64,000 nt of DNA from an uncultured Bacilli bacterium (GTDB lineage: Bacteria; Bacillota_I; Bacilli_A; RF39; UBA660), in contig CAKOKD010000001.1 of the NCBI GenBank assembly GCA_934090935.1, positions 290,571 through 354,570 on the forward strand, given 5' to 3'. A model generated the notes under the pieces. That model saw only the letters and a program-made list of their open reading frames with translations, was not told the DNA's origin and made no database searches. This document shows, in pieces, positions 1 through 64,000 of this stretch. The position numbers and the translations under genes were made by a program. How positions within the stretch are numbered: the first letter of the stretch is position 1; each line of letters begins with the position of its first letter.

Positions 1-561
1 TAAAATTTTATCAACTATACCATAATTCATTGCTTCTTCTGCATCCATGTAATGATCTCTTTTTGTGTCGTTATTTATCTTTTTTAAAGTTTGGTTGGTG
101 TTTTTTGCAAGAAGTTTATTTAGTTTTTCTCTTAAATGTAAAATTCTATCAGCTTGAATTTGAATTTCCGTTGCTTGACCTTGAGCTCCACCTAGTATTT
201 CATGAATCATAACTTCAGCATTTTCCAGGATACATCGTTTTCCTTTAGTTCCGCTTGAAAGCAAAAAGGCACCCATTGAAGCACTCATACCAACTCCGAT
301 AGTTTCAACATCACTTTTTATAATTTTCATTGTGTCATATATGGCAAGACCAGCAGTAACTGATCCTCCAGGAGAATTGATATAGATTGATATATCATTA
401 TGATTAATTGAATCTAAATATAAAAGCTCGGATATAACTAAAGAAGCTGTATCATCATTAATCTCTCCACTTATAAATATGATTCTATCCTTTAATAATC
501 TTGAATAAATATCGTAAATTTGATGCCCTTCATAATTTTTTTCTACTATTGTTGGAATTAT
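1..561 (-). CDS. clpP: ATP-dependent Clp protease proteolytic subunit; the last few C-terminal residues lie beyond the window edge
   Basis: Reverse-strand translation gives ...[14 protein letters not shown]...[18 protein letters not shown]...[11 protein letters not shown]...[20 protein letters not shown], typical ClpP. AGGTGA then a TTG start inferred at 559-561; start uncertain. Confidence 0.8.
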
Positions 562-687
562 CAATATTATCACCTAATAATATTATAAATAAAACATTAG
601 AAAATATTCTTAAATAAAATGACAAATGGACACGAATTTTATAATAAAGAGTAAAATTCATGATATAATTTAGAATAGGTGGTATAC

Positions 688-2127
688 ATGAGTAATAAAG
701 AATATGCTGCGGGGTTAAAATTTTTATTATATGTTGCTGTTAAAGATTTATTTAACGGAGAAGTGTTTTTTCATCATTCTTTAGATAAAGGAATATATAC
801 AACTATTGAATGTAATGAAACAATAGATAAGGAAAAACTTCTTAATATAAAAAGTTATATGAAGGAACTTGTTGATAAAAATATTCCGATAGGTAAAAGA
901 ATAGTAAAAAAAGAAGATGCTTATAAATATTATAAAGAAAAAAATGCCTTAGAAAAGATGACTAATGTTTTAAATATAAGCAATATAACAGTTTCTTTAT
1001 TTGAATTAAATGGCAAATATAATTATTTTTATACGCATAATATGGTTAAATCAACTGGAGAATTAAAATTGTTTGATTTATATTTTATTGAAGATAATAA
1101 GTTTATATTGGTTTTACCAACTAATGATGAGATTATATTTAATTTTAGAAACAAGATATATGAATCCTTTAGAGAATATGATTCATGGTTAAAAAGAGTA
1201 AATATAAATTATGTAATGGATTTAAATAAGCTTATTGCAGAAGGTAAAATTAAAGATTTTATACGTAAAAATGATATTATGATTGAAAGAAATCTTGAGG
1301 GAATAGCTGAAGATATAGTCTCTAAAAATAAAAGAATTGTTTTACTTGCCGGACCTTCCAGCAGTGGAAAAACTACAACTAGTAAGAAGTTGAGTTTATA
1401 TCTTTCTTCTTTAGGGGTAAATGCAATTCCAATATCTCTTGATGATTTCTTCTTAAATAGAAATGAAACTCCAGTTGATGAATATGGTAATAAAGATTAT
1501 GAATCAATAAATGCTTTAGATTTGAAATTATTTAATAAAGTGTTAACTGATTTGTTGAGTGGAAATAAAACTTATTTACCAAGTTATAATTTTATTACTG
1601 GAGAAAAAGAAATCAGTACAACTTCAATAGTTTTAAATGAAAATGACTTATTAGTAATTGAAGGTTTACATGGACTTAATCCTAATTTAATAAGCAACGA
1701 ATATCAAGATTTAATATATAAAATCTATATTAGTCCTTTAACACCTTTAAATGTTGATAGACATAACTATGTTTCAACAACTGAAAATAGACTTCTTAGA
1801 AGAATAATAAGAGATTTTAGAACTAGAGGAAAAAGTGGAGAAGATTCACTTGCATCATGGGAAAGCGTTAGACGTGGAGAAGAGGCTTACATATTCCCAT
1901 ATACTGACAGTGCTGATGCTATAATTAATACAGCTTATACTTATGAAATTGGTGTTTTAAAAGTGTATGTTGAACCAATACTTTATAGTATTGATATAAA
2001 TAGTAAATATTATAATGAAGCTAGAAGAATAATAGATCACTTAAAAACTTTTTATCCAATTCCTAGTGAATATGTAAGTGAGGATAATTTGTTAAGAGAA
2101 TTTATTGGTGGATCTAGTTTTGAATAG
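688..2127 (+). CDS. uridine-kinase-family P-loop kinase with an N-terminal extension (about 250 aa)
   Basis: Walker A LLAGPSSSGKTTTSKKL and a uridine-kinase-like core (ISLDDFF...LVIEGLHGLNP) preceded by a ~250-aa N-terminal extension. RBS-like AATAGGTGG (about 675-683) precedes ATG 688; the track start at 679 is GTG. Confidence 0.6.
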   Translation: MSNKEYAAGLKFLLYVAVKDLFNGEVFFHHSLDKGIYTTIECNETIDKEKLLNIKSYMKELVDKNIPIGKRIVKKEDAYKYYKEKNALEKMTNVLNISNITVSLFELNGKYNYFYTHNMVKSTGELKLFDLYFIEDNKFILVLPTNDEIIFNFRNKIYESFREYDSWLKRVNINYVMDLNKLIAEGKIKDFIRKNDIMIERNLEGIAEDIVSKNKRIVLLAGPSSSGKTTTSKKLSLYLSSLGVNAIPISLDDFFLNRNETPVDEYGNKDYESINALDLKLFNKVLTDLLSGNKTYLPSYNFITGEKEISTTSIVLNENDLLVIEGLHGLNPNLISNEYQDLIYKIYISPLTPLNVDRHNYVSTTENRLLRRIIRDFRTRGKSGEDSLASWESVRRGEEAYIFPYTDSADAIINTAYTYEIGVLKVYVEPILYSIDINSKYYNEARRIIDHLKTFYPIPSEYVSEDNLLREFIGGSSFE

Positions 2128-2138
2128 GAGAGGAAAAT

Positions 2139-3140
2139 ATGAAAAAGATTGCAATTAATGGTTTTGGAAGAATTGGTAGACTTGCTTTTAGAGAACTTTT
2201 AAAGTCTCAAGAGTATGAAGTAGTAGCTGTTAATGATTTAACAAGTGTAGAAGATTTATATTATTTATTGAAATATGATTCAAATTTTAGAATGTTTGAT
2301 GCAAGTAGCTTATCTTTTGATGATGAATCATTGATAGTAGCTGGCAAACATGTACGCGTTTTTAAAGAAACGGATGCAACAAATTTACCTTGGGGTGAAC
2401 TTGGAATTGATGCCGTATTGGAGTGTTCTGGACATTACACTGACTTAGAAAAAGCAAATTCACATATCATAGCTGGAGCTAAACATGTTATCATTTCGGC
2501 ACCTGGTAAAGGAGATATGAAAACAATCGTCTTTGGAGTTAATTCAAGAGGCCTTGATGGAAGTGAAAAAGTGATATCAGCCGCAAGTTGTACAACAAAT
2601 TGTCTTGCTCCAGTATTAAGTTTATTGGATAAAGCTTATGGAGTAGAATATGGATATATGACAACTATTCATGCAACAACAAATGATCAAACAACTTTAG
2701 ATGTTGCTCATAAAAAAGGAGCTTTTTCAAGACGTGGAAGAAGCGCTTTAGAAAATATTATTCCAGCATCTACTGGTGCTGCTAGTGCAATAGGTAAAAT
2801 TTTACCAAATTTAAATGGAAAACTTAAAGGAAGCGCTTTTAGAGTTCCAACAATTGATGGTTCAGTAGTTGATTTAACAGTTAAACTAGGAAAATTTGTA
2901 ACTAAAGAAGAAATAAACGAAATGTTTAAAAATAATCAAAGCGATGTTATCAAATTTACAATGGATCCAATTGTTTCAAGTGATGTAATTGGAACACATA
3001 CGGGTTCACTTGTTGATGGACTTTTAACTGATGTTCTTGAATGTGATGGAGAAGAACTTGTAAAAATAGTTGCTTGGTATGATAATGAACTTGGTTATAC
3101 TTGTCAAATGATTAGAACTTTAGGAGAACTTTTAAAATGA
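2139..3140 (+). CDS. gap: glyceraldehyde-3-phosphate dehydrogenase
   Basis: INGFGRIGR NAD-binding motif and the active-site SCTTNCLAP; 333 aa; RBS AGGAGAGG. Confidence 0.95.
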   Translation: MKKIAINGFGRIGRLAFRELLKSQEYEVVAVNDLTSVEDLYYLLKYDSNFRMFDASSLSFDDESLIVAGKHVRVFKETDATNLPWGELGIDAVLECSGHYTDLEKANSHIIAGAKHVIISAPGKGDMKTIVFGVNSRGLDGSEKVISAASCTTNCLAPVLSLLDKAYGVEYGYMTTIHATTNDQTTLDVAHKKGAFSRRGRSALENIIPASTGAASAIGKILPNLNGKLKGSAFRVPTIDGSVVDLTVKLGKFVTKEEINEMFKNNQSDVIKFTMDPIVSSDVIGTHTGSLVDGLLTDVLECDGEELVKIVAWYDNELGYTCQMIRTLGELLK

Positions 3141-3799
3141 AAAAGATATGTTTATTTCTTTTAAGCTTTCTAATTATTCCTTTATTTGTATTGGCTGATT
3201 CGACCAATTTTGAACCATTATATGAAATGGATACTGAGATAAAGGATAACTATATCTATTTAATGTTGAGTTATGATGGAGATATGGTTGAAACTATAAA
3301 TGAGACGATATCGTTTAAAACTAAAGATATTGAACTTACTGGTGTAGATGGAATAAATGGATATGAAATCACTAAAAAAGAAATAAATGAAAAGGGTAAA
3401 TATACTAGTTATGATATAAGCATATCAAGTGGTGAATCTATTTCATCTAAAGAATACGCTATAATAGAGTTTAAAGTTGATAAAACTAAAAATGCTGATA
3501 TATTTTTCTATAATATAGATGGAGTTAATTTCAATTCTAAGTTTAGAAATAAAGGCTCGGTTTTATCATTAAGAAAAGATAATGATCTAATGATTTATAC
3601 TAAAAAGGAGATAAATTCAAACACTAAAATACAATATATGCTTATAGATAATATGTATATATTCATTATTCTAGGAATAGTTTTATTAATAATAGTTTTG
3701 ATATTTATAAATATACCTAGTAAGAAAAATGTTAAAAAACCTGATGTTTTGAACAATGAAGATGATATAGATACATCATTTTATAATAAAGATATATAA
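3137..3799 (+). CDS. hypothetical secreted or membrane-anchored protein (N-terminal signal peptide, C-terminal TM helix)
   Basis: Start overlaps the gap stop. Hydrophobic N-terminus, hydrophobic stretch IFIILGIVLLIIVLIFI near the C-terminus. No recognised domain. Confidence 0.45.
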   Translation: MKKICLFLLSFLIIPLFVLADSTNFEPLYEMDTEIKDNYIYLMLSYDGDMVETINETISFKTKDIELTGVDGINGYEITKKEINEKGKYTSYDISISSGESISSKEYAIIEFKVDKTKNADIFFYNIDGVNFNSKFRNKGSVLSLRKDNDLMIYTKKEINSNTKIQYMLIDNMYIFIILGIVLLIIVLIFINIPSKKNVKKPDVLNNEDDIDTSFYNKDI

Positions 3800-3920
3800 A
3801 AGTTCAAATTTATATTGTTGATAATGATATATTAATATTTATACTTGGAATGTTATCGGAGATTATGCTTACTATTTGCTCAAATAAACTGTATAAAAGA
3901 AAAACAAAGGTTAATTCTGA

Positions 3921-3949
3921 TTGACAAATGAAGGAATAGAACTTATAAT
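3921..3949 (+). promoter_or_regulatory. sigma-A-type promoter of the ileS leader (TTGACA-17-TATAAT)
   Basis: TTGACA 3921-3926, 17-nt spacer, TATAAT 3944-3949. Confidence 0.6.
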
Positions 3950-3955
3950 TTAGTT

Positions 3956-4172
3956 TGTAAAGCAATTGATGAAGACGTTAAATAATGATTTTTTATAGAG
4001 AAGCTGTGGGTGGTGCAAACAGTTAAAAATAGTTATTTAAGAATCACTTCTAATGCGACTTAGGGATAAGCTAAGTACGTTTACTGCGTTAAAGTTAATA
4101 AAGTGTGAATTACATTCATAAAATAGGATGGTACCACGGACTTGTTCGTTCCTATGTTATGGATGTTTTTTT
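3956..4172 (+). promoter_or_regulatory. T-box riboswitch leader of ileS
   Basis: Conserved T-box sequence AAATAGGATGGTACCACGG at 4122-4139 followed by a U-run (4165-4172) before the ileS RBS. ileS is a classical T-box-regulated gene in Firmicutes. Stem I, specifier and terminator pairing were not resolved by eye. Confidence 0.6.
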
Positions 4173-4190
4173 ATTGGAAAGGAAATGGTT

Positions 4191-7100
4191 ATGAAAAATT
4201 TTAAAGAACTTGATAAGAGAAAAGCAAGTGAAGTAGAAGAAAGTATCTTAGAAACTTGGAAAAAAGAAGATATTTTAAATGAAACAATTAAAAATAGAAA
4301 AAATGGAAAAAATTGGGTATTCTATGATGGACCAATATATGCAAATGCTAAACCTGGAATTCATCATGTTCTTGCTAAAACAATTAAAGATTCATTTTGT
4401 AAATATCATACAATGAAAGGCGAAAGAGTTTTAAGAAAAATTGGACTTGATACTCATGGACTTCCAATTGAAGTTAATGTAGAAAAGAAGCTTGGTTTTA
4501 AAACAAAAGCTGATATTGAAGCGTTTGGTGTTGAAAATTTCTGCCGTGAATGTAATAAAGCAACAGCATTAAATATTGATGAAATAAATGCTGTTACGGA
4601 TAAAATGGGTCAATTTATTGATTGTGAACATCCTTATGTAACTTGTTCAAATGAATATATTGAATCTGAATGGTGGATTATAAAAGAAATGGACAAAAAA
4701 GGACTTTTATACCATGGTAATAAAGTTTTATGGTATTGTCCTAGATGTGGAACAGAACTTTCTCAAAATGAGGTTTCACAAGGTTATGAAGAAACAAGTG
4801 TTAATACTGTAATCGTACCTTTAAAAAGAGTTGATGCGGATGAATATTTTCTTGCTTGGACTACAACTCCTTGGACTTTAATGGCAAACGTTGCTATATG
4901 TGTTAATCCAGAACTTACTTACATAAAAGTATTATCTCAAGGATACAAATTTATTTTAGCTTCTGCTTTAGCTTCAAAAGTATTAGGTGAAGATTATGAA
5001 GTTCTTGAAACTTATAAGGGATCTGATTTAGTAGGAATAAAATATAAGCAATTGATGCCTTTTGTTCATGTTGAAGGAAAATGTCATGAAGTAATAGCAG
5101 ATAATTATGTTACTGCTGAAGATGGTACAGGAATAGTTCATATTGCACCTGCTTATGGTGAAGATGATAATCGTGTATGTCGTGAAAATGGCATTGGTTT
5201 TGTAAATCCAGTTGGATTAGATGGATGTTATACTGAAGGACCATGGAAAGGAACTTTAGTAACTGATCCTAATCTTGAAATAGAAATCATTAAGTGGTTA
5301 AAAGAAAATGATAAACTATTTAAGAAAATTAAAATAGTTCATGATTATCCTCATTGTTGGAGATGTCATTCACCACTTATAAGTTATCCAAAACCAGCTT
5401 GGTATATTAAGACAACAGCTTATAAAGATAAAATAATTGAAGAAAATAAGAAGATAAATTGGTATCCTGATTATGTTGGAAATAAACGCTTTGCTAACTG
5501 GCTTGATAATATGATTGACTGGGGAATTTCTAGAAATAGATATTGGGGTTGTCCTCTTCCAGTTTGGACTTGTTCATGTGGTAATAAGTGTGTTGTCGGA
5601 TCAATTGATGAATTACAAGAGCTAGTAATTGAAGATGTTGATGTTAGAAAGATGGAATTACATCGTCCTTATGTTGATGAACTTCATGTTAAATGTGATA
5701 AATGTGGAAAATCTATGGATAGAGTCAAAGATGTATTAGATGTTTGGTTCGATTCTGGAGCTATGCCATACGCTCAATATCATTATCCATTTGAAAATAA
5801 AGAATTATTTGAAAGCCAATTCCCAGCTGATTTTATAGCTGAAGGACTTGATCAAACTCGTGGATGGTTCTATGTTTTACTTGTAATTTCAACAATAATT
5901 TCTGGTGAATCTAGTTTTAAAAACGTTGTTGTAAACGATATGGTTCTTGACGGATTTGGTAAAAAGATGAGTAAATCAACTGGTAATATAGTTGATCCTA
6001 TAAATGAGTTGGATGAATACGGTGCAGATATAGTTAGATGGTATATGCTTTCAGTCTCTCCTGTATGGACACCTTTAAAATATGATTCAAAAGGTTGTAG
6101 AGAAGTTCATTCAAAATTCTTTAATCCATTTAAAAACACTTATACATTCTTCCAAACTTATGCTAATATTGATGGAATAGATACAGATGAATGTGATGTT
6201 GCTTATGAAGATCGTGAAGAAATAGATAAATGGCTTTTATCTAAATATAATAAACTAGTTAAAAATGTTACTGATGCTTATGAAGCATATGACTTAAATC
6301 AAGTAGTTAAACAAATAACTTCATTTGTTTCAGAAGATTTATCTAACTGGTATATAAGAAGAAATAGAAATAGATTTTGGAGTAGTGAACTTGATAATTC
6401 TAAAAAATCTGTATACATAACTACTTATGAAGTTTTAATTGGTTTATGTGGATTATGTGCTCCAGTTATTCCTTATATAACTGAAGAAATATACAAGAAT
6501 TTAACTGGTGAGAAATCAGTTCATTTAAGCGATTTCCCTAAATATGATGAAAATTTAATCAATGAAGAAATTGAAGTTAAAATGGATTTAGTAAGAGATT
6601 TAATTTCTACAGGAAGATATGTTCGTGAAGAAACTAAGATAAAAGTGCGTCAACCATTAAGTGAAGCTTTAATTGATGGAAAATATGAAAGTATTTTAGG
6701 AAACTTAGTAAGTTTAATCAATGAAGAATTAAATGTTAAAAAAGTTACTTTTGTTGATGATTTATCTAAATATATGAATTTTACAATTAAACCAAACTTT
6801 AAAGTATGTGGATCTATGTTCGGATCTAAGATGGGCCTTTATAGTGAAACTTTGAAAAATTTAAGTTTAGATGATGAAGAGGCTTTATTGAAAGAAGAAA
6901 CTATTACAGTAGACTTTAATGGTGAAAGACTTGATATAACACCTGAAATGGTTGATGTTAGAATCGATGCTAAGGAAGGATTCAATGTTGGTATGGAAAA
7001 TAATAAATTTATTATTCTAAATACTGAACTTACTCGTGATCTTTTACTTGAAGGTCTTGCTCGTGAATTTGTATCTAAAGTTCAAAATATGAGAAAAACA

Positions 7101-7292
7101 AGTGGGTTAAATATTGAAGATAGAATTAAACTTTATTTCTATGGTGATGATGAAGTAAATGATGCTTTAATAATGTTTAAAGATTATGTTAAAGAAGAAA
7201 CATTAGCAGTAGTTTACGAAGAAAAAGAAAGTGGAGAAGTTGTGGATATCAACGGCCATGACGTTATAATATCAATAGAAAAGAGTGAATAA
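4191..7292 (+). CDS. ileS: isoleucyl-tRNA synthetase (long, type-2-like form)
   Basis: HIGH-like PGIHHVLAKT, KMSKSTGN, a zinc-knuckle CPRCG...CSCG, about 1030 aa. The track start at 4128 lies inside the leader; ATG 4191 (MKNFKELDK) with AAAGGAAA RBS is preferred. Confidence 0.93.
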   Translation: MKNFKELDKRKASEVEESILETWKKEDILNETIKNRKNGKNWVFYDGPIYANAKPGIHHVLAKTIKDSFCKYHTMKGERVLRKIGLDTHGLPIEVNVEKKLGFKTKADIEAFGVENFCRECNKATALNIDEINAVTDKMGQFIDCEHPYVTCSNEYIESEWWIIKEMDKKGLLYHGNKVLWYCPRCGTELSQNEVSQGYEETSVNTVIVPLKRVDADEYFLAWTTTPWTLMANVAICVNPELTYIKVLSQGYKFILASALASKVLGEDYEVLETYKGSDLVGIKYKQLMPFVHVEGKCHEVIADNYVTAEDGTGIVHIAPAYGEDDNRVCRENGIGFVNPVGLDGCYTEGPWKGTLVTDPNLEIEIIKWLKENDKLFKKIKIVHDYPHCWRCHSPLISYPKPAWYIKTTAYKDKIIEENKKINWYPDYVGNKRFANWLDNMIDWGISRNRYWGCPLPVWTCSCGNKCVVGSIDELQELVIEDVDVRKMELHRPYVDELHVKCDKCGKSMDRVKDVLDVWFDSGAMPYAQYHYPFENKELFESQFPADFIAEGLDQTRGWFYVLLVISTIISGESSFKNVVVNDMVLDGFGKKMSKSTGNIVDPINELDEYGADIVRWYMLSVSPVWTPLKYDSKGCREVHSKFFNPFKNTYTFFQTYANIDGIDTDECDVAYEDREEIDKWLLSKYNKLVKNVTDAYEAYDLNQVVKQITSFVSEDLSNWYIRRNRNRFWSSELDNSKKSVYITTYEVLIGLCGLCAPVIPYITEEIYKNLTGEKSVHLSDFPKYDENLINEEIEVKMDLVRDLISTGRYVREETKIKVRQPLSEALIDGKYESILGNLVSLINEELNVKKVTFVDDLSKYMNFTIKPNFKVCGSMFGSKMGLYSETLKNLSLDDEEALLKEETITVDFNGERLDITPEMVDVRIDAKEGFNVGMENNKFIILNTELTRDLLLEGLAREFVSKVQNMRKTSGLNIEDRIKLYFYGDDEVNDALIMFKDYVKEETLAVVYEEKESGEVVDINGHDVIISIEKSE

Positions 7293-7303
7293 CTCTTTTT
7301 TTT
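7279..7303 (+). terminator. intrinsic terminator of ileS (hairpin AGAGTGAATAACTCT plus T8), contiguous with the left end of cassette R1
   Basis: The inverted repeat spans the ileS stop codon and is followed by TTTTTTTT (7296-7303). Confidence 0.65.
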
Positions 7304-7345
7304 ATGCTTTCTAGGTTCTAATTTTGTCGACATTTGTCGGATTTA

Positions 7346-7373
7346 TTGACAATGAAAATTAACTATATATAAT
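7346..7373 (+). promoter_or_regulatory. consensus sigma-A promoter inside R1 (TTGACA-16-TATAAT), immediately preceded by the TGTCGACA palindrome
   Basis: TTGACA 7346-7351, TATAAT 7368-7373. TTGTCGACATTTGTCGG at 7324-7340 is a candidate operator. Confidence 0.6.
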
Positions 7374-7469
7374 ACAAACTCGAGAAGCAGAAAAAGATGC
7401 TTATCACTTCCAAACTAGAGGCTAAATTATTCGGGGTTTTGGTTAAGGAGTACGAGAGGAAGTGATACG

Positions 7470-7547
7470 ATGAAGAAGGATAATCAAATAAGATTACTTT
7501 ATCTAATCGTTTTTATATTGTTAATAGTAATTCTAAAATTATTATAG
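7470..7547 (+). CDS. small hydrophobic peptide (25 aa, MKKDNQIRLLYLIVFILLIVILKLL), candidate type I toxin
   Basis: ATG preceded by GAGGAAGTGATACG. The SD region GGAAGTGATA is complementary to upstream TATCACTTCC, predicting SD sequestration. ORF conserved in all three R copies. Confidence 0.5.
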   Translation: MKKDNQIRLLYLIVFILLIVILKLL

Positions 7548-7551
7548 CAAC

Positions 7552-7640
7552 AAAAAAAAGCATCTTTATTCTACTGAATAAGGATGCTACACCCATAAGT
7601 GGTAAGCATCAGCCTCAAAAGAAACTTCTGCTTCTCACTA
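7552..7640 (-). ncRNA. putative antisense sRNA (antitoxin candidate) convergent to the small ORF
   Basis: On the minus strand a TATATT -10 sits about 7 nt upstream of GTGAGAAGCAG, with a -35-like TTACAT 17 nt further up. The transcript would end at hairpin GCATCCTTATTCAGTAGAATAAAGATGC plus U8. The + strand has an A-run before this hairpin and no U-run after it, so it terminates minus-strand transcription only. Confidence 0.4.
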
Positions 7641-7750
7641 AATTAAATATAGCATAATCAAAATAAAATGTAAATATTTACACATAATAGTATTGTTATA
7701 CCGAATAAAAAATTAATCTATGGTACAATTAAAATAGAATGGTGTGTATT

Positions 7751-9061
7751 ATGAAGAGAAAGAGTGCATTAGTATTTACAATTTTATTATTAGCGGTGGG
7801 ATTTGCTGCCGTGTCAACAACTTTAGTAATAAATGGGTCTGCAAAAGTAAGTGAAAATACAGAGGATTTTTCTGTAATATTTACCAAGGCTTCATTAGAT
7901 GGAACAGATGTATATGCAAATATAGTTGATGATACTAAAAAGATAATAAATTTTTCAACAAATGAATTAAAGACAATAAATCAAACAAGTGTGTTAAATT
8001 ATGAAGTAACAAATAATTCAAGCAATTATGATGCTGAAGTTCAAGTAACTTGTAAATTAAAAGATGGTGGGTCTGCTAAATATACAAGTATCAAAAATGA
8101 ACTAGAAGGAAATGCAACAATTGTAAAAGCCAAAGAAAGCTTAAATGGAACATTAACAGTTAACTTAAAAAAAACTGCTACAGAAGAAGTAAATGAACAA
8201 TATGTTTGTGAACTAACGTTTAATGCAGTAGAGAGAACTCAGTTGGGAAATAATCCAGCTATTGATAAGCTAATATCTTTAGCTAATTCTGAGGAAATAA
8301 ATTCATATGAAAATGGAAATAAAAATCAATTATATGTTTTTAATCATGAGCAAACTAAACAAACAGAAGCCCTAAGCGACTATCGTTTTATTGGCGATAA
8401 TCCATATAATTATATAAAGTTTAGTGGTGAAACATGGAGAATATTAGGTATCTTTGATATTGATGGAGAAAAAAAGATTAAAATAATAAAAAATGATACT
8501 TTGGATAGTTCATACGCTTGGGATACTAACGGAAAAAATAATTTTATAATTTCAAGTTTAAATAATTATTTAAATGAAAATTATTATGAAACTTTGGATA
8601 AAAATTATATATCAAAAACAAAAATCTACTTAGGTGGAACTGATATGATGCAATATGTAAAGGCAAATGAATGGTATAGTCATGAAAGAAGTAATAAAGT
8701 GTATTCTGGAAACCCAAGTTATTATAATGACGCATATGTTTCTTTAATGTATCCATCGGATTTTGCTTATACTTATGCCTATGGAATTGACAATGAGTGT
8801 TTTAATAATGGATTTGGATGTGATGTTTCATCAGGAAGAACTAATAGTTGGATGTATATTGGTAAAAATATGGAAGCATTTATAACTCCTGATTCAAGTT
8901 CAAGTAATCAAATTTATAGAATGAATTCTTCCAGTGGTTATAATAAAAGTACATCTTCAACTTTAATGTATATAAGACCAGTTGTATATTTAAATAGCAA
9001 TGTGAAATTTATTTCAGGAGATGGATCAAGCACAAATCCTTATAAATTAGATACAAATTAG
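7751..9061 (+). CDS. secreted family member A: conserved N-terminal module plus lectin-like C-terminal domain
   Basis: Probable start MKRKSALVFTILLLAVGFAAV (the track's 7739 start adds MVCI). N-module is highly similar to the 14603 and 56406 genes (FSVIFTKASLDG.DVY..VDDTKKII.F......QTSVLNYEVTNNSSNYDAEV.VTC...YVCELTFNAVER). C-terminus ...WMYIG...YIRPVVYL...GSSTNPYKLDTN. Own promoter with extended -10 TGGTACAAT; no poly-G. Confidence 0.8.
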   Translation: MKRKSALVFTILLLAVGFAAVSTTLVINGSAKVSENTEDFSVIFTKASLDGTDVYANIVDDTKKIINFSTNELKTINQTSVLNYEVTNNSSNYDAEVQVTCKLKDGGSAKYTSIKNELEGNATIVKAKESLNGTLTVNLKKTATEEVNEQYVCELTFNAVERTQLGNNPAIDKLISLANSEEINSYENGNKNQLYVFNHEQTKQTEALSDYRFIGDNPYNYIKFSGETWRILGIFDIDGEKKIKIIKNDTLDSSYAWDTNGKNNFIISSLNNYLNENYYETLDKNYISKTKIYLGGTDMMQYVKANEWYSHERSNKVYSGNPSYYNDAYVSLMYPSDFAYTYAYGIDNECFNNGFGCDVSSGRTNSWMYIGKNMEAFITPDSSSSNQIYRMNSSSGYNKSTSSTLMYIRPVVYLNSNVKFISGDGSSTNPYKLDTN

Positions 9062-9097
9062 ATGAAACTAAAAAAGAATAATATATTAAAAAAACAC

Positions 9098-9125
9098 ATG
9101 ATTTCATGTGTTTTTTTTAATGTAT
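9098..9125 (+). terminator. intrinsic terminator after gene A
   Basis: AAACACATGATTTCATGTGTTT hairpin followed by a T-run. Confidence 0.65.
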
Positions 9126-9206
9126 TTTAATTTGCAAAAAGTTGTATAAAATAATTTGCAAAATTAAAAAAATTTTTTTCAAAGTAGTAATTTTCAACAA
9201 AAGAAA

Positions 9207-9240
9207 TTGACAATCGGGGGGGGTATTATAAAATAAAAAT
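9207..9240 (+). promoter_or_regulatory. family promoter with a G8 homopolymer in the spacer (TTGACA-atc-G8-TATTATAAAATA)
   Basis: G-run at 9216-9223 between a -35-like TTGACA (9207-9212) and an A/T-rich -10 region. Same architecture at 14547, 34011 and 56354. Confidence 0.6.
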
Positions 9241-9257
9241 AGATGAGGTGTGTTTAA

Positions 9258-10019
9258 ATGAAGAAAAGTGCAATAATAGTTGTAATTGTTTTTATGATGA
9301 TTGGATTTGCAGCAGTAAGTACGTCATTAATAATAAATAGTAATATAAAAGTATCAAAGAATGAAACGGACTTTGATGTATATTTTTCAAAGGCAAGATT
9401 GGATACAAAAGATGTATATGAAAGTGTAATAAGTCAAGATAAAAAGACAATAATATTTAATACAAATAATTTAAGTAAAGTAGGAGATAAACAGTACTAA
9501 CATATGAAGTAACAAATAATTCAAACAACAAGGAACTTCATTAAAACAAAATGGTACATATACAAGAATGTATGATACTGAGATTGGATATTTAGCAAGT
9601 ACATCAAGAAATATAAGTGGAATATATGATATGTCCGGTGGAGCACATGAATATATGTCAGTATATACCTTAGATAACTCTGATAATAGTGGAATAACTT
9701 TTACAAATTATGGCTCAAAGTATTATGATGTTTATAATGAATCGAGTATGACAACCAGTTACCAATGTAGAATATTAGGAGATGCAACGGAGAAATGGGG
9801 CCATTTACAACTTTGAAATCAATTGAAAGCAATAGCAGTATAAAAAGATATGTATCAAGTCGGTTTGCATCCTATGCATATTTTGTTTCCTCTTCAAGTC
9901 CATTTTTTGCACGCGGTGGTGATTATGGGCATGGTATATTTGCTGGGCAACTTTATTTTGGTGGTGCTTCTGGAGAAGCATATAGCTATGTTGGTTTTCG
10001 TCTAGTTTTAACACCTTAA
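9258..10019 (+). pseudogene. chimeric, frameshifted family pseudogene D (N-module of the 56406 type fused to the C-terminal region of the 57608 type)
   Basis: 9258-9500 encodes MKKSAIIVVIVFMMIGFAAVSTSLIIN... then stops. TYEVTNNSNN follows out of frame. 9568-10019 in two frames matches the C-terminus of the 57608 protein (TENISGVYDMSGG.HEY...YQ.RILGDAT...GFRLVLTP). Confidence 0.8.
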
Positions 10020-10030
10020 TAAAGGATGTT

Positions 10031-10061
10031 TCAATAGAAAAGAGTGAATAACTCTTTTTTT
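10031..10061 (+). repeat. 31-bp exact direct duplicate of the ileS 3' end and terminator (7272-7302)
   Basis: TCAATAGAAAAGAGTGAATAACTCTTTTTTT occurs at 7272-7302 and again at 10031-10061, bracketing R1 + gene A + pseudogene D. Confidence 0.85.
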
Positions 10062-10105
10062 CATGTATAAATGATGCTATAATAATAATAGAATAGAGGG
10101 TAATT

Positions 10106-10633
10106 ATGAAGTATGATGATTTAGTTAATATTTTATATCAAGATAATCTTAACTGGGTTTATTCAGTTATTACAACTCTAGATAAAGAAAAAATTGATAA
10201 AAAGGAAAAGTATATAAGTGATCCTTATCAATTTAATAATTTTTTAGTTCTAGGTTTCTATTTTATGAATTTATATATTATCAGTAATTTAAAGGAATAT
10301 AAATTCTATGATGCAACAAAACTTTTAACGACTGTTGTTTTTTCTGCAAGTACACATAATAAAGAAAAATTGATGGGAGTTTATAAAAAGGAAATCGATC
10401 TAAAAAGAATTGTTGAGCAATATAATTCGCTGGTAAGAAAAACGAAGGAGTTTGCGCCTACAGATGGATTAAAAGCAAGAATTGTTGCTATAGATGAGAT
10501 TTATAGAAGAATGTATGATGTGTTTAATAAAAGACATTTTGATGATTTCATCAGGGTTGTTATGTCGTCATTCCCTGAATATGAAAAAAAGATAGATCAA
10601 AGTTTAAAAGATTATGCAAAAAGAACAGTATAG
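10106..10633 (+). CDS. hypothetical protein
   Basis: ORF with AGAGGGTAATTATG start region; no recognised motifs. Confidence 0.45.
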   Translation: MKYDDLVNILYQDNLNWVYSVITTLDKEKIDKKEKYISDPYQFNNFLVLGFYFMNLYIISNLKEYKFYDATKLLTTVVFSASTHNKEKLMGVYKKEIDLKRIVEQYNSLVRKTKEFAPTDGLKARIVAIDEIYRRMYDVFNKRHFDDFIRVVMSSFPEYEKKIDQSLKDYAKRTV

Positions 10634-10645
10634 GAGGAGTTAGTC

Positions 10646-11101
10646 TTGGTAAATGATGAAAAAATAAAACAAGTGATAAGCGCCATTAAAGAAAATGGTT
10701 TAAAATCATTTAATGATGAATCGCTTGCTAAATTATTATCGATATTTACTGCTGAAGAATTTGATGAATTTCTAGAAAAGTCCTATTCTGAACTTGGTGG
10801 AGTAAGTGCAGTTGTTAGAATTAATTCAATTAGACCTTATGTTAGTTTCTTGGTAAATAAAGAACTCAATAAGATTTACAATTCGGATATATATAAGTTG
10901 TTTTTAGAATCATTAAAAAGAGGAGAATATTATGCTTATTTCAAGTCTTTAACAATAGAGGAATTAGCTAGTTTAAAAAAATATTTAACATATAATTATT
11001 CAAGCAGTGAGGAGTTAGCTAAAAGTGCAACAAAAAAAGTAATTAGTATGATTACTAAAGAGATAAGATTAAGAGAACAAAACAAAAACTTGGTTTTTTA
11101 A
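10646..11101 (+). CDS. hypothetical protein
   Basis: GGAGGAG RBS upstream; no recognised motifs. Confidence 0.45.
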   Translation: MVNDEKIKQVISAIKENGLKSFNDESLAKLLSIFTAEEFDEFLEKSYSELGGVSAVVRINSIRPYVSFLVNKELNKIYNSDIYKLFLESLKRGEYYAYFKSLTIEELASLKKYLTYNYSSSEELAKSATKKVISMITKEIRLREQNKNLVF

Positions 11102-11110
11102 CCAAGTTTT
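11082..11110. terminator. bidirectional intrinsic terminator between the 10646 ORF and rpsD
   Basis: AACTTGGTT-TTTT-AACCAAGTT hairpin with A-run upstream and T-run downstream. Confidence 0.6.
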
Positions 11111-11118
11111 ATTTTTTT

Positions 11119-11721
11119 CTATCTATTGTAGAACTCAACTACTAATGATTCATTGATATCAGCTGATAATTCAGTTCTTTCAGGATATCTAAGATAAGTT
11201 CCTGTAAGTTTTTTATTATCGAATTCAACATATGCAGGTGTTTTTACACCAGCTTCTAAAGAAGCTTTGATTGCTGGATGTTCAAGTGAATTTTCTTTAA
11301 CACTTATAACATCACCAGGTTTACAAGAATATGAAGGAATATCAACTTTTGAACCATTAACTAGGATATGTCCATGATTTACAAGTTGTCTTGCACCACG
11401 TCTAGTAGTTGAAAGACCCATTCTATATACTAGGTTATCTAATCTAGATTCTAGTAATTTTAAGAAGTTTTCACCATGAACACCTTTCAACTTAGCAGCT
11501 CTATCAAATAGTCTTCTAAATTGTTTTTCATTTAATCCATACATAAATCTGATTTTTTGTTTTTCTTGTAATTGGATACCATATTCACTAATCTTTTTTC
11601 TTCTTCCTGCACCATGTTGTCCTGGAGCATAAGGTCTCTTAGCTAAATCTTTTCCATTTTCTAATGTAGAAAAACCATATCTTCTAGATTTTTTGTATGC
11701 TGGACCAGTATATCTTGCCAT
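11119..11721 (-). CDS. rpsD: 30S ribosomal protein S4
   Basis: [18 protein letters not shown]...[15 protein letters not shown]; 200 aa. Confidence 0.95.
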
Positions 11722-11970
11722 AAATTTTCTCCTTTCTTATATTTACTATAGTAAAGGACTATTTAACATACTTAGTAGGGAGTTTAACTTTCTTTCCCTT
11801 AGGCAGTTTAAGTTACTAGATTTTTATTCTTAAACACATTACTAATTTTGTTAAATGACTGCCAATCACTACGCATTAGTAATATACACTAAATATATGC
11901 AAAAGTCAATTAAATTAGACTTTTTTTTGAGCAATTATTATGTTAAAATTGTTTATAGAATAGGGTATGG

Positions 11971-14388
11971 GTGATGAGTGTGAGCGATTTAAAAGAACAC
12001 TTTAAAATGAACTATGATATACTTCCAAATATCTCAAACATAGTCAAAGGAAATAAATATCGTATAACAGTGCTTTCAGAAATACTAGTTCGTCTTGAAT
12101 ATTCGGAAACAGGTAAGTTTGAAGATCGTCCAACTGAACTTGCAATAAATAGAAAATTTAATCCAGTGAAGTTTGAAAAACATGAGGATAATAAATATTT
12201 GACAATCAAAACTAAATATTTCACTTTAACGTATCAAAAGGAAATGCCTTTTTATGGTTCAAAAGTTAGTCCAGATCAATATATGAGAGTTAATTTAAAT
12301 GATACTGATAAGTTTTGGTATCCACTTCATCCTGAAGTTAGAAACTTCTTGGGTACGGCTTATTCTCTTGATGGAGCAAATGGGCATGCAAAACTTAATA
12401 AGGGCCTTTATTCGACAGATGGTTTTGTTTCTTTAGATGACTCTGAAAGTTTAATTTTTAATGAGGATGGTTCTTTAGGTCGTAGAACGGATAAAAGAGT
12501 TGATATATATCTTTTTATGTATAAGCGTGATTTTGGAGCTTGCTTAAAGGATTATTTTACTTTAACGGGATATCCTCCGTTAATTCCAAGATATGCTTTA
12601 GGTGTTTGGTGGAATAGAAATACTGCTTATAATTCAAAAGATTTAGAAAAATTGGTGTTTGATTTTAATAAATATCGTGTTCCACTTTCAATAATTATGC
12701 TTTCTGATAAATGGCATAGAAAAAATGAAGGATTAGTATCAGGTTTTACTTTTGATGAGAAATTGTTTAAAAGGCCTAAAAGAATGGCCGATTATTTACA
12801 TAATAAGAATGTAAGGCTTGCTGTTAAAGTGAATCCGGTTTTGGGAATAAGTGATAAAGAGGATTATTTTATACCATATAGAAACGGAGCTAATTTAGGG
12901 GATAAAAGTGGAATAGTTCCATTTAATGTCTTTAATAAAGATGAATTGAACTCTTATTTTGATAATTTAATTCATCCACTTATGAATTATGGTGTTGATT
13001 TTTTCTGTGTAGATTATAATAATTCAAAAGATTTAACTACTTTAAGAGCATTGACTCATTATCATTTTGATGATTTTAAGCAGCTTACAAATAGAAGAGG
13101 TATTGTTCTTGCAAGAGATGGTCTTTTAGCCGCGCATAGATATCCAATTCATTATACAGGAGAGATGCTTGTATCTTGGAAAAATTTAGAGATGCTTCCA
13201 TCTTTTAATAGCACAGCATCAAATATTGGACTTTCATGGATTTCAAACGATATTGGTGGTTATACTGGGGGAATTGAAGAAGGAGAACTTTATTCAAGGT
13301 TTGTTCAATTTGGATGTTTTTCTCCAATTCTTCGTCTTTCATGTGATGAAAGTAGATATTTTAAAAGAGAACCATGGGCTTGGGATACTAAAACTCAATC
13401 AGTGGTTATCAAGTATTTAAGACTAAGGCATTCATTAATTCCATATCTTTATAGTGAAGCTTATAGATATTCAAGAATAGGTCTTCCGCTTGTTCAACCA
13501 ATTTATTATAGATATCCGGAAATATATGATGAACCTTTATATAGAAATGAATACTACTTTGGAACCAATTTGTTTGTTGCGCCAATTACAAGCAAAAAGG
13601 ATGTTTTGATGGATAGATCCGTGTTAAAACTTTTTTTACCTGATGGAATTTGGTATGATTTTACAAATGGTAAAAGATATGTTGGCGGAAAACGTTATAC
13701 AACATTTTATAAAGAAGAAGATTATCCGGTGTTCGCGAAAGCAGGAACTATTATACCAATGGATATATTAAATGATAATGATCTTAATAATACTAATCCA
13801 TCTAAATATATGGAAATTCAAGTATTTCCAGGAGCATCAAGTACGTATGAGATGTATGAAGATGATGGAAATTCATCTCTTTATGAACAAGGATTTTATC
13901 TTTTAACGAGCATAGATTACACTTATCAAGCAAACAATTTCACGGTTATAATTAGACCTGTAGCTGGAAAAAGTGGAATAATTCCAGAGATGCGTTCGTA
14001 TAGAATAAGATTTAGAAATACAAGAGAAGCTGATGAAGTACAAGTGCATTCTGGTGAAGAGATAGTTAAAATGGTTAATTCATATATAGATGATTCAGAT
14101 TTTGTTGTTGAGCTTCCACCTTTATCTACATTGAAACAGATAACAATTAATTGTAAGGGAAGAGATATTGAAATTGATGCTTTAAGACTTATTAATGATG
14201 ATATTGATTCCATACTTAATGATTTACCAATTGAGACTAAAACAAAGGATAAACTAGGAGAAATCTTGTTAAGTGATATGGATATAAAACAAAAAAGAAT
14301 AAAAATACGTAAATTAAGAAAAGAAAAATTAAATCAAAAATATATCAATCTTTTCTTAAAGTTACTGGAATATATAGCTGAAGTGTAA
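11971..14388 (+). CDS. glycoside hydrolase family 31 (alpha-glucosidase or alpha-xylosidase type)
   Basis: GH31 hallmarks: WWNRNTAY, KVNPV, FFCVDYNN, WISNDIGGYTGG; 805 aa, no signal peptide. Confidence 0.8.
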   Translation: MMSVSDLKEHFKMNYDILPNISNIVKGNKYRITVLSEILVRLEYSETGKFEDRPTELAINRKFNPVKFEKHEDNKYLTIKTKYFTLTYQKEMPFYGSKVSPDQYMRVNLNDTDKFWYPLHPEVRNFLGTAYSLDGANGHAKLNKGLYSTDGFVSLDDSESLIFNEDGSLGRRTDKRVDIYLFMYKRDFGACLKDYFTLTGYPPLIPRYALGVWWNRNTAYNSKDLEKLVFDFNKYRVPLSIIMLSDKWHRKNEGLVSGFTFDEKLFKRPKRMADYLHNKNVRLAVKVNPVLGISDKEDYFIPYRNGANLGDKSGIVPFNVFNKDELNSYFDNLIHPLMNYGVDFFCVDYNNSKDLTTLRALTHYHFDDFKQLTNRRGIVLARDGLLAAHRYPIHYTGEMLVSWKNLEMLPSFNSTASNIGLSWISNDIGGYTGGIEEGELYSRFVQFGCFSPILRLSCDESRYFKREPWAWDTKTQSVVIKYLRLRHSLIPYLYSEAYRYSRIGLPLVQPIYYRYPEIYDEPLYRNEYYFGTNLFVAPITSKKDVLMDRSVLKLFLPDGIWYDFTNGKRYVGGKRYTTFYKEEDYPVFAKAGTIIPMDILNDNDLNNTNPSKYMEIQVFPGASSTYEMYEDDGNSSLYEQGFYLLTSIDYTYQANNFTVIIRPVAGKSGIIPEMRSYRIRFRNTREADEVQVHSGEEIVKMVNSYIDDSDFVVELPPLSTLKQITINCKGRDIEIDALRLINDDIDSILNDLPIETKTKDKLGEILLSDMDIKQKRIKIRKLRKEKLNQKYINLFLKLLEYIAEV

Positions 14389-14390
14389 GA

Positions 14391-14422
14391 AACATGTATG
14401 AATTTACATGTTTTTTTTTGGT
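14391..14422 (+). terminator. intrinsic terminator after the GH31 gene
   Basis: AACATGTATGAATTTACATGTT hairpin plus T9. Confidence 0.65.
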
Positions 14423-14546
14423 TTTAAATTTATTGAATAAGAATACTAAATAAACTCAAGTAGCAAGCATAAGTTAAAAAATATTTTGTTTCTCTTGATA
14501 AACCAAAATATAAAATGCAAAAAAAGTGTAAACAAGGAAGTTTTGC

Positions 14547-14582
14547 TTGAAAATCGGGGGGGGGTATTATAAAATAAAAAAG
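14547..14582 (+). promoter_or_regulatory. family promoter with a G9 homopolymer (TTGAAA-atc-G9-TATTATAAAATA)
   Basis: G-run at 14556-14564. Confidence 0.6.
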
Positions 14583-14602
14583 TAAAGGAAAGTAGGTATA
14601 AT

Positions 14603-16114
14603 ATGAAAAAGAAGAGTATGCTTATAGTAGCAATTATATTAATGTCAATTGGATTTGCTAGCATTTCAACGACATTAATAATAAACGGGAATGCAAACGT
14701 AAGTGAAAATCAAGATGACTTTTCAGTTATCTTTACAGCTGCAACATTAGATGGAAAGGATGTATATTCATCAGTAGTAGATGATACAAAGAAGATAATA
14801 ACATTTGAAACATCAGAATTAAAAACATTAAATCAAACATCAGTATTAAATTATGAAGTAACAAATAATTCAAGCAACTATGATGCAAATGTAAATGTAA
14901 CATGTGTACCAAAGGAAGGAACAATAGCAAAATATACAAGCATCAAAAATAAATTAGAAAACGAAGCAACAGTTGTAAAAGCAAAAAGTTCAGTAAATGG
15001 AACATTAACAGTAACACTAGATAAGGTAGCAACTGAAGCAGTTACAGAAGAATATACATGTAAGTTAGAATTTAATGCAGTCGAAAGAACTGAAATTGCA
15101 GTAGGAACAACTAATTTATATAATTTAATAAAAAATAATGCTGATACTAAAACCGTAATAGATTATAAGGTACGTTCAGGAGTAAGTGGAACAAATGGAA
15201 TATATACAACAACTGCTACTGAAGGTAATGTACCAGTATATTATTATAGAGGAGCAGCTGATAAAGTAAATAATAATATAATATTTAATAATATGTGTTG
15301 GAAGATAATAAGAACAACTGAAAACAATGGAGTAAAACTAATATATAACGGAACACCAACAGATGGCAAATGTGAAACTCAAACAGGAGAAGCAACTCAA
15401 ATAGGAACAAGTGCATTTAATACAAATTATACCGATAATGCATATGTTGGCTATATGTATGGAACAGCAGGAAGCAACACCTATGCAGCAACTCATGCAA
15501 ATACAAATGACTCAACAATAAAAACATATATAGATAATTGGTATAAAGCTAATTTTGATGAAATAACAACATCAAAATTGGAAGATACAGTATTCTGTAA
15601 TGATAGAAGTACAAAAGCATATGATGCAAAGACAATTGGAGAAACTTCCTTTTCATCCTTTGGTTCATTAGGATATGGGAAAAGTGCATCATTGTATGGA
15701 GCAGCACATCGAGCATCATATTGGTCGAACAATCCAAATCCAAGTTTAGTGTGTCAAAATCAAAATGATAAATTTACCGTAGATAGTAAAAATGGAAACG
15801 GAAAACTAACATATCCAGTTGGATTAATAACATTAGATGAGGTAGTGCTTGCAGGATTTAATACAAAATATTCCAATACAGGTGATTATGATGATGTAAC
15901 AAATTACTTATATACAAATAGCATTTATTGGACATTCTCCCCTGTGATGCTGGATGCTCGTGGTTATGCTTGTGTTGGTTATGTCTATAGTGCTGGCTAT
16001 GTGCACTATGACTATGTGGGCGGTGCTCGTGGGGTCCGTCCAGTAGTTTCGCTTATCAGTGGCACACTTGTAACTGGTTCTGGTACAACAACTAACCCAT
16101 ATGTGGTTGAATAA
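14603..16114 (+). CDS. secreted family member B: conserved N-module plus longer lectin-like C-terminal domain
   Basis: MKKKSMLIVAIILMSIGFASISTTLIINGNANVSEN...VTCVPK...YTCKLEFNAVER. C-terminus ...WKIIRTTENNGVKLIYNG...LITLDEVVLAG...YWTFSPV...GVRPVVSLISG...GTTTNPYVVE. Confidence 0.85.
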   Translation: MKKKSMLIVAIILMSIGFASISTTLIINGNANVSENQDDFSVIFTAATLDGKDVYSSVVDDTKKIITFETSELKTLNQTSVLNYEVTNNSSNYDANVNVTCVPKEGTIAKYTSIKNKLENEATVVKAKSSVNGTLTVTLDKVATEAVTEEYTCKLEFNAVERTEIAVGTTNLYNLIKNNADTKTVIDYKVRSGVSGTNGIYTTTATEGNVPVYYYRGAADKVNNNIIFNNMCWKIIRTTENNGVKLIYNGTPTDGKCETQTGEATQIGTSAFNTNYTDNAYVGYMYGTAGSNTYAATHANTNDSTIKTYIDNWYKANFDEITTSKLEDTVFCNDRSTKAYDAKTIGETSFSSFGSLGYGKSASLYGAAHRASYWSNNPNPSLVCQNQNDKFTVDSKNGNGKLTYPVGLITLDEVVLAGFNTKYSNTGDYDDVTNYLYTNSIYWTFSPVMLDARGYACVGYVYSAGYVHYDYVGGARGVRPVVSLISGTLVTGSGTTTNPYVVE

Positions 16115-16247
16115 AAATCAATAATTCTAAGATAACTTTGGTTATCTTTTTTTATGTTTCATAAATCTAATGTGAATATAAATCACTACTAAAAAGGAGA
16201 TAATGTATGATATGTTTTAACTGTAAAAATATGTAGTTGGAGGAAAT

Positions 16248-16901
16248 ATGAAAAGTGCAGTTAAAGTGGTTAATTTAAATAAAAATTATTATGTGCATAA
16301 AAATACAATTAGTGTATTTAAAAACTTAAATTTAAATTTTTATTATGGAAAGATGTATGGAATTATAGGACATTCTGGTTGTGGAAAGTCGACTTTAATA
16401 AAAATCATTGGGTTATTGGAAAACTATGATTCTGGAAATATTTTCATTAATAATCAGGATATAAGTAAAACAAGTTTGATTGATCAAGCAAAATTAAGAA
16501 ATGAAAAAATAGGATTTGTATTTCAAGATTATTTATTGGATGATTATTTAAATGTTTACGATAATATTTTACTTCCAACGTTGTTAAATAAAAAAGATAA
16601 TAAAAACAATATTATTGATTTGGCTAAAACATATGGAATTGAAAATAGATTAAAACATTTTCCAAAAGAATTATCTGGAGGAGAGCAAGCACGCGTTGCT
16701 CTTATTAGAGCTATAATTAATGATCCTGATATTATATTGGCTGATGAACCAACTGGAAATTTGGATGGAAAAAATGAAGTTCTTGTTTTAAATAATCTAA
16801 AAAAAATTGCTAGAAATGGAAAATGTGTTATTGTTGTAAGTCACTCTAAAGATATAGAAAAATATGTTGATGAAATAATTGATTTGGAAGGAGAACTTTA
16901 A
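16248..16901 (+). CDS. ABC transporter ATP-binding protein (MacB/FtsE-like)
   Basis: Walker A GHSGCGKST, signature LSGGEQARV, Walker B ILADEPT. Confidence 0.85.
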   Translation: MKSAVKVVNLNKNYYVHKNTISVFKNLNLNFYYGKMYGIIGHSGCGKSTLIKIIGLLENYDSGNIFINNQDISKTSLIDQAKLRNEKIGFVFQDYLLDDYLNVYDNILLPTLLNKKDNKNNIIDLAKTYGIENRLKHFPKELSGGEQARVALIRAIINDPDIILADEPTGNLDGKNEVLVLNNLKKIARNGKCVIVVSHSKDIEKYVDEIIDLEGEL

Positions 16902-18069
16902 GATGTATTTTGATTATGTAAGAAAACATATATTAAATTGGAAAAATTTTATCTTATTTCTAATCTTTCTATTTACCAATTTAGCAATTTTATTATCAAT
17001 AAGTGTTGGATATACATTTGTTTTGTTAAAACAATCATATTTTTATAAATATAGCGGATTTAGAACTATCATTGTTGATTCTAATGATATTAATAATTTG
17101 AAAAAAATAGATCATGTACTTGCTGTAGAAGATGCAAAGTATAGAAATCCTCTAACTTTTTCTTCTAAAGACTTCGATTCAGATTTAAAAGTTGAAATTT
17201 TAATTAATGCTTTGATATCTAAAGAAGATTTAAAAATAAAAAGAGGTAAGATGATAAAAAATGCTAATGAAGCTATATGTTCAGATACTTTTTTTCCATA
17301 TGAAATAGAAGTAAGAAACGGAAAAACTATTTTTAATAAAAGTAGAATCATAAGTGGTAAATCGATATTAAATAAGAGCTTTAGTATATATGAAAATGAT
17401 GAAAAAATAGCAACATATGATATAGTTGGTACTTTTGATACTAAAAAAACGATGAACGCTTTGAATTCTTGTTATATATTAAAAGACGATTTCGAAAAAA
17501 TTATTCAAGATGAAAGTGACTTAGAACAATCTACTTCAAATAGTAATGAAAGTGGTTCTATGCTATTAGTTGATAAATATGAAAATGTAGAAAACGTTTT
17601 AAAGGAACTAAAAAAAAGAAATGATTCTTATTATGTTGTATCAGAACTAAATGAAGGATATATTAAAATTCTTACTTATTTTCCTATATTTGCTTCAATA
17701 ATAATCTCTCTTTTATTTATGATAGTTTTGGAATCATTTTTGTCAAAAAAAATAAAATATAGATCAAAGTGTAATGCAATTTTAAAGTCTATTGGATTTG
17801 AAAATAGAAAAATTGAAAATATAAATATTTTAGAAAACGTTATATTATTTTTTATTTCATTTGTTATTTCAATTATTTTATACTTAATTTTATTCTTTTA
17901 TATAAAAAATGTTTTGCTTGCGGAATATATTTATGATGGAACTTTTATACCTTTTTCAATTATTCCAATCATTCTTTCTTTTATTTTAGAAGTTATTATA
18001 ATTCTTTTGGTAAACAAAAGAGTATTACGTTTTAAATTAAATAAAAGTGTAGAGGAAATTCTTTTATGA
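16879..18069 (+). CDS. ABC transporter permease, FtsX-like
   Basis: N-terminal TM, large extracytoplasmic loop, C-terminal TM bundle; translationally coupled to the ATPase gene. Confidence 0.6.
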   Translation: MIWKENFKMYFDYVRKHILNWKNFILFLIFLFTNLAILLSISVGYTFVLLKQSYFYKYSGFRTIIVDSNDINNLKKIDHVLAVEDAKYRNPLTFSSKDFDSDLKVEILINALISKEDLKIKRGKMIKNANEAICSDTFFPYEIEVRNGKTIFNKSRIISGKSILNKSFSIYENDEKIATYDIVGTFDTKKTMNALNSCYILKDDFEKIIQDESDLEQSTSNSNESGSMLLVDKYENVENVLKELKKRNDSYYVVSELNEGYIKILTYFPIFASIIISLLFMIVLESFLSKKIKYRSKCNAILKSIGFENRKIENINILENVILFFISFVISIILYLILFFYIKNVLLAEYIYDGTFIPFSIIPIILSFILEVIIILLVNKRVLRFKLNKSVEEILL

Positions 18070-18902
18070 AATATTTAATATTTTTTAAAGAAACTTTTAA
18101 TAAAAAATCTACTAGAAATTATTTCTTTATAATACTTTCTCTTCTTATAGTTATTGATGTTTCATTTATTTTTTATAAATACAGCGGTAAGATTCTAAAT
18201 GATAATTATAAAAATTCGTACTTCTTGTTAGAACTTAATACAAAAAATAAAATAAATCTTATAAAAAATTATAGTAATATTGAAGTTTATCAAAAATGTA
18301 TTTTTAATGAAAATGAGATTATTGTTGAAGATAAGTCTAGTAAATATTTTCCTAAAAGTGTGAAACAAGTTAATAAATCAGAATTTGCAAAATATAAGTT
18401 TGATAATAGATATTTCATTACATTAAAGAAATGGATAGATTATAATGATTTTTGCGACTTATTGATTAAAAACGAGATTGATTATGATTTTTATATAGTA
18501 AAGAAAAATGAGTTGAATTTTGAAAATTATTATCAATATTTCATTTATGTTTTGTTTATTGTATGTTTTATATGTTTATTAGTTTTTGTTATTAGTATCA
18601 TCAATATTTTAATTGATGAAAAAGAATTTTGCAAAATTTTATATATGGTGGGATATAACTATTATTTGATTAATTTTATGACAGTTATAAAAATATTTGT
18701 GTTTATGTTATGGTTAGTTTTGATAAATTTTTTATTTCAATTAACTTTAGGTTATTTTTTAAAGTTTTTTGATTATTCAATGATGCTTACAAACATAGCT
18801 ATCTTAATTTTATCAATTATAATAGCAATGTTTTGGATAGTAGGAAGGAGTATTAAAAAGAAAGGTGCTTTTATAATCAATATTGCAGTAAATCATGTAT
18901 AA
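18066..18902 (+). CDS. second membrane permease subunit (FtsX-like topology)
   Basis: Overlapping start; N-terminal TM, loop, C-terminal TMs. Confidence 0.5.
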   Translation: MKYLIFFKETFNKKSTRNYFFIILSLLIVIDVSFIFYKYSGKILNDNYKNSYFLLELNTKNKINLIKNYSNIEVYQKCIFNENEIIVEDKSSKYFPKSVKQVNKSEFAKYKFDNRYFITLKKWIDYNDFCDLLIKNEIDYDFYIVKKNELNFENYYQYFIYVLFIVCFICLLVFVISIINILIDEKEFCKILYMVGYNYYLINFMTVIKIFVFMLWLVLINFLFQLTLGYFLKFFDYSMMLTNIAILILSIIIAMFWIVGRSIKKKGAFIINIAVNHV

Positions 18903-18939
18903 TAATATTAAATCAATTTATTTTTTAGGTGGTGACTAA

Positions 18940-20010
18940 ATGGATGCAAAGAAAATAGGTGATTTAATCAAAAAATTAAGAGAGCAGAAAGGATTAAGTC
19001 AGTATAAATTAGCTGAAGCACTTTTTGTTGATAGAACTGCAGTAACAAAATGGGAAAATGGAAAAACAATTCCAAGCGTTGATATGTTGTTAGTGATTAG
19101 TAACTACTTTAATATTTCAATAGATGAACTTGTTTATGGAAGTTTGAAGAATAATGAAAACGATGAAAAAATAGAAAAATACCCAGCTGAATTATTACAT
19201 GAAAAACATAAATTAAGAAAAAATTTAGCAATTGTAATATTTTTCTTGATAATTATATCTTTATTATTTTTCTTCTATTATTTTTTAACTACTTATAATT
19301 CAATAAAAATTTATAAAGTTAGTTTAAAATCTGATTCTATTGAACTTGCTGATAGTTATTTTATAAAAACTAGAGAAAAAGCATACCTTAATATTAACTT
19401 TGTTAATAATGATTTGAATATTGATAAAATTAAAATTTATTATTTGGATAAAAATAAAGAGAAGATAATTATAAATAGTAACTATAATAATAACTTTACT
19501 ATTGTAGATTATTATGGCTATTCTGAATATTTTGATTTTAAGAGAATAACTTATATTTTAAATAATATGTATATTAACGTCTCTGGAGAAAAAATTGATC
19601 AGGTTCTAAAAATCAATTTTAAACAAGAATATTCTAATTCAAAATTATTTTTATTTAAAGATAAGAAATCTACTGATGAAAAAGAATTATATGTAATTAC
19701 TTCGCATTTTGATGATCAAAACAATAAGTTTGAAAAGATTTGTAAAAATAATAATTGCGCGATGGATGTAAAATATAATCAAATATCATATAATTTATTT
19801 TATGATAAAGATACAAGAGAAGTTGTTTTATATAATTTAAAAGAGAACATAATGTATGAATACAATACTGAATATGAGATATTTAATGTTTCAAATAAAA
19901 GTTCAAATTATAGTGTTAATGTATCTGATAAAAAATGTTTACAGAACAACTGTGATTCTTATGAAATTGATTATGAATTGTTTTGGAATATAATAAATAA
20001 TTCAATTTAA
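18940..20010 (+). CDS. XRE-family helix-turn-helix regulator with a TM segment and extracytoplasmic domain
   Basis: HTH QYKLAEALFVDRTAVTKWENGKTIPSVDMLLVIS, then hydrophobic LAIVIFFLIIISLLFFFYYFL. Confidence 0.7.
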   Translation: MDAKKIGDLIKKLREQKGLSQYKLAEALFVDRTAVTKWENGKTIPSVDMLLVISNYFNISIDELVYGSLKNNENDEKIEKYPAELLHEKHKLRKNLAIVIFFLIIISLLFFFYYFLTTYNSIKIYKVSLKSDSIELADSYFIKTREKAYLNINFVNNDLNIDKIKIYYLDKNKEKIIINSNYNNNFTIVDYYGYSEYFDFKRITYILNNMYINVSGEKIDQVLKINFKQEYSNSKLFLFKDKKSTDEKELYVITSHFDDQNNKFEKICKNNNCAMDVKYNQISYNLFYDKDTREVVLYNLKENIMYEYNTEYEIFNVSNKSSNYSVNVSDKKCLQNNCDSYEIDYELFWNIINNSI

Positions 20011-20239
20011 AATTACTAGCAATACTTAAATATTTGAATTTGAAAAAAGTGTAAAAGATTATTATGACGCGATGAATGGTGTAAAATTATCTTTATAATT
20101 TATTCATAATTTATGAAAACTAAATTAGCTGTTGCCTAATTAGTTTTTTTTTGAATTTATATTAATCCTTTTTATCTTAAAATTATAGAATATATTATTT
20201 CTTTATGTTATAATTAGTTAAGAATAGGAGTATGAGTGT

Positions 20240-21982
20240 ATGTCTGGTGATTTTAATACATTACTAACAATTGGTTATGCGATTATTACTTTAGGCGTAG
20301 TTATAAGTGTAATTATTATAATTATTAGAAATATAAAAAATCAGTTCAATAATACTCTTGATAACTTGGAAAGAAGTAAAAACTTAATTATAAGTGGTTC
20401 TATTTTAAGTGAACTTAATAAAGTTGAATCATTAATTAATAATAAAGAATTAGAATCTAAATTTAATTATTGGAAAAGTGTTTTTAAAGAACTAAAAGAT
20501 AAAGACGTTATAAAGATAAGTGATGAGCTTTTACAAGCTGAAGAAAAAGTTAATAAAAAGAAATATAGAGAAGCTAATGAATATTTAACTAATGTTGAGT
20601 TTGATATTTATATTGCTAAAAGTAAAGCAAGTAAACTTTTAGATGATATTCAAGAGATAACTTTATCAGAAAAGAAAAACAGGGAAATTGTTACTAAATT
20701 AAAAAGTGAGTATCGTAATATATTTTTACATTATAATAATGGTAATAATAAAGATGATTATTCCTTAATACAAGTTCCTTTAGAACTTCAATTCGAAAAT
20801 GTTGATAAACTTTTTTCAGCTTTTGAACTTGCTATGGAAAACAATGTTTATTCAGAAGTTGGTAAAATTGTTAAAGCTTTAGATGATACTATTGGTAATT
20901 TAAAGATTGTTATTGAAGAAGCTCCATCAATTATTCTTTTGGGTAAAAATTTGATTCCTAAAAAAATAGAAGAGGTAAGTAAAATTAATGAAAAGATGAA
21001 AAGTGAAGGATATAACCTTGATTATTTAAAGATAGAATATAATATAAATGAATCAGAAAAGAAAATTGCTGATATATTTGATAGATTAAATGTTTTAAAT
21101 CTAGAAGATTCTATATTTGAACTTAAAACTATAATGGATTATTTTGATAGACTTTATTCTGATTTTGATAAAGAACGTGTTGCTAAAAAGATGTTTGATG
21201 ATTATATCAGAAGTGTTTTAATTAAATGTAAAAAATTAAAGAAAATTGTTAATAGTCTTTCTAGTAAAATTGATGATATTAAATATAGTTATGATTTAAC
21301 TGATGATGATGTTCATATTATAAGTGAAATAAAATCAGAAATATTAGAATGTGAAACAATGTATGATAATCTTGTTAATAAATTTAGAGAAAAGAATACA
21401 GCTTATTCAAGACTTACAAAAGAAATGGAAAATATTAATGCTAAACTTTTAAAAGCTGAAGATAAACTTGATTATACTTTAAGAAGTTTAGGATCTTTAA
21501 AAGAGGACGAAATACGTGCTCATGAACAACTTGATGAGATTAAAGTTATTTTAAAACAAACTAAAAAGCAAATTAATTCATATAAACTTCCAATTGTTCC
21601 AAGAAATTATTATGTGGAATTAGAAGAAGCAAATGAAGCTGTTCGTGATATGGTTTTAGAGCTTGAACGCAAACCGATTTCGATTAAAACTTTAAATACA
21701 AGAGTAGATACTGCTAGAGATTTAGTTTTAAAGGTGTATAATACTTCTTTAGAGGTTGTTAAAACAGCATCTATGGCGGAAAATGCAATTGTTTATGGAA
21801 ATAGATATCGTGCAATAAATTCAAATATCAATAATGGTTTAACAAAAGCAGAAAGAGAATTTAATAAAGGTAATTTTAAAGAAAGTTTAGAATATGCAAT
21901 TAATTCTATAAATGTGGTTGAACCAGGAATTCATAAACGTTTATTGGATGCTTATAAAAAAGAAAGAAATATGGTGAAGTAG
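20240..21982 (+). CDS. ezrA: septation ring formation regulator EzrA-like (N-terminal TM plus long coiled coil)
   Basis: Single N-terminal TM, about 560 aa of coiled-coil-like sequence. Followed by a cysteine desulfurase, as in B. subtilis ezrA context. Confidence 0.65.
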   Translation: MSGDFNTLLTIGYAIITLGVVISVIIIIIRNIKNQFNNTLDNLERSKNLIISGSILSELNKVESLINNKELESKFNYWKSVFKELKDKDVIKISDELLQAEEKVNKKKYREANEYLTNVEFDIYIAKSKASKLLDDIQEITLSEKKNREIVTKLKSEYRNIFLHYNNGNNKDDYSLIQVPLELQFENVDKLFSAFELAMENNVYSEVGKIVKALDDTIGNLKIVIEEAPSIILLGKNLIPKKIEEVSKINEKMKSEGYNLDYLKIEYNINESEKKIADIFDRLNVLNLEDSIFELKTIMDYFDRLYSDFDKERVAKKMFDDYIRSVLIKCKKLKKIVNSLSSKIDDIKYSYDLTDDDVHIISEIKSEILECETMYDNLVNKFREKNTAYSRLTKEMENINAKLLKAEDKLDYTLRSLGSLKEDEIRAHEQLDEIKVILKQTKKQINSYKLPIVPRNYYVELEEANEAVRDMVLELERKPISIKTLNTRVDTARDLVLKVYNTSLEVVKTASMAENAIVYGNRYRAINSNINNGLTKAEREFNKGNFKESLEYAINSINVVEPGIHKRLLDAYKKERNMVK

Positions 21983-21985
21983 GAA

Positions 21986-23110
21986 ATGGTTTATTTAGAT
22001 TATTCAGCAACAACTCCAGTGCTTCCAGAAGTACTTGATAGTTACAATAAAGTTACAGAAGAATATTTTGGAAATCCAAATAGTTTACATAGTTTAGGAG
22101 TTAAAGCTCATGAACTTTTAGAAAGTGCAAATAAGCAAGTAAGTGAACTTTTAAATATTAAAGAGGATGAGTTTTTTTATACAAGTGGAGCAACAGAATC
22201 AAATAATTTAGCTATTATTGGAGCAGCTTTAACTTATAAAAGATATGGAAATAGAATACTTGTTTCAACAATGGAACATCCAAGTATTTATGGAATATGT
22301 AAACATTTAGAAAAACTTGGATTTATAATCGATTATGTTAATGTTACTAATGAAGGTGTAATCGATTTTGATGATTTAAAAAATAAAGTTACTAAAGACA
22401 CTATTTTAGTAAGTATTTGTGCAGTTAATTCCGAAGTTGGAGCAAGGCAACCATTAAAAACTGTTAGACAAGTTATAAGAAAAAATAATGAGAATTGTAT
22501 TCTTCATAGTGATATGACTCAAGCTATTGGTAAAGTTAATATTAATGTTAATGATGTTGATTTAGCTACTATTAGTAGTCATAAGATATATGGACCAAAA
22601 GGGATTGGACTTTTATATAAAACTAGAGGTCTTGTGTTAACTCCACTTTTATATGGACATGATGATTCTTTAGTTCCAGGTACGCCTCCGCTTCCTTTAA
22701 TTGTATCTTTTGCTAAAGCATTAAGACTTGCTTTAAAAGATATAAATAAAAAAGAAGAAACAGTAAAAAAATACTATGATAAGATTGTTGAACATATGGA
22801 AAATTATCCAAGAATTGTTATCAATTCAAGTAAATATTGTATTCCACATATTTTAAATATTAGTTTAATGGATATAAAACCGGAAACATTTATTCATGCT
22901 CTAGAAAAAGATGAAGTTTATGTTTCTAGCAATACAGCTTGTTCTAAGGGAAAAAAGAGTGAATCTGTTTATCAAATGACTCATGATGATAAAAGAAGTG
23001 AAACAACAATTAGAATAAGTCTTTCACCATATACGATGCCAAGTGAGATAAATGAATTCTTAGAATCTTTTGATAAGCATTATAATGAACTTATAAAATT
23101 AAGTGAGTAA
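21986..23110 (+). CDS. class V aminotransferase / cysteine desulfurase (NifS/IscS-like)
   Basis: YLDYSATTP N-terminus and PLP-lysine region SSHKIYGPKGIG. Confidence 0.8.
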   Translation: MVYLDYSATTPVLPEVLDSYNKVTEEYFGNPNSLHSLGVKAHELLESANKQVSELLNIKEDEFFYTSGATESNNLAIIGAALTYKRYGNRILVSTMEHPSIYGICKHLEKLGFIIDYVNVTNEGVIDFDDLKNKVTKDTILVSICAVNSEVGARQPLKTVRQVIRKNNENCILHSDMTQAIGKVNINVNDVDLATISSHKIYGPKGIGLLYKTRGLVLTPLLYGHDDSLVPGTPPLPLIVSFAKALRLALKDINKKEETVKKYYDKIVEHMENYPRIVINSSKYCIPHILNISLMDIKPETFIHALEKDEVYVSSNTACSKGKKSESVYQMTHDDKRSETTIRISLSPYTMPSEINEFLESFDKHYNELIKLSE

Positions 23111-23185
23111 TAGGCAAATTTTGAAATTTGCTTTTTTTCTGGTTATTTTTATAGTACAATAGAGATAATTTTATGGAGGAAAGTT

Positions 23186-24478
23186 ATGCTAAAGTATTTT
23201 AAAGAATTGGAAAATAAAGAGAATCAATATTTAGAATTAATTGAGTGGAACACAAAAAGATATTATGTTATAGGTGAAAATAATCTTCCTTTTTCTTTTT
23301 ATCAAAAGTATGCTTCAATGTTTGAGCAAATAAGAAATTTGGATTTGCTTTGTCAAAAAAGTATAGATTCTGACAAAAAAGTGCTATTTTGGGATAACGA
23401 AATGGATAATCGTCAAGAGATATTTTTAAGTGAGTTAATTGCTAAATTTTTAAATGGTCAGGATACTAGTGGATACAATTTAACTGATGCGGGTAGAGAA
23501 AGACTGGACATTTTAATGCTTCTTTTTAAAAAGGAATATCCGACTTATAATTTTGAAGATATAGAAGAATACGTTTCCGCGGTTTTTGAATTATTTATAG
23601 CAGATTCTTATTTATTTTTTTATAATGATCATGATGAAAAGAAAATAACTAAGAGATTTCTTTCTGCAGTTTTAATAGTGGCAAGATATCAAAAAAAATT
23701 AACTAAAGGGTTAGAAAATAAAATAAACCAAGCTTTAGAAGAAATGCCAGAACTTGTTGTTAAAATTCCTTTAAAGCAATTTAATCCTGTTAATTTTTCT
23801 TTACCGAATTGTTGGTTTATTACTCCTGACGGTCGATTATATAATTCTCTTGGACCGCAAGCACACAAAGAATGTAATCTAATTTATCCTTATAGACGTG
23901 TAATCAGAAATCAAGAATTACCAAGAGCAAGTGATATAAAAAAGCAAATAAGTGCTATAGAAGAATCTGGATTTATAACTTATGAAGAGTTTGAAATGTA
24001 CTTAAATTTAATTTATGATTTCCCTACAGTGTATACCCCTGAATATTATACGTTGGATAATTCACAAAAAATGTGGTATAACCATATTGAAAAACGTAGC
24101 TATAATCCTAAAATTAGATCTGTAGTAATTGGCGTTCTGAGTGCTCAAGCTAATTTTTATAGTTTTTTTGAAGAATTAAAAACATATTCGACTGATTATG
24201 AAAGAGATCTTAAATATGTTATGTCTCTTGATTTTGACGAATTGTTAGTTAGATGTTGTGGTTTTCATAAAGTTTTATCTATTCCAGAAGAATTTTATCC
24301 GATTAAAACTATTGTTACTAGTGTAATAAATTATGAAGAAGTTTTCAGAGAATACATTGAAAAAGGTTGGAAAATAAATTTTGTTCCCCCAATAGTACTA
24401 AATAAAGAACTCGGTAAATTAGAAGAATATCCAGAAGAATTTTTAACTATAAGAAAAGTTTTGAAAAGTGATAAGTAA
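23186..24478 (+). CDS. hypothetical cytoplasmic protein, 430 aa
   Basis: AGGAAAG RBS; no recognised motif. Confidence 0.45.
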   Translation: MLKYFKELENKENQYLELIEWNTKRYYVIGENNLPFSFYQKYASMFEQIRNLDLLCQKSIDSDKKVLFWDNEMDNRQEIFLSELIAKFLNGQDTSGYNLTDAGRERLDILMLLFKKEYPTYNFEDIEEYVSAVFELFIADSYLFFYNDHDEKKITKRFLSAVLIVARYQKKLTKGLENKINQALEEMPELVVKIPLKQFNPVNFSLPNCWFITPDGRLYNSLGPQAHKECNLIYPYRRVIRNQELPRASDIKKQISAIEESGFITYEEFEMYLNLIYDFPTVYTPEYYTLDNSQKMWYNHIEKRSYNPKIRSVVIGVLSAQANFYSFFEELKTYSTDYERDLKYVMSLDFDELLVRCCGFHKVLSIPEEFYPIKTIVTSVINYEEVFREYIEKGWKINFVPPIVLNKELGKLEEYPEEFLTIRKVLKSDK

Positions 24479-24698
24479 ATTTATAACAATATAAATTAAA
24501 ATGACTATAATTAAGAGTGTATAACTCTTTTTTTTGTATTTTAGGTTCTAATTTTGTCGACATTTGTCGAGTTTGTTGACAAGAAAAATTAACTATATAT
24601 AATAACCAATTGAGAAGCAGAGAAAGATGCTTATCACTTCCAACTAGAGGCTAAATATTCAGGGTTTTGGTTAAAGGAGTACTAGAGGAAGTGATACG

Positions 24699-24776
24699 AT
24701 GAAAAAAGATAATCATATAAGATTACTTTACTTAATCGTTTTAATATTGCTAGTAATAATTTTAAAATTATTATAG
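24699..24776 (+). CDS. small hydrophobic peptide (25 aa, MKKDNHIRLLYLIVLILLVIILKLL), candidate type I toxin, copy 2
   Basis: Same RBS-sequestering arrangement as R1. Confidence 0.5.
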   Translation: MKKDNHIRLLYLIVLILLVIILKLL

Positions 24777-24863
24777 GAAAAAAAGCATCTTTATTCTACT
24801 GAATAAGGATGCTACAACAAACACGTGGTAAGCATCGGCCTCAAAAGGAACTTTTGCTTCTCA
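24777..24863 (-). ncRNA. putative antisense sRNA, copy 2
   Basis: Minus-strand TTGAAA-17-TATATT upstream of GTGAGAAGCAAAAG; ends at the conserved hairpin plus U-run. Confidence 0.4.
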
Positions 24864-24917
24864 CTAAATAAAATATAACATTTTTTAAAAGTGTTTTCAA
24901 TATATAAGGTAATAATT

Positions 24918-24982
24918 ATGCTTATAGTAGCAATATTACTAATGAAGATGGAACAAGTACAAATCCATATGTAGTTTTATAA
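24918..24982 (+). pseudogene. ghost of a family gene: start fragment MLIVAILLM fused to the C-terminal remnant DGTSTNPYVVL*
   Basis: ATGCTTATAGTAGCAATATTACTAATG matches codons about 6-14 of the 14603-type gene. GATGGAACAAGTACAAATCCATATGTAGTTTTATAA in another frame matches the family C-terminal tail (GTTTNPYVVE). Confidence 0.7.
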
Positions 24983-25112
24983 TATAAAAAATATATTTAA
25001 TTTTTAAAATGAATTAAGAATAATTTAATTCATTTTTTTTGAAAATTTTAATTAAATAAAGACTTTTTGTAAGAAATTTGATACAATTTTTATAGATTTG
25101 AAGGTGTTAAAT

Positions 25113-26198
25113 ATGGATAAAATTATATTAACTGGAGATAGACCTACTGGTAGACTTCATATTGGCCATTATGTTGGCTCTTTAAAAAGAAGAGTTGAGC
25201 TTATGAATGATGGTGACTATGATAAGTTTTATATTGAGATCGCTGATGCTCAAGCATTAACCGATAACTATGATAATCCTGCTAAGATTAGAGAAAATGT
25301 TCTTGAAGTTGCGATTGATTATTTATCTTGTGGAATTGATCCAAATAAAGTAACGATATTTATTCAATCAGGAATTCCAGCACTATGTGAACTTACATTT
25401 TATTATATGAACTTGGTAAGTTTAACAAGATTAGAGAGAAACCCAACTGTTAAAAGTGAAATCAAAATGCGTAAGTTTGAAAGCATTCCAACAGGATTCT
25501 TAACTTATCCAATAAGTCAAGCTGCTGATATAACAGGTTTTGATGCAACAATTATACCTGTTGGTGAAGATCAACTTCCAATGATTGAACAAACTAGAGA
25601 AATAGTAAGAAGTTTTAATTCTATTTATGGAAAAACTTTATATGAACCAAGTGCTGTTTTACCAGAAAATGAAACTTGTAATAGACTTCCAGGTATAGAT
25701 GGTAAAGCAAAGATGAGTAAAAGTTTGGGTAATGCGATTTATATTTCTGATACCCCTGAAGTTATTAAAGAAAAAGTAATGAAGATGTATACTGATCCAA
25801 ATCATATAAATATAAGTGATCCAGGAAAAATTGAAGGAAATATGGTATTTACTTATCTAGATGCTTTTGCTAAAGATGATGACTTTTTGGAATATGCTTC
25901 TGAATATAAAAACTTAGATGAAATGAAGGATCATTATAGACGTGGTGGTTTAGGAGATGTTAAGATTAAAAAATTCTTAATAAATGTTTTAAATCGTGAA
26001 TTTGGTCCTATAAGAGAAAGACGTGCTTACTTTGAAAACCATATTGAAGAAGTAATTGAGATTTTAAAAAATGGTACGGAAAAAGCTAAGAATGATGCCG
26101 ATGAAGTGTTAACAAGAGTAAAAAAATCAATGGGTATTAATTATTTTGATGATGATACTTTTATTGATATCTATAAAGATAAATACAATAAAGAATAA
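25113..26198 (+). CDS. trpS: tryptophanyl-tRNA synthetase
   Basis: TGDRPTGRLHIGHYVG (HIGH) and KMSKSLGN; AAGGTG RBS before ATG 25113 (the track start at 25098 is TTG). Confidence 0.9.
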   Translation: MDKIILTGDRPTGRLHIGHYVGSLKRRVELMNDGDYDKFYIEIADAQALTDNYDNPAKIRENVLEVAIDYLSCGIDPNKVTIFIQSGIPALCELTFYYMNLVSLTRLERNPTVKSEIKMRKFESIPTGFLTYPISQAADITGFDATIIPVGEDQLPMIEQTREIVRSFNSIYGKTLYEPSAVLPENETCNRLPGIDGKAKMSKSLGNAIYISDTPEVIKEKVMKMYTDPNHINISDPGKIEGNMVFTYLDAFAKDDDFLEYASEYKNLDEMKDHYRRGGLGDVKIKKFLINVLNREFGPIRERRAYFENHIEEVIEILKNGTEKAKNDADEVLTRVKKSMGINYFDDDTFIDIYKDKYNKE

Positions 26199-26209
26199 GA
26201 TGGGATTAT

Positions 26210-26707
26210 ATGAATAAAGATTTTAAATATATTTTAATGATTATAATAAGTGTCATTTGTTTAAGCGTTGGCCTTTTGATGTTTAATATCAAAAGTTCTA
26301 AAGATGTGAAATTAACATCAACAACGACAACAACTAAGATTGTAGTAGAAGAAAATCTAAAAAAAGATAAAATTATTGTAAATGGCATTGAAGAAGAAAT
26401 AGTTTTAAAAACTTATGTTGCTTATGATATTTTTAAAATAGATATAGACGTTAATAATTTTGAAATGACAAAGATGAGTAATAATACTTATTTTCTAAAA
26501 GATTTAAATGATGAAAATATTTATTTGAAGTTTGAAATGATTGATGAAGAAACTTATAATCATGAAAATGTTTCTGATAACTTAAATTATAGTTATCTAC
26601 ATGGAGATAAAATATATTTAAAAGTAACTAAAAATGTGGATGAAAGCATAAGTGACACTATCCTTAAAAGAATGGATTATATGTTAGCCTCATTATATAT
26701 CAGTTAA
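26210..26707 (+). CDS. hypothetical membrane-anchored protein
   Basis: N-terminal TM (ILMIIISVICLSVGLLMF). Confidence 0.45.
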   Translation: MNKDFKYILMIIISVICLSVGLLMFNIKSSKDVKLTSTTTTTKIVVEENLKKDKIIVNGIEEEIVLKTYVAYDIFKIDIDVNNFEMTKMSNNTYFLKDLNDENIYLKFEMIDEETYNHENVSDNLNYSYLHGDKIYLKVTKNVDESISDTILKRMDYMLASLYIS

Positions 26708-26793
26708 AATAGGTTTGGAGTGAATAATCACTCCTTTTATAATTGCATTTTTTACATTATTTCGGTATACTTTTCTATGAAGAGGTGGAATTT

Positions 26794-28437
26794 ATGAGTA
26801 ATAAAGAACTTGCAGATTTAATATTTCCAAATATAGATAAAACTATTGAAGATTATGAAAAAATGTATCCAGAAAGAGAGTTACCAGAGGGAGCTTTAGT
26901 TACAAGATTTGCTCCAAGTCCAACTGGATTTGTACATATTGGTAATTTGTTTCAAGCTTTAACAGATTATTTTTTAGCTAAAAACAGTGGAGGAGTATTT
27001 TATTTAAGAAATGAAGACACTGATACTAAAAGAGAAGTAACGGACGCTGTTGATAAAATAATGGAATGTTTAGATTATGTTGGACTTAATCCTGATGAAT
27101 ATGAATATAAGGGTGAAATTCATGGAAATTATGGACCTTACGTTCAAAGTGAAAGAAAAGAAATCTATCATGCATTTATTAAACATTTAATTGAAATTGG
27201 AAGGGCATATCCTTGTTTCTGCTCTGCAGAAGAACTTGATATAATGAGAAAAAAACAAGAAGCAAAGAAAGCTCAACCAGGTTATTATGGAGCATGGGCT
27301 AAATGTAGAGATTTAACGAATGAAGAAAGAGCTGAAAGAATTAAAAACGGGGAATCTTATGTTATTCGTTTTAGAAGTGAAGGAAATCCAAATAGAAAAG
27401 TTGAATTTGATGATCCTGTTACAGGAATTATTGAATTCCCAGAAAACAATAACGATATGGTAATTATGAAGTCAGGAGACATGCTTCCAACATATCATTT
27501 TGCACACGTAGTTGATGATCATTTAATGCATACAACAACAGTTGTAAGGGGACAAGAATGGCTTCCAAGTGTACCTTTACATATTGAAATGTTTGATGCT
27601 TTTGGCTTTGAAAAACCAAGTTATATTCATAATGCTTTACTTTTAAAACAAGATGGAAATATTAAAAGAAAAATAAGCAAAAGAAAAGATCCAGAAGCTT
27701 TAATGAGTTACTATAGTGAAAAAGGATATCCAGCTTCGGCTATAATTGAATCTTTAATGACTATATTAAATAGTAATTATGAGGAGTGGAGAGATAATCA
27801 TCCTGATGCATCATTTTTAGATTTTAATTTTGATCCAAAGAAAGTTGGAACAAGTGGAGCTTTATATGATTTAGAGAAACTTGATAATATTTCAAAGAAT
27901 ATTATTTCAAAGATGAGTGCAACTGACTTATTTGAAAGACTTTTAAAATATACAGAAGAGTATGATGTTGATTTCAATAAACTTTTAAGTGAAAATAGAG
28001 ATTACACAATTAGTATTTTAAATATTGAAAGAGAAATAGAAAAACCAAGAAAAGATTATGCATGTTTAAGTGATATTAAACCAAATATTTATTATATGTT
28101 CCCTGAATTATTTAAAGCTGAAAACTATGAATGGGGACGTGTTACAGAAATAGATGAAATAAAAATTATTGTTAACACGTATATAGATAAATATTATGAT
28201 GCAACTGATGATAAAGATACTTGGTTTAATAAAATCAAAGAACTAACTGAAGAATTAGGATATGCATCAAATATGAAAGATTATAAAAAGAATCCGGAAA
28301 TGTATAAAGGAAATGTTGCTGATATCTCAACAATTATAAGAGTTTGTTTAACTACAAAATCTCGTACTCCTGATTTATACGATATTATGCGTATTTTAGG
28401 TATAGATGAAATAAAAAGAAGAATAAATTTATTATAG
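26794..28437 (+). CDS. class I glutamyl/glutaminyl-tRNA synthetase family protein (GluRS-like catalytic core, unusually long at about 548 aa)
   Basis: RFAPSPTGFVHIGN and an ISKRK KMSKS-like motif. The track start at 26743 has no RBS; ATG 26794 follows GAGGTGG. Confidence 0.75.
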   Translation: MSNKELADLIFPNIDKTIEDYEKMYPERELPEGALVTRFAPSPTGFVHIGNLFQALTDYFLAKNSGGVFYLRNEDTDTKREVTDAVDKIMECLDYVGLNPDEYEYKGEIHGNYGPYVQSERKEIYHAFIKHLIEIGRAYPCFCSAEELDIMRKKQEAKKAQPGYYGAWAKCRDLTNEERAERIKNGESYVIRFRSEGNPNRKVEFDDPVTGIIEFPENNNDMVIMKSGDMLPTYHFAHVVDDHLMHTTTVVRGQEWLPSVPLHIEMFDAFGFEKPSYIHNALLLKQDGNIKRKISKRKDPEALMSYYSEKGYPASAIIESLMTILNSNYEEWRDNHPDASFLDFNFDPKKVGTSGALYDLEKLDNISKNIISKMSATDLFERLLKYTEEYDVDFNKLLSENRDYTISILNIEREIEKPRKDYACLSDIKPNIYYMFPELFKAENYEWGRVTEIDEIKIIVNTYIDKYYDATDDKDTWFNKIKELTEELGYASNMKDYKKNPEMYKGNVADISTIIRVCLTTKSRTPDLYDIMRILGIDEIKRRINLL

Positions 28438-28446
28438 GAGAGAATT

Positions 28447-28806
28447 ATGAATAAAAAGAGGATACTTACAATCATTATAATCATTTTACTTATTTTTGTT
28501 GCTTTTCTATTTTTCTTTAAAATAGGCAAAAAGAGTGTTAATAAGAGTTTTTATGCAGTTGATTTAGATGCAAGCTATGAAACAAGCCAAATGTGGAGCT
28601 ATATCATCAGCGAAGATGGTATTGTTGAGGTGCGAAAAAGTGAATATGATGATACAACTCATAAACAACATTTTGAATTCATAGGAATAAAAAAAGGTAA
28701 AGTTGATGTTACTTTTGAATATAAGAATATCGATGCTACTGATACAATAAAACAAGAAAAAATAACTTTAATTGTTGATAAGAACTTAAATATAAGAAAA
28801 AAATAA
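28447..28806 (+). CDS. hypothetical membrane-anchored protein
   Basis: N-terminal TM (ILTIIIIILLIFVAFLFFF). Confidence 0.45.
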   Translation: MNKKRILTIIIIILLIFVAFLFFFKIGKKSVNKSFYAVDLDASYETSQMWSYIISEDGIVEVRKSEYDDTTHKQHFEFIGIKKGKVDVTFEYKNIDATDTIKQEKITLIVDKNLNIRKK

Positions 28807-28825
28807 CTTATAACTTTTTAAAAGC

Positions 28826-28855
28826 TTAACTTTTTTTAGTTAAGTTTTTATTTTG
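28826..28855 (+). terminator. intrinsic terminator before the sigma-G gene
   Basis: GCTTAACT-TTTTTT-AGTTAAGT hairpin plus T-run. Confidence 0.55.
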
Positions 28856-28860
28856 AATAA

Positions 28861-28888
28861 AATATTTAAATTATCCTCATTATATATG
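28861..28888 (+). promoter_or_regulatory. forespore-type (sigma-F/sigma-G) promoter: GAATA-18-CATTATA
   Basis: Matches the consensus GhATR-18-CATnnTA directly upstream of the sigma-G homolog. Confidence 0.5.
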
Positions 28889-28892
28889 TGAG

Positions 28893-29675
28893 GTGAATAT
28901 TATAAAAAATAAAGTTGAAATAAATGGAATAAATACAAATGATTTAAAAGTTTTAAAAAAAGAAGAAATGGATGAATTATTTAAAAGATATAAAGAAGGA
29001 GATTTGCTTGCTAAAGAAAAACTTGCTACGGGAAATTTACGTCTAGTTTTATCCATAATTAAAAATTATAATAATGGTAAAAATGATATGAATGATCTGT
29101 TTCAAGTTGGATGTATCGGGCTTATGAAAGCTATTGAAAACTTTGATTCTACATTTAATTGTCTTTTCTCAACATATGCAGTTCCTTTAATTTTAGGTGA
29201 AGTTAAAAGATATATAAGGGATTCTAATACTATAAGAGTTACTAGAAGTATCAGAGATCTTGCTTATAAAATTATGAAATATAAAGATTTATATCAAAGT
29301 ATTCATGGTGTAGAACCTAAAAATGAAGATATTTTAATGGAACTTGGTATAACAGAATATGAGCTTAAAGAAGCGTATGATTCTTTAAGAGAACCGATGA
29401 GCATATATGATCCAATTTATAATGATGGAGGAGATACAATTTACTTATTAGATCAGCTTAAAGATGAGAAATGTGAAAGCATCGATAAAGATATTATTAT
29501 TTCTTTAAATCGAGCTTTAAAATATATTAAAGAAAGAGAAAGAAACATTTTAATATCAAGATATATTATTGGTAAAACTCAGACGGAATTGGCTTCTGAA
29601 TTAGGCGTAAGTCAAGCTCAGATATCAAGAATAGAAAAAAATGCCATAAATAATGTGAAAAAGTATATTAAATAA
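28893..29675 (+). CDS. sigG: sporulation sigma factor SigG-like
   Basis: NKVEINGINTNDLKVLKKEEMDELF...GNLRLVLSII...DLFQVGCIGLMKAIENFD...STYAVPLILGEVKRYIRD closely parallels B. subtilis SigG (NKVEICGVDTSKLPVLKNEEMRKLF...). Exact start uncertain (GTG). Confidence 0.8.
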   Translation: MNIIKNKVEINGINTNDLKVLKKEEMDELFKRYKEGDLLAKEKLATGNLRLVLSIIKNYNNGKNDMNDLFQVGCIGLMKAIENFDSTFNCLFSTYAVPLILGEVKRYIRDSNTIRVTRSIRDLAYKIMKYKDLYQSIHGVEPKNEDILMELGITEYELKEAYDSLREPMSIYDPIYNDGGDTIYLLDQLKDEKCESIDKDIIISLNRALKYIKERERNILISRYIIGKTQTELASELGVSQAQISRIEKNAINNVKKYIK

Positions 29676-29703
29676 TGTATAATAATCTCAAGTGAGGTAA
29701 ATT

Positions 29704-30960
29704 ATGAAGTATTTGAATTTTAAAAACGATTATACATTAATAAAGACTGATAAAATAGATACAGTTGTATTTACATTTGTTTTTCCAGTTAGTTATGTTA
29801 AAGGAGAAATGGCATATTTTAAGATACTTAACGATATAATAACTCAAACAAGTGAAAAGTATCCTGATAATGGTGAATACAATAAAGCTAGAATTAAAAG
29901 TGGTGTAGTTGATAATCTATTAACTTTAAAATCTATTGGTTCAACATATTTTTTGAAATATGAATTTGAAATACCGAGAGAAAACTTAATCAAGGATTAT
30001 AGTATTGAAGAAGCATTTTCTTTTGCAATAGATTCTTTGATGAAACCATTTATTAAAGATAAAAAATTTGATCAATCTCAATTTGATTATGAAAAAAATT
30101 ACCTAATTAGAGCCGATAAATTGTCTGATGAAAATATTGATTCTTCTAATGATAAAAAATTATGGGATATAGTTGATAAAGAAGAGTTAACAGGATTAAC
30201 AAGTGAACATTATAAAGAAGCATTAGAAAAATTAAATAATGAAAGATTATATGAGCTATATCTAGAAAACATCTATAATAATAAACCATTTATATACGTT
30301 TATGGAAATATAGAAAGAGAAACTTTAGATAAATTATTTGATAAATATTATCCTTTAAGTAAGAATGAAATAAAAGTTGAAAAAAATTACATGACTTTAT
30401 TGCCAGTTGTTGCTGAAGATTATATTGAAGTACCAACTAAGTTTAATCAAACTGAAATTGTTATGGTATATCAAGTAGACGTTACCGAAGATAATTATTT
30501 TAGGCTACATCAACTTAGAGATTTCTTATCTTCAAAGGAAAACAATTTAATATTTAAAACTTTAAGAACGGAACATAATTTGGTTTATCATGCAGGAACT
30601 CATACTAGAGCAAGATCAGGAATATTATTTGTTGATGCTTTGATACAAGATAAAAATATAGATGAGGCTACTAAATTAGTTAATGGAGTATTTGAGAGTT
30701 TAAAGGATAAAAAAGTTTTAGCTGAATGTTTAAGCAAAGCACAAAAATATGTTAGTTATGATTTGTTGGTTGAGGAAGATAATTCATTTAATGAATTAAG
30801 GAAAGTAAAAGATGCTGATTTAGAATTAAATGGTTTGGAAAAAGTAGCAAAATTGTATGAAGAAACAACGGTTGATGATATGCTTGATTTTATTCAAAAT
30901 GTAAAGCATACAAGTACAATTATATTTAGAGGTGTAGGAAATGATAAAAACAACGATTAA
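29704..30960 (+). CDS. M16-family peptidase-like protein lacking the HxxEH motif (non-catalytic partner)
   Basis: M16-like length and topology, paired and overlapping with the following active M16 gene. Confidence 0.55.
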   Translation: MKYLNFKNDYTLIKTDKIDTVVFTFVFPVSYVKGEMAYFKILNDIITQTSEKYPDNGEYNKARIKSGVVDNLLTLKSIGSTYFLKYEFEIPRENLIKDYSIEEAFSFAIDSLMKPFIKDKKFDQSQFDYEKNYLIRADKLSDENIDSSNDKKLWDIVDKEELTGLTSEHYKEALEKLNNERLYELYLENIYNNKPFIYVYGNIERETLDKLFDKYYPLSKNEIKVEKNYMTLLPVVAEDYIEVPTKFNQTEIVMVYQVDVTEDNYFRLHQLRDFLSSKENNLIFKTLRTEHNLVYHAGTHTRARSGILFVDALIQDKNIDEATKLVNGVFESLKDKKVLAECLSKAQKYVSYDLLVEEDNSFNELRKVKDADLELNGLEKVAKLYEETTVDDMLDFIQNVKHTSTIIFRGVGNDKNND

Positions 30961-32191
30961 AAAACTAAAAAATGGTCTTACAATGGTTTTAGTTGAAGAT
31001 AAGAGCAAAAATCAAACATCAGCTGTTTTGACGGTTAAATACGGAACAAAAGTAAGTCATGTAAAGGTCGGAGATGAAATCATTGAAATTAAACCGGGTC
31101 TTGCTCATTTACTTGAACATACTTTAATAGAAAATAGTATTTATGGTAATGTTTCAGCTTACTTCAATGATAACTATGTTAATTATAATGGCTTTACTTC
31201 TTCAAAAACCACTTATTTTCCAATTAAAACTATAAAAGATTTTAAAAAACATTTAAAAGTATTACTAGACTATATAAACATTATAGATTTTAATGAAGAA
31301 AAATTGGAAGAGATAAAAAAGCCTATTGTTGATGAAATCATTAGAAGTAAAGATAGAGTTCATTATAAATTTAATGAAGCTGTTTATTTTCTTGTTAATA
31401 ATAAGACAAGATTTGTCGGAAATTTAGGAGAAATTGATGATGTATTAAAAATAAGTGTAGAGGAATTAAGTCGAGTTCATGAGATTATGTATCAACCAAG
31501 CAATCAAATACTTTCTATAAGTGGAAACTTTGATACTGATGATATATTAAAATATGTAGAAGATATATATGATGAATATAATATTCCGGTTATAGAGTAT
31601 CAAATCTTGGATGAAGAGGATACTTATGAATATGAAAAAAATGAAATTACTATTATAGATGAAAAGTATGATCCAATCTGTTCGTTAGAATTTAAAATAG
31701 ATTTAAGTGACTTTACAAATGAAGAAAGATTGAAAATAGATTATTATATTTCATATTTTTTAACATATAATTTTTCAGATAACTCAAAAGCTTATAAAAG
31801 AGTTAAAGACGAACATCTTTCAGCTTTTTCATTTTCTTGTTCAAAAGATTTTATTACGCCTAATGTTTTAGGAGTTAGAGTTGTTTTAAATACAACTGAA
31901 CATGATAAGGCAAGGGGTATCATTCAAGATGTATTTGATAATCTTTATATGGATAAGGAATATTTTGAATTATGGAAGAGAGAAAGCTTAATTGATATTA
32001 TTAAAAGAGAAAAGAATCATAATCTAATTAGAAAAAGTCTTATAAACAATATATTGGATTTTGATATTTATTATAATGAAGGAATAGATTTTATAGAAAG
32101 CATGAGTTTTGAAGAAATGAAAAACTTAATAGAAAGAATGGATTTCAGCAATTATTTATTTGCTAAAGAATTTAAAGATGTAAAGGAATAG
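30941..32191 (+). CDS. M16 (pitrilysin-family) zinc peptidase with HLLEH
   Basis: Inverted zincin motif GLAHLLEHTLIE near the N-terminus. Confidence 0.75.
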   Translation: MIKTTIKKLKNGLTMVLVEDKSKNQTSAVLTVKYGTKVSHVKVGDEIIEIKPGLAHLLEHTLIENSIYGNVSAYFNDNYVNYNGFTSSKTTYFPIKTIKDFKKHLKVLLDYINIIDFNEEKLEEIKKPIVDEIIRSKDRVHYKFNEAVYFLVNNKTRFVGNLGEIDDVLKISVEELSRVHEIMYQPSNQILSISGNFDTDDILKYVEDIYDEYNIPVIEYQILDEEDTYEYEKNEITIIDEKYDPICSLEFKIDLSDFTNEERLKIDYYISYFLTYNFSDNSKAYKRVKDEHLSAFSFSCSKDFITPNVLGVRVVLNTTEHDKARGIIQDVFDNLYMDKEYFELWKRESLIDIIKREKNHNLIRKSLINNILDFDIYYNEGIDFIESMSFEEMKNLIERMDFSNYLFAKEFKDVKE

Positions 32192-32279
32192 ACAAATAAT
32201 ATTCTTAAAAACTCATCTTATGATATAATTAACTTATAGGGAATATGATGTACTCTAAAAAATAGAAAGAAGTGAATTT

Positions 32280-33458
32280 ATGGGATTATTAAAAGCAACA
32301 ACTAATTCAATATCTCAAGTTGTTGGAGATCAATTTAAGGAGTTTATTACTCCTGCTACTACTGATAAATCAGTTTTAGTTCAAAAAGGTGTAGTAAATC
32401 ATGGTGTTGGAAATACAAATCCAACTGAGGGTATTATCACTAATGGAAGTAAAATAGTTATACCTGAAGGATATGCAATGATGATTGTTGATAATGGAGC
32501 AATCAAAGAATTTAGTGCTGAAGCTGGAGAATTTATTTGGGATCAATCAAGTGAACCAAGTGTATTTGAAGGAGGTTTCTTTAAAGGAATAGGAGATTCA
32601 ATTAAAAGGATTGGAAATCGTATTACTTTTGGAGGTCAAACTGCTCATGATCAAAGAGTTTACTATGTAAATCTTTTAAATATTACTGGAAATAAATTTG
32701 GTTCTACTAATACAGAAACAATTTTTGATCCAGTTTATGGAAGCGTTGAAATTACTTTCTTTGGAGAGTATTCATTTAAAGTAATAGATCCAACTATTTT
32801 AATAACTAATGTTTTGGGTTCTATGCCTAAGGATGAAGTTAGTGTTGATGATGTAGTTGGTGGTCAATTAAAGATGGAATTTACAAGCAATGTTTCAACT
32901 TGTATAGCTGATTTAATGACTTCTAATAATATTTCATTTAATACAGTTCAAAAGTATAAAAATGAAGTAGTTAAAGTGATGAATGATTTACTTGATGAAT
33001 CTTGGGTTAAACAATATGGTTTAGAGATTCAAGATATGGCACTTAATATCAATGCTAGTGATGAATCTAAAGCAATTATTAGAGAAGTTGATTCTGAGAT
33101 ATCAAGAGAAAAACGTCGTGGAGATATGTATGCTGCAAATCCAAGTGGTATGATGGCAGCTGCTACAGCTGATGCAATGGTTAATGCTTCAAAAAATGAA
33201 AATGGAGCAATGATGGGATTCATGGGAATGAACATGAGTCAAAATGTTGGAGCAAATGTAATGGATAGTGCTAATAATATTACACCAAGTCAACCAACTC
33301 AAAACGTTAATCCAACTGAAGTTGTTATGTCTAATGTAAATGTTGAAGAAAAAAAGGAAAGTGTTGAAGAGACTTCAAATACTCCAAAATTCTGTTCAGA
33401 CTGCGGAACTCCAGTAACTGGAAAATTCTGTAGTTCATGTGGAAAACAACAATATTAA
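32280..33458 (+). CDS. SPFH/band-7-like domain protein with C-terminal zinc-ribbon (CSDCG...CSSCG)
   Basis: N-terminal about 250 aa resemble the SPFH-like bacterial family; C-terminal CxxC...CxxC. Confidence 0.55.
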   Translation: MGLLKATTNSISQVVGDQFKEFITPATTDKSVLVQKGVVNHGVGNTNPTEGIITNGSKIVIPEGYAMMIVDNGAIKEFSAEAGEFIWDQSSEPSVFEGGFFKGIGDSIKRIGNRITFGGQTAHDQRVYYVNLLNITGNKFGSTNTETIFDPVYGSVEITFFGEYSFKVIDPTILITNVLGSMPKDEVSVDDVVGGQLKMEFTSNVSTCIADLMTSNNISFNTVQKYKNEVVKVMNDLLDESWVKQYGLEIQDMALNINASDESKAIIREVDSEISREKRRGDMYAANPSGMMAAATADAMVNASKNENGAMMGFMGMNMSQNVGANVMDSANNITPSQPTQNVNPTEVVMSNVNVEEKKESVEETSNTPKFCSDCGTPVTGKFCSSCGKQQY

Positions 33459-33470
33459 TAATTAATAAAA

Positions 33471-33497
33471 TAATCGCAGTAATGCGATTTTTTTTAT
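33471..33497 (+). terminator. intrinsic terminator after the 32280 gene
   Basis: AATCGCAGTAATGCGATT plus T8. Confidence 0.65.
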
Positions 33498-33670
33498 GTG
33501 TTTTATTTTTTTAGGTTCTAATTTTGTCGACATTTGTCGGATTTATTGACAAGGTAAATAAAGTATATATAATACAAACTCGAGAAGCAGAAAAAGATGC
33601 TTATCACTTCCAAACTAGAGGCTAAATTATTCGGGGTTTTGGTTAAAGGAGTACGAGAGGAAGTGATACG

Positions 33671-33754
33671 ATGAAAAAAGATAATCATATAAGATTACTT
33701 TATCTAATCGTTTTTATATTGTTAATAATAATTTTAAAATTATTATGTCAATAA
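33671..33754 (+). CDS. small hydrophobic peptide (27 aa, MKKDNHIRLLYLIVFILLIIILKLLCQ), candidate type I toxin, copy 3
   Basis: Conserved ORF, RBS paired with the upstream TATCACTTCC. Confidence 0.5.
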   Translation: MKKDNHIRLLYLIVFILLIIILKLLCQ

Positions 33755-33838
33755 AAAAAGCATCTTTATTCTACTGAATAAGGATGCACCGCAAAATGTG
33801 GTAAGCATCAGCCTCAAAAGAAAACTTCTGCTTCTCAC
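33753..33838 (-). ncRNA. putative antisense sRNA, copy 3
   Basis: Minus-strand TTGTAA-17-TATATT then GTGAGAAGCAG; ends at the hairpin plus U7. Confidence 0.4.
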
Positions 33839-33895
33839 TAAAATAAATATAACATTTTTCAATATAAATTACAATGATAATAAATAAATACACTT

Positions 33896-34010
33896 TACGC
33901 ATAATAAAAATGAATATGCAAAATACAACGAAAATGTTGTATAATATAAGATATAATACAACTGCAAAATAAAACAGACGACAAAAGTTATGTAAAACAA
34001 GACAATGCCC
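33896..34010 (+). promoter_or_regulatory. conserved AT-rich leader shared with the 56241-56353 region (contains TGTTGTATAATAT, a possible second promoter)
   Basis: CATAATAAAAATGAATAT.CAAAA.ACA...AAAATGTTGTATAATATAAGA...GACGACAAAAGT.ATGTAAAACAA...AATGCCC is conserved between 33896-34010 and 56241-56353. Confidence 0.45.
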
Positions 34011-34045
34011 TTGAAAATCGGGGGGGGTATTATAAAATAAAAAAG
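34011..34045 (+). promoter_or_regulatory. family promoter with a G8 homopolymer (TTGAAA-atc-G8-TATTATAAAATA)
   Basis: G-run at 34020-34027. Confidence 0.6.
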
Positions 34046-34065
34046 TAAGATGCGAAGGTGTAGAA

Positions 34066-36180
34066 ATGAAGAAAACGACAATAATGCTAGTTACTGTTTT
34101 ATTTATGATAATAGGATATGCAGCATATAATGCAACTGTAAATATATATGGATTAGGTAAGATATCAGAAAATATAAGTGACTTTAAGGTATATTTAGAT
34201 AATTTAAAAGTAAATGATACAGAAAATACAGGAATAAATGATGTAAAAGATGAATTTACAATAGATAATGTAAATGGAAAAATAAGTGTAGATATAGTAA
34301 ATGATTCAACAGAATATGATACAGAAAGTTATCTTGAGTGTGCAAGTATAGTAACACCAGATAAAACTGAATGGAGATTTGATTATACAGGTGCTGAACA
34401 AACATTTACAGCACCAATGTCTGGAACATATAAGCTTGAGACATGGGGAGCTCAAGGTGGAAGTGTTGGAAACTATACTGGTGGCTATGGGTCATATTCA
34501 ATAGGTGATTTATATTTAACACAAAATAGTAAAATTTATATTAATATTGGTGGAGCTGGTACAACTGGAAAATTGGATGCATCATTTGTTGTAACTCCTG
34601 GTGGCTATAATGGAGGTGGAATAAATACTTCAGATGTCTATGGTTATGGAGCTACGGGCGGAGGAGCGACTCATATATCTACAACATCAGGTCTACTTTC
34701 AGAAAATGCGAATAATTTATCAAACTTATTAATCGTATCTGGAGGCGGCGGAGGAAGTGGGCAAGAAAGTGGATTAGGATATTGCTATGGAGGTTCCGCT
34801 GGAGGAATATCAAGCACCAAAGGTTATTCTAATCCAAATCGATATTATGCTCCAGGCGATGTTGGTACTCAAACAACAGGTTTTGCATTTGGTAAAGGCG
34901 GAGATTCAAAATCTTGGCTTGGATCCGGTGGAGCAGGTTTATATGGAGGCTATTCTGGATGTGGAGGCGCGGGAGGCTCGAGTTATATCGGAAACTCACT
35001 CTTAACAGAAAAATCAATGTACTGTTATAATTGTACTGAATCAACTGAAGAATCAACACGAACTATAAGTACTACATGCACAAGTGCAACACCAACCGAA
35101 AACTGTGCAAAACAAGGTAATGGATATGCACGTATTACTCTAGTTTCAAGTGACGAAATAGAAAAAATATCAACAGAAGTGGTAACTATAGAAGCCCAAG
35201 ATAAGAAAAAAGTAACCTTAGAAAATATAAATACAGGCAGTTTAACTTGTAAGTTAAAAGTTAATAAATTATCACGAACAACTAAAGAGGAAAAATATAT
35301 AGGTCCAACAGAATGGACATTTGATTATACAGGAAGCGAGCAAACTTTTACAGTACCAATAAGTGGAACATACAAGCTTGAAACATGGGGAGCACAAGGT
35401 GGAAATGCTATTTATACAAATTATAGTGGTACTGGTGGTAAAGGATCATATGCAGGTGGAGTAATTGAATTTAATGCAAACACAAAAATATATGTTTATG
35501 TTGGTGGAAAAGGTACGAATGGCAATAATTCAAGAGCCGCTACTTTAATTGAGGGTGGTTACAATGGAGGAGGTAACAATCAATCTTTAGATTCTGCATC
35601 ACCTGCTGGAGGCGGAGCAACCGATATTAGATTAACAAATGGATTATGGAATAACTTTGATTCTCTTAAATCTAGAATAATGGTTGCTGGAGCTGGAGGC
35701 GGATCTGGAATAGAGAATGTAGGTGCTCCAGGAGGATTGAATGCTGGAGTCTATGGAACTCTATATGGAGGAAACGGAACTTCAACTTCAGGTGGAGCAG
35801 CTGGTACTGGATATAGCCACAATAGTGGAGCAACAAACGGAACATTTGGAGTTGGTGGAAACGGTGGACGATATATCACAGGAGCTGGAGGTAGTGGTTA
35901 CTATGGCGGAGGCGGAGGAAATCATTATTCGCCAGCTACCTCCGGAGGTGGAGGCGGCGGTTCTTCTTTCATCTCAGGACATGACGGATGTGATGCAATA
36001 TCCGAAAACTCTACAGCATCAAATATAATACATACAGGTCAATCTATACATTATAGTGGATATTATTTTACTCAAACTATAATGAAGTCTGGAGACGAAA
36101 CAATGCCAAGTCATGATGGGAAAAGCACTATGACAGGAAATAGTGGTAATGGATACGCACGTATTACGTTAATAAAATAA
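34066..36180 (+). CDS. secreted glycine-rich repeat protein (family-type leader plus short N-module plus two tandem Gly-rich modules)
   Basis: MKKTTIMLVTVLFMIIGYAAY leader. Two repeats each start EW.FDYTG.EQTFT.P.SGTYKLETWGAQGG and end GNGYARITL. Runs of GGGGG, GGATDIRL and VAGAGGGSG. Confidence 0.8.
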   Translation: MKKTTIMLVTVLFMIIGYAAYNATVNIYGLGKISENISDFKVYLDNLKVNDTENTGINDVKDEFTIDNVNGKISVDIVNDSTEYDTESYLECASIVTPDKTEWRFDYTGAEQTFTAPMSGTYKLETWGAQGGSVGNYTGGYGSYSIGDLYLTQNSKIYINIGGAGTTGKLDASFVVTPGGYNGGGINTSDVYGYGATGGGATHISTTSGLLSENANNLSNLLIVSGGGGGSGQESGLGYCYGGSAGGISSTKGYSNPNRYYAPGDVGTQTTGFAFGKGGDSKSWLGSGGAGLYGGYSGCGGAGGSSYIGNSLLTEKSMYCYNCTESTEESTRTISTTCTSATPTENCAKQGNGYARITLVSSDEIEKISTEVVTIEAQDKKKVTLENINTGSLTCKLKVNKLSRTTKEEKYIGPTEWTFDYTGSEQTFTVPISGTYKLETWGAQGGNAIYTNYSGTGGKGSYAGGVIEFNANTKIYVYVGGKGTNGNNSRAATLIEGGYNGGGNNQSLDSASPAGGGATDIRLTNGLWNNFDSLKSRIMVAGAGGGSGIENVGAPGGLNAGVYGTLYGGNGTSTSGGAAGTGYSHNSGATNGTFGVGGNGGRYITGAGGSGYYGGGGGNHYSPATSGGGGGGSSFISGHDGCDAISENSTASNIIHTGQSIHYSGYYFTQTIMKSGDETMPSHDGKSTMTGNSGNGYARITLIK

Positions 36181-36259
36181 ATAAAATATTATTCCTCTTT
36201 TTTCGACAAATTTTTCTCTTTTCTATTGGTAGAATAACTTTAAGAAATGAGGAAAAAAT

Positions 36260-36760
36260 ATGTATGGAATTTTAAAAAATATAGAAAGCTTTGAATATTA
36301 TAAAACTGTTAAATTATTGGATCTTATTGGTAAAGAAGATAAATTATGTCAAGATGTTTTAGATCGAAGAATTAAAGAATTGGTTAGAATATCAAGTTCT
36401 TATGAACAATATATCAATGATATGAACTTAATTAAAGAAACAGCTCAAAAGCTTATAAATGATAATTATTTAGAAGATGCATTAAATGTTTTTTTGAGTG
36501 CTTATCAAACATTTAAATATGTAGATTTATTATATTATGCAGGAAAAACTTGCTATTTACTTGGCGATATCAATAGTTCTATTGAATATTTCAGACGCTA
36601 TATCATGTTTGGAGGCTACTTAAAACTTGATAAGGTTTATTATTATCTATCTTTAAGTTATAAGGACAAGAATTATGAAAGTGAAAGATTCTTGAATTTA
36701 TCTAAAAGATATAATGATTTGTATGGAAAACATTATTATGATTTTAAATATAACCATTAA
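36260..36760 (+). CDS. hypothetical protein
   Basis: GAGGAAAAAAT ATG; no motif recognised. Confidence 0.45.
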   Translation: MYGILKNIESFEYYKTVKLLDLIGKEDKLCQDVLDRRIKELVRISSSYEQYINDMNLIKETAQKLINDNYLEDALNVFLSAYQTFKYVDLLYYAGKTCYLLGDINSSIEYFRRYIMFGGYLKLDKVYYYLSLSYKDKNYESERFLNLSKRYNDLYGKHYYDFKYNH

Positions 36761-36777
36761 AAAAACTAAAAGAAATT

Positions 36778-37152
36778 TTAGTTTTTTAGTGTATTAAAAG
36801 TTTCTTCTACATCAGAAATATCCGAATCGTCTTTATATATTGGCAATATATGAAGATGAAAGTGTTTTACTTCTTGGCATATTCCATGATTTGTTATAAG
36901 TCTAATTCCATCACAGTTCATCTTTTTATATAAAAGTTCGCTCATTTTTTTAGCAACTTCATTTATGTGAAGTAAAGTTTTGTCATCAAGTGTATAGAAG
37001 TCACTTATATGCGTCTTAGGAACAATTAACATATGACCATTTTCTTTAGGGTTTACGTCAAGAAAAACTTTAACTATTTCATCCTCATACAATGTATATG
37101 AAGGGATATCATTATTTATTATTTTACAAAAAATACAATCTTTCAATTTCAT
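36778..37152 (-). CDS. HIT-family (histidine triad) hydrolase
   Basis: CIFCKI...HLHILP histidine triad. Confidence 0.8.
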   Translation of the reverse strand: MKLKDCIFCKIINNDIPSYTLYEDEIVKVFLDVNPKENGHMLIVPKTHISDFYTLDDKTLLHINEVAKKMSELLYKKMNCDGIRLITNHGICQEVKHFHLHILPIYKDDSDISDVEETFNTLKN

Positions 37153-37213
37153 CACCAATATTAGTATACAATTTTTTACAATTCTTGCATAGACTAAATT
37201 AGGAGGTATGATT

Positions 37214-37729
37214 ATGGCCTATTACAAAGAGATTGTAACTAAAGCCGTTATTGGAAAGGGTAAAAAAACAAAAAGTGAAGAATATGTTATAACAACGGAT
37301 GAAAAAATTGACAATGTACTTGGATGTTGGGTAATAAATCATAATTTTAGAGGATCTATTGTGAATAATTCTATCATCGTAAATGGAAGTTATGATGTTA
37401 ATATCTGGTATTCTTATAACAATAATACTAAGACGAATGTTATGATTAAAAAATTTAATTATGAATACCCTATGAATGTTAGTTTAAAAGAAAATTCATC
37501 CCTAACTAAGGATTCAGAGATTATTGTAAGGACGCTTTCTCAACCAAGTGTAGTTGATGTTAATATAGATGGACTTGATATCCATTTAACAATCGAAAAG
37601 CAATTAGGAGTAGAAGTTATTGGTGATACAACCGTAAGAGTAAGTGTTGAAGACACATTTGATGATTATGAAGAAATCGAAGAAAATACGATGGACGAAA
37701 TCGATGTTACTGATGATTATTTAAAATAA
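37214..37729 (+). CDS. cotE: spore coat morphogenetic protein CotE-like
   Basis: YKEIVTKAVIGKGKK...LGCWVINH...YDVNIWYSYNNNTKTNV... parallels B. subtilis CotE (YREIITKAVVAKGRK...GGWIINH...YDINVWYSY.DNTKTEV), with an acidic C-terminus. AGGAGG RBS 7 nt before ATG 37214. Confidence 0.75.
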   Translation: MAYYKEIVTKAVIGKGKKTKSEEYVITTDEKIDNVLGCWVINHNFRGSIVNNSIIVNGSYDVNIWYSYNNNTKTNVMIKKFNYEYPMNVSLKENSSLTKDSEIIVRTLSQPSVVDVNIDGLDIHLTIEKQLGVEVIGDTTVRVSVEDTFDDYEEIEENTMDEIDVTDDYLK

Positions 37730-37777
37730 ATTTGAAAAAATAAACATTTTTTTGTATACTTATAATAGAGGTGGCAA

Positions 37778-38301
37778 TGATGGAGATTAAGGATGAATCT
37801 GGAAAAACATTTGAAATCGATGCAAGAGAGATTATGGATGTAGACTATAATAAAACATATGCTAAGTGTTATTACTCAAAAAGTAGAAGTGAAGAGGTTG
37901 AAATTGCAGATGGCTCTTTACAATCTGTACTTATGAGTTGTTCTTATCCTAATGATATCCAAAAATTTCAAATATATAATAAAAGACATATATTAATAGA
38001 TGATATAGATTTATGGATTCCATGTAATCAAGGTGTTTTTGTTTATAATGGTGAAAAAATAAATGCACTACGATACTATAGCCTTCATAATGAAGCATTA
38101 CCAATAGGCGAATTTGATCCCGATTTAGGAAGAGAAATAACATTTAACGATTTATGTTCTCAAACTTATGTTGTTTATAAAGATGGAACAGTTGATAAAA
38201 ATCCAAGTGCAGCTATGATAACTATTTCTGAATTGATAAAGCTATATGGAAAACAAAGTCAAATGGAGGTTGAACAAGATAAACCTAAAATGAGCCCTTA
38301 G
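37778..38301 (+). CDS. hypothetical protein
   Basis: AGAGGTGG RBS; no motif recognised. Confidence 0.45.
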
Positions 38302-38378
38302 GCTTTTTTTTTTAATCTTTTTATGTTATAATGTTCTCACGCGAAATACTTTTTTAATTTAATTAGGAGATGAATTTA

Positions 38379-40013
38379 ATGAGTAAAATTAAAATATTTG
38401 GGCTTGGTGGCCTAAATGAAATAGGTAAAAATACCTATGTAATAGAAATAGATGGTAAAATTTTTATAATGGATGCCGGTATAAAATATGCAAATGATTC
38501 TATGTATGGAATCGATTATATTTTACCTAACTATAAATATTTAGAAGACAATAAAGAAAGAATGGTTGGTGTTTTTTTAACACATGCACATCAAGAAAAT
38601 ATGGGTGGTGTTTTCGATTTAGTAGAACATCTACCTAAAATTAAAGTTTATGCAACAAAATATACAAAAGAGTTATTATTGATGAATGGTATGAAAGAAA
38701 AGAACATTGTTGATGTTGTTGCTAATCATAAAATTGGCTTTAAAAACGTTTCAGTATTTCCAATAAATGTAAGTCATTCAGTTCCTGATGCTGTTATGTA
38801 TGTTATAAATACTCATGATGGAGCAATTGTTTATACAGGGGACTTTATAATAGATCCAACTATGAGTGGAGCTTATTCCATGGATTTAGGAAAAATTGCT
38901 TATGTTGGTAAACAAGGTGTTTTATGTTTAATGGCTGAATCTGTTTTTTCAGAAAGAAAGGGACATACTTCTCCACACCATAGATTAACTAACTGGTTTA
39001 AGGATACTTTTAATCATGCGGATGGAAGAATTATTATTACGACTCTTCCTGTACATTTACATACGATTCAAGAGATATTTGATGCAGCTAAAAATATGCA
39101 TAAAAAGATTGTTGTTATGGGGAAAAGACTTCAAAATATTATAAATATGGCGATGAAAAACGGTTATTTGAATGTTTTACCTAGTATACTTGGAGATTTA
39201 AACGATATCGATTCAGATAATTCCATTTTACTTGTTTGTGATGATCGTGAAAGACCTTATGCAACAGTTGATAAGATTGTTAATGGAAACGATAAATTTA
39301 TCACTTTAAAACCTACGGATACAGTTGCATTTGCAGAGCCTAAATATGATGCAACTGAAAAAACTTTTGTTGGTATTCAAGATGAGATAGCTATGATGGG
39401 AGCAAATGTTGTTACTTTACCTAATACGTATACGATTTTACATCATGCTAGTCAAGAAGATTTGATGATTATGTTAAATCTTGTTAATCCTAAGTATTAT
39501 ATGCCTGTTAAGGGTGAATATAGATCAATGGTTAATAATGCTAATCTAGCAACAGAACTTGGTATGAAGCCAGAAAATATTTTATTGAAACAAAACGGTG
39601 ATGTTGTAGAGTTTGTTGATGGAGTTTTACAGGATAAATTTGAGACTATCAAAGTTGATGATGTTTTAATCGATGGAAAAAGCAGTGATGATGTCGGTGA
39701 ACTTGTTATTAAAGATAGAGAAATGCTTGGTGAAAATGGTATTATGCTAATAAGTGCCACTTTAGATAAACAAACAAAGAGAATTCTTGTTGGTCCTGAA
39801 GTTACTACTCGTGGATTTATTTATGTTAAAGATTCTTATGATATGATTGAAGAAATAAAGCGAATTGCTGTTAATATAATTGAGAATAATACAACACCAA
39901 CTTATGTTGATTATAATCAAATTAAAAATGAAATCAGAGAAGAACTAAGCAAGTATTTCTTAAATGAAACAGAAACTAAACCAATGATTATTGCTGTTAT
40001 TCAAGAGGTATAA
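38379..40013 (+). CDS. RNase J-like beta-CASP metallo-beta-lactamase with a divergent motif II (HAHQEN in place of HxHxDH)
   Basis: KIFGLGGLNEIGKN...VFLTHAHQENMGG...; about 545 aa typical of RNase J. AGGAGA RBS 9 nt before ATG 38379. Confidence 0.8.
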   Translation: MSKIKIFGLGGLNEIGKNTYVIEIDGKIFIMDAGIKYANDSMYGIDYILPNYKYLEDNKERMVGVFLTHAHQENMGGVFDLVEHLPKIKVYATKYTKELLLMNGMKEKNIVDVVANHKIGFKNVSVFPINVSHSVPDAVMYVINTHDGAIVYTGDFIIDPTMSGAYSMDLGKIAYVGKQGVLCLMAESVFSERKGHTSPHHRLTNWFKDTFNHADGRIIITTLPVHLHTIQEIFDAAKNMHKKIVVMGKRLQNIINMAMKNGYLNVLPSILGDLNDIDSDNSILLVCDDRERPYATVDKIVNGNDKFITLKPTDTVAFAEPKYDATEKTFVGIQDEIAMMGANVVTLPNTYTILHHASQEDLMIMLNLVNPKYYMPVKGEYRSMVNNANLATELGMKPENILLKQNGDVVEFVDGVLQDKFETIKVDDVLIDGKSSDDVGELVIKDREMLGENGIMLISATLDKQTKRILVGPEVTTRGFIYVKDSYDMIEEIKRIAVNIIENNTTPTYVDYNQIKNEIREELSKYFLNETETKPMIIAVIQEV

Positions 40014-40016
40014 TTT

Positions 40017-40145
40017 ATGGGATATAAAGTAAATACTAATAAGAATTTAGTTGAAGAAGAATTAATGAAAAAATTGATGGAATGTGGTATTGAAATCACT
40101 TATCCAGAAGAAAAGGATGATAAGAAAGAAACTAAGAAAAAATAG
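40017..40145 (+). CDS. small ORF (42 aa, MGYKVNTNKNLVEEELMKKLMECGIEITYPEEKDDKKETKKK)
   Basis: AGAGGTA RBS 6 nt upstream, directly after the RNase J stop; lysine-rich tail. Confidence 0.35.
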   Translation: MGYKVNTNKNLVEEELMKKLMECGIEITYPEEKDDKKETKKK

Positions 40146-40264
40146 TTTCTTTTCTTTTTTTGAAGAAAAACAAATATTTAACGTTATATATATTGGTAGG
40201 AGGTATTTAACAATTGATTTAAAAAATAAAATAATATAAAATATAAGTTAAGGAAGTGAGACTC

Positions 40265-41545
40265 ATGAAAAATAGTTTGTTACCAGCTGATACATATACA
40301 ATTATCAATCAAACTATTTTGACTGAAGTTGATAAAAAAATAATTATTTCTTTATATGAACCAATTATTGGTCCAATAGCTGTAAGTCTTTATTTAACTC
40401 TTTGGGCTGATTTAGATAAACTTGAGTTAATGAGTAAAGATTTTACACATCATCATTTGATGACTATTTTAAAAACTAAGTTAGTCGATATTGAAAACGC
40501 TAGAAAAAGTTTGGAAGCTGTTGGTTTATTAAAAAGCTATATTAAAAGAAATGATAATATAAATGAATATTTATATGAACTATATTCTCCTTTAAGTGCT
40601 AGTGAGTTTTTAAATCATCCGGTTTTGAGTATTTTACTTTTAAATAACATTGGAGAAAATGAATATAATATCATTTTAAATAATTATAAAAGGCATAATT
40701 TTAGTAAAAGTGATTATGAAGAAATTACTTCAAGTATGAATGAAACATTTAAATCGGTTAATGAAAGTATTTATGAAGAAAATATAAGAAGTGTTAAAAA
40801 GTTGGGAGTTAATATTGAATCTTCTATTGATTTTGAACTTTTAGAATCGACTTTACCAAAAGGATTGGTTACAAGTAAGACTTTCAACAAAAAAACTAGA
40901 GATTTAATTAATCAATTGGCATTTATTTATAATATTGATTCCATTAAAATGAGTGAAATAATTAGACTTGTTATTGATGAATATGGAATAATTAATAAAG
41001 ATAAACTTAGAATAGCAACTAGAAAAAATTATGAGTATAACAATAATGGAAGTTTACCAACTATTGTTTATAGGACTCAACCTGAGTATTTAAAAAGTCC
41101 AAGTGGAGATCTTTCTAATAGGGGTAAAATGATTCATGTATTTGAAAATACTAAACCTTATGATTTCTTAAAAAGTAAAAATAAAGGTATTAAACCAACT
41201 AGTCGTGATTTAAAATTGCTTGAACATTTAGCTGTTGATTTTGATTTACCTCCTGGAGTTATTAATGTTCTTGTGGATTATGCTCTACTTGTTAATAATG
41301 GTAAGCTTAATTCGGCATATTTAGAAACCATAGCAGGAGATTGGTCAAGAAGAAATGTTAAGACAGTTGAAGATGCGATGAGTATTGCTGAAAAAGGGCA
41401 TAAGAAAAATGTTAAGGTAGTAAAAGAGATTACTAAGAAGGATGTTTTAAATGTACCTGCTTGGATGGATAAAGATAATAAAAGCGAGGAAATGAGTGAA
41501 GAAGAACTTGCAGAACTTGAAAGTATGTTTGAAGAATTTAGGTGA
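40265..41545 (+). CDS. dnaB: replication initiation / membrane attachment protein (Firmicutes DnaB-type helicase-loader partner)
   Basis: Position immediately upstream of, and coupled to, dnaI; size and composition fit DnaB/DnaD-like proteins. AAGGAAGTGA RBS. Confidence 0.5.
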   Translation: MKNSLLPADTYTIINQTILTEVDKKIIISLYEPIIGPIAVSLYLTLWADLDKLELMSKDFTHHHLMTILKTKLVDIENARKSLEAVGLLKSYIKRNDNINEYLYELYSPLSASEFLNHPVLSILLLNNIGENEYNIILNNYKRHNFSKSDYEEITSSMNETFKSVNESIYEENIRSVKKLGVNIESSIDFELLESTLPKGLVTSKTFNKKTRDLINQLAFIYNIDSIKMSEIIRLVIDEYGIINKDKLRIATRKNYEYNNNGSLPTIVYRTQPEYLKSPSGDLSNRGKMIHVFENTKPYDFLKSKNKGIKPTSRDLKLLEHLAVDFDLPPGVINVLVDYALLVNNGKLNSAYLETIAGDWSRRNVKTVEDAMSIAEKGHKKNVKVVKEITKKDVLNVPAWMDKDNKSEEMSEEELAELESMFEEFR

Positions 41546-41550
41546 TAATA

Positions 41551-42459
41551 ATGGAAAAATTAAGTGAACTTACAAAGGTTGATAAAGATAAACTTGATCG
41601 AGAACTTTTAAAAAGCTATGTTGAAGCATGTAAAGATGAAGACTTTAAAAAAATGATAAAAAAGTTGGATATAAGTGAAGATGTAGCTATAAAGTATACA
41701 ACTAAACTTGAACGTACTAGTAAAGAACTTAAAAACTGTAGTAAATGTAAAGGTGTTTTGGAATGTAAAAATGCGGTTAATGGATGTGTATATTTTCCTA
41801 AAAGTGTTGGTAATCGTCTTAACTTTGATTATGTAGAATGTAAATTTAAACGTGAATATGAAAAAAAGGAACTTTTAAAAACTGAATGCTTCAGTGAGCC
41901 ATTAAGTATTAAAAATGCTTCAATGAAAGATATTGATTTAACCGACAAAAAAAGAAAAGATGTTATTAAGTGGATAAATAATTTCTATAAAGAATATCAA
42001 AAGGATAAAAATATCAAAGGTTTATACCTTCATGGTTCATTTGGATCTGGCAAAAGCTATTTAATTGCTGCTTTATTTAATGAACTATCAAAACTTGGTG
42101 TTAAATCTATCATAGTTTGTTATCCAGAACTTTTAAGAAGTTTAAAAGAATCCTTTAATGATGATTTTGAAGATCGAATGTATAAACTTAAAACAACGGA
42201 TTTGCTTCTTATTGATGACATCGGTGCCGAAAGCGTAAGTCCTTGGAGTAGAGATGAAATTTTAGGAACTATTTTACAATATAGAATGGATGCTAAGATA
42301 CCGACGTTTTTTACATCTAACTTGAATAAAGAGGAACTGATTAGTCATCTTGCTTATACTAAAAATGGTGTTGATATGGTTAAAGCAAAAAGAATTATTG
42401 AAAGAATTAATCAACTAACTGCTGATATGGAACTTATAAGTGAAAATAGAAGAAAATAA
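41551..42459 (+). CDS. dnaI: primosomal helicase loader DnaI
   Basis: N-terminal Cys cluster (CSKCKG...C..C) and AAA+ Walker A GSFGSGKSYL, Walker B LLLIDDIG. Confidence 0.8.
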   Translation: MEKLSELTKVDKDKLDRELLKSYVEACKDEDFKKMIKKLDISEDVAIKYTTKLERTSKELKNCSKCKGVLECKNAVNGCVYFPKSVGNRLNFDYVECKFKREYEKKELLKTECFSEPLSIKNASMKDIDLTDKKRKDVIKWINNFYKEYQKDKNIKGLYLHGSFGSGKSYLIAALFNELSKLGVKSIIVCYPELLRSLKESFNDDFEDRMYKLKTTDLLLIDDIGAESVSPWSRDEILGTILQYRMDAKIPTFFTSNLNKEELISHLAYTKNGVDMVKAKRIIERINQLTADMELISENRRK

Positions 42460-42516
42460 ATTTCTTGAAAAGTTTTATTTAATATCTTATAATTAATATA
42501 GAAACGTGGTGCGAGA

Positions 42517-43713
42517 ATGAAAAAAAGTTTGATATTTATTATTGGTATTTTTATGTTTGCTTCATCAACTGTTTTAGCTGCTCCAACTGGTTCAAGTGGA
42601 ATAAGTTTTGGTGAATGTTATAGATTTGCTGATGGTTTTAAAACGATTGGAACAAATGAGGGAAGTTATTACTATAAATATTGCTATAGAGCAACTTGTG
42701 GAAGTGATTCTAAATATAGCTTAGATCCAATGACGACACTTTCTTCTTATCGTTGTGAAAATGGAAATTATGATCCTTATAGTCAAATCACAAGCGATGG
42801 ATGTAGCAAATATAGTGGAACTTGTAAACAAGGAAGCAATCCTTATTGTACTAGAGTAGAATTTGTTGATTGTAACAGAAAAAAAGATGGAAGTGCATAT
42901 TCTAATGGTGGAACTGTAACACCAACTCAACCATCAAATAATACAACGACGACTCCAAGCAATAATAAAACAACAACGACGAAAGCTAGTGGTGGAAGAA
43001 AAACAACAACAACTCGTCGTGCTATAACAACTGGTTTTACAGCACCTACGACTACTACAACTACAACAGTACAAATCTCAAATAATAACAATATTAAGAG
43101 TATAAAAATCAATAATCAAGATATAAGATATAAAGCTGATAAGGATACTTACTCGCTTAAACTTCCTTATGATATGGCTAATATCGACGTAACAGTAGAA
43201 CTTGAGAGCAAAAGAGCTACATATGAGGTTGTTGGTAATACAAATATGCCAAATGAAGACACAGTTGTAAAGGTTATTGTAACAGCTGAAAATGGTGATA
43301 AAAGAGAGGTCACATTTAATGTAACTCGTTATAGTGTTGAGACAAGTGATTGTACACTTGCTAATATATATATTGAAGATTATGATATTGAGTTTTCTAA
43401 AAATAAATATGAATATGCTTTAACTTTACCAAAAAATGTAAAATCATTGGATATCGTAGTTGTACCTACACAAGAACAAAGTGCAACTTATGAGATACGT
43501 GGAAATGAAAGTTTAAAAAATAAAAGTGTTATCGATATAATTGTTTTAAGCGCAGATGGAAATGAATGTAATTATCAAATAAAAATCAAAAAGACTTCTA
43601 ACACTTGGAAATATGTTCTATTGATTATATTGCTTACTGGAGCGTTAGGAACAGCTATATACTTCTTATATAAATTCTTGAAGAAAAGTAAAGGAAAATA
43701 TAAATACGAATAA
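42517..43713 (+). CDS. cell-surface protein: signal peptide, Cys-rich head, Thr-rich linker, three cadherin-like repeat domains, C-terminal TM anchor
   Basis: Signal peptide MKKSLIFIIGIFMFASSTVLA. TTTTPSNNKTTTTK...TTTTTTTV linker. About 75-aa repeats x3 (e.g. SLKLPYDMANIDVTVELESKRATYEV / ALTLPKNVKSLDIVVVPTQEQSATYEI). TM LLIILLTGALGTAIYFLY plus KK-rich tail. Confidence 0.7.
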   Translation: MKKSLIFIIGIFMFASSTVLAAPTGSSGISFGECYRFADGFKTIGTNEGSYYYKYCYRATCGSDSKYSLDPMTTLSSYRCENGNYDPYSQITSDGCSKYSGTCKQGSNPYCTRVEFVDCNRKKDGSAYSNGGTVTPTQPSNNTTTTPSNNKTTTTKASGGRKTTTTRRAITTGFTAPTTTTTTTVQISNNNNIKSIKINNQDIRYKADKDTYSLKLPYDMANIDVTVELESKRATYEVVGNTNMPNEDTVVKVIVTAENGDKREVTFNVTRYSVETSDCTLANIYIEDYDIEFSKNKYEYALTLPKNVKSLDIVVVPTQEQSATYEIRGNESLKNKSVIDIIVLSADGNECNYQIKIKKTSNTWKYVLLIILLTGALGTAIYFLYKFLKKSKGKYKYE

Positions 43714-43715
43714 AA

Positions 43716-43740
43716 AGAGACTTAACTCTTTTTTTTTGAT
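43716..43740 (+). terminator. intrinsic terminator
   Basis: AAAGAGACTTAACTCTTT plus T9. Confidence 0.6.
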
Positions 43741-43780
43741 GTAAAAAAATGTATAATCATTATAGAATAGGATTGATAAT

Positions 43781-44266
43781 ATGAGAGATTCGATAAATGG
43801 ACTTTGGTTGATTGGAATTGTAATGACTCTTATGGTGTTTTTGATAGCTTTTGTTGCTATAAGTTTGAATTATAGCAATGCTTTTAGAATGAAAAGTGAA
43901 ATGGCAAATGCAATTGAACAATATAATGGGATAAATGGAAACACTATAAACAGATTGGAATCTATTGCTAATAATTATGGTTATAAAACAACTAAAACTT
44001 GTCATAAACCGGAAGATGTTGAAAGCATTATTGGAGTAAAGGACGGATATGTTACTAAAAATCCTAAGAGTGCCCAAAATTATTGCATTTATAGAACAAG
44101 TTATTCAGGAAGTTGTAACTCTTCATATACATGTGATACTAAATATACATATAACATCGATGTGTTCTTTACATTTGATTTACCACTTTTTGGAAATGTA
44201 TTTACGTTTACGGTAAGCGGAGAAACAAGCGAAATATTATATCCTGAGGAAGCTTATCTAAATTAA
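43781..44266 (+). CDS. TadE-like pseudopilin candidate
   Basis: N-terminus MRDSINGLWLIGIVMTLMVFLIAFVAISL (charged start then one TM); paralog of the 44643 gene. Confidence 0.4.
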   Translation: MRDSINGLWLIGIVMTLMVFLIAFVAISLNYSNAFRMKSEMANAIEQYNGINGNTINRLESIANNYGYKTTKTCHKPEDVESIIGVKDGYVTKNPKSAQNYCIYRTSYSGSCNSSYTCDTKYTYNIDVFFTFDLPLFGNVFTFTVSGETSEILYPEEAYLN

Positions 44267-44356
44267 TTGGTGTAAATTTTACATAAAATAATTGAATATG
44301 CAAAATAATAATAGTATAATTGGTTTATATAAGAGAATAGGAGATGTGTATTTTTT

Positions 44357-44620
44357 ATGAAAGATGCAACAGGAGAATTAAGTATGACTGCAGTAGCTGT
44401 AGTAGCAATAGCAGCAATATCAGTAGTGTTTACTACATTAATCTGGCCTTCAATAAAAGCTAATATTGTAAGATCAACTCATTGTACTGAAGCTTTTTCT
44501 TGCGATTGTAGTGGAAGCGGAAGTTTATGTTCTTGTAAATATTTAGACACTGATGGCGAAACTGAAATAGATGTAAAATGTCCAAAGAAAGACATGGAAG
44601 GAACATCTGCTGAAGGTTAA
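44357..44620 (+). CDS. small Cys-rich membrane protein, possible Flp-family pilin (start uncertain: 44357 or 44387)
   Basis: MKDATGELSMTAVAVVAIAAISVVFTTLIW resembles the Flp leader (G then a hydrophobic helix), but AGGAGA sits 7 nt before the internal ATG 44387. Confidence 0.3.
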   Translation: MKDATGELSMTAVAVVAIAAISVVFTTLIWPSIKANIVRSTHCTEAFSCDCSGSGSLCSCKYLDTDGETEIDVKCPKKDMEGTSAEG

Positions 44621-44642
44621 TAATTATTGGAGATGATAACGC

Positions 44643-45137
44643 ATGAGAGAAGCGATAGGTGCTACATGGATAATGGGAATCGTAATTGCTTTCATTGCGT
44701 TATTTTCAGGTTTCCTAGCTTTTTCAATCAATTATTCTAAAGCATTTAAGGTAAAAAATGGAATAGTTGAAAGAATTGAAAAATATAATGGTTTAAGTGA
44801 AGAAGCGAAAGACGATATCACTTCTTTTTTAAAGGAAATCGGATATAATGCAACAGGAAGCTGTGAGACACTTTTATCTGACGAAAACCTAAAATTTGCG
44901 GGTTTTAGAATAGATGAAGGAACTACTTCTCATCCAAATAAAAATGAAAAGTATAATTTTTGTATACAAAAAATTCATTCAAACTCTGGAACTGGTCAAA
45001 TGAGTACAGCTTATTATAAAGTTTATGTATTCTTTTCTTTATCGATTCCGGTTATAGAACAGTTTACAAAATTCAATGTAACTGGAGAAACTAAAAATAT
45101 TTATTTTCCTAAAGATGGAAGTACTTTTGGAGGTTAA
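44643..45137 (+). CDS. TadE-like pseudopilin candidate
   Basis: MREAIGATWIMGIVIAFIALFSGFLAFSI, similar to 43781. Confidence 0.4.
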   Translation: MREAIGATWIMGIVIAFIALFSGFLAFSINYSKAFKVKNGIVERIEKYNGLSEEAKDDITSFLKEIGYNATGSCETLLSDENLKFAGFRIDEGTTSHPNKNEKYNFCIQKIHSNSGTGQMSTAYYKVYVFFSLSIPVIEQFTKFNVTGETKNIYFPKDGSTFGG

Positions 45138-45140
45138 TTT

Positions 45141-46112
45141 ATGAATGTTGTAACAGCTAATGAAAATAAAAACATAATCGATAGACTAGATTTCGATATT
45201 ATAAAAAGAATAGATGGTGAGTATGAACTAACTGATTTGATGAGTAAACTTACCAATCTTTATTACAATAAAATCGTTATTGATATAACATCTATAAAGG
45301 ATTATCGAAATATGAACTTGTTTAATGAGTTAAAGAAATATGTTGATCCCAATAAGGTTATAATTCTACTTAACAGTGATTCTATTGTAAATAGTCGAGA
45401 ATATATATCCAATATGATCAAGGCTGGATTTTATAATTTCAGTCGTAACTTTGAAGGAATCAAATTTTTATATGGAACTCCAAATGATTATGAAAAAGTC
45501 AAACATTTTATTCAAGAAGATATCGATATTATTCCAATAGAAATAGAAGAAATTCCGGAGGAACCATCCCTTGCATTCACTGGCAAAAAGATTATTGGTT
45601 TAGTTGATTTAACTGATCATGCTGGGGCAAGCACACTTACAAATATGATGGTTCGACAACTTAATAACAATGGATATAAAGCTTATGGAATTGAGATGTT
45701 TAGACAAGATTTGATATATTATAGAAGCGATAGTTTATTTTCATGTATGAATAAAAATGATTTGGATATCAAACTTAGAAGTTTAAATGACGCTGAAGCA
45801 ATTATTATTGATTTAAATGAATTTGGTGAAAAAGAGAAGTATTGCGATGATATTTTGTATTTGGTTGAGCCATCCTATATTAGACTTACCAAATTGCTTA
45901 GAAAAAATAAAAATGCTTTTTTAGATCATAAGAATGATAAAATCGTTTTAAATATTAGTTTTGTAACTGAATATGATAAAAGCGATTTTGAATATGAATT
46001 AAAGTGTAAAGTATTTGATAATATTCCACCAATCAATGATAGAAACAAAAATAGCGGTGAAATCAACGATTTATTATATAAATTAGGATTCAAAAATGTA
46101 AAAAAAGTGTAA
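45141..46112 (+). CDS. TadZ/CpaE-like protein with a degenerate Walker A (receiver-like N-domain plus ParA/MinD-like fold)
   Basis: IIGLVDLTDHAGASTLTNMM sits where KGGVGKT would be; AIIIDL Walker B-like. Confidence 0.35.
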   Translation: MNVVTANENKNIIDRLDFDIIKRIDGEYELTDLMSKLTNLYYNKIVIDITSIKDYRNMNLFNELKKYVDPNKVIILLNSDSIVNSREYISNMIKAGFYNFSRNFEGIKFLYGTPNDYEKVKHFIQEDIDIIPIEIEEIPEEPSLAFTGKKIIGLVDLTDHAGASTLTNMMVRQLNNNGYKAYGIEMFRQDLIYYRSDSLFSCMNKNDLDIKLRSLNDAEAIIIDLNEFGEKEKYCDDILYLVEPSYIRLTKLLRKNKNAFLDHKNDKIVLNISFVTEYDKSDFEYELKCKVFDNIPPINDRNKNSGEINDLLYKLGFKNVKKV

Positions 46113-46117
46113 TATTG

Positions 46118-46146
46118 TTGACAAATCACAATTATTTAAATTATAA
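46118..46146 (+). promoter_or_regulatory. sigma-A-type promoter TTGACA-17-TATAAT before the 46177 ORF
   Basis: TTGACAAATCACAATTATTTAAATTATAAT. Confidence 0.5.
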
Positions 46147-46176
46147 TGTTTATATGAAAAGAGAGAAGGTATATTA

Positions 46177-46521
46177 ATGATCGGATTTGATTTAGGAGAT
46201 TTTTGTGATAGTACAAAAGATATAATGCAATTTATAGGTTATATTTTAACTGTTGTTAAACTAGCTATACCTCTATTAATCATTGCTTTTGGTATTTTTG
46301 ATTTAGGTAAAGCTGTTACTGCTGGAAAGGATGATGAAACTAAAAAAGCTGCAAAGACTTTGATGTGGAGAGCTATTGCAGGTGTATTTATCTTCTTTAT
46401 CCCAAGTGTAGTTATTTGGTTATTTGGAACAATAAGTGGTTATAATGATGCATCAGCTGCTGATGGTAACGGATTCAAAAAGTGTTCTGATTGTTTACTT
46501 GAACCATGGAATTGTAATTAG
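46177..46521 (+). CDS. small membrane protein (2 TM) with a Cys-rich C-terminus (CSDCLLEPWNCN)
   Basis: GAGAAGGT RBS; two hydrophobic helices. Confidence 0.5.
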   Translation: MIGFDLGDFCDSTKDIMQFIGYILTVVKLAIPLLIIAFGIFDLGKAVTAGKDDETKKAAKTLMWRAIAGVFIFFIPSVVIWLFGTISGYNDASAADGNGFKKCSDCLLEPWNCN

Positions 46522-46632
46522 TTGACAATGTGTCAACTTTTTTTATGAGATTTTAGGCATTTTGTTATATAATTATTCTATATTCGACATTTATTTTTTT
46601 ATTTTTCTTGTAGACTATAGTTGGTGAAAATT

Positions 46633-46803
46633 ATGAAAGTTAAAGTAATCGATGAATCTCATGAGGAGGATTTAGAAAAAAGTGTTAATGCATTTATCAG
46701 TGATGTTGAAGTCATCGACATCAAATTTCAGGTAAGTGTCGGCATATTTGCTGAGGAACAGATTTATTGCTTTTCGGCGATGATTATATATAAAGAAGGT
46801 TAG
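46633..46803 (+). CDS. Cse60-like small sporulation protein
   Basis: MKVKVIDESHEEDLEKSVNAFI...YCFSAMIIYKE resembles the sigma-E-controlled Cse60/YteV family; sits next to a SpoVB-like flippase. Confidence 0.45.
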   Translation: MKVKVIDESHEEDLEKSVNAFISDVEVIDIKFQVSVGIFAEEQIYCFSAMIIYKEG

Positions 46804-46805
46804 TT

Positions 46806-48437
46806 ATGAAAAAGAATAGTTTTTTAGAAGGAACAATTATTGCAACCATGGCAATAGTTTTTGTAAAAATTTTAGGAATGCTTTATGTAATTCCCTTTTA
46901 TTCGATTGTTGGTTCAAGAGGAGGAGCTTTATATAGTTATGCTTATAACATATATTTGATTTTTTTAGGCATATCGAGTGCTGGGCTACCTAGTGCAATA
47001 AGTAAAATCATAAGTGAATATAACGCTTTAGGCAATAAAGATGCTAAAAATATTGCTTATAATCAAGCAAAAAAAATCATATTTATATTTGCTGGTCTAT
47101 CGTTTCTTTTATTGTTTTTCTTTGCTGAAGAAATTGCTGGATTCATTATAGGAGATTTGAGTGGGGGAAATACGATTACTGATGTCGCTTTTGTAATACG
47201 AGCTGTGTCTCCAGCGATTTTAGTTGTTCCTTTTTTGAGCATCACTAAAGGATATTTACAGGGGCATAAGTATGTAAGTCCTTCTTCAATCAGTCAACTT
47301 ATTGAACAAATAGTTAGAATTGCTGTTATTTTAATCGGTTCATATTTAGTTATCAAAGTCTTTAATGGAAGTGTTTCTCTTGCAGTAGGCATTTCGGTTT
47401 TTGGAGCTTTTGTAGGTGGCTTGTGTGCTTATTTATACTTAAAACATGTGATAAATAAAAACAAGGAATTATTAGAAATAGAAGAAAATGTAAAAGATGA
47501 TGATAAATTAAAAAAAGAGATAACGAGGAAAATCATCAAATATTCTGTACCATTTATCATAATCAACATTATTACCAATTTATATAATTTTACGGATCAA
47601 ATTTTAGTTTTAAGAACTTTAGAGTATTTGAAATTGGACACTGCTACTATTGAATTTGCTGCCAGTGCGATAAGCACATGGGCTCCAAAAATTAATATGA
47701 TTATAAATGCAATGGCGATGGGAATGACTATAAGTTTGATTCCAACGATTGTAAGTGCTTATACTAAAAAGGATATGGATGAGGTCAGCGATAAAATCAA
47801 TAGATCGTTATCCTTAGTTTTCTTTATATCCTTGCCGCTTTCTGTTGGAATTTGTTTGCTTAGAGTTCCTGTTTGGCAAATATTTTATAATTCTAATAGC
47901 TTTGGATATATGATATTAGGATTGTCTGTTTTCTCAGCTTTATGTGCAAATATGTATATGATTTTGTCAACTATATGTCAAAGTTTAAACAAATTCAAAC
48001 TAGTATATTTAGTCAGTTTAAGCGGGTTTTTAACAAATGCTTTTTTGGATGTTCCGATTATGATATTATTCAGTAAAATAAATATACCGGCATTTTTAGG
48101 AAGTATAGTTTCAAGTATTATTGGATTTTCAATAAGTGTAATTGTTGGAATATCTTCTTTACATAGAAGTGAAGGAATAAGCTTTGGATTTACATTAAAA
48201 AATATGTTTAAGTCTTTAGTACCTGTAGGTGCGATGTCTTTAGTTTTAATCCTTATTGATAAGTTCTTTGTTATAAGCAATAATTTTATACATATCTTTA
48301 TATTTGCTTTAATAGGTGGATTTATTTATATATATCTATCCTATAAAATGCATATATTAAATGATTTATTTGGACGTGAGGGATTAAATAGAATCATAAA
48401 AAAACTTACCTTAGGTAAGTTTGAAATAAAGAATTAA
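46806..48437 (+). CDS. MOP-superfamily flippase (SpoVB/MurJ/Wzx-like polysaccharide biosynthesis protein)
   Basis: About 14 TM helices; GMLYVIPFY...GGALYSYAYNIY N-terminus typical of the SpoVB/YtgP family. Confidence 0.7.
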   Translation: MKKNSFLEGTIIATMAIVFVKILGMLYVIPFYSIVGSRGGALYSYAYNIYLIFLGISSAGLPSAISKIISEYNALGNKDAKNIAYNQAKKIIFIFAGLSFLLLFFFAEEIAGFIIGDLSGGNTITDVAFVIRAVSPAILVVPFLSITKGYLQGHKYVSPSSISQLIEQIVRIAVILIGSYLVIKVFNGSVSLAVGISVFGAFVGGLCAYLYLKHVINKNKELLEIEENVKDDDKLKKEITRKIIKYSVPFIIINIITNLYNFTDQILVLRTLEYLKLDTATIEFAASAISTWAPKINMIINAMAMGMTISLIPTIVSAYTKKDMDEVSDKINRSLSLVFFISLPLSVGICLLRVPVWQIFYNSNSFGYMILGLSVFSALCANMYMILSTICQSLNKFKLVYLVSLSGFLTNAFLDVPIMILFSKINIPAFLGSIVSSIIGFSISVIVGISSLHRSEGISFGFTLKNMFKSLVPVGAMSLVLILIDKFFVISNNFIHIFIFALIGGFIYIYLSYKMHILNDLFGREGLNRIIKKLTLGKFEIKN

Positions 48438-48727
48438 ACCATATACATTGAATTAGCGAAATTGAAATCTGTTTGAGAATTGTTAGCAGTTGATTTAACT
48501 AAATTGTTTTCTAAATTAGAAATGCGTTGATCAAGTCTTGATATCTCTCTTTCGATTTTGCTCAATCTTGAATCGATATCATCATATATAGAATTTGTAT
48601 TAGTGTATTGTGGTTGCATATTCGTGTTTGCCATATTAGGCATCATCATATTCGTATTCATTTGTGGATTTGTTTGATAACCGTATGAACCGAATTGAGA
48701 AAAAAAGCTATTTCTGTCTTTTTTCAT
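48434..48727 (-). CDS. hypothetical Met/Asn/Gln-rich protein with a C-terminal coiled coil
   Basis: GGGAGTGA RBS before MKKDRNSFF...; the track start at 48775 lacks an RBS. Confidence 0.45.
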   Translation of the reverse strand: MKKDRNSFFSQFGSYGYQTNPQMNTNMMMPNMANTNMQPQYTNTNSIYDDIDSRLSKIEREISRLDQRISNLENNLVKSTANNSQTDFNFANSMYMV

Positions 48728-48789
48728 ATAATCACTCCCTAGTGTATTATATGTTTTTAGAGATAAATGTTTCATTTGGAGGAAGTTTT

Positions 48790-49422
48790 ATGAGATTAAG
48801 AAATGTAAAAAATGCAGTTGATATAGTAAATAACAGCAGATATGTTATAGGAGAACCAAAAAAAATGATTGGTCACTTTAAAGAGATGTTTGGAAATGAT
48901 CATGAAATACATTTGGAGATCGGAATGGGTAAAGGAGACTTTATTATCGGTAATGCGTTAAAATACCCTGATATCAATTTCATCGGTGTTGAAAAGTATG
49001 AATCGGTGCTTGTTCGAGCAATACAAAAACTTGATGATATGGATATTCCTAATCTAAGACTTATAAGATGTGATGCGATTGAAATAAACAAGATATTTGA
49101 TAAAGAAATAAATACGTTGTATCTAAACTTTTCTGATCCTTGGCCAAAAAAGAAACATGCCAAAAGAAGATTAACGTCTCCTCAATTTTTAAGCCTTTAT
49201 GACGATATTTTTGAAAATCTACCACGAATTATACAAAAAACGGATAATATTGGTCTATTCGCATATTCACTTATGTCTCTTTCAAATTATGGATATACCT
49301 TTGAAAAAGTATCTTTAGATTTAGAAAATGAAGACATCGATAATGTTAAAACAGAATATGAGAAAAAATTTACTGCTCAAAATATTAAAATAAATTATCT
49401 TAATGCTGTAAAGAAGAAATAA
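48790..49422 (+). CDS. trmB: tRNA (guanine46-N7)-methyltransferase
   Basis: LEIGMGKGDF...GVEKYESV...NFSDPWPKKKHAKRRL. Confidence 0.85.
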   Translation: MRLRNVKNAVDIVNNSRYVIGEPKKMIGHFKEMFGNDHEIHLEIGMGKGDFIIGNALKYPDINFIGVEKYESVLVRAIQKLDDMDIPNLRLIRCDAIEINKIFDKEINTLYLNFSDPWPKKKHAKRRLTSPQFLSLYDDIFENLPRIIQKTDNIGLFAYSLMSLSNYGYTFEKVSLDLENEDIDNVKTEYEKKFTAQNIKINYLNAVKKK

Positions 49423-49532
49423 TTTGAATGTAAGTAAAGTAAAGTATGTTATAATTAACATAGTAGGAGTGGTAAATAGTATTTTAAATTTAAATATAAT
49501 TTGTTATAATATCAATATAAAGGAATGTTTTT

Positions 49533-50183
49533 ATGAAGAAAATATTGGTAATTGTTTTATTGACTTTGTTTATTACTACAGGATGTTCATCATGTATCAA
49601 TGTAAAAAAATCAACTATTGATCAAGTAATAGATAGCAGTTTGAATTCGAAGTTTAATCTCACAAATCACATTAATAAAGGATTTAAGTATTATCTTCCA
49701 AAGAATTTAAGCATTACAAAGTTAGATGAAACGAATGAGATAATCAAATATAAAAATTATGAGTACTATTTATATGTGGATTTAGTTAGTTATTATAATA
49801 AGAAAGACTTATCTTACAATGTAGATGAATCTGCAAAATATTCACGTCTCTTATTAAATGGTGAAAACAAAGGAATAGTTTCAATATATGATAATGGTGA
49901 TGAATGTTTTATAAGCGTTGATTATAAATATGCTAGAATTGAAACTAAAGTTAATTCACTGGATATAAACGAGAATATGGCTAATATAATGGTTATTCTT
50001 TCAAGTTTAAAATATAACGATGATGTTATAAAAAATATTCTTACAAATGATAAAAAGGTTGAAGATGATGAAGTCGTTGAAGTTTTTGATAACAAAAAGA
50101 ATGAAAGCACTTCACTTGATGTAGAGGAACCTGAATATACTGGAAATGAAGAAGAGGATTACGATCCTGATGTTATTAATTAG
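49533..50183 (+). CDS. hypothetical lipoprotein
   Basis: Lipobox LFITTGCSS. Confidence 0.55.
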   Translation: MKKILVIVLLTLFITTGCSSCINVKKSTIDQVIDSSLNSKFNLTNHINKGFKYYLPKNLSITKLDETNEIIKYKNYEYYLYVDLVSYYNKKDLSYNVDESAKYSRLLLNGENKGIVSIYDNGDECFISVDYKYARIETKVNSLDINENMANIMVILSSLKYNDDVIKNILTNDKKVEDDEVVEVFDNKKNESTSLDVEEPEYTGNEEEDYDPDVIN

Positions 50184-50198
50184 AGGAGATGAATTACC

Positions 50199-51110
50199 AT
50201 GGGTTTAATGGATAAAGTAAAGAAAATTTTGTTTGATGAGGATGAAATAGAAGTTCCTGTAAAAAGTGATGAACTACCAAAAAGAGAAGTGAAAAAAGAA
50301 AGTTTTCCTTCTAGAGGATCATTTATCAATCATCATGAAGAGGTAGAAGAAGAAAATCCAATAAAAGAAGTTATCGTTCCAAAGGAAAAAGAAGAGGTAC
50401 ATGAAGAAGTAGAGATAAAGAAAAATTTTAACTTTGCGGATGATGATGACTTTGATTATTTGCCTAAAAGAGCGAATGAAAAAAGTGAAGTACATGAGGA
50501 AGTTAAAAGTCGAATCGATATGTACAACGTATATGATGAATATAAAAGAAAAGAAAGTACTCCAACTAAAACTTTTCATGCCGGTCTTCAAGAGAACAAA
50601 GATTATAAAAAGATTATAAAGGATGAAGAACCAAGTAAGGAGAAAAGGCCTTTTAAGGTAACTCCAGTTATATCTCCAGTTTATGGTATTATTGATGAGA
50701 CAAAAGTGGAGAAAACCATTGAAAAGAAAGTGGAGTTTTCTCCAGTAAGAAATTTTGGACCTGTTAGTTATACTGATGAAAAAGTTCCAAAATTTGAAGA
50801 AAAAGAAGAAGTGGTTATACCGGAGAAAATAGAAATAACTGATGATGAAATTCAAACTTCAGGTATAGAAAATGATTATTTGGACAATAATAATATTGAG
50901 GAGTCATTTGAGTCAACTTCCGAATATGAAAAAATAAATCGTGAAGATGCATTAGAGCATGATGATTTTCAGTATACTCCTCAAAAAAATGAGATAAGTG
51001 AAGAAGAAAAACATGAAAATGAAAAGCTAGAGGATACAATTGAAACTGACCTTTTTAATCTTATTGATTCGATGTATAAGGATGATGAAGAATCAGGAGA
51101 TGAAGACTAA
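50199..51110 (+). CDS. hypothetical acidic Glu/Lys-rich protein
   Basis: GAGGAGA RBS; low-complexity E-rich sequence. Confidence 0.5.
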   Translation: MGLMDKVKKILFDEDEIEVPVKSDELPKREVKKESFPSRGSFINHHEEVEEENPIKEVIVPKEKEEVHEEVEIKKNFNFADDDDFDYLPKRANEKSEVHEEVKSRIDMYNVYDEYKRKESTPTKTFHAGLQENKDYKKIIKDEEPSKEKRPFKVTPVISPVYGIIDETKVEKTIEKKVEFSPVRNFGPVSYTDEKVPKFEEKEEVVIPEKIEITDDEIQTSGIENDYLDNNNIEESFESTSEYEKINREDALEHDDFQYTPQKNEISEEEKHENEKLEDTIETDLFNLIDSMYKDDEESGDED

Positions 51111-51409
51111 TGGATGTTTTAAATACAGTGCTTCCAATAGTAGTAAATATACTTTTAATAGTTTTGCTTGTTGTAAGTATTATATTGGTGATAAAATGCA
51201 TATATCTTATTAACAAAGCAAAAAGTATAGTTTCAAATGTAGAACAAAAAGTGAACAGTTTAAATGGAATATTCAATGTTATGAATATCGTCAGTGATAA
51301 AGTTGAGGCTATATCAATGTCGGTTGTTAATTTTTTTGAAGGATTGCTGATGAAATTCATAAAAAAAGATAAAGATGAAGAGAGGAATGAAAGTGATGAA
51401 GAAGAGTAA
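51110..51409 (+). CDS. DUF948/YtxG-like small membrane protein
   Basis: N-terminal TM then amphipathic region; followed by a YtxH-like gene, as in the B. subtilis ytxG-ytxH arrangement. Confidence 0.45.
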   Translation: MDVLNTVLPIVVNILLIVLLVVSIILVIKCIYLINKAKSIVSNVEQKVNSLNGIFNVMNIVSDKVEAISMSVVNFFEGLLMKFIKKDKDEERNESDEEE

Positions 51410-51791
51410 ATTAGGAGCTTTAATGGTAGGTGTTGGAATAGGAGCTGCAGCAGGAATGTTACTTGCACCTAAAAGTGGAGAAGAAACTAGAAAAGACATC
51501 AAAAATAAAGCTAAAAAATTAGGTAAAAAAGTAAAAGATATCGATCTTAATGAGGTTAAAGAAAACCTTGTAAAAGAATTTGATAAATTTAAAAATGAAA
51601 TGAAAGATATGGATAAAGAGAAAGCAATGCGTCTTGCTAAAGAACAAGGAACTAAGCTTTTAAATAGTTGTGAAGATTTGATAAATGCAGCTAAAGAAAA
51701 AAGTGCACCAATGATTGAAAAAACGGCTAAAGATATAAAGAAAAAATTATCTGAGATATTAGCTGATGCTTCAAATAAATTAAGCGAATAG
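51396..51791 (+). CDS. YtxH-like protein
   Basis: MKKSKLGALMVGVGIGAAAGMLLAPKSGEETRKDIKNKAKKLGKK is the YtxH-family signature N-terminus; GAGGAA RBS. Confidence 0.65.
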   Translation: MKKSKLGALMVGVGIGAAAGMLLAPKSGEETRKDIKNKAKKLGKKVKDIDLNEVKENLVKEFDKFKNEMKDMDKEKAMRLAKEQGTKLLNSCEDLINAAKEKSAPMIEKTAKDIKKKLSEILADASNKLSE

Positions 51792-51865
51792 AGATAAATT
51801 AAGCAACAATTTGTTGCTTTTTTAGTTGCTAAAAAGTATAATAACTATAGAATAGGAAGGTTAAT

Positions 51866-52687
51866 ATGAAGGATGAAATAATTGATTTAGATGAAAATAA
51901 AGATGTCGATAATACATTTGTCATTGACTTAAATTCTGATAATAATTCTTTAAGTGATGAATTAACTAATGAAACCAATAGTGGTTTAAATGATACTAAA
52001 AAGAGCAAGAAAAAAGTCCCAATATTAACATTTAAGCATATAAAAAATGTTCCTAAGAATGTTTTTATTATTGGAAGTATTGTTTTCTTTGTTGTTGGAT
52101 TGTTTATGGGCAAAGTGTTTTTTTCAAAGAATTATTGTTCAGTTCCAACAAAAAAAACGCTTGAGAATAAACTTTTTGTAGCTGATGGAAAAAACAATAT
52201 CACAGAAGTGAGTGGATTAAAATATAAAATACCTACATCATATATATATGATAAATCGGATGGATATCTTATTGTTTATGATAAAGATGGAGCTTATAAG
52301 GTTTCAATAAAGAATGTAAGTGGAGATTATGATACTCTTGCATTATCCAAAGTTTCTATTAAAGAAAGCATAAAAGAACAAGGATTTATTGTAAATGATA
52401 TAAGAGAGCTTGTGGTTAATAATAATAACTATATTGTTGTTGATATAACGGATAATACTTTAAACCACTTAATAGCTTTTACGGGATTTTTAGATAGTGT
52501 CTTTTATGTTGATATAGTTACATCTAGTAATGAGATAGATACAAGTATTTTAAATGTTTCAGATGATATCATAAGAAATGCTGAAAAGATTGATAAAACT
52601 AATTCTTTAGAAAGCATTAGAGGTGTTGATGTAACGGATATATCGATGAAAGCAGCATTGGAATATAAAAAAGCGACTGGCAATTAA
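51866..52687 (+). CDS. hypothetical membrane-anchored protein
   Basis: TM IIGSIVFFVVGLFMGKVFF. Confidence 0.45.
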   Translation: MKDEIIDLDENKDVDNTFVIDLNSDNNSLSDELTNETNSGLNDTKKSKKKVPILTFKHIKNVPKNVFIIGSIVFFVVGLFMGKVFFSKNYCSVPTKKTLENKLFVADGKNNITEVSGLKYKIPTSYIYDKSDGYLIVYDKDGAYKVSIKNVSGDYDTLALSKVSIKESIKEQGFIVNDIRELVVNNNNYIVVDITDNTLNHLIAFTGFLDSVFYVDIVTSSNEIDTSILNVSDDIIRNAEKIDKTNSLESIRGVDVTDISMKAALEYKKATGN

Positions 52688-52693
52688 TTTATG

Positions 52694-52722
52694 TTGACTT
52701 AAAATAAAAAGTTGTATATAAT
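52694..52722 (+). promoter_or_regulatory. sigma-A-type promoter TTGACT-17-TATAAT of the tyrS operon leader
   Basis: TTGACT 52694-52699, TATAAT 52717-52722. Confidence 0.55.
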
Positions 52723-52729
52723 TTATTTA

Positions 52730-52872
52730 ATTGATGTTGATGAAGAGTTACGCCTTTGGAGTCAAATCGTATTATTCGCGTTAAGAATTATAGAGAGTAT
52801 GAGCAATCATAAATTAAGGTGGTACCACGGAGTTATTCGTCCTTAAGTAGTGATTGCTTTTTTGGTGGTGTT
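52730..52872 (+). promoter_or_regulatory. T-box riboswitch leader (tyrS operon)
   Basis: T-box sequence AAATTAAGGTGGTACCACGG at 52811-52830 followed by a U-run at about 52856-52861. Confidence 0.6.
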
Positions 52873-52876
52873 TGGT

Positions 52877-53506
52877 ATGTTAAAGAGAATTATTTTTGAT
52901 ATTGATGGAACTTTAATCGATAAAGTGGATTTCAATGAATTGGTTAAAATTGAACTTTCTGCTTTTGGTTATGAATATGATGAAATTCAATTATCCAATT
53001 ATTTATATGCTATGAATACTTATGAAAGTGAATTTATAAGGTATAATTTCAAGGATTATTTTGACTATATAAGGGAGTTAAGCAAAATAGATATAAGTAA
53101 GGAGTATATGAAAAAGTTTTTGGAAGATGCTGGTAAATTTGTTCCAGGTTATGTTCATCCTGATGTTATTTTAACTCTTCAATATCTAAAGAAAAAATAT
53201 GAACTTGTAGTTCTAACCAATTTTTTTAGATGTGTTCAATATTCGCGTTTGAAAAATTCTGGGATTCATGAATTCTTTGATGAATTTTATGGTGGGGATT
53301 TAGCGATCAAACCGATGAGTGAAGCATACGAATATGCAATAGGAAATAGAAAGAAAAGTGAATGTATGATGATTGGAGATTCTAAATCATTAGATTATGA
53401 AGGTGCAATCTGTTATGGTATGGATGCTCTTCTCTTTGATAGGGATTTAGAATATCAATCAGAAACAAAGATAAACAATTTTCATGAATTAAGAAAGAGA
53501 TTTTAA
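52877..53506 (+). CDS. HAD-superfamily hydrolase, first gene of the T-box-controlled operon
   Basis: MLKRIIFDIDGTLID (HAD motif I DxDGT); the track's GTG start at 52850 lies inside the leader. Confidence 0.7.
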   Translation: MLKRIIFDIDGTLIDKVDFNELVKIELSAFGYEYDEIQLSNYLYAMNTYESEFIRYNFKDYFDYIRELSKIDISKEYMKKFLEDAGKFVPGYVHPDVILTLQYLKKKYELVVLTNFFRCVQYSRLKNSGIHEFFDEFYGGDLAIKPMSEAYEYAIGNRKKSECMMIGDSKSLDYEGAICYGMDALLFDRDLEYQSETKINNFHELRKRF

Positions 53507-53518
53507 GGAGGAAAAAAT

Positions 53519-54745
53519 ATGAAATGTTTTGAAGATTTACAATGGAGAGGATTGATTAAGGATATATCAAGTCCTGAGCTTGAGGATAAATTAAACAATG
53601 AAAAGCTTACCTTTTATATAGGAACAGATCCAACTGCTGATTCAATGCATATTGGACACTTTTCAAGCTTTTTAATCGCGACTCGTTTGGCTAAATATGG
53701 TCATAAGCCAATTTTACTTGTTGGAGGAGCAACTGGACTTATAGGTGATCCTAAACCTAGCCAAGAAAGAAAAATGATAACTCGAGAAGAGGTTAATAAA
53801 AATGTAGAGGGATTAACTAAACAAGCTCATGATATATTCGGTTTTGAGGTTGTTAATAATTATGATTGGATTAAAGATATAAGCGTTATTGATTTTTTAA
53901 GAGATTATGGAAAATATATCAATGTTAACTATATGTTGGATAAAGATATAATCAAAAGAAGACTTGAAAGTGGAATTACTTTCTGTGAGTTTGCTTATAC
54001 TCTTTTACAAGGTCTTGACTTCGTTACTTTAAATAAAAATCATGGAGTAACTTTACAAGTTGCTGGATCTGATCAATGGGGAAATATCACAACTGGAATT
54101 GAACTTTCTCGTAAAATGGAAGGCCCAGAGCTTTTCGGTATGACAATGCCTCTTGTATTGGATGCTAATGGAGTTAAATTTGGTAAAACTGAAGGTAATG
54201 CTTTATGGCTTGATAAGAATAAAACATCATCTTATGAGTTATTTCAATATTTGATAAATTCCGATGATAACTGTGTAATCGATTACTTAAAGAAACTTAC
54301 ATTCTTGAGCAAAGAGGAAATTGAAAAAATTGAAGAGGAACAAAAAAGATGTCCAGAGGAAAGAATTGCTCAACATGCGCTTGCTCGTGAAGTTATAACT
54401 TTCTTACATGGAGAAGATGAATATAATAAAGCTTTGAAGATCAGCAAAGATTTATTCAGTGGAAATATTAAAGATTTAACAATTGATGAAATTCGTGATG
54501 GATTTAAAGATGTTCCTAGTTTTGATATAAAAGAGGAAGTATCTCTTATTGATTTGCTTATAAATAACAATATAGCTTCAAGTAAAAGAGAAGCAAGGGA
54601 ATTCATAAATGCAGGAAGTATTTCAATTAATGGAGATAAAATTTGTGATGAAAACTATTTAATAAACGAAAGTGTAGCTATAAATGGTGAAGTAGTTGTT
54701 ATAAGAAGAGGAAAGAAAAAATATTACTTAGGTATTTTTAAATAG
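53519..54745 (+). CDS. tyrS: tyrosyl-tRNA synthetase
   Basis: GTDPTADSMHIGH (HIGH) and KFGKTEGN (KMSKS-type); C-terminal S4-like domain. Confidence 0.92.
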   Translation: MKCFEDLQWRGLIKDISSPELEDKLNNEKLTFYIGTDPTADSMHIGHFSSFLIATRLAKYGHKPILLVGGATGLIGDPKPSQERKMITREEVNKNVEGLTKQAHDIFGFEVVNNYDWIKDISVIDFLRDYGKYINVNYMLDKDIIKRRLESGITFCEFAYTLLQGLDFVTLNKNHGVTLQVAGSDQWGNITTGIELSRKMEGPELFGMTMPLVLDANGVKFGKTEGNALWLDKNKTSSYELFQYLINSDDNCVIDYLKKLTFLSKEEIEKIEEEQKRCPEERIAQHALAREVITFLHGEDEYNKALKISKDLFSGNIKDLTIDEIRDGFKDVPSFDIKEEVSLIDLLINNNIASSKREAREFINAGSISINGDKICDENYLINESVAINGEVVVIRRGKKKYYLGIFK

Positions 54746-54787
54746 AACAATATATTCCTTAAAGTAATGGTATAAAAGTATAAAAAA

Positions 54788-54813
54788 AGATCATTTCAAT
54801 TTTGAAATGGTCT
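54788..54813. terminator. bidirectional terminator hairpin between tyrS and the minus-strand EIIB-like gene
   Basis: AGATCATTTCAATTTTGAAATGGTCT with flanking A/T runs. Confidence 0.55.
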
Positions 54814-55135
54814 ATTTTAATTCATTGATATATTTTTTTAATGTTCTAGCATCGTTTCCAAAAATTATTTTTAATTGATTATCAATTTCAACAATTCCTT
54901 TAGCTCCTAATTTTTGTATTCCTTCTTTATCAACCTTTGAGATATCCTTTAAAGTTACTTTAAATCTTGACATGTTTACTTTAGTATCCAAGATGTTATC
55001 TTTACCACCTAAGTATTGCACTAGTTTATTAATCTCTAGATTAAAGTTTTTATGATTTAGTTTAACTATAACTAAAGATATAATAATTAAAACAACTGCA
55101 ATAATTCCATATTGCATCAAATGCATTAAATTCAT
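54812..55135 (-). CDS. membrane-anchored PTS EIIB-like domain protein lacking the phospho-cysteine
   Basis: TM then LGGKDNI...VNMSRFKVTLKD...GAKGIVEIDNQLKIIFG: EIIB (glucose-type) fold motifs, but Ser replaces the catalytic Cys. Confidence 0.5.
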   Translation of the reverse strand: MNLMHLMQYGIIAVVLIIISLVIVKLNHKNFNLEINKLVQYLGGKDNILDTKVNMSRFKVTLKDISKVDKEGIQKLGAKGIVEIDNQLKIIFGNDARTLKKYINELK

Positions 55136-55233
55136 ATATTAATCACCAAAACAATAATACTATAAAATAAATAAAAAAGCAATTGTTGAAAAAAAGTTAA
55201 AATAAATATATAATTTTACTAGGACGTGATGAT

Positions 55234-56022
55234 ATGAAAAAAATAATTTATAGAATTCTTGCTTATATGATAGATATCGCGATTGTTACTCTTTTAACTA
55301 TTGGATTTATGTATCTACCATTTAATAAATCTAATAATGAAAAAGTTGGATCTATATATGTAAATATCTCAACAAATGAACTTGAATATGAAACTTTAAC
55401 CAATAAACTGAATACTTACTATGAAGATGCTAAATTTAGTGAAGATGAGTTAAAGGATATCGAAACTGATTTTCCAGCTTATTATAATTGTTTTAAAGAT
55501 ATAAAAGCAGAAGAGGAAGTAACTAATGAAATAAAAAGTGATTTAGAAAAAAATCTAAAGATGAATTATGTTGATATAAAAAATGATTATGCTTATCAAA
55601 TAAATAAATTAAATGTAAATGAGACAATCGTTGGATTTGTTTTTTACATCTTGTATTTTGGAGTATTGCAATATTTCTTGAAAGGTCAAACTTTAGGTAA
55701 AAAAATATTTAAGTTAAAAGTTAAAGGTATAAATGATAAAAAATTATCTATATTTAATTATATCTTAAGAAGTGTATTGGTATGTGAAATACTTGTTACT
55801 GGAATAGATTTAATTTTCTTGCTTACTATGAAAGAAAGCTTGTATATAGATTGTAATTATTGGATTTTACAAGTTAAGTACATATATGAAATAGGATTTA
55901 TAGTTGTGATGATTATAAGAGATGATGCGAGAAGTGTACATGATTTAATATTAGGTACTGAAGTTGTTAGATTAGAAAAGAATTCTTTAAAAGATGAAAA
56001 AAATACTGATAAAGCTAATTAA
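55234..56022 (+). CDS. RDD-family membrane protein
   Basis: YRILAYMIDIAIV N-terminus and multiple TMs. Confidence 0.5.
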   Translation: MKKIIYRILAYMIDIAIVTLLTIGFMYLPFNKSNNEKVGSIYVNISTNELEYETLTNKLNTYYEDAKFSEDELKDIETDFPAYYNCFKDIKAEEEVTNEIKSDLEKNLKMNYVDIKNDYAYQINKLNVNETIVGFVFYILYFGVLQYFLKGQTLGKKIFKLKVKGINDKKLSIFNYILRSVLVCEILVTGIDLIFLLTMKESLYIDCNYWILQVKYIYEIGFIVVMIIRDDARSVHDLILGTEVVRLEKNSLKDEKNTDKAN

Positions 56023-56200
56023 AATGTATCAAAAGACACCATTTAGAAGTCATTCTAATTGTAAATTTATACCTAGTTGTTCAAATTATGCAATAGAGGC
56101 AATCAATAAATATGGAGCGTTTAAAGGAACTTTTTTAGCTGTTAAACGAATAGTTAGATGTAACCCATTTTCTAAGGGTGGAATTGATAATGTAAAGTGA
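55994..56200 (+). CDS. yidD: membrane protein insertion efficiency factor YidD
   Basis: LIKMYQKTPFRSHSNCKFIPSCSNYAIEAI, the YidD signature. Confidence 0.8.
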   Translation: MKKILIKLIKMYQKTPFRSHSNCKFIPSCSNYAIEAINKYGAFKGTFLAVKRIVRCNPFSKGGIDNVK

Positions 56201-56240
56201 TATCTTTGATATTGCTTTTTTTATATATTTAATTTATTTA

Positions 56241-56353
56241 CACATAATAAAAATGAATATACAAAACACAACTAAAATGTTGTATAATATAAGAAACAAT
56301 AGGAGAATAAAATAAAAAAGACGACAAAAGTAATGTAAAACAAAATAATGCCC
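56241..56353 (+). promoter_or_regulatory. conserved AT-rich leader (copy of the 33896-34010 region)
   Basis: See 33896 entry. Confidence 0.45.
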
Positions 56354-56388
56354 TTGAAAATCGGGGGGGGTATTATAAAATAAAAATA
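56354..56388 (+). promoter_or_regulatory. family promoter with a G8 homopolymer (TTGAAA-atc-G8-TATTATAAAATA)
   Basis: G-run at 56363-56370. Confidence 0.6.
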
Positions 56389-56405
56389 GATGAGGTGTGT
56401 TTAAG

Positions 56406-57599
56406 ATGAAGAAAAGGAGTGCAATAATAGTTGCAATTGTTTTTATGATGATTGGATTTGCAGCAGTAAGTACGTCATTGATAATAAATGGAAATGCTAA
56501 TGTTAGCGAAAGCAATGAAGATTATTCAGTAATATTTACTAAAGCTTCATTAGATGGAGAAGATGTGTATTCAACAGCAGTAGATGATACAAAAAAGATA
56601 ATTACATTTACAAGTAAGAATCTAATGAAAGTCGGAGACACATCAACACTTACATATGAAGTAACAAATAATTCAGCAAACTATGATGCAGAAGTGCGTG
56701 TTACATGTGTACCAAAAGACGGAACAACAACAAAATATACAAGTATCAAGAATGAACTTGAAGGAAATGCAACGAAGGTATTAGCAAAAGAAAGTATAAA
56801 TGGAACATTAACAATAACACTTTCAAAACAATCAATCGAAGAAGTGAGTGAAGAATATACATGTTCGTTAGAATTCAATGCAACTGAGAGAGATGAACTT
56901 GGAGAAAATATTCAAGATCCAGTATCATTTACAACAGATTCCTGGGAGACTATTCAAAAAGCAGTTAAAATAGGAAATACAAGTAAATATAATGTAGGGG
57001 ATACAAAAGAAATAAATTTAACTAATTTTGGAACACATACAGTGCGTATATCAAATATGAGTGCATGCACAAATGGAGAAACAAGTGAAACAGCATGTGG
57101 GTTTGTAGTAGAATTTGCAGATATAATAACAAAACATACATTTAATAATACATCAACAAATGTAGGAGGTTGGAAAAATTCAGAAATACGTACATATGTA
57201 AATGGAACAATATATAATTCTTTACCAAGTGAATTACAAAATGCTATCACTTCAACAAAGGTAATATCAGGACATGGAAGTACAAGTGGAGAGACAAATT
57301 TTGAAACACAAGACAAAGTATACCTAATATCATCAAAAGAATTATACGGAACAGCGACAGTCAAAGATACTTTAAGCACTGAAACAAAGCAATTGGATTA
57401 TTATAAAAATAAAGGAGTTACTTTATTAAAATACACTGAAGCTGTAAAAAAGTATAATCTACAAGACGTAAACTGGTGGCTTCGATCAGCAACTTCCGAT
57501 ACAACAGACTTCTTTCTTGACGTAGCAACAAAGGGAGTCTGGACAAACGGAGCTTCTACTGCATTAAATGGCATTTCTCCAGCATTTAGAATAGGATAG
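56406..57599 (+). CDS. secreted family member C: conserved N-module plus lectin-like C-domain ending ...WWLRSATSD...GISPAFRIG
   Basis: TGAGGTG RBS 8 nt before ATG 56406 (the track's 56397 start is GTG). N-module is close to the 9258 pseudogene N-terminus. Confidence 0.85.
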   Translation: MKKRSAIIVAIVFMMIGFAAVSTSLIINGNANVSESNEDYSVIFTKASLDGEDVYSTAVDDTKKIITFTSKNLMKVGDTSTLTYEVTNNSANYDAEVRVTCVPKDGTTTKYTSIKNELEGNATKVLAKESINGTLTITLSKQSIEEVSEEYTCSLEFNATERDELGENIQDPVSFTTDSWETIQKAVKIGNTSKYNVGDTKEINLTNFGTHTVRISNMSACTNGETSETACGFVVEFADIITKHTFNNTSTNVGGWKNSEIRTYVNGTIYNSLPSELQNAITSTKVISGHGSTSGETNFETQDKVYLISSKELYGTATVKDTLSTETKQLDYYKNKGVTLLKYTEAVKKYNLQDVNWWLRSATSDTTDFFLDVATKGVWTNGASTALNGISPAFRIG

Positions 57600-57607
57600 T
57601 GATTAGT

Positions 57608-59020
57608 ATGAAGAGAAATAAAATAATAACATTAATTCTTGTAATATTTGTATTCGGAATATCAGTAGCATATGCAGCAGATATAATATTAAGTGAAGAA
57701 GTATATTTTGATAATAAAAATTCAAATTTGAGTTCAACAAATGTACAAGATGCAATAGATGAAATAAATGAAAAAGTATTGTTAACAAAATCATGTTCAA
57801 GTGATGTAGAAGAACCAAAAGTAAGTGATGGATTAATACCAGTAACTATAGCAAATGATGGAACAGTAACATATGCCGATACAAGTAAGAGATGGTATGA
57901 CTATTGTAATAAAGTTTGGGCAAATGCAGTAATACTTGAAGATGGTGTAAGTTATAATGTAGGAGATACAATAAAAGAAGATGATATTCAAAGTTATTTT
58001 GTATGGATACCAAAATACAAGTACAAACTTTGGAATGTAGATACACCAATAGAAAAAACACACGAAATAGATATAATATTTGATGCAAAGGATACAATAG
58101 ATGTAGAAGGAGTATCATGTAAAACACCGATGACAAGTGGAGATTCAGGAAACTGTAAAAATGGAGAATATATGACACATCCAGCATTTGTAAGTATGGG
58201 AGTGAATGGATTCTGGGTAGGAAAGTTTGAAACTGGATATAAAGGAGCGACAAACGTTTCTTCTGGTCGAGTAAATTCAAGGGATACAAGTAAAGTAATA
58301 ATAAAACCAAATGTATATAGTTGGAGAGGCATAACTGTATATAATGCATTTAGTGCAAGTTATAATTATAACCGAGAAATGAATTCACACATGATAAAAA
58401 ATACCGAGTGGGGAGCAGTTGCATATTTAAGTCACTCAAAATATGGAATAAGTAAAAAAATAAACATTAATAATAACAGTTCCTTTAAAACAGGATATTC
58501 AGCTCTTTTATCAACAAGTCAACATATATATCCTGGAGATTATGGGGATGGCGCAAGTTATAATTCTTTCTATAATACAAATGTAGGTTATAAAGCAAGT
58601 ACAACGGAAAATATAAGTGGTGTATATGATATGTCTGGTGGAACTCATGAGTACACTGCTTCATATGTAAATGGAAAACCAGGTACAAGTGGATTTACAA
58701 CTGCAACAATTGCAAACAGTGATTCAAAATATTTTGATATATATAATGCATCTTCTTCAGTTACATCTTATCAATATAGAATATTAGGAGATGCAACTGG
58801 TGAATTAGGACCATTTAAACGATATGTAGATGCAGATAATACCTCTAGAGGTCATAATGGTTGGTATGGCGAACATTCTGATTTCATTGATTCTTCTTAT
58901 CCTTGGTTCATTCGTGGAGGTTATTATTGCTATGGAGTGCTTGCAAGTCAATTTTATTTTAATAGGTATACTGGAGCTGTTGATTTAAACATTGGTTTCC
59001 GTATAGTTTTAGCTCCATAA
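57608..59020 (+). CDS. secreted protein E, co-transcribed with C: Sec signal peptide (VAYA/AD), unique N-region, lectin-like C-region ending GFRIVLAP
   Basis: Starts 9 nt after the stop of C. Its C-terminal 150 aa are the template of the 9568-10019 pseudogene segment. Motifs HPAF...GFWVGKFE, EWGAVAYL, PWFIRGGYYCYG. Confidence 0.8.
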   Translation: MKRNKIITLILVIFVFGISVAYAADIILSEEVYFDNKNSNLSSTNVQDAIDEINEKVLLTKSCSSDVEEPKVSDGLIPVTIANDGTVTYADTSKRWYDYCNKVWANAVILEDGVSYNVGDTIKEDDIQSYFVWIPKYKYKLWNVDTPIEKTHEIDIIFDAKDTIDVEGVSCKTPMTSGDSGNCKNGEYMTHPAFVSMGVNGFWVGKFETGYKGATNVSSGRVNSRDTSKVIIKPNVYSWRGITVYNAFSASYNYNREMNSHMIKNTEWGAVAYLSHSKYGISKKININNNSSFKTGYSALLSTSQHIYPGDYGDGASYNSFYNTNVGYKASTTENISGVYDMSGGTHEYTASYVNGKPGTSGFTTATIANSDSKYFDIYNASSSVTSYQYRILGDATGELGPFKRYVDADNTSRGHNGWYGEHSDFIDSSYPWFIRGGYYCYGVLASQFYFNRYTGAVDLNIGFRIVLAP

Positions 59021-59023
59021 AAA

Positions 59024-59045
59024 AGGAAGATGCTAATCTTCTTTT
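59024..59045. terminator. bidirectional terminator between gene E and tmcAL
   Basis: GGAAGATGCTAATCTTCT hairpin with flanking A/T runs. Confidence 0.55.
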
Positions 59046-60142
59046 TTTAATGGTTTGTTTCCTAATTCAAATTTAAGCACATCATCATTTGTTAAAAGTT
59101 TATAAACATATGCACATCTTAATTCATAGTCTTTAATTATAGAATTAATACTTGTAAACTTTGTAATAAGAGGAATATTTATATCTTTCTTTATTGAATT
59201 GATGTAAAGTTGACCTAATTTACTTAATCCTAGAATCCTAATATAATCGTTTTTTGTTACTTTTGCTTTATCTTCTTTAGTTAAACCGATTAAAATATGT
59301 ATAAGCATTCTTCTTATTCTATTTGTTGTATATCTTTTAGATTTAGTTTTCTCGATTAAATCATCTATGGAATTGGCATTATTTACAACTTTTTTTAATC
59401 TGTTTTCAATTCCTTCATCAACTGTTAAATACTTTGATAAATCATTATCGGTAAGTATCTTATATTTCAAAAAAGTAAATAAAAGGTCATCGTCTATTTT
59501 ATTTATTTTTCCTTCAGGTATATAGTTAGTTATATCAATATTATTTTTTATTTTATTTCTTATATTGGTTGCAGATATTATTGAATCATTACTTTTAGTA
59601 TCATGAAAGTCGTTAGTTCTTTTTATAGATATTGGTTCAATATCATAATTATTTTTTAATATAGCTTTGATATAAGAAAGTGCTAGTAAATCGTTTGGAA
59701 GTTTGATATTAGATTCTGTAACTTTATTTAACGCTGTGGGATAATTAATTCCTTCCTTTAAAAATTCTTTTACTTTATCATCATTTTCTAATTGTTTTTT
59801 AGCTATTTCTTTTAAATAGTCAATGTCATTTGTTTCAGAACCAAAAACTATTTTTTTTACTCTTAACTCGTTTAAAAGTTCAATTGAGGAAGATGCGAAT
59901 ATATCTGCAGAAGAAGAAGAGAATATAAAAGGATGTTCGATTACTAAATCAACGCCATATTTTAAAGCTAGTCTTGTTTTTTCTTCTTTTGATTCTATGG
60001 ATATATCTCCACGTTCTAAAAAGTATCCATTTAATATCAAAATAATGATATGGTTTTTATACATCTCTTTTATTTTGTTTATATGATATATATGTCCATT
60101 ATGAAAAGGATTATACTCACATATGATTCCGATTGCATCCAT
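59033..60142 (-). CDS. tmcAL: tRNA(Met) cytidine acetate ligase TmcAL-like (UPF0348 nucleotidyltransferase)
   Basis: MDAIGIICEYNPFHNGHIYH (HxGH) N-terminus; about 370 aa; AGAGGTGA RBS before ATG 60142. Confidence 0.7.
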   Translation of the reverse strand: MDAIGIICEYNPFHNGHIYHINKIKEMYKNHIIILILNGYFLERGDISIESKEEKTRLALKYGVDLVIEHPFIFSSSSADIFASSSIELLNELRVKKIVFGSETNDIDYLKEIAKKQLENDDKVKEFLKEGINYPTALNKVTESNIKLPNDLLALSYIKAILKNNYDIEPISIKRTNDFHDTKSNDSIISATNIRNKIKNNIDITNYIPEGKINKIDDDLLFTFLKYKILTDNDLSKYLTVDEGIENRLKKVVNNANSIDDLIEKTKSKRYTTNRIRRMLIHILIGLTKEDKAKVTKNDYIRILGLSKLGQLYINSIKKDINIPLITKFTSINSIIKDYELRCAYVYKLLTNDDVLKFELGNKPLKKED

Positions 60143-60215
60143 CGCGTTCACCTCTTTTATATATTAACATAAGTGAGAAATTTATGCTATAATTGTATCA
60201 GGATAGGGTGATGAG

Positions 60216-60647
60216 ATGAAAAAACGTATATATTTTATTCATTCAAGAAAAATCAATTATAATGATGAAATTTATTTGCCAGTGCTTAGAAGTAAAGTCT
60301 TACATAATCATGATTTAATGCTTCCTGAAAGTGAAAGTTTAAAGGATAAATATTACAAAGATTTGATCAATATGGCGGATATTATAGTTGTTGATTTAAC
60401 ACTTCCAGATATCGGTTTTAATATGGAATTAAAGCAAGCTATCTTATCTCATAAACCGATTCTTGCTTTAGCAAATAAAAACGTTGCTTTTGATGAAAAA
60501 TATAAAAAACTTTTAAAAAATATCTATGGATATTCTAACGAAGAAGAATTCAGGGATTATGTTGAAAAGTTTGCACTAAAACATGAAAGTGATCCTAGAA
60601 GTGATGTTGGAACTATAATACTTGGCGATATAAAAGAGGATAATTAG
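60216..60647 (+). CDS. hypothetical protein (Rossmann-like; possibly YtoQ/nucleoside 2-deoxyribosyltransferase-like)
   Basis: Weak pattern only. Confidence 0.35.
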   Translation: MKKRIYFIHSRKINYNDEIYLPVLRSKVLHNHDLMLPESESLKDKYYKDLINMADIIVVDLTLPDIGFNMELKQAILSHKPILALANKNVAFDEKYKKLLKNIYGYSNEEEFRDYVEKFALKHESDPRSDVGTIILGDIKEDN

Positions 60648-60955
60648 TTATCCTCCTCTATGTCTAAAATAGATGAAATATCTATTTTTTTATTGTCTAA
60701 AGTGATTAAATATTTTTGAGTTCTTCCTATAATTGTTTCATGTTTTTCTTCATTATCTGTTTTTATTAAAACATTTAATTTATAAACATAGTTATTGGAA
60801 TTAAATAAATCATTTATTTTCTTTTCAATCAAAAATGTATTGTTTTTAGAATTTTTAGTATATGGTACAAGCTCATCTTTTTCGCTTTGATATATGCTTT
60901 GACTCATATTATTGGTTTTTATATTATTGTTTTGAAATACTTTTGGTAAATTCAT
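60644..60955 (-). CDS. hypothetical protein
   Basis: AGGTGA RBS before MNLPKVFQ. Confidence 0.4.
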   Translation of the reverse strand: MNLPKVFQNNNIKTNNMSQSIYQSEKDELVPYTKNSKNNTFLIEKKINDLFNSNNYVYKLNVLIKTDNEEKHETIIGRTQKYLITLDNKKIDISSILDIEEDN

Positions 60956-61012
60956 GTTTATCACCTATAATATAATATGTTTAATTATCGTTTTTATGAG
61001 TAAAATAAAAAT

Positions 61013-62044
61013 ATGAAAGATAATGGGTTAATAATAAGTTGTGTAATAATATTTTTTATATTTAGTATGATCAATTTGATTGATTATAATTTCTTTTTTG
61101 TGAAACAAATTATTTGGTATATATTGGGATTTATTATTTATTTTATTATGAAAAAATTAAACAGGAGAAGTGTAATAAGACTTTCTTTCTTGTTGTATAT
61201 TATTTTAAATGTACTTCTTTTATATCTCCTTATATTTGGAAGTGAAACCAATGGATCTAAAGCTTGGATAAATATTGGTAAGATGAGTATTCAACCAAGT
61301 GAACTCATGAAGGTTGTTTTAATTGTCGTTTTAAGCTATATGACTTGTAAAAAAAATTATGTGATAAAGTCTTTTGTATTAACACTTATTCCTGCAGTTC
61401 TTACTTTTTTGGAACCTGAAACTGGAAATGTTATATTTTATTTTGTTATATTTGTTTCCTGCATAATGTTTAATTCATCAAATTTTAAGGCGTTTAAAAT
61501 TCTTTTTTCATCTATGATATTTATTTTAAGTGTGTTGTTTTCATTATATTATTTTTATAATGATTTATTTATAGGTATATTTGGATATAAAATATTTTAT
61601 AGAATTGATCGAATAATCAGTTTTTTAAACTCTAATTATCAATTGAATCAAGCTTTAATCGCGATGGGAACGTCTTATCTATTTGGTGGAATAAGTTCAA
61701 ACTTTATACCTGAGGCGAAAACGGATTTTGCCTTTGCTTTGTTGGTTAGCAAGGTTGGATTTCTTGGAATTCTAGTTTATTTAGCCGTTAATTTTTTATT
61801 CAACATATGTGTTATAAATAAGATAAAGAGAAATTATGGAGTAATGAAACTTATTATTTCTTCGTTTATAGTGTTAAAAATATTTCAAGAAAGTATTCAT
61901 ATACTTATGAATATCGGTTTTTTTCCAATTACAGGAATAACTTTGCCTTTTATTTCTTATGGTGGTACAAGCATTATTACATATTTTTATATCTTAGGAA
62001 TTATTAGTAATAGAAGTATGGATTATAGTTTGGATAAACATTAG
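61013..62044 (+). CDS. SEDS-family (FtsW/RodA/SpoVE) protein, shorter than usual
   Basis: C-terminal GGTS motif (LPFISYGGTSIITYF); multiple TMs; no obvious RBS. Confidence 0.65.
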   Translation: MKDNGLIISCVIIFFIFSMINLIDYNFFFVKQIIWYILGFIIYFIMKKLNRRSVIRLSFLLYIILNVLLLYLLIFGSETNGSKAWINIGKMSIQPSELMKVVLIVVLSYMTCKKNYVIKSFVLTLIPAVLTFLEPETGNVIFYFVIFVSCIMFNSSNFKAFKILFSSMIFILSVLFSLYYFYNDLFIGIFGYKIFYRIDRIISFLNSNYQLNQALIAMGTSYLFGGISSNFIPEAKTDFAFALLVSKVGFLGILVYLAVNFLFNICVINKIKRNYGVMKLIISSFIVLKIFQESIHILMNIGFFPITGITLPFISYGGTSIITYFYILGIISNRSMDYSLDKH

Positions 62045-62195
62045 GTGTATAGTAAACTGGTCTTGGACGAGATAATCCAACTATAGCTGCTCCTCCAAGT
62101 CCTCCAAGCAAAAATGGTACAGCAAATCCGAAACGATCTTGATAATACATATTAGGTTTGAAATAAGGATTATAGTTATACATGAAAAAAACTCC
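62016..62195 (-). CDS. small Tyr/Pro/Gly-rich protein (59 aa, MYNYNPYFKPNMYYQDRFGFAVPFLLGGLGGAAIVGLSRPRPVYYTPNVYPNYNPYFYY)
   Basis: AAAGGAG RBS 8 nt before ATG; not in the ORF track (under 60 aa); convergent 29-bp overlap with the SEDS gene end. Confidence 0.45.
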
Positions 62196-62223
62196 TTTCT
62201 ATGAGTATTTTATGTAAGGAGTT

Positions 62224-63060
62224 TTATTTTGTTCTTAATCTATATAAAGTAATGCTTGGTCGATTAAAGAATCTTAATCTAAGGGTAGATGTTCCAATTC
62301 CACCGGAGACATATAATTCTTTTGAACCGATTATATAATGTTCATCCTTATATTTTTTTGAACCATCAGGTGTCCATAAAGCACCTATTAAAGGTATTCT
62401 TACTTGACCTAGGTGAGAGTGCCCAGCAAAAGCTATATTGTAAGAATCATCAGTTATATCATCTATTAGGTCAGGTTCATGAGTTAAAACTATTGTGAAT
62501 AAATCATCGGGATATTCGTTTTTATAACTAAAACCATTTTTTATATCAACTTTTCCTCTTAATGGGTCATCAAAACCAACAAATACTAGAGGAGTTGTTG
62601 AATTTTTATATACGAATTCATAAGTGTTATATAAAACGTTCCAATTTAGCTCTTTCATGATTATATCAAAGTATTCATGATCATAGTCGTGATTTCCTTT
62701 GACGGCTAATATTTCTATATTGGCTTTAAGTTTCTTTAATTCAACTATAATATTATTTACTTCTTCATCACTTAGTTTTACTTTGTTTTCAACTAGATCA
62801 CCGGTGAAGATAATTATATCAGGATTTTGATCATTTATTCTTTTTACAACATGTTTAAGTTCTTTTAAGAACACAGTGCTTCCATAATGAAGATCTGTAA
62901 ACTGAACGATTTTTAAACCATCATAATCCTCTGGTAGAGATGATGATATTATCGATTTTTCATAAACTTTCAAACCTGTAGTCGATATGAATCTTGCATA
63001 AAGAATGCCAAGTATCGCGCTTATAATTAGAAATATTAAAATTATTTTCCATCTTTTCAT
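62224..63060 (-). CDS. calcineurin-like metallophosphoesterase with N-terminal TM
   Basis: FTDLHYG, GDLVEN, GNHDY, GHSHLGQ phosphoesterase motifs. Confidence 0.8.
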   Translation of the reverse strand: MKRWKIILIFLIISAILGILYARFISTTGLKVYEKSIISSSLPEDYDGLKIVQFTDLHYGSTVFLKELKHVVKRINDQNPDIIIFTGDLVENKVKLSDEEVNNIIVELKKLKANIEILAVKGNHDYDHEYFDIIMKELNWNVLYNTYEFVYKNSTTPLVFVGFDDPLRGKVDIKNGFSYKNEYPDDLFTIVLTHEPDLIDDITDDSYNIAFAGHSHLGQVRIPLIGALWTPDGSKKYKDEHYIIGSKELYVSGGIGTSTLRLRFFNRPSITLYRLRTK

Positions 63061-63068
63061 AGAACCAC

Positions 63069-63674
63069 CTATATAAATAATACCATAATTGCTATTAAGT
63101 TATTTAAAATATGTGCAAATGTTGACGTTAAGATGTTTTCATCTTTAAAATAGGCAACTGAAAGAGAGATACTTAAAAACATATAAGGTATAAAAAATAT
63201 TAAATCTTTTGAATTTCCTAAGTTTAAATGAACTAAAGCAAATATAATTGTGGATAGACATATGCTTACAAATCCTTTTTTATATGGTAAACGATATATC
63301 ACTTCTTCTACAAATGGAGAAAATATTGTAAGCATTATGGACATAAGTAATGGGGATGAGGAAATCATATTCTCTAATTCTTTTTGATTTAAAGAGTTTG
63401 TTTTCATGCTATTAAGCAAAATATATTCGCTTATAAAGGATAATGCAATAAAAAGTATTATAAAAAGAATTTGTTTTAAAGATATATTTCTTAATTTAAA
63501 GAAGTCTTGCTTTATTTTGTCTTTATAAATAATCATAAAAAATATTGATAGTAAAATATATGTTAAGAAGTATGTATATATCTCATTTTTTAAAAATAAA
63601 AACAATAAAGCATATATGAAGGAATTAAATATAATTAAAGATATGCTTATCGCAAAACTTTTCAAACAATTCAT
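63069..63674 (-). CDS. CPBP-family (CAAX protease-like) intramembrane metalloprotease
   Basis: EEVIYR, FALVH, HILNN motifs; AAGGAGTGA RBS before MNCLKSF. Confidence 0.7.
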   Translation of the reverse strand: MNCLKSFAISISLIIFNSFIYALLFLFLKNEIYTYFLTYILLSIFFMIIYKDKIKQDFFKLRNISLKQILFIILFIALSFISEYILLNSMKTNSLNQKELENMISSSPLLMSIMLTIFSPFVEEVIYRLPYKKGFVSICLSTIIFALVHLNLGNSKDLIFFIPYMFLSISLSVAYFKDENILTSTFAHILNNLIAIMVLFI

Positions 63675-63807
63675 TTTTATCACTCCTTGAATAACAATAT
63701 TTTAACATAAGTTATGATAAAATGTTTGAAAATCGTATATACCCATGCTATAATTATTGATAGTAGAAGAATATGCCTTATGGGAATAAATTGGAAGGGT
63801 TGAAGAA

Positions 63808-64000
63808 ATGAAGAAAAAAAGAAATTCATCAATTTTTAAAAGACTTTTAGGTAATAAGAATACAGTTACTATTTTAGGTGTGCTTGCATGTATTGCAACG
63901 CTTATCGTTGGTTATAATTATCGTGTTAATAATGCAATCAGTCCCATAACTGTTCCATATGCTAAGGAATCCATTCCATCAAGAACGCTTATTACAAGCG
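63808..64000 (+). CDS. CpaB/RcpC-like (Flp pilus assembly, SAF-domain) protein; 5' partial, runs off the window
   Basis: MKKKRNSSIFKRLLGNKNTVTILGVLACIATLIVGYNYRVNNAISPITVPYAKESIPSRTLIT: charged N-terminus, TM, then the start of a SAF-like segment as in CpaB. Confidence 0.35.
   Translation, partial: MKKKRNSSIFKRLLGNKNTVTILGVLACIATLIVGYNYRVNNAISPITVPYAKESIPSRTLITS

Follow-up and report, generated by a model that had tools for sequence, protein, structure and literature searches.

A duplicated ileS gene end and terminator: a probable recombination scar at a hotspot of gene exchange in uncultured gut Erysipelotrichales

Introduction

Genomic islands and cis-mobilisable elements (CIMEs), such as those of the ICESt1/ICESt3 type or the islands at tRNA genes, are bounded by att direct repeats that lie at a gene's 3′ end. 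Many transfer hotspots contain no mobile-element genes, and their contents are turned over by recombination in the flanking core genes (PMC5635113). In homology-facilitated illegitimate recombination (HFIR), joints form at microhomologies of 3-10 bp, and single crossover of a circle with truncated homology leaves that homology duplicated around the insert (PMC3240628, among whose references is HFIR work in S. pneumoniae, Acinetobacter and P. stutzeri). The convergent type I toxin-antitoxin (TA) modules of Firmicutes include Fst/par, Fst-Sm/srSm and TxpA/RatA (PMC3543317, PMC4147584).

Here we analyzed a 64,000-nt stretch of DNA (the window) from the genome of an uncultured gut member of Erysipelotrichales, close to 'Firmicutes bacterium CAG:582'. 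A 2.7-kb block in it is flanked by a duplicated end of ileS with its terminator. The most likely explanation is a scar of recombination at a hotspot of gene exchange, not an active mobile element.

Results

The repeated gene end and its block

The locus contains the following features.

3957-4156, upstream of ileS: T-box leader of ileS (RF00230, 100 bits)
4191-7292, + strand: ileS, isoleucyl-tRNA synthetase (Pfam tRNA-synt_1 / Anticodon_1; the ORF ends at 7292)
7272-7302, + strand: left repeat copy, with the final seven codons of ileS, stop included (S-I-E-K-S-E-stop), the terminator hairpin and the T-run
7308-7680, + strand: R1 cassette, type I TA-like (repeat families D3, D4, D7 and D16; alignment)
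7751-9061, + strand: gene A, a 436-aa signal-anchored surface/secreted family member, with its own terminator at 9088-9117
9207-9234, + strand: promoter of pseudogene D (TTGACA-16-TAAAAT, 11/12), with a G8 tract at 9216-9223 in the spacer
9258-10019, + strand: pseudogene D, a decayed D-type family gene seen as ORF fragments (N-terminal ~90 aa and C-terminal ~160 aa)
10027-10065, + strand: right repeat copy, TGTT + exact 31-mer (10031-10061) + CATG, the full ileS remnant of ~35-39 nt
10075-10633, + strand: ORF175 (the 10106 ORF, 175 aa, 10106-10633) with its promoter, the conserved right-hand neighbour of the site

The perfect repeat described in the earlier note is real. Two exact copies of TCAATAGAAAAGAGTGAATAACTCTTTTTTT (31 bp) occur in the window, at 7272-7302 and 10031-10061, and 100 dinucleotide-preserving shuffles yielded no chance match. 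It is the sole exact direct repeat of at least 16 nt within 12 kb outside the R cassettes and family genes. A generic terminator family, raised earlier as a possibility, is contradicted by the shuffles and by the finding of no third copy with up to three mismatches in the window. In the left copy, the ileS stop codon (TAA, 7290-7292) lies within the terminator hairpin (7277-7301; stem 10 bp, loop 5 nt, -9.2 kcal/mol), which is followed by the T-run. The right copy is separated by 11 nt from the pseudogene D stop, upstream, and by 44 nt from the 10106 ORF, downstream. The copies are still alike past the T-run, at (T/C)ATG, giving 35 nt with one mismatch. Compared with ileS of relatives, the identity of the right copy reaches 4-6 nt more leftward (TGTT/TTGTT), and its match to ileS of CAG:582-like relatives covers 35-37 nt (TTGTTTCAATAG...), longer than the window's own repeat. 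The right copy is a true remnant of the ileS 3′ end, with an original length of ~35-39 nt as judged from the longer match to ileS of relatives. It serves as the terminator ahead of the extended -10 promoter of ORF175 (TG at 10075-76, TATAAT at 10078-83). Annotators should not take this ileS-like remnant (10027-10065) for a functionally meaningful gene fragment.

R1 has a promoter at 7346-7373 (12/12 consensus match), a hydrophobic ORF of 25 aa (7470-7547), a hairpin (7561-7588) and an antisense promoter with TG on the minus strand (7674-7646), and its folds have z-scores of -5.1 and -3.8. The predicted architecture, kept in diverged copies, consists of a small hydrophobic ORF, a sequestered SD and a convergent antisense RNA with its own promoter and terminator, and R is putatively type I TA-like by this architecture. 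The cassette had no Rfam match with E below 1 and five variants of the peptide had no Pfam match, so membership in a described type I family (Fst, TxpA, Ldr, etc.) was rejected. Gene A, without a Pfam or NCBIfam match, is missing from the same-species strain L065. Pseudogene D was damaged by an internal deletion and frameshifts; it is intact in L065 and as a 578-aa orthologue in L011. Its promoter motif with the G tract is also found upstream of three other family genes. The tract length is strain-variable at orthologous family-gene promoters (14556, R0 locus) and G8 at the D promoter in every strain seen. The block is entirely accessory, as first proposed, and its contents differ even within the species (L065).

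Empty and filled sites in relatives

All cross-genome comparisons were anchored on ORF175, for which 87 homologues were found. The empty site that the earlier note suggested looking for exists: relatives (L006, L008, L009, L010, L014, L038, L041, L051 and L055-57) have ileS, one repeat copy and then the 10106 ORF, with nothing between. This single copy is collinear with the right copy of the window and the ORF175 promoter, and window positions 10029-10200 are 96-97% identical to the empty sites of L008-L010. Two sister species each have filled and empty alleles with flanks 98-100% identical; in the window's own species the site is filled in every contig seen. Judged from these alignments, the empty site may be ancestral or may reflect secondary deletion, and either fits. 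Distant relatives fill the ileS-ORF175 gap without duplication. The left junction, with R following the ileS terminator, is an ancient arrangement that occurs, also without duplication, in relatives with only 50-58% ORF175 identity (L022, L032); the right junction alone is new.

Two classes of right junction

The window, L011, L049 and L058 have orthologous junctions of the D-type gene with the remnant, and this junction is confined to a close clade. Drift is found solely at unconstrained bases (TCAATA, TCCTTA, TCGATA), with the hairpin intact. As the junction is common to at least three species-level lineages and has drifted, the duplication event is old, not recent. At the a-type joint there is, judged by eye, a weak resemblance (TG-T..AAT) to the 3′ UTRs of D paralogues. 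In the second, b-type class (L012, L013, L007, L046 and L042), a different family gene is joined at (AATA)GAAAAG; its stop codon sits in a possible microhomology, AATA being common to its stop region and ileS. Neither end of the insert is constant: on the right it is a D-type 3′ UTR or another family gene's stop codon, and on the left it is R or other sequence. The repeat boundaries are variable as well (25-39 nt), and the left copy is eroded in L012 and L013.

Independent joints, those of the a-type and b-type junctions and of the R0 and R2 copies (see below), cluster within ~14 nt of the hairpin 5′ base. This is unexpected for random illegitimate joints, unless selection or hairpin structure biases them. 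Such selection may consist in keeping a terminator, and it may be that only short repeats are stable.

Other R cassettes

The window contains two further R cassettes.

24513-24906, + strand: diverged copy of the ileS hairpin (24513-24535), then R2 (24538-24906)
33508-33880, + strand: R3, preceded by an unrelated terminator (33476-33500)

A terminator T-run is found within 10-25 nt of the start of each, in agreement with the earlier observation, and the R2 junction terminator is indeed a near-copy of the ileS one (hairpin AAGAGTGTATAACTC-T8, one base different). A fourth copy (R0) lies just left of the window, with the identical GAAAAGAGTGAATAACTC-T8-ATGCTTTC in front, which there provides the last four codons of a cadherin-like gene. 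The hairpin-R unit behind this gene includes 15 nt of ileS coding sequence; the EKSE-stop and hairpin were copied either from ileS to the cadherin-like gene or in the reverse direction. Hairpin and R are present at three loci in the species, with identical left flanks of 34 nt, and R0 and R1 are homogenised within genomes, hairpin and ileS codons included. Terminator duplication was detected at only two of ~8 R sites, and R2 of L012 is flanked by a duplicated whole, unrelated terminator that is palindromic and 34 nt long. Concerning the idea that the terminator hairpin is part of a mobile unit, the hairpin does travel with R, as its identity at R0 indicates; a discrete or recently active unit finds no support.

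Recombinases and mobile-element features

Neither the block nor the rest of the 64-kb window nor any filled gap contains an integrase or transposase, and no plasmid, phage or viral match was obtained. The only IstB-like match is the DnaI helicase loader adjoining DnaB/DnaD. The only recombinase seen is a serine recombinase in an unrelated insertion of a single strain.

The block was rejected as a transposon, IS or MITE (no transposase, no shared ends, a duplication varying from 25 to 39 nt and occurring at two of ~8 R sites). Like att-repeat elements, it has flanking repeats with the 3′ end of the target gene, one copy of which is present when the site is empty; a genomic island or CIME is nevertheless unlikely, as the searched DNA contains no integrase, although one encoded elsewhere in the genome might act in trans, and there are no conserved ends and no fixed crossover core. 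One junction is collinear with the older arrangement and the other is a novel joint, as in HFIR/single-crossover scars. A recently active unit is further opposed by right ends that differ by junction class and by the old junction. The initial interpretation as the footprint of a duplicative insertion or of terminator-based recombination finds partial support: a recombination scar is the most likely reading, in preference to an active mobile element.

Discussion

The two 31-mers would be the visible part of a ~35-39-nt duplication from a single old event, which combined one illegitimate joint with one homologous exchange (probability about 0.55). The donor fragment would come from a genome with the old order of ileS, terminator, R and family genes. 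Its left end would recombine homologously in ileS or the terminator, and its right end, the 3′ UTR of the D-type gene, would be joined illegitimately at a point ~35 nt before the resident terminator ends, possibly by HFIR. An equivalent route would be an illegitimately formed circle that integrates through one crossover within the short stretch of ileS homology. Either way ileS would stay intact, the incoming genes would be given a terminator, and the ORF175 promoter would still be insulated. The filled allele would then have persisted or spread via homologous recombination in the flanking core genes, and the block contents would have turned over later, gene A being gained or lost and D decaying. 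The direct repeats would permit precise loss and regenerate the empty site. The R copies would act as dispersed homology, and conversion tracts extending leftward from R could bring the hairpin, together with 15 nt of ileS coding sequence, to further R loci. None of these steps would involve a dedicated recombinase. We infer the one-sided illegitimate mechanism and the deletion through repeats from comparison of the sequences.

Site-specific integration in trans is an unlikely alternative source of the repeats. In this scheme, an att site formed by the ileS 3′ end and its terminator would gain and lose non-autonomous, CIME-like cassettes, moved by a tyrosine or serine recombinase encoded elsewhere, and the element's copy of the gene end would restore ileS. 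Such a process would explain why direct repeats of 25-39 nt lie where a conserved gene ends and why an empty site has exactly one of them. It would also account for two different fillings flanked by the same core, for the occurrence in two species of both filled and empty alleles on a nearly identical background, and for the duplicated terminator at a second site, L012 R2. However, no recombinase is present in the block, its 64-kb context or the filled gaps, the identity boundaries differ by junction class and element ends are unconserved, most R sites are without duplication, the left copy is merely eroded in L012 and L013, and the gap of distant relatives is filled without any duplication.

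Shuttling by RecA only seems improbable to the same degree. Circles of hairpin, R and family gene would arise by recombination between two hairpin-R units and re-integrate by Campbell-type single crossover at any chromosomal hairpin, the hairpin being portable homology. The three hairpin-R loci with identical 34-nt left flanks and the homogenised R copies fit this scheme, and single-crossover integration does duplicate the homologous segment (PMC3240628). The right copy, however, has 10-14 ileS-specific nt upstream of the hairpin, so the circle could only derive from an ileS site that had been filled before, and the first event stays unexplained. In addition, 25-39 bp is near the lower length limit for RecA-dependent exchange.

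Still more doubtful is a system in which terminators are insertion sites of non-autonomous cassettes (hairpin, type I TA, surface-protein family genes, some poly-G promoters), a host or trans activity recognises the hairpin and duplicates the whole terminator (25-39 nt), and the copy is a built-in excision site; if true, surface-protein cassettes would be reversibly gained and lost within species. Least probable is a structure-directed staggered break, in which the terminator palindrome (hairpin/cruciform) is nicked on both strands at its ends, DNA is captured and the overhangs are filled to give a whole-terminator target duplication: the duplicated segments are whole terminators (at ileS the A-tract, hairpin, T-run and a few nt more; at L012 R2 the palindromic 34 nt) and the joints cluster at the hairpin base, but the a-type duplication runs 10-14 nt past the palindrome on one side only, the left junction is pre-existing and widespread with no new joint, the duplication is sporadic (two of ~8 sites), no matching enzyme was found, and we know of none that nicks a terminator palindrome at both ends with DNA capture.

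Read as a scar of one illegitimate and one homologous exchange, the ileS site provides a sequence-resolved case of accessory genes entering and leaving a chromosome without mobile-element machinery, and the ileS-ORF175 spacer is a hotspot throughout a lineage of uncultured gut Erysipelotrichales at family level. One old event would be marked by the duplicated gene end and terminator, which also offer a simple route to precise within-species loss. A multi-copy type I TA-like cassette can also drag neighbouring DNA along, here a terminator with a few codons that have become the end of two unrelated genes. Should mechanism rather than selection be behind the clusters of joints at hairpins, terminators would be places where structure favours illegitimate joining.

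As in islands and CIMEs, the repeats are tens of bp long and include the 3′ end of a housekeeping gene, which remains intact, and one copy is left when the site is empty. The ileS block differs from them: an integrase is absent both in cis and nearby, the ends are unconserved, the boundaries of the repeats vary, and the insert of 2-3 kb consists solely of chromosomal family genes. R shares with the Firmicutes type I TA modules a strong promoter, a 24-30-aa hydrophobic peptide whose SD is predicted to be sequestered by the mRNA 5′ end, a convergent small-RNA promoter, a common hairpin terminator, and an intergenic location in several copies, whereas its sequence matches no Rfam or Pfam family; the 5′ repeats of par are complementary, while those of R are inverted in DNA and have the same sense in both RNAs.

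Two described processes are also close. Like HFIR and single-crossover integration, the event at the ileS site would combine a homologous side with a joint independent of sequence and involve no enzyme encoded by the element, and the insert may be flanked by a duplicated short homologous segment. HFIR usually deletes resident DNA of similar size, whereas ~35 nt were duplicated at ileS, in an event deduced from comparative sequence whose joints cluster beside a terminator hairpin. With the hotspots free of mobile elements (PMC5635113) it shares an intergenic spot, between ileS and ORF175/rpsD, where accessory genes vary by lineage without integrase or transposase and the flanks have signs of mosaic ancestry. 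It differs from these in its specific scar, the duplicated gene end and terminator, and in being refilled by one type of module, the type I TA-like cassette with family genes, some with poly-G promoters. The ileS duplication, probably a recombination scar, is not categorically new.

A duplicated ileS end bounds an accessory block

The 31-mer TCAATAGAAAAGAGTGAATAACTCTTTTTTT occurs exactly twice in the window, as the earlier note had claimed; no third match with three or fewer mismatches was found there, and none was found in shuffled sequence. Outside the R cassettes (type I toxin-antitoxin-like units) and the paralogous family genes, it is the sole exact direct repeat of at least 16 nt within 12 kb. 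The site, between ileS and ORF175 (10106-10633, 175 aa), is organized as follows.

Features of the ileS-ORF175 site
7272-7302: left repeat copy, with the hairpin and the end of the ileS coding sequence (S-I-E-K-S-E-stop, TAA at 7290-7292)
7308-7680: R1, a cassette of type I toxin-antitoxin-like layout, judged by promoter, ORF and fold features
7751-9061: gene A, a member of the signal-anchored protein family, which has several paralogues in the window
9258-10019: D, a decayed member of a second subfamily
10031-10061: right repeat copy, 11 nt past the pseudogene D stop and 44 nt ahead of ORF175

The left-copy hairpin has a 10-bp stem, a 5-nt loop and a T-run (-9.2 kcal/mol), and (T/C)ATG follows the T-run in both copies. 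Comparison with relatives marks the right copy as true ileS sequence, a remnant that was formerly longer. The ileS of genomes resembling 'Firmicutes bacterium CAG:582' ends ...CTT GTT TCA ATA GAA AAG AGT GAA TAA, and the right copies of the window, L011, L049 and L058 have the common start ...TGTTTC(AA/CT/GA)TAGAAAAG. The upstream TGTTTC match to the relatives' ileS, together with the (T/C)ATG past the T-run, suggests an original duplication of about 35-39 nt; the repeat in the window is only 31 nt because its own ileS has ATA ATA where relatives have CTT GTT or ATG ATT.

A generic terminator family, which the earlier note had considered, was rejected, because the window has only two exact copies and one near copy, and metagenome matches beyond this lineage are isolated 21-mers in unrelated contexts. 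The repeat is also not the D family's own terminator, since different hairpins end the intact paralogues. By inspection, the 31-mer is unlike the Firmicutes dif consensus.

R1 contains a perfect sigma-70 promoter and a second, convergent one whose -10 is extended. The SD of its 25-aa hydrophobic ORF is predicted to pair with the 5' end of the mRNA, and its hairpin carries a T-run on the minus strand. Rfam and Pfam searches with R matched no RNA or toxin family, and NCBIfam and Pfam gave no family for gene A, D, ORF175 and ORF151, while other paralogues matched DUF6273 or the ALK_LTK glycine-rich domain. Integrase, transposase or Xer-like genes were absent from the block, the whole window and every filled gap. 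R had no match in plasmid, phage and viral collections, so such a vehicle for it was rejected. In one same-species strain, a large serine recombinase (Resolvase/Recombinase/Zn_ribbon; L063, 1-842) is found as an insertion about 9 kb upstream from the start of the window, with no link to the ileS block.

Filled and empty alleles in related genomes

ORF175 homologues and genome records place the organism in an uncultured gut Erysipelotrichales lineage, the nearest named record being 'Firmicutes bacterium CAG:582' (L009). Three locus sets were compared: same-species contigs (L001-L005 and L061-L066), 28 species-representative loci anchored on ORF175, and 24 metagenome loci with the core GAAAAGAGTGAATAACTCTTT. 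Empty sites were found in L006, L008, L009, L010, L014, L038, L041, L051 and L055-57, which have an identical ileS end sequence, one repeat copy, 54 nt and then ORF175, collinear downstream with the right copy of the window. Thus the block is accessory, as proposed by the earlier note, which had suggested a search for such sites, and a single repeat copy is the unoccupied state.

Within the window species, all contigs read (22 and 23) had the block, and its content varies: in L065, whose left copy has one SNP, R1 is followed by an intact D and gene A is absent. Over the downstream 1.7 kb, filled L058 matches the empty L009, L055 and L057 at about 100% identity, and filled L049 matches these three at 99%. 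Empty L014 shares 99-100% identity with the filled L007, L012, L013 and L046. On the ileS side, filled L039 falls inside the diversity of empty CAG:582-like strains (97.6-99.2%). Such near-identical flanks of filled and empty alleles indicate that two species are polymorphic for the block. L044 was rejected as a third filling because its chromosomal surroundings differ, ileS being followed by a convergent gene.

The first BLAST comparison gave about 95% identity left of the block versus about 85% right of it. A sliding identity profile rejected a recombination breakpoint exactly at the repeat, where a diverged import would begin: the drop in identity is confined to particular genes (ORF175, ORF151 and GH31), rpsD is at 97%, and over the first ~170 bp to the right of the junction the identity to empty relatives is 96-97%. 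ORF175, ORF151 and GH31 (window 10200-11100 and 12000-14388) are only about 80% identical to L009/L010, whereas the flanking ileS, rpsD and ezrA are at 94-98%, and GH31 is, over its 3' half, more like the more distant L012/L013. This pattern points to mosaic ancestry or fast evolution of these genes.

Age of the junctions

L011 carries an intact 578-aa D-type gene, and its homology to the window is unbroken from within D, via the remnant, into ORF175; the same D/remnant junction is present in L049 and L058. Drift is seen in the six unconstrained remnant bases (TCAATA, TCCTTA, TCGATA), with the hairpin unchanged. A common junction with drift indicates that it arose before at least three species-level lineages separated, or was passed between them.

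In a second junction class (L012, L013, L007, L046 and L042), another family gene (...NPYEVNE-stop) leads through (AATA)GAAAAGAGTGAATAACTC-T7 to ORF175. The left copies of this class are intact in L042 and eroded in L012/L013, L013 still having 11 nt from the left end of R. As a donor/recipient marker, the ATT/ATA difference that separates the two copies in the L012 lineage was dropped, because the ATA may be part of the stop region of the family gene itself. The ileS terminator has lost its T-run in L012 (8153-8180) and its 3' arm in L013, so ileS transcription is predicted to run on into the inserted family gene.

In relatives whose ORF175 is only 50-58% identical, between about 80 nt and 3.1 kb separate ileS from ORF175; this gap holds family genes, methyltransferase, HTH/IrrE, PIN, PGA_cap and SDR genes, never a recombinase. 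L022 and L032 have a diverged R-type cassette directly 3' of their own ileS terminator, with a family gene next in L022, and the ileS-end duplication is absent from both. The left junction of the window (terminator, then R) is therefore an ancient arrangement, and the right junction alone is peculiar to the close clade. Going by these gene orders, the ileS-ORF175 spacer is an old hotspot.

R cassettes and terminators at other loci

A fourth R copy, R0, lies just left of the window, and its left flank, GAAAAGAGTGAATAACTC-T8-ATGCTTTC, is identical to the ileS-R1 junction and provides the final four codons and stop of a cadherin-like protein. The EKSE ending is limited to close-clade cadherin-like orthologues, where it follows otherwise differing tails; the ileS of distant relatives ends ...(I/V)EK(N/I). 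CAG:582-like strains show the same R0 pattern with their own spacer variant, R0 and R1 being homogenised within each genome. Three genomes with an empty ileS site (L051; L048 with L057; L050 with L055) keep the ileS-like R0 flank, which fits secondary loss of the block, though copying may have run in either direction.

The R2 hairpin is a one-base variant, in agreement with the near-copy described in the earlier note. The suggestion that the hairpin is part of a mobile unit holds in that the hairpin travels with R, as at R0, but the unit is not demonstrably mobile. When every R copy was checked systematically, terminator duplication turned up at only 2 of about 8 distinct R sites: ileS, and the R2 of L012, where another terminator is duplicated (34 nt, 88% identical) around the cassette. 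Obligatory target duplication on R insertion was rejected on this count.

R is about 370 bp long, with at least four copies per genome (window 7308-7680, 24538-24906 and 33508-33880; L061 7117-7480), every copy lying just downstream of a terminator and just upstream of a family gene. Its putative toxin variants differ from species to species, and the copies inside one genome are homogenised. The R left end (window 7324-7340) has tandem half-sites TTTGTCGACATTTGTCG, and diverged R-types (L032 9107-9127) have two AATGTGACA at the same position, just upstream of the toxin promoter; these half-sites may be an operator for some regulator. The R copy in L006 has a 35-nt flanking direct repeat (9901-9935 and 10321-10355; 97% identical) including the R right end; as the second repeat copy is at the contig end, the repeat may be left from a tandem array or come from the assembly.

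Neighbouring genes vary as well. Downstream of R2 (window 24917-24982), an internal deletion has joined the 5' end of a family gene (MLIVAI..., exactly matching 14617 over 18 nt) to the 3' end of that gene (...GTSTNPYVVL-stop). The 430-aa gene at 23186-24478, whose right boundary in the window is the ileS-like hairpin, is missing in L006/L012, where the aminotransferase gene directly precedes R2. Some window-species strains have the 575-aa D-type gene that follows R0 and others lack it (L061 7552-9279 versus L062 8909-9308).

Other variable features of the window

G8-G9 tracts (9216-9223, 14556-14564, 34020-34027 and 56363-56370) lie within promoter spacers upstream of four family genes, in the conserved promoter TTGA(C/A)A-ATC-Gn-TATTATAAAAT. 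At orthologous sites of same-species contigs, tract length differs (G9 versus G8 at 14556; G10 versus G8 at the R0 locus), which looks like slipped-strand phase variation of surface-protein expression. The 5.8-kb segment 14388-20170 (family gene, ABC transporter, 278-aa ORF and HTH regulator) has no terminator duplication; it is absent in L006, where GH31 is directly followed by ezrA, and partial in L010 (family gene alone) and L009 (transporter/regulator part alone). The 65 nt at the 3' end of the ileS T-box (4113-4177) recur with 75% identity at 52804-52868, upstream of HAD-hydrolase and tyrS genes, probably as a second T-box scoring under the Rfam gathering threshold.

Origin of the block

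The earlier note had read the repeats as the footprint of a duplicative insertion or recombination. This is largely right, but the event is old and the element is not demonstrably mobile. The sequences compared make ordinary hotspot recombination the most likely mechanism. The left side is old and collinear, and the right side is a sequence-independent joint that differs between junction classes, an asymmetry predicted by a one-sided homologous plus illegitimate event. The direct repeats would offer a simple path to precise deletion of the block, and the hairpin part may be conserved while the remainder drifts because both copies are still useful as terminators.

The clustering of independent joints, within about 14 nt of the hairpin 5' base, and the recurrence of whole-terminator duplications are both poorly accounted for by this mechanism; a trans-acting, structure-specific activity may be at work. 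The clustering could also come from selection, as the terminator must stay and short repeats alone are stable, or from hairpin-limited DNA ends.

Ordinary recombination at a hotspot can be set beside known systems. In homology-facilitated illegitimate recombination, joints have microhomologies of 3-10 bp, and single-crossover integration of a circle with truncated homology leaves that piece of homology duplicated around the insert (PMC3240628). Transfer hotspots that lack mobile-element genes, with turnover via recombination in flanking core genes, are common (PMC5635113).

Follow-up and report, generated by a model that had tools for sequence, protein, structure and literature searches.

A multicopy chromosomal cassette resembling a type I toxin-antitoxin module precedes secreted-protein family genes in a lineage of human-gut Bacilli

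The window, that is, the whole 64-kb stretch of DNA analysed from an uncultured Bacilli bacterium, contained three copies of a cassette of about 345 bases, all on the forward strand. The first copy, R1, was located at positions 7312-7655, in the core chromosome beside genes of a secreted-protein family and outside any prophage, with gene A of this family next to it; R2 (24541-24880) was followed by a degenerate family-gene remnant from about position 24918 and then by a tRNA synthetase gene, and R3 (33521-33860) by a glycine-rich family gene (34066-36180). An earlier note, made from the letters of the DNA, had described the three copies as near-identical, which was borne out by alignment: pairwise identity was 87-93%, with 92.7% between R1 and R3 over 358 nt and 87.4% between R1 and R2, and the repeat is real, a chance match being ruled out. 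The remnant following R2, called a ghost in that note, proved genuine as well, encoding MLIVAILLM, identical to residues of the family proteins, and the gene 3′ of it was a class I Trp/Tyr-type tRNA synthetase gene (PF00579; trpS or tyrS). No fourth cassette was found in the window by searches that included an nhmmer profile, and the same profile, run on the window and all loci, revealed no divergent copies beyond the known ones.

At least 19 further copies, full or partial, were observed in genomes and metagenomes of related "uncultured Bacilli" from the human gut, making 22 copies overall (19 full and three partial); two of the loci were reached through a single protein cluster (P0001) that was retrieved with a 50-aa upstream-extended version of the small ORF described below. 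Among the genomes and metagenomes searched, the copies were restricted to one human-gut Bacilli lineage and occupied different chromosomal sites, including those 3′ of ileS, of fpg and of an SPFH-domain gene. Eleven of 11 copies retrieved with a strand-neutral pattern were colinear with R1, and none of the 22 was inverted, although consensus assemblies could hide a minority orientation. Conservation values have to be read with an ascertainment bias in mind, since each search pattern forces conservation within the stretch that it covers. In 17 copies two conserved blocks were parted by a hypervariable linker, which argues for selection over recent copying. The cassette had no blastn match in collections of plasmids and phages; viral contigs gave eight matches of 16-23 nt to a 16-mer, all attributable to chance, and none to a pattern combining the operator with the -35 box. 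The cassette is not evidently carried on mobile elements. A MITE or transposon was also considered and set aside, as no terminal inverted repeats were seen by eye at the cassette ends.

R1 began with an operator-like element, TAGGTTCTAATTTTGTCGACATTTGTCGG (7312-7340, plus strand; 24542-24570 in R2 and 33512-33540 in R3), situated upstream of the -35 box and near-invariant among 17 copies (93% pairwise identity). It held a direct repeat, TGTCG[A/G], with a 10-bp period, and the palindrome TGTCGACA, which occurred three times against 0.21 expected; the 17-mer TTTGTCGACATTTGTCG was likewise found three times, against 0.06 expected, and both were confined to the cassettes. The palindrome had been noted earlier as abutting the -35 box; its presence in all three copies was verified, but the box starts 13 nt downstream of it. 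A LexA (Cheo) box and a CodY box were tried as identities of the element, and both were rejected as poor matches. Two copies (L027 and L028) had a different promoter and no operator-like element, and their homology to the remaining copies started about 10 nt upstream of the predicted transcription start site; the element is thus dispensable for the cassette core. The sigma-70-type promoter of the peptide mRNA, TTGACA-16-TATAAT, was located at 7346-7373 (24576-24603 in R2 and 33546-33573 in R3, plus strand) and scored 12 of 12 hexamer matches in R1, R2 and R3, in agreement with the earlier description. Transcription was predicted to start at about 7380-7382. For a discrete mRNA of 150-400 nt, the 5′ end was therefore well predicted (about 7381), but no intrinsic terminator was present on the plus strand before the next gene, a permissive search for AU-rich terminators included, and the region between the stop codon and gene A held not even a T4 run; hence, transcription of the mRNA probably runs on into the neighbouring gene of the secreted-protein family.

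The small ORF encoded MKKDNQIRLLYLIVFILLIVILKLL (25 aa) in R1 (7470-7547), 25 aa in R2 (24699-24776) and 27 aa in R3 (33671-33754), all on the plus strand, as the earlier claim of a conserved 25-27-aa ORF had it. It was intact in 16 of the 19 full copies, with an ATG or TTG start codon, a length of 25-36 aa, within the 20-60 aa of type I toxins, and a Shine-Dalgarno sequence 8-10 nt upstream in each. The frame survived three kinds of indel, namely a 1-nt insertion leading to the TTG start, a 17-nt-longer N-terminal variant and shifts of the stop codon. In-frame changes comprised nine synonymous, six conservative and no stop changes (P about 0.03), compared with 5, 8 and 2, and 2, 13 and 0, respectively, in the other two frames, and all non-synonymous changes stayed within I/V/A/T/L/F. 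The peptide carried its charges at the N-terminus (MKKDNQIR), followed by a mostly aliphatic run of 17 residues, LLYLIVFILLIVILKLL, suited to one transmembrane helix, and ended in KLL with short, variable and mostly uncharged extensions; it lacked the charged C-terminus usual in type I toxins of Gram-positive bacteria (PMC6563280). The peptide may insert in the membrane and be harmful in excess. Pfam searches with three peptide variants at E up to 10 returned no family, a match to Sec61_beta (E = 0.7) being meaningless. Three copies had damaged ORFs but retained the RNA features: that of L025 was dead, whereas those of L022 and L026 were N-terminally truncated, with a new in-frame ATG by which the hydrophobic part is retained. 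Identity within the ORF was 87%, versus 98% for the RNA blocks 7560-7587 and 7599-7639.

In minimum-free-energy and consensus folds, the 5′ segment of the mRNA (7382-7411, plus strand) was predicted to pair with the mRNA's own 3′ region (z-score -7.4), a feature absent from the earlier note. Two long-distance helices were predicted, P1 of 11 bp between GAGAAGCAGAA (7382-7392) and 7626-7636, and P2 of 9-12 bp between GATGCTTAT (7396-7404) and 7602-7610, and in 16 of 17 copies the 5′ segment paired with the 3′ UTR at a probability of about 1.0. These helices would stack on a third, P3, formed by the anti-Shine-Dalgarno segment TATCACTTCC, (TAT)CACTTCC (7402-7411), and the complementary Shine-Dalgarno region GGAAGTGATA (7458-7467). 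The complementarity on which sequestration of the Shine-Dalgarno had been proposed was thereby confirmed, and the pairing was predicted in the folds. P3 had seven pairs with 96.6% of cells paired, all changes being one-sided and wobble-compatible; a covariation search found a compensatory change in none of the 59 predicted pairs, so that support for the fold consists of thermodynamics and one-sided, wobble-compatible changes. By prediction, the full-length mRNA would thus be held in a 5′-3′ lock of the hok/aapA1 type. When binding of the antisense RNA was mimicked, the Shine-Dalgarno was closed in all intact copies keeping GGAAGUGAUA, while in L023, which reads GGAAGUAUAA, it stayed half open (0.48). 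In about half of the copies, folding in the absence of the antisense RNA already predicted a closed Shine-Dalgarno, and an antisense "switch" is therefore not robust. Both strands folded far better than shuffled controls.

On the minus strand, a promoter was located at 7646-7674 (24900-24872 in R2 and 33874-33846 in R3), with a -35 box TTTACA (7674-7669), a TG (7654-7653) and a -10 box TATATT (7651-7646). The claim of TATATT at 17-nt spacing held in all three copies, in which the -35 box read TTTACA, TTGAAA or TTGTAA, and a TG extended -10 can now be added. Among 17 distinct versions, TGn was present in 17 and TATATT in 16, conservation tracked TGnTATATT position by position, and a TTGTAA/TTGAAA-like -35 box was kept at the fixed 17-nt spacing although its surroundings diverge. 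From a start site predicted at about 7638-7639, an antisense RNA of about 87 nt (85-89 nt) would be made, consisting of two hairpins and a linker. Its intrinsic terminator (7552-7587, minus strand; 24785-24812 in R2 and 33760-33787 in R3) comprised a hairpin (7560-7587) followed by U8, the counterpart of A8 at 7552-7559 on the plus strand (U7-8 across copies). The hairpin lay outside both search patterns, was invariant in 27 of 28 columns in 17 copies and formed the 3′ hairpin of the antisense RNA in the predicted folds of all copies; on the minus strand it had one C.A mismatch, where the plus strand has a U.G wobble. The earlier note had correctly seen a minus-strand terminator and an antisense RNA of about 90 nt complementary to the mRNA's 3′ side, but placed the hairpin over the 3′ end of the ORF, whereas the stop codon lies 5-13 nt upstream of the hairpin, and the antisense RNA accordingly covers the 3′ UTR only. 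The hypervariable linker (7588-7598), single-stranded in the antisense folds, had 46% pairwise identity versus 98% in the flanking blocks. The 5′ stem-loop domain (7599-7639, minus strand) showed 98% identity, a value that partly reflects the metagenome search pattern, although the domain was invariant too in copies found with another pattern; on the plus strand this stretch provides the 3′ strands of P2 (7602-7610) and P1 (7626-7636). Its inner stem contained two G.U pairs, the plus-strand equivalents of which are C.A mismatches. In silico, therefore, the antisense RNA is served by a separate promoter and terminator and is complementary to the mRNA of the putative toxin.

In 15 of 17 copies the next gene was a member of the secreted-protein family on the same strand, within 100-270 nt, whereas L026 was located upstream of an ABC ATPase gene; that a family gene follows the cassette, as claimed earlier for every case, is thus correct for R1, R2 and R3 and for most of the wider set. 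Cassette and family gene relocated together, as a unit, to different chromosomal sites, and the cassette had a near-constant place at the head of groups of secreted-protein genes that have poly-G promoters. In the family proteins, NCBIfam and Pfam recognised DUF6273 and the ALK/LTK glycine-rich domain only. Most family genes carried a conserved promoter of their own, including four in the window (9258, 14603, 34066 and 56406), and those at 9258, 14603 and 56406 had no cassette at all. A scan detected no separate promoter upstream of gene A, which also lacked the G-tract promoter of other family genes. R2 was fully intact beside its decayed family gene, suggesting autonomous maintenance of the cassette. 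Comparison of the antisense RNA and the 5′ UTR with the 5′ regions of five family genes revealed no significant complementarity, the z-scores (-2.1 to +1.2) being driven by U/A runs.

The maintained ORF, the antisense promoter and terminator, the sequestered Shine-Dalgarno and the multicopy occurrence together fit a type I toxin-antitoxin architecture, and on balance we consider it somewhat probable that the cassette represents an as yet undescribed family of type I toxin-antitoxin-like modules, present on the chromosome in several copies. Sequence and comparative analysis underlies the repeat, the two promoters, the terminator, the upkeep of the ORF and the predicted folds; that both RNAs are made and pair in vivo, that the peptide enters the membrane and does harm in excess, and what nuclease would act are inferred. 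The mRNA made from the consensus promoter would pair its first nucleotides with its own 3′ UTR (P1 and P2), and its 5′ segment CACUUCC would pair with the Shine-Dalgarno GGAAGUG (P3); with this fold, the peptide of 25-36 aa, with a charged N-terminus and one hydrophobic helix, would be made rarely, if at all. The extended -10 promoter would give rise to the antisense RNA of about 87 nt, with a 5′ compound stem-loop, a single-stranded linker and the terminator hairpin, fully complementary to the 3′ UTR of the mRNA including the 3′ strands of P1 and P2. The paired RNAs would be an expected substrate of RNase III, and pairing would also free the 5′ segment to lock the Shine-Dalgarno, rather as SR4 does on bsrG mRNA. 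By read-through into the adjacent family gene, the module may also influence or stabilise the locus. The earlier note had taken the cassette to have all hallmarks of a type I module; the architecture agrees, but the assignment is not established, since none of 59 pairs showed compensatory change, three of 19 ORFs were damaged, the mRNA lacked a terminator and the linkage of 15 of 17 copies to secreted-protein family genes is left unaccounted for. The missing mRNA terminator and the damaged ORFs count against the type I assignment, as do the N-terminal charges of the peptide, and the linkage leaves room for a regulatory-leader role.

Such a role is the best of the alternatives, doubtful as we consider it: the cassette would be an antisense-controlled 5′ leader, or a gene for a small membrane protein, serving the downstream secreted-protein gene, in which ORF, fold and antisense RNA tune read-through or transcript stability and the peptide is no toxin. 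The absence of a plus-strand terminator between ORF and family gene, the close same-strand linkage, the relocation as a unit, the promoter-poor situation of gene A and the RNA features kept in copies with damaged ORFs all agree with this proposal. It is at odds with the family genes that have their own promoters or do without a cassette, with the perfect state of R2 beside a dead gene, with the ABC ATPase gene behind L026, with the lack of complementarity to family-gene 5′ regions and with the coding signature of the ORF; moreover, heavy, multilayer repression is typical of harmful products. A combination of the two roles, in which a toxin-antitoxin-like RNA pair has come to serve contingency loci as an expression gate, seems unlikely. 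Transcription from the consensus promoter would then cross the cassette and, as the mRNA has no terminator, enter the neighbouring phase-variable secreted-protein gene; survival of the read-through transcript would depend on the antisense RNA and the 5′-3′ fold, and the toxin would penalise loss of the locus by recombination between family genes. The cassette would thus serve a variable repertoire of surface proteins by "addiction plus regulation".

It is quite improbable that the products are non-coding RNAs only, i.e., a structured plus-strand RNA of about 260 nt and/or a trans-acting small RNA of about 87 nt, the ORF being incidental. The better conservation of the RNA blocks than of the ORF, the three damaged ORFs and the strong folding of both strands would suit this explanation, whereas the frame kept across three kinds of indel, the new in-frame ATG preserving the hydrophobic part in L022 and L026, the synonymous bias with no stop codons and the correctly spaced, specifically sequestered Shine-Dalgarno point to translation; in addition, no Rfam family was matched, and neighbouring 5′ regions yielded no trans target. 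A cwpV-type invertible DNA switch, with a segment of about 230 bp between the inverted repeats GAGAAGCAGAA/TTCTGCTTCTC and GATGCTTAnCAC whose inversion would put the hairpin and U8 terminator, functional in one orientation only, in the path of the promoter outside the repeats and so end read-through into the putative surface or secreted protein, is consistent with the terminator-free orientation observed here but scarcely credible, as the 11 copies colinear with R1 had been retrieved with a pattern inside the right repeat, no inverted copy was seen, the repeats are each in two parts and 14 nt are inserted on one side, the 64-kb window has no recombinase gene among its ORFs (recombinases need not be linked), and the ORF signature, the Shine-Dalgarno/anti-Shine-Dalgarno pairing and the antisense promoter outside the repeats would be left unaccounted for.

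New type I families are reported regularly, and the kind of system proposed here, a prediction, is familiar. If the type I assignment is true, the cassette would represent a new family in a spore-forming, uncultured lineage of Firmicutes from the human gut, in which no type I system has been annotated because the ORF is below gene-calling size; its RNA of about 260 nt would unite a 5′-3′ lock as in hok and aapA1 with a 3′-binding, Shine-Dalgarno-acting antisense RNA in the style of bsrG/SR4, and the tie of a toxin-antitoxin module to contingency loci could be tested on it.

The likeness to known systems is one of organisation. Rfam at the gathering score detected in the whole window the ileS T-box only and no antitoxin RNA family, and at E up to 10 the region 7250-7750 gave chance matches only (snoRNAs; BTnc201, 18 bits); the covariance models of TxpA/RatA, BsrG/SR4, BsrE/SR5, Fst/RNAII and SprA1as were not matched, nor did the peptide match the Pfam toxin families (Fst, Hok/Gef, Ldr, Ibs, TisB and others). 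Thus, of the resemblance to txpA/RatA and to Fst, TxpA and BsrG drawn in the earlier note, the organisation stands, but family membership does not, there being no homology to Fst, TxpA, BsrG, RatA or SR4. In T1TAdb the class is defined by a toxin mRNA of about 150-400 nt and an ORF of 20-60 aa, and Gram-positive families have their antisense RNA at the 3′ side (PMC8594479). With bsrG/SR4 and txpA/RatA, the cassette shares a Gram-positive host, an mRNA for a hydrophobic peptide with its Shine-Dalgarno in a helix, and a convergent antisense RNA, equipped with a promoter and a terminator hairpin of its own, that pairs at the 3′ ends. In bsrG/SR4, the antisense RNA binds at the 3′ end but acts on the Shine-Dalgarno (PMC3834814), the helix of which lengthens from 4 to 8 bp (PMC3834814, PMC6562991), and the same kind of effect was predicted here in about half of the copies. 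The two pairs differ from the cassette in that neither RNA nor peptide sequences are similar, their antisense RNAs also overlap the ORF (PMC8594479), compared with the 3′ UTR only here, their peptides have 38 and 59 aa, compared with 25 aa and N-terminal charges, and the cassette mRNA has no terminator and the cassette lies outside any prophage.

A long-distance interaction is a hallmark of hok/Sok and aapA1/IsoA1 (PMC6733600, PMC9841398), with which the cassette would share the lock between the extreme 5′ end and the 3′ region as well as Shine-Dalgarno sequestration. Their antisense RNAs target the 5′ or ORF region and bind only after 3′ processing, whereas that of the cassette targets the 3′ strands of the long-distance helices; these systems are, moreover, Gram-negative, from a different phylum and without sequence homology. 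Fst/RNAII (par) and SprA1/SprA1as are Gram-positive and, like the cassette, have a 3′-side antisense RNA free of overlap with the ORF (PMC8594479), but functional pairing occurs there outside the overlap, at the 5′ end or the ribosome binding site, while in the cassette the antisense RNA is similar, instead of complementary, to the mRNA 5′ end; the cassette peptide also lacks an Fst-type signature and Pfam match. The cwpV switch has in common with the cassette a promoter, a repeat-flanked segment, a one-orientation terminator and a downstream surface-protein gene (PMC2784873), but a switch of this type calls for both orientations in natural populations, and none of the 11 copies found with the orientation-neutral pattern, or of the 22 overall, was inverted in the consensus assemblies; in addition, the cassette segment holds an ORF that is maintained and has a Shine-Dalgarno, and the antisense promoter, which is conserved, falls beyond the repeats. 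Modules of the CD2517.1/RCd8 type in C. difficile are likewise convergent pairs in a gut Firmicute associated with one kind of locus (PMC5961336, PMC6563280). Their toxins, of 34-59 aa with lysine-rich C-termini, share no homology with the peptide described here; like the cassette, they co-localise with one particular kind of locus (PMC5961336), the partners being CRISPR arrays in C. difficile and a secreted-protein gene family in the present lineage.

Pairwise comparison recovered all three near-identical copies of the ~345-bp cassette that the earlier note had reported, R1 (7312-7655), R2 (24541-24880) and R3 (33521-33860). R1 shared 92.7% identity with R3 over 358 nt and 87.4% with R2, and a profile search found no fourth copy in the window. 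The window (26-30% G+C) represents the core chromosome of a Firmicute whose lineage is probably spore-forming, as judged from a homolog of the outer spore coat protein CotE (37208-37729, E = 2e-43). Its annotated genes include ileS with a T-box leader, rpsD, ezrA, gltX, tyrS, a sigma factor, cotE and RNase J, and no recombinase or phage genes were seen among them; the T-box leader (3957-4156) that precedes ileS (4128-7292) is an ordinary one (Rfam RF00230, 100 bits). Its nearest relatives in the databases carry no label other than "uncultured Bacilli" or Firmicutes CAG:582. The cassette had no match in plasmid and phage collections. Exact-pattern scans yielded 7 further copies from three genomes at species level, namely Firmicutes bacterium CAG:582 and two MAGs of "uncultured Bacilli" recovered from Hadza gut samples, and 11 from human-gut metagenome assemblies; 2 additional copies were reached via a called 49-aa ORF. 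Once duplicates were removed, the analysis covered 22 copies (19 full-length, 3 partial) with 84-92% identity to R1, identity being forced by the search patterns at 7396-7411 and 7458-7467 in loci L009-L015 and at 7599-7621 in loci L016-L026. L011 occupies the position orthologous to that of R1, next to an ileS that is 94% identical. A terminator, AAGAGTG[A/T]ATAACTC-T8, precedes R1 (7272-7306) and R2 (24513-24536) and is found again at 10031-10065, with 97% identity over 35 nt; since it also precedes several cassettes in other genomes, it may travel along with the cassette.

The earlier note had placed the cassette before a family member at all three sites, a ghost in the case of R2. Where 400 nt or more of downstream sequence was available (17 distinct copies), a gene of this secreted-protein family lay within 100-270 nt downstream on the same strand in 15; the exceptions are R2, whose downstream family gene has decayed, and L026, with an ABC ATPase gene in that place. 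The family genes of the window (gene A at 7751-9061, 9258-9500, 14603-16114, 34066-36180 and 56406-57599) have no NCBIfam name. Their products share a conserved signal-peptide-like N-terminus (MKKKSAIIIAIILMSIGFAAVSTTLIING...; …IGFAAVSTTLIINGNAKVSEN.EDF…) and vary in the C-terminal part, which carries DUF6273 or an ALK/LTK-type glycine-rich domain, and the family resembles a variable repertoire of surface or secreted proteins; truncated members occur (9258-9500, 80 aa). In the glycine-rich gene, an internal repeat of ~100-220 nt (34365-34465 and 35307-35407, 72-84% identical) suggests a domain duplication. Cassette and family gene together occupy different positions relative to conserved neighbours across genomes. 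Canonical hairpin-T8 terminators close the upstream genes of this genome. After the peptide ORF, by contrast, no plus-strand intrinsic terminator was found, nor in R1 a T4 run before gene A, so that transcription probably continues into the next gene.

The missing terminator and the family linkage are left unexplained by the toxin-antitoxin reading. That the cassette is instead a leader or a small-protein gene is rather unlikely. Several observations speak against its being simply a leader: a conserved promoter of their own is present at most family genes (9258, 14603, 34066 and 56406 in the window), three of these (9258, 14603 and 56406) lack any cassette, and R2 is perfectly preserved although the adjoining family gene is dead. 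In the remnant of that gene (24918-24975) the ORF begins with MLIVAILLM, a stretch found identically as residues 6-14 in the intact family proteins of L010, L016 and L023; beyond it the sequence diverges. The segment 24939-24975 matched L018 at 95%. The family promoter, TTGA[A/C]AATC-G(n)-TATTATAAAAT, carries a poly-G tract inside the -35/-10 spacer (9216-9223, 14556-14564, 34020-34027 and 56363-56370, and also L010, L013, L014, L016, L023 and L027), mostly 8 nt long but 9 nt at 14556 and 7 nt in L027. This is how promoters whose strength varies by slipped-strand phase variation are classically built. Two family genes, only one of them with a cassette, share a 150-nt upstream region (33894-34043 and 56237-56386, 89% identical) in which TTGTATAAT resembles a -10 box; this region may act as a leader or as a second promoter.

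The consensus promoter TTGACA-16-TATAAT was verified at 7346-7373, with a score of 12/12. Upstream lies an operator-like element, TAGGTTCTAATTTTGTCGACATTTGTCGG (7312-7340 in R1), nearly invariant among copies and confined to cassettes, in which a palindrome is combined with a TGTCG[A/G] direct repeat of 10-bp period; a 17-mer of it was found 3 times versus 0.06 expected, and TGTCGACA 3 times versus 0.21. It is a putative regulator binding site. L027 and L028 possess the same transcribed core behind a wholly different promoter region without this element, their homology to other copies starting ~10 nt before the point at which transcription is predicted to begin. This points to promoter-module swapping at the transcript boundary; the element thus appears to be a swappable accessory and the predicted plus-strand start site a real boundary. 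Both copies (L027, 4900-5000; L028, 2150-2250) lie downstream of an fpg-like gene; their promoter region reads TTGAAA-N16-TTAAAT, includes a TG and lacks TGTCGACA.

The predicted transcribed region starts at ~7381. For 7378-7645 the folding energy came to -79.7 kcal/mol (z = -7.4 versus shuffles). Two long-distance helices are predicted to join the mRNA ends, P1 (GAGAAGCAGAA, 7382-7392, with TTCTGCTTCTC, 7626-7636) and P2 (GATGCTTAT, 7396-7404, with GTAAGCATC, 7602-7610), and a third, P3, pairs CACTTCC (7405-7411) with the Shine-Dalgarno sequence GGAAGTG (7458-7464). The RNAalifold consensus of 17 copies contained all three helices, arranged as a stacked junction, and its P3 agrees with the sequestration proposed earlier. 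UAUCAC can pair alternatively with GUGAUA on the Shine-Dalgarno side or GUGGUA on the 3' side, so that the junction would be able to migrate. The mRNA is predicted to be closed, with its 5' end buried in P1 and the Shine-Dalgarno in P3. In the free full-length RNA the Shine-Dalgarno was predicted to be closed (probability of being unpaired 0.01) in about half of the copies and partly open (0.46-0.72) in about half, including R1 and R2. When antisense binding was mimicked by holding 7554-7639 single-stranded, a full 9-10-bp anti-Shine-Dalgarno helix formed in every intact copy keeping GGAAGUGAUA, with a probability of unpaired Shine-Dalgarno of 0.00-0.03; L023, with GGAAGUAUAA in this region, was half open (0.48) even then. 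Compensatory changes in predicted pairs numbered 0/59; of the one-sided changes, all those in P1 and most of those in P2 and P3 were A-to-G or C-to-U transitions that retain a wobble pair on the plus strand.

Conservation of the small ORF (7470-7547 in R1) in orthologous cassettes was largely borne out, being intact in 16 of the 19 full copies, yet not cleanly. L022 and L026 (the latter identical to L021) are truncated by a common 1-nt deletion that breaks the N-terminal part, while a new ATG in the original frame keeps the hydrophobic part open (M[L/I]YLI[I/V]FILL...). In L025 the frame, the stop codon and one antisense -10 base are all lost; this copy looks dead and counts against a coding ORF. 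An extra T before the start in 4 copies converts ATG to an in-frame TTG with unchanged Shine-Dalgarno spacing, and in L011, L014, L016 and L024 the N-terminal part is replaced by another, 17 nt longer, with the frame restored (MFKKSFKQDVLNVIFITIIFILLIIILKLL). Among 12 distinct standard ORFs, the 15 single-site variants were 9 synonymous, 6 conservative (Q/H, F/L, A/V/T/I) and 0 stop in frame, versus 5/8/2 and 2/13/0 (synonymous/other/stop) in the other two frames (P ~0.03 by resampling with transition and transversion numbers kept). The TTG conversion, restored frame, variant bias and new ATG argue for coding, and a purely non-coding RNA is accordingly improbable. In L011 compared with R1 (7470-7510), ~45 nt of the peptide N-terminal half are replaced, as also seen in L014, L016 and L024, while the RNA elements around them stay the same. 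The replacement reflects either recombination confined to this patch or diversifying change in the peptide.

On the minus strand, a promoter with TATATT and a 17-nt spacer had been proposed, and conservation supported it: TG (7654-7653) was found in 17/17 distinct versions and TATATT (7651-7646) in 16/17, the variable positions being the n of TGn and the bases from the -10 box to the start site. The -35-like hexamer 17 nt upstream was always TTGTAA, TTGAAA, TTTACA or TTAAAA, with flanking sequence in unrelated classes. Conservation downstream of P1 is consistent with this promoter prediction. Between promoter and terminator lie a block conserved at 98% (7599-7639) and a hypervariable linker (7588-7598, 46% pairwise identity); A8 (7552-7559) and the hairpin (7560-7587) read on the minus strand as a hairpin followed by U8. 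The predicted antisense RNA of 85-89 nt folds in nearly all copies into a 42-nt compound 5' stem-loop, the single-stranded variable linker and the terminator hairpin. Strand evidence for this structure was mixed: in the inner stem of the 5' domain two minus-strand G.U pairs are C.A mismatches on the plus strand, in the terminator stem a minus-strand C.A mismatch is a plus-strand U.G wobble, and the two substitutions unique to R2 disrupt pairs in an antisense stem. Inversion between the P1 repeats would make the strong-promoter RNA end at this hairpin-U8 terminator, as in the invertible terminator of cwpV (PMC2784873), but such a switch is very improbable, with 0/11 copies inverted under an orientation-neutral pattern and both the ORF and the antisense promoter unexplained.

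For the toxin-antitoxin reading, comparison of the antisense-mimic and free-RNA predictions favours displacement followed by locking. Pairing of the antisense RNA with the mRNA 3' UTR would displace the mRNA 5' end from P1 and P2, the released segment would then lock the Shine-Dalgarno sequence, and the long duplex would be an RNase III substrate. Processing, or loss of the antisense RNA, may turn translation on. This logic has been shown experimentally in bsrG/SR4 (PMC3834814, PMC6562991); for the cassette it is inferred from folding energies close to balance.

The cassette is probably a new family of a known type I kind. Such families are reported regularly and the cassette contradicts nothing in current understanding; the reading is a well-formed, testable prediction. 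By organisation it groups with Gram-positive systems having a 3'-side antisense RNA (PMC8594479). The likeness to txpA/RatA and bsrG/SR4 claimed in the earlier note stands for this placement and for pairing inside the overlap, and does not extend to homology, none being found to Rfam antitoxin RNAs or Pfam toxin families. The ORF lies outside the overlap, a trait shared with Fst/RNAII and SprA1/SprA1as, and the predicted lock between mRNA 5' and 3' ends resembles those of hok and aapA1 (PMC6733600, PMC9841398), whereas the N-terminal charges of the peptide differ from most Gram-positive toxins (PMC6563280). For systematic co-location with one kind of locus, the type I modules beside CRISPR arrays in C. 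difficile provide a precedent (PMC5961336).

Follow-up and report, generated by a model that had tools for sequence, protein, structure and literature searches.

Cassette organization and predicted transcripts

The window analysed here, a 64-kb stretch of DNA from an uncultured Bacilli bacterium, contains three copies (R1, R2 and R3) of a cassette of approximately 350 bp, with a mean column identity of 90% in the alignment of the three (alignment A1). Each cassette comprises a short hydrophobic peptide ORF on the forward strand, with its own promoter and a leader, and a convergent gene for a predicted antisense RNA on the reverse strand (Table 1). The leader sequence GAGAAGCAGAAAAAGATGCTTATCAC occupies positions 7382–7407 of R1 and 33582–33607 of R3, and occurs with one mismatch in R2 (24612–24637). 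The downstream sequence GGTAAGCATCAGCCTCAAAAGAAACTTCTGCTTCTC lies at 7601–7636 in R1 and, with three mismatches, at 24827–24862 in R2; its counterpart in R3 has a 1-nt insertion and ends at 33836. An earlier sequence-only reading of this DNA had quoted such sequences, but with erroneous coordinates: they exist 3–8 nt upstream of where that reading had placed them.

Table 1 Features of the three cassettes in the window. Minus-strand features and the mRNA start are predictions.
Feature	Position	Strand	Details
Cassette R1	7307..7658	+	Homology extent among copies (nhmmer, three-copy profile, E = 3e-120)
Peptide-mRNA promoter	7346..7373	+	TTGACA-16 nt-TATAAT; predicted start ~7380-7382
X1, 5′-terminal leader block	7382..7392	+	GAGAAGCAGAA; partner Y1
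X2, leader block	7396..7409	+	GATGCTTATCACTT; partner Y2; core 12 bp, 7396-7407
Anti-SD	7402..7411	+	TATCACTTCC; overlaps X2 by 6-8 nt
X3, leader block	7418..7423	+	GAGGCT; complementary to Y3
Shine–Dalgarno (SD) region	7458..7467	+	GGAAGTGATA; GAGG core from 7456; start codon 7470
Peptide ORF	7470..7547	+	25 aa, hydrophobic, MKKDNQIRLLYLIVFILLIVILKLL
Antisense intrinsic terminator	7551..7588	-	13-bp hairpin 7588-7559, then U8 7558-7551
Predicted antisense sRNA	7551..7639	-	~88 nt; complementary throughout to + strand 3′ arm and hairpin
Y2, 3′-arm block	7597..7610	+	AAGTGGTAAGCATC; core GTGGTAAGCATC 7599-7610
Y3	7611..7616	+	AGCCTC; in internal loop between Y2 and Y1
Y1, 3′-arm block	7626..7636	+	TTCTGCTTCTC; partner, first 11 nt of mRNA
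Antisense promoter (predicted)	7646..7674	-	TTTACA-17 nt-TATATT, TG before -10
Cassette R2	24536..24884	+	
R2 leader, X1 / X2	24612-24622 / 24626-24639	+	
R2 peptide ORF	24699-24776	+	
R2 3′ arm, Y2 core / Y1	24825-24836 / 24852-24862	+	
Cassette R3	33507..33859	+	
R3 leader, X1 / X2	33582-33592 / 33596-33609	+	
R3 peptide ORF	33671-33754	+	
R3 3′ arm, Y2 core / Y1	33798-33809 / 33826-33836	+	

The promoter of the peptide mRNA matches the consensus at 12 of 12 positions in each of the three cassettes. For the analysis of RNA pairing, 32 copies were gathered from human-gut metagenomes, every one recovered by searching for the exact terminator hairpin and all drawn from one narrow clade (mean column identity of approximately 80%). 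Conservation among these copies starts exactly at GAGAAG, 8 nt past the −10 element, and in two of them (L041 and L027) the promoter is unrelated and the RNA start unchanged. In the 25–27-residue peptides of R1–R3, a KKDN head is combined with a hydrophobic stretch of 17 residues. The peptide frame is retained in most of the 32 copies, despite changes between ATG and TTG start codons and the presence of two peptide types; in several copies it is interrupted by frameshifts or stops, among them L038, from which the antisense gene has been lost as well, and this hints, if only indirectly, at a toxic product. The sequence suggests a single-helix, toxin-like membrane peptide, its toxicity being assumed from composition. 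An ATG at position 7397 of the leader was considered as the start of a real upstream ORF and rejected, as indels shift its frame between clades.

The peptide mRNA is predicted to be approximately 255 nt long, or longer, and to be driven by a strong promoter. Downstream of the stop codon, no plus-strand terminator precedes the 3′ arm, and the intervening spacer is devoid of U, so that the transcript probably reads into the arm. The hairpin downstream of the ORF does not qualify as a plus-strand terminator, as the sequence that follows it is rich in A and C and contains no U in any copy; no terminator is visible for a longer plus-strand transcript. On the opposite strand, the predicted antisense RNA runs from 7639 to 7551, spans Y1, Y3, Y2 and the hairpin, and stops at its own terminator just past the peptide stop codon. 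Its promoter is TTGAAA-17-TGnTATATT in R2 and TTGTAA-17-TGnTATATT in R3. The TG-extended −10 element is present in almost all copies; the −35 region varies, but a TTGnnA-like hexamer stays at a distance of 17 nt.

Pairing between the leader and the 3′ arm

In R1, approximately 28 nt of the leader (7382–7409) are complementary to positions 7597–7636, some 190 nt downstream. This complementarity, claimed by the sequence-only reading, is real and present in all three cassettes. It is composed, as described there, of two helices with a single wobble: the repeat finder returned X1:Y1 as 11 nt of 100% complementarity and X2:Y2 as 14 nt of 93% complementarity, the exception being one U·G. The differences found in R2 are indeed harmless to pairing, its leader GAGAAGCAGAG set against UUUUGCUUCUC giving two G·U pairs. 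The duplex of the leader (30 nt) with the 3′ arm (42 nt) has a predicted energy of −33.4 kcal/mol, compared with −7.8 ± 2.4 kcal/mol for shuffled arms (best, −19.0), and none of 2,000 shuffled arms matched it. The three best partners of the leader in the whole window are the 3′ arms of the three cassettes themselves (−35.1, −33.2 and −31.9), with the next-best site at −23.1. The end-to-end fold of the full 255-nt RNA has a z-score of −7.39.

Covariation over further copies had been set beforehand as a test of the pairing. Across the 32 copies, the 23 core pairs are standard pairs in 98.9% of cases (644 Watson–Crick, 84 G·U, 5 A·C and 3 other cells), and 97.0% of cells are paired, compared with 40–58% when the 3′ partner is slid by 1–3 columns. 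In X1:Y1, positions 9 and 10 covary from G-C/A-U through G·U intermediates to A-U/G-C; the 12 core pairs of X2:Y2 are retained in all but two decayed copies. On a tree derived from the central part of the cassette, parsimony inferred 32 changes, 27 of which keep the pair (17 from Watson–Crick to G·U, 7 from G·U to Watson–Crick and 3 double changes); three of the five pair-breaking changes sit in copies with frameshifted or truncated ORFs. Single changes away from Watson–Crick pairs are compatible with pairing in 17 cases and breaking in 5 (P ~0.009, assuming that half of neutral changes would be compatible), a count of independent events that recombination between copies may inflate and to which most helix positions, invariant among the 32 copies, do not contribute. 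Against this picture stands L049, which has an intact ORF yet lacks X1 and half of X2.

The mismatches are strand-asymmetric (84 G·U versus 5 A·C) and the changes on the tree are coordinated, and for these reasons the 5′–3′ pairing has very probably been selected in the plus-strand RNA, given a transcript that extends to 7636. The same asymmetry argues against an inverted repeat acting at the DNA level and against a duplicated module, neither of which would give rise to it. A further pair of blocks, X3:Y3, covaries as well: its core is approximately 99% paired, with one double change and, in one clade, a 2-bp extension on both sides. This pairing crosses X2:Y2 and is therefore possible only as a pseudoknot.

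A competing helix at the Shine–Dalgarno region

The 3′ part of X2 overlaps a second pairing that was absent from the sequence-only reading, in which the anti-SD is complementary to the SD region over 10 nt (100%, repeat finder). The anti-SD:SD helix is paired in 96.2% of cells, its observed covariation was reached in 0 of 500 shuffles, and it covaries more strongly than the 5′–3′ helix, the strongest covariation of the leader falling at 7402–7411. In the L044 clade, the SD helix has gained 1 bp by matching insertions in its two strands. L041 and L027 have C-G in place of a U-A pair of this helix, and the C, which falls in the shared nucleotide, is also compatible with the facing G of Y2. Y2 competes with the SD through GTGG (7599–7602); although a 9-bp X2:Y2 helix can form without these nucleotides, all intact copies have them unchanged.

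Folding predictions place the two pairings close together in energy. In the RNAalifold consensus, X1:Y1 forms, the 5′ 9 nt of X2 pair with Y2 and its 3′ 7 nt with the SD. In transcripts of up to 212 nt, a situation equivalent to a masked 3′ arm, the SD helix is predicted with a probability of ~0.9 and a length of 9–10 bp; with the arm present, it is reduced to 7 bp in the consensus and replaced in some copies. The preferred state of the full-length RNA varies by copy, and the gap between the two states lies within ~4 kcal/mol in most intact copies. A clean switch, in which 5′–3′ pairing always opens the SD, was rejected, since no more than about half of the copies show such opening when folded one by one; the claim is accordingly weakened to one of nearly iso-energetic states. 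In about half of the copies the SD is predicted to be sequestered with or without the 3′ arm, so that the antisense RNA would not alter translation there.

The leader blocks recur in the 5′ 48 nt of the antisense RNA, arranged 1-3-2 (X1, X3, X2) instead of the 1-2-3 of the leader. Pairing of this domain in trans with non-overlapping parts of the mRNA reached −17.4 kcal/mol at best, a value equalled by 268 of 300 shuffles, and pairing with the SD or the leader in the manner of par or SprA1 was rejected as no better than shuffles. The resemblance between antisense RNA and leader consequently has no independent target: because the 3′ arm pairs with the leader, an RNA transcribed from the strand opposite that arm must resemble the leader. 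The sequence-only reading had offered a long-range 5′–3′ interaction and competition by an antisense mimic of the leader as two possibilities. The first is supported, and the second is not a separate feature but the same arrangement seen from the other strand.

Proposed mechanism and alternative explanations

The cassettes are reasonably likely to be type I toxin–antitoxin-like modules with the architecture of bsrG/SR4, in which antisense binding is proposed to remodel the mRNA. Both sets of pairings, their overlap and the conservation of promoters and terminator can be read directly from the aligned copies; from these, with folding and the analogy to bsrG/SR4, we infer what antisense binding would do and in what order the steps would occur. 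During transcription, the anti-SD would close on the SD and the nascent mRNA would remain untranslated. As soon as the 3′ arm (7597–7636) has been transcribed, X1 (the first 11 nt) and the leader block that follows would pair with it, closing the mRNA end to end and burying both termini. For the 6–8 leader nucleotides that have both the SD and the 3′ arm as possible partners, the two alternative states are predicted to be nearly iso-energetic. The antisense RNA, perfectly complementary to the arm, would compete with the leader for it, and this competition is the proposed reason for its resemblance to the leader. Its binding would free the leader, so that the SD helix would be fully formed or lengthened (from ~7 to 9–10 bp), and would create an ~88-bp duplex, a potential substrate of RNase III.

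A stricter form of this mechanism is conceivable but rather unlikely. The 16 nt of the leader at 7396–7411 would then be a true toggle between SD and 3′ arm, assisted by the pseudoknot 7418–7423/7611–7616; the peptide would be translated only from the intact, end-closed mRNA, with the 3′ arm serving as an anti-anti-SD, and the antisense RNA would out-compete the leader without ever touching the ribosome-binding site. Were this toggle true, it would represent repression by molecular mimicry of the leader of the mRNA itself.

It is unlikely, though by no means fanciful, that the end-to-end helix serves RNA stability and 3′-end definition only, with the antisense RNA acting solely by providing an RNase III substrate and the overlap of X2:Y2 with the SD helix devoid of regulatory meaning. 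The buried 5′ nucleotide would block 5′-end-dependent decay, and exonucleases would trim the 3′ end as far as the helix. Known systems such as txpA/RatA and bsrE/SR5 work through degradation, which counts in favour of such a role, as do the helix beginning at nucleotide 1 of the predicted transcript, the SD helix that is predicted to persist in the full-length RNA of about half of the copies and its retention in the RNAalifold consensus. The 5′ upstream helix of par RNA I stabilizes its transcript likewise (PMC7472228). Stability as the only function leaves unaccounted for the invariance of the SD-competing GTGG, dispensable for the 9-bp X2:Y2 helix, the separation of the two states by a few kcal/mol in most copies, and the U-to-C change in the shared nucleotide of L041 and L027, which is matched at the SD and fits the G of Y2.

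Two further explanations do without the 5′–3′ interaction. The mRNA might end at or near the hairpin (~7590) and lack the 3′ arm, the inverted repeat being a 5′ module needed by both RNAs, such as a hairpin (AAGCA/UGCUU) or a protein-binding site, and the antisense RNA pairing only with a terminator overlap of ~40 nt. The same small hairpin is possible at both 5′ ends, no terminator is seen for a longer plus-strand transcript, and convergent type I modules with a shared terminator exist, for example par (PMC7472228); such a short mRNA is nevertheless improbable. The hairpin lacks a plus-strand U-run in every copy, and it is perfect in the plus sense but mismatched (C·A) in the antisense sense. 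Where leader and antisense 5′ domain differ, the change is nearly always one that gives G·U in the plus-strand RNA, an asymmetry that speaks against two independently constrained copies of a module; the coordinated changes on the two arms and the differing block order are likewise at odds with it. An origin of the inverted repeat at the DNA level, as sites for a recombinase or regulator or as the ends of a mobile unit, without RNA function, would agree with the multi-copy nature of the cassette (three in the window and at least five on contigs of single metagenome assemblies) and with a site downstream of ileS that hosts different cassette types. The repeats, however, lie inside the conserved unit, away from its ends, and start exactly at both predicted transcription starts; the asymmetry of G·U over A·C is unexpected for DNA, and phage, plasmid and viral collections gave no match. 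This origin is highly improbable.

Occurrence and significance of the family

Searches of Pfam and NCBIfam detected no family match for the cassette peptides. In Rfam, the only match within the window was a T-box located elsewhere, and a permissive scan of the cassette returned nothing near any threshold. No match was found in phage and plasmid collections, and two scans of viral contigs gave nothing or chance matches only. A genome scan with a 19-mer covering the SD and start codon yielded two chance matches and a single true relative, L002, an uncultured Bacilli member whose genome was assembled from a Hadza gut metagenome. A protein search with a peptide profile recovered only three true members, two of which are artefactual fusions with a leader ORF, and did not extend to more distant relatives. 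As neither peptide nor RNAs match a known family, the cassettes appear to represent an undescribed, multi-copy, type I toxin–antitoxin-like family from uncultured low-GC bacteria of the human gut.

The family does not overturn current understanding. It would extend a known design, that of bsrG/SR4, in which binding of an antisense RNA to the 3′ end acts by way of a 5′–3′ helix to remodel the ribosome-binding site, by its recurrence outside Bacillus prophages. The 32 natural variants constitute a ready covariation data set for two competing helices, and the compactness of the cassette (mRNA of ~255 nt and antisense RNA of ~88 nt, as predicted) would make it a handy model for translational control at a distance by a 3′-bound antisense RNA.

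Comparison with known systems

The sequence-only reading had likened the cassette to the hok family. In hok/Sok of plasmid R1 and aapA/IsoA of Helicobacter pylori, a long-distance 5′–3′ interaction also closes the full-length toxin mRNA, and local SD-sequestering hairpins arise first during transcription (PMC6733600), as proposed here; the aapA family is, in addition, multi-copy on the chromosome. In those systems, however, it is the 3′ element that masks the translation start, the mRNA becomes active on being trimmed at its 3′ end, and the region covered by the antisense RNA is the 5′ part. In the cassette, both the SD and the 3′ arm have the 5′ leader as their partner, and the antisense gene is situated at the 3′ end. 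Removal of the 3′ arm is predicted to tighten the SD helix of the cassette, not to open it, and bsrG/SR4 provides the better fit.

The par locus of the Enterococcus faecalis plasmid pAD1 (fst RNA I/RNA II, Fst/Ldr family) shares convergent promoters, a small hydrophobic peptide, an SD-sequestering intramolecular stem-loop and a helix in which the very first nucleotides of the toxin mRNA are buried (PMC7472228). It differs in that DNA direct repeats make the 5′ ends of the two RNAs complementary and in its bidirectional terminator. In the cassette, inverted repeats make the two 5′ ends alike instead of complementary, and trans pairing was looked for without success; the terminator is one-directional, with an A-run upstream of the hairpin and no plus-strand U-run in any copy. 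The peptide lacks a charged C-terminal tail and has no match to the Fst family.

The closest precedent is bsrG/SR4 of B. subtilis. Nucleotides 1–35 of the bsrG mRNA pair with nucleotides 232–262 in a long, interrupted helix, P1; SR4 binds the 3′ arm of P1, which leaves nucleotides 1–33 unpaired and extends the SD helix from 4 bp to 8 bp (PMC3834814). On its predicted transcripts, the cassette shares a convergent pair of toxin-like mRNA and antisense RNA whose 3′ portions overlap, the pairing of the extreme 5′ end of the mRNA with its 3′ region (given a transcript to 7636) and an antisense RNA complementary to the 3′ arm of that helix. The counterparts in the cassette are helices of 11 and 12–14 bp between nucleotides 1–28 and 216–255, an antisense RNA covering nucleotides 170–257 and, from folding, a predicted growth of the SD helix from 7 to 9–10 bp. 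The likeness is one of architecture; comparison through the family databases (Pfam and NCBIfam for the peptide, Rfam for the RNAs) revealed no sequence similarity. The peptide is shorter (25–27 residues versus 38 in BsrG), no mRNA terminator is visible where bsrG has SL4, and the cassette is multi-copy, located between core genes of an uncultured low-GC gut host, whereas bsrG resides on a prophage. Only in the cassette is the leader segment that would be freed itself the anti-SD, so that the 3′ arm and the SD share nucleotides as rivals.

Cassette architecture

The three cassettes in the window, R1, R2 and R3, share approximately 90% mutual identity. A conserved block, present in nearly all copies, lies just 5′ of the −35 element of the peptide promoter; it is a candidate regulator site, holding a palindrome and the direct repeat TTTGTCG. 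The peptide-mRNA promoter matches the consensus at 12 of 12 positions in each of R1, R2 and R3, and conservation between copies restarts exactly at GAGAAG, 8 nt past the −10 element. Two metagenome copies, L041 and L027, lack the upstream block and use a different, unrelated promoter with an unchanged RNA start; together with the conservation from GAGAAG, this places the predicted transcription start at approximately 7380–7382. An ATG within the leader block X2 starts a 22-codon ORF (7397–7465), which in frameshifted copies is joined to the peptide ORF by public gene calls (P0001 and P0002). Its frame is not the same from clade to clade, so a coding role is improbable.

Features of the cassettes; single coordinates refer to R1
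Feature	Position	Strand	Remarks
Cassette R1	7307–7658	+	~350 bp
Cassette R2	24536–24884	+	~350 bp
Cassette R3	33507–33859	+	~350 bp
Upstream conserved block	R1 7310–7338, R2 24540–24568, R3 33510–33538		TAGGTTCTAATTTTGTCGACATTTGTCG, with palindrome TGTCGACA inside
Peptide-mRNA promoter	7346–7373	+	TTGACA-16-TATAAT
X1 leader block	7382–7392	+
X2 leader block	7396–7409	+
Anti-SD	7402–7411	+	in leader
X3 leader block	7418–7423	+	GAGGCT
Shine–Dalgarno (SD) region	7458–7467	+
Peptide ORF	7470–7547	+	encodes MKKDNQIRLLYLIVFILLIVILKLL
A-run and 13-bp hairpin	7551–7588		3′ of ORF
Y2 3′-arm block	7597–7610	+
Y3 3′-arm block	7611–7616	+	AGCCTC
Y1 3′-arm block	7626–7636	+
Predicted antisense promoter	−10 at 7651–7646	−	TG-extended −10, −35-like hexamer at 17 nt; directly past 3′ arm

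Probable pairing of the leader with the 3′ arm

A repeat finder identified three complementarities in R1: X1 with Y1 (11 nt, perfect), X2 with Y2 (14 nt, one U·G) and the anti-SD with the SD region (10 nt, perfect). The sequence-only reading had noticed that the leader is complementary to its own downstream segment, and this holds, with the quoted segments lying 3–8 nt upstream of where it had placed them: the duplex has an energy of −33.4 kcal/mol, compared with −7.8 ± 2.4 kcal/mol for shuffled 3′ arms, none of which matched it in 2,000 trials. Across the 64 kb, the top three partners of the leader are the 3′ arms of R1, R2 and R3, and the 255-nt RNA 7382–7636 folds end to end (−78.2 kcal/mol, z = −7.39). 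X3:Y3 is a third complementary block, its core approximately 99% paired; it shows G·U-compatible changes, L027 carries a double change, and in the L044 clade both arms are extended, adding 2 bp. X3:Y3 crosses X2:Y2 and can therefore form only as a pseudoknot or as part of another conformer.

In the alignment of cassette copies, 97.0% of the cells of 25 proposed pairs are standard pairs; shifting the 3′ partner by 1–3 columns lowers this value to 40–58%. Ungapped extraction of the 23 core pairs from the 32 distinct copies having both ends gave 644 Watson–Crick, 84 G·U, 5 A·C and 3 other cells. As a G·U pair in the plus-strand RNA is a C·A mismatch in the opposite sense, this asymmetry puts the constraint on the plus-strand RNA; on this sequence evidence it would lie neither on a DNA repeat nor on an antisense RNA paired to the complement of the leader. 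Positions 9 and 10 of X1:Y1 go from G–C/A–U in R1 and R3, by way of G·U forms in most copies, to A–U/G–C in the L044 clade.

Covariation across further copies, which had been proposed as a check, bears out the pairing. On a neighbour-joining tree of the central part of the cassette, parsimony gives 32 changes in core pairs, of which 27 keep a standard pair and 5 break it; given recombination between cassettes and the narrowness of the clade, these counts are approximate. Substitutions that break the helix cluster in copies with a dead ORF, which hold three of the five (L048/L023, L023 and L039); the others are in L021 and at a helix-end position in L024. Among single changes from Watson–Crick pairs, 17 are compatible and 5 breaking, an unlikely split (P ~0.009) even on the assumption that half of neutral changes are compatible. 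We conclude from these comparisons that leader and 3′ arm very probably pair within one RNA, which implies a peptide mRNA reaching at least 7636.

Alternative pairing at the Shine–Dalgarno region

The anti-SD:SD helix is paired in 96.2% of cells, with covariation reached by none of 500 shuffles. The L044 clade gains one base pair through an insertion in each strand of the helix (UAUCACAUUCC with GGAGUGUGAUA), and in L041 and L027 a leader U-to-C change is matched by an A-to-G change in the SD region. The Y2 partner of this leader nucleotide is G in all copies, so that the same change also turns the otherwise universal U·G of X2:Y2 into C–G. Nucleotides 7402–7407/9 thus have two conserved partners, which exclude each other. 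In the unbiased RNAalifold consensus X2 is divided: the nine nucleotides at its 5′ end pair with Y2 and the seven at its 3′ end with the SD region, with X1:Y1 closing the molecule.

Fold predictions for transcripts cut at 95–212 nt give the SD helix a probability of 0.82–0.93 in all cases, together with a small 5′ hairpin (AAGCA/UGCUU); the same state would be expected when the antisense RNA covers the 3′ arm. Once Y2 is present in R1, the leader is predicted to shift to it (probability 0.89), leaving the SD region half open. The predicted favoured state differs across 29 copies, about half of which retain the SD helix, and the ensemble free energies of the two states lie within ~4 kcal/mol in most intact copies. 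What we claim from this modelling is that two alternative structures are poised against each other, which is less than a determined switch.

Predicted antisense RNA and mRNA 3′ end

Read on the minus strand, the 13-bp hairpin followed by U8 is a predicted intrinsic terminator, and the −35-like hexamer of the antisense promoter is TTTACA in R1, TTGAAA in R2 and TTGTAA in R3. Promoter and terminator together predict an sRNA of ~88 nt, from ~7639 to ~7551, with full complementarity to the hairpin and 3′ arm. On the plus strand the spacer after the hairpin is A/C-rich, with no U in any copy, so transcription should not end there; no plus-strand terminator was seen ahead of the next gene at 7751. 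The hairpin (7559–7588) is perfect in the plus-strand RNA, with one G·U, and has a C·A mismatch when read as the antisense terminator, which suggests a second, structural role in the mRNA 3′ UTR; its sequence was the search key for copies, and its own variation thus falls outside the copy comparison.

The 5′ 48 nt of the sRNA contain copies of X1, X3 and X2. The resemblance to the leader that the sequence-only reading described as mimicry is real, but it offers no independent mechanism: the sRNA is read from the arm that pairs with the leader, and the likeness is a geometric consequence. Trans pairing in the style of par or SprA1 is unsupported, as the interaction of these 48 nt with non-overlapping mRNA (−17.4 kcal/mol) was equalled by 268 of 300 shuffles, which is not above chance. 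In this model the 3′ arm and hairpin are the sole predicted target.

Distribution and decay of the cassettes

Nothing similar to the cassette was detected in phage, plasmid and viral collections, and the species-representative genomes yielded one copy, in L002 (uncultured Bacilli; genome assembled from a Hadza gut metagenome). Scanning metagenomes for the hairpin sequence gave 39 human-gut loci, and a profile search over all sequences fetched gave 46 hits. The host is uncultured, with a G+C content of ~27%. One RNA scaffold carries two peptide types, MKKDN... (25–27 aa) and MFKKSFKQD... (30–39 aa). No family match was found for the peptides in Pfam and NCBIfam or for the cassette RNA in Rfam, and no paper came up in a full-text literature search for the sequence of either the peptide or the leader.

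In several copies the ORF is frameshifted or truncated. The decayed copies comprise L048, L023, L031 and L039, with the ORF frameshifted or stopped; L038, which has lost the ORF, the entire 3′ arm and the antisense promoter; L045, which has lost X1 and Y2; and L049, where the ORF is intact and X1 and half of X2 are missing.

Just past the ileS terminator, the window has a type A cassette (R1), whereas the related metagenome contig L018 has one of type B (MFKKSFKQD...) at the same site (14527–14820), suggesting exchange of cassettes between sites or strains. The gene adjoining R1 was seen on gut-metagenome contigs only; the 436-aa ORF (7751–9061) resembles a signal peptide at its N terminus, has no recorded Pfam hit and adjoins ileS on 22 gut-metagenome contigs that were read. 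An ordinary T-box leader (3957–4156; Rfam RF00230, 100.2 bits) precedes the isoleucyl-tRNA synthetase gene, which ends at 7292.

Comparison with known systems

In hok/Sok and aapA/IsoA, a 5′–3′ long-distance interaction is combined with co-transcriptional SD hairpins; there the start region is covered by the 3′ element, the mRNA becomes active upon 3′ trimming, and the antisense RNA lies at the 5′ end (PMC6733600). Start masking, trimming activation and 5′ antisense position are all inapplicable to the cassette. The direct repeats and bidirectional terminator of par/Fst (PMC7472228) were both looked for in the cassette and neither was found.

In the bsrG mRNA of B. subtilis, nucleotides 1–35 pair with nucleotides 232–262 to form helix P1, and the 3′ region, 3′ arm of P1 included, is complementary to SR4 (PMC3834814). 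Formation of the bsrG/SR4 complex leaves nucleotides 1–33 single-stranded and extends the SD helix from 4 to 8 bp, which inhibits translation on top of RNase III-dependent decay (PMC3834814). The logic would be the same as that proposed here. The cassettes differ in having a shorter peptide, a freed leader that doubles as anti-SD, an mRNA without a visible terminator and multiple chromosomal locations; no sequence similarity was detected in the searches of Pfam, NCBIfam and Rfam. The substance of the sequence-only interpretation is supported, with the SD pairing as the part it missed and bsrG/SR4, in place of hok, as the proper analogue. The cassettes are an undescribed family on an already described regulatory design.
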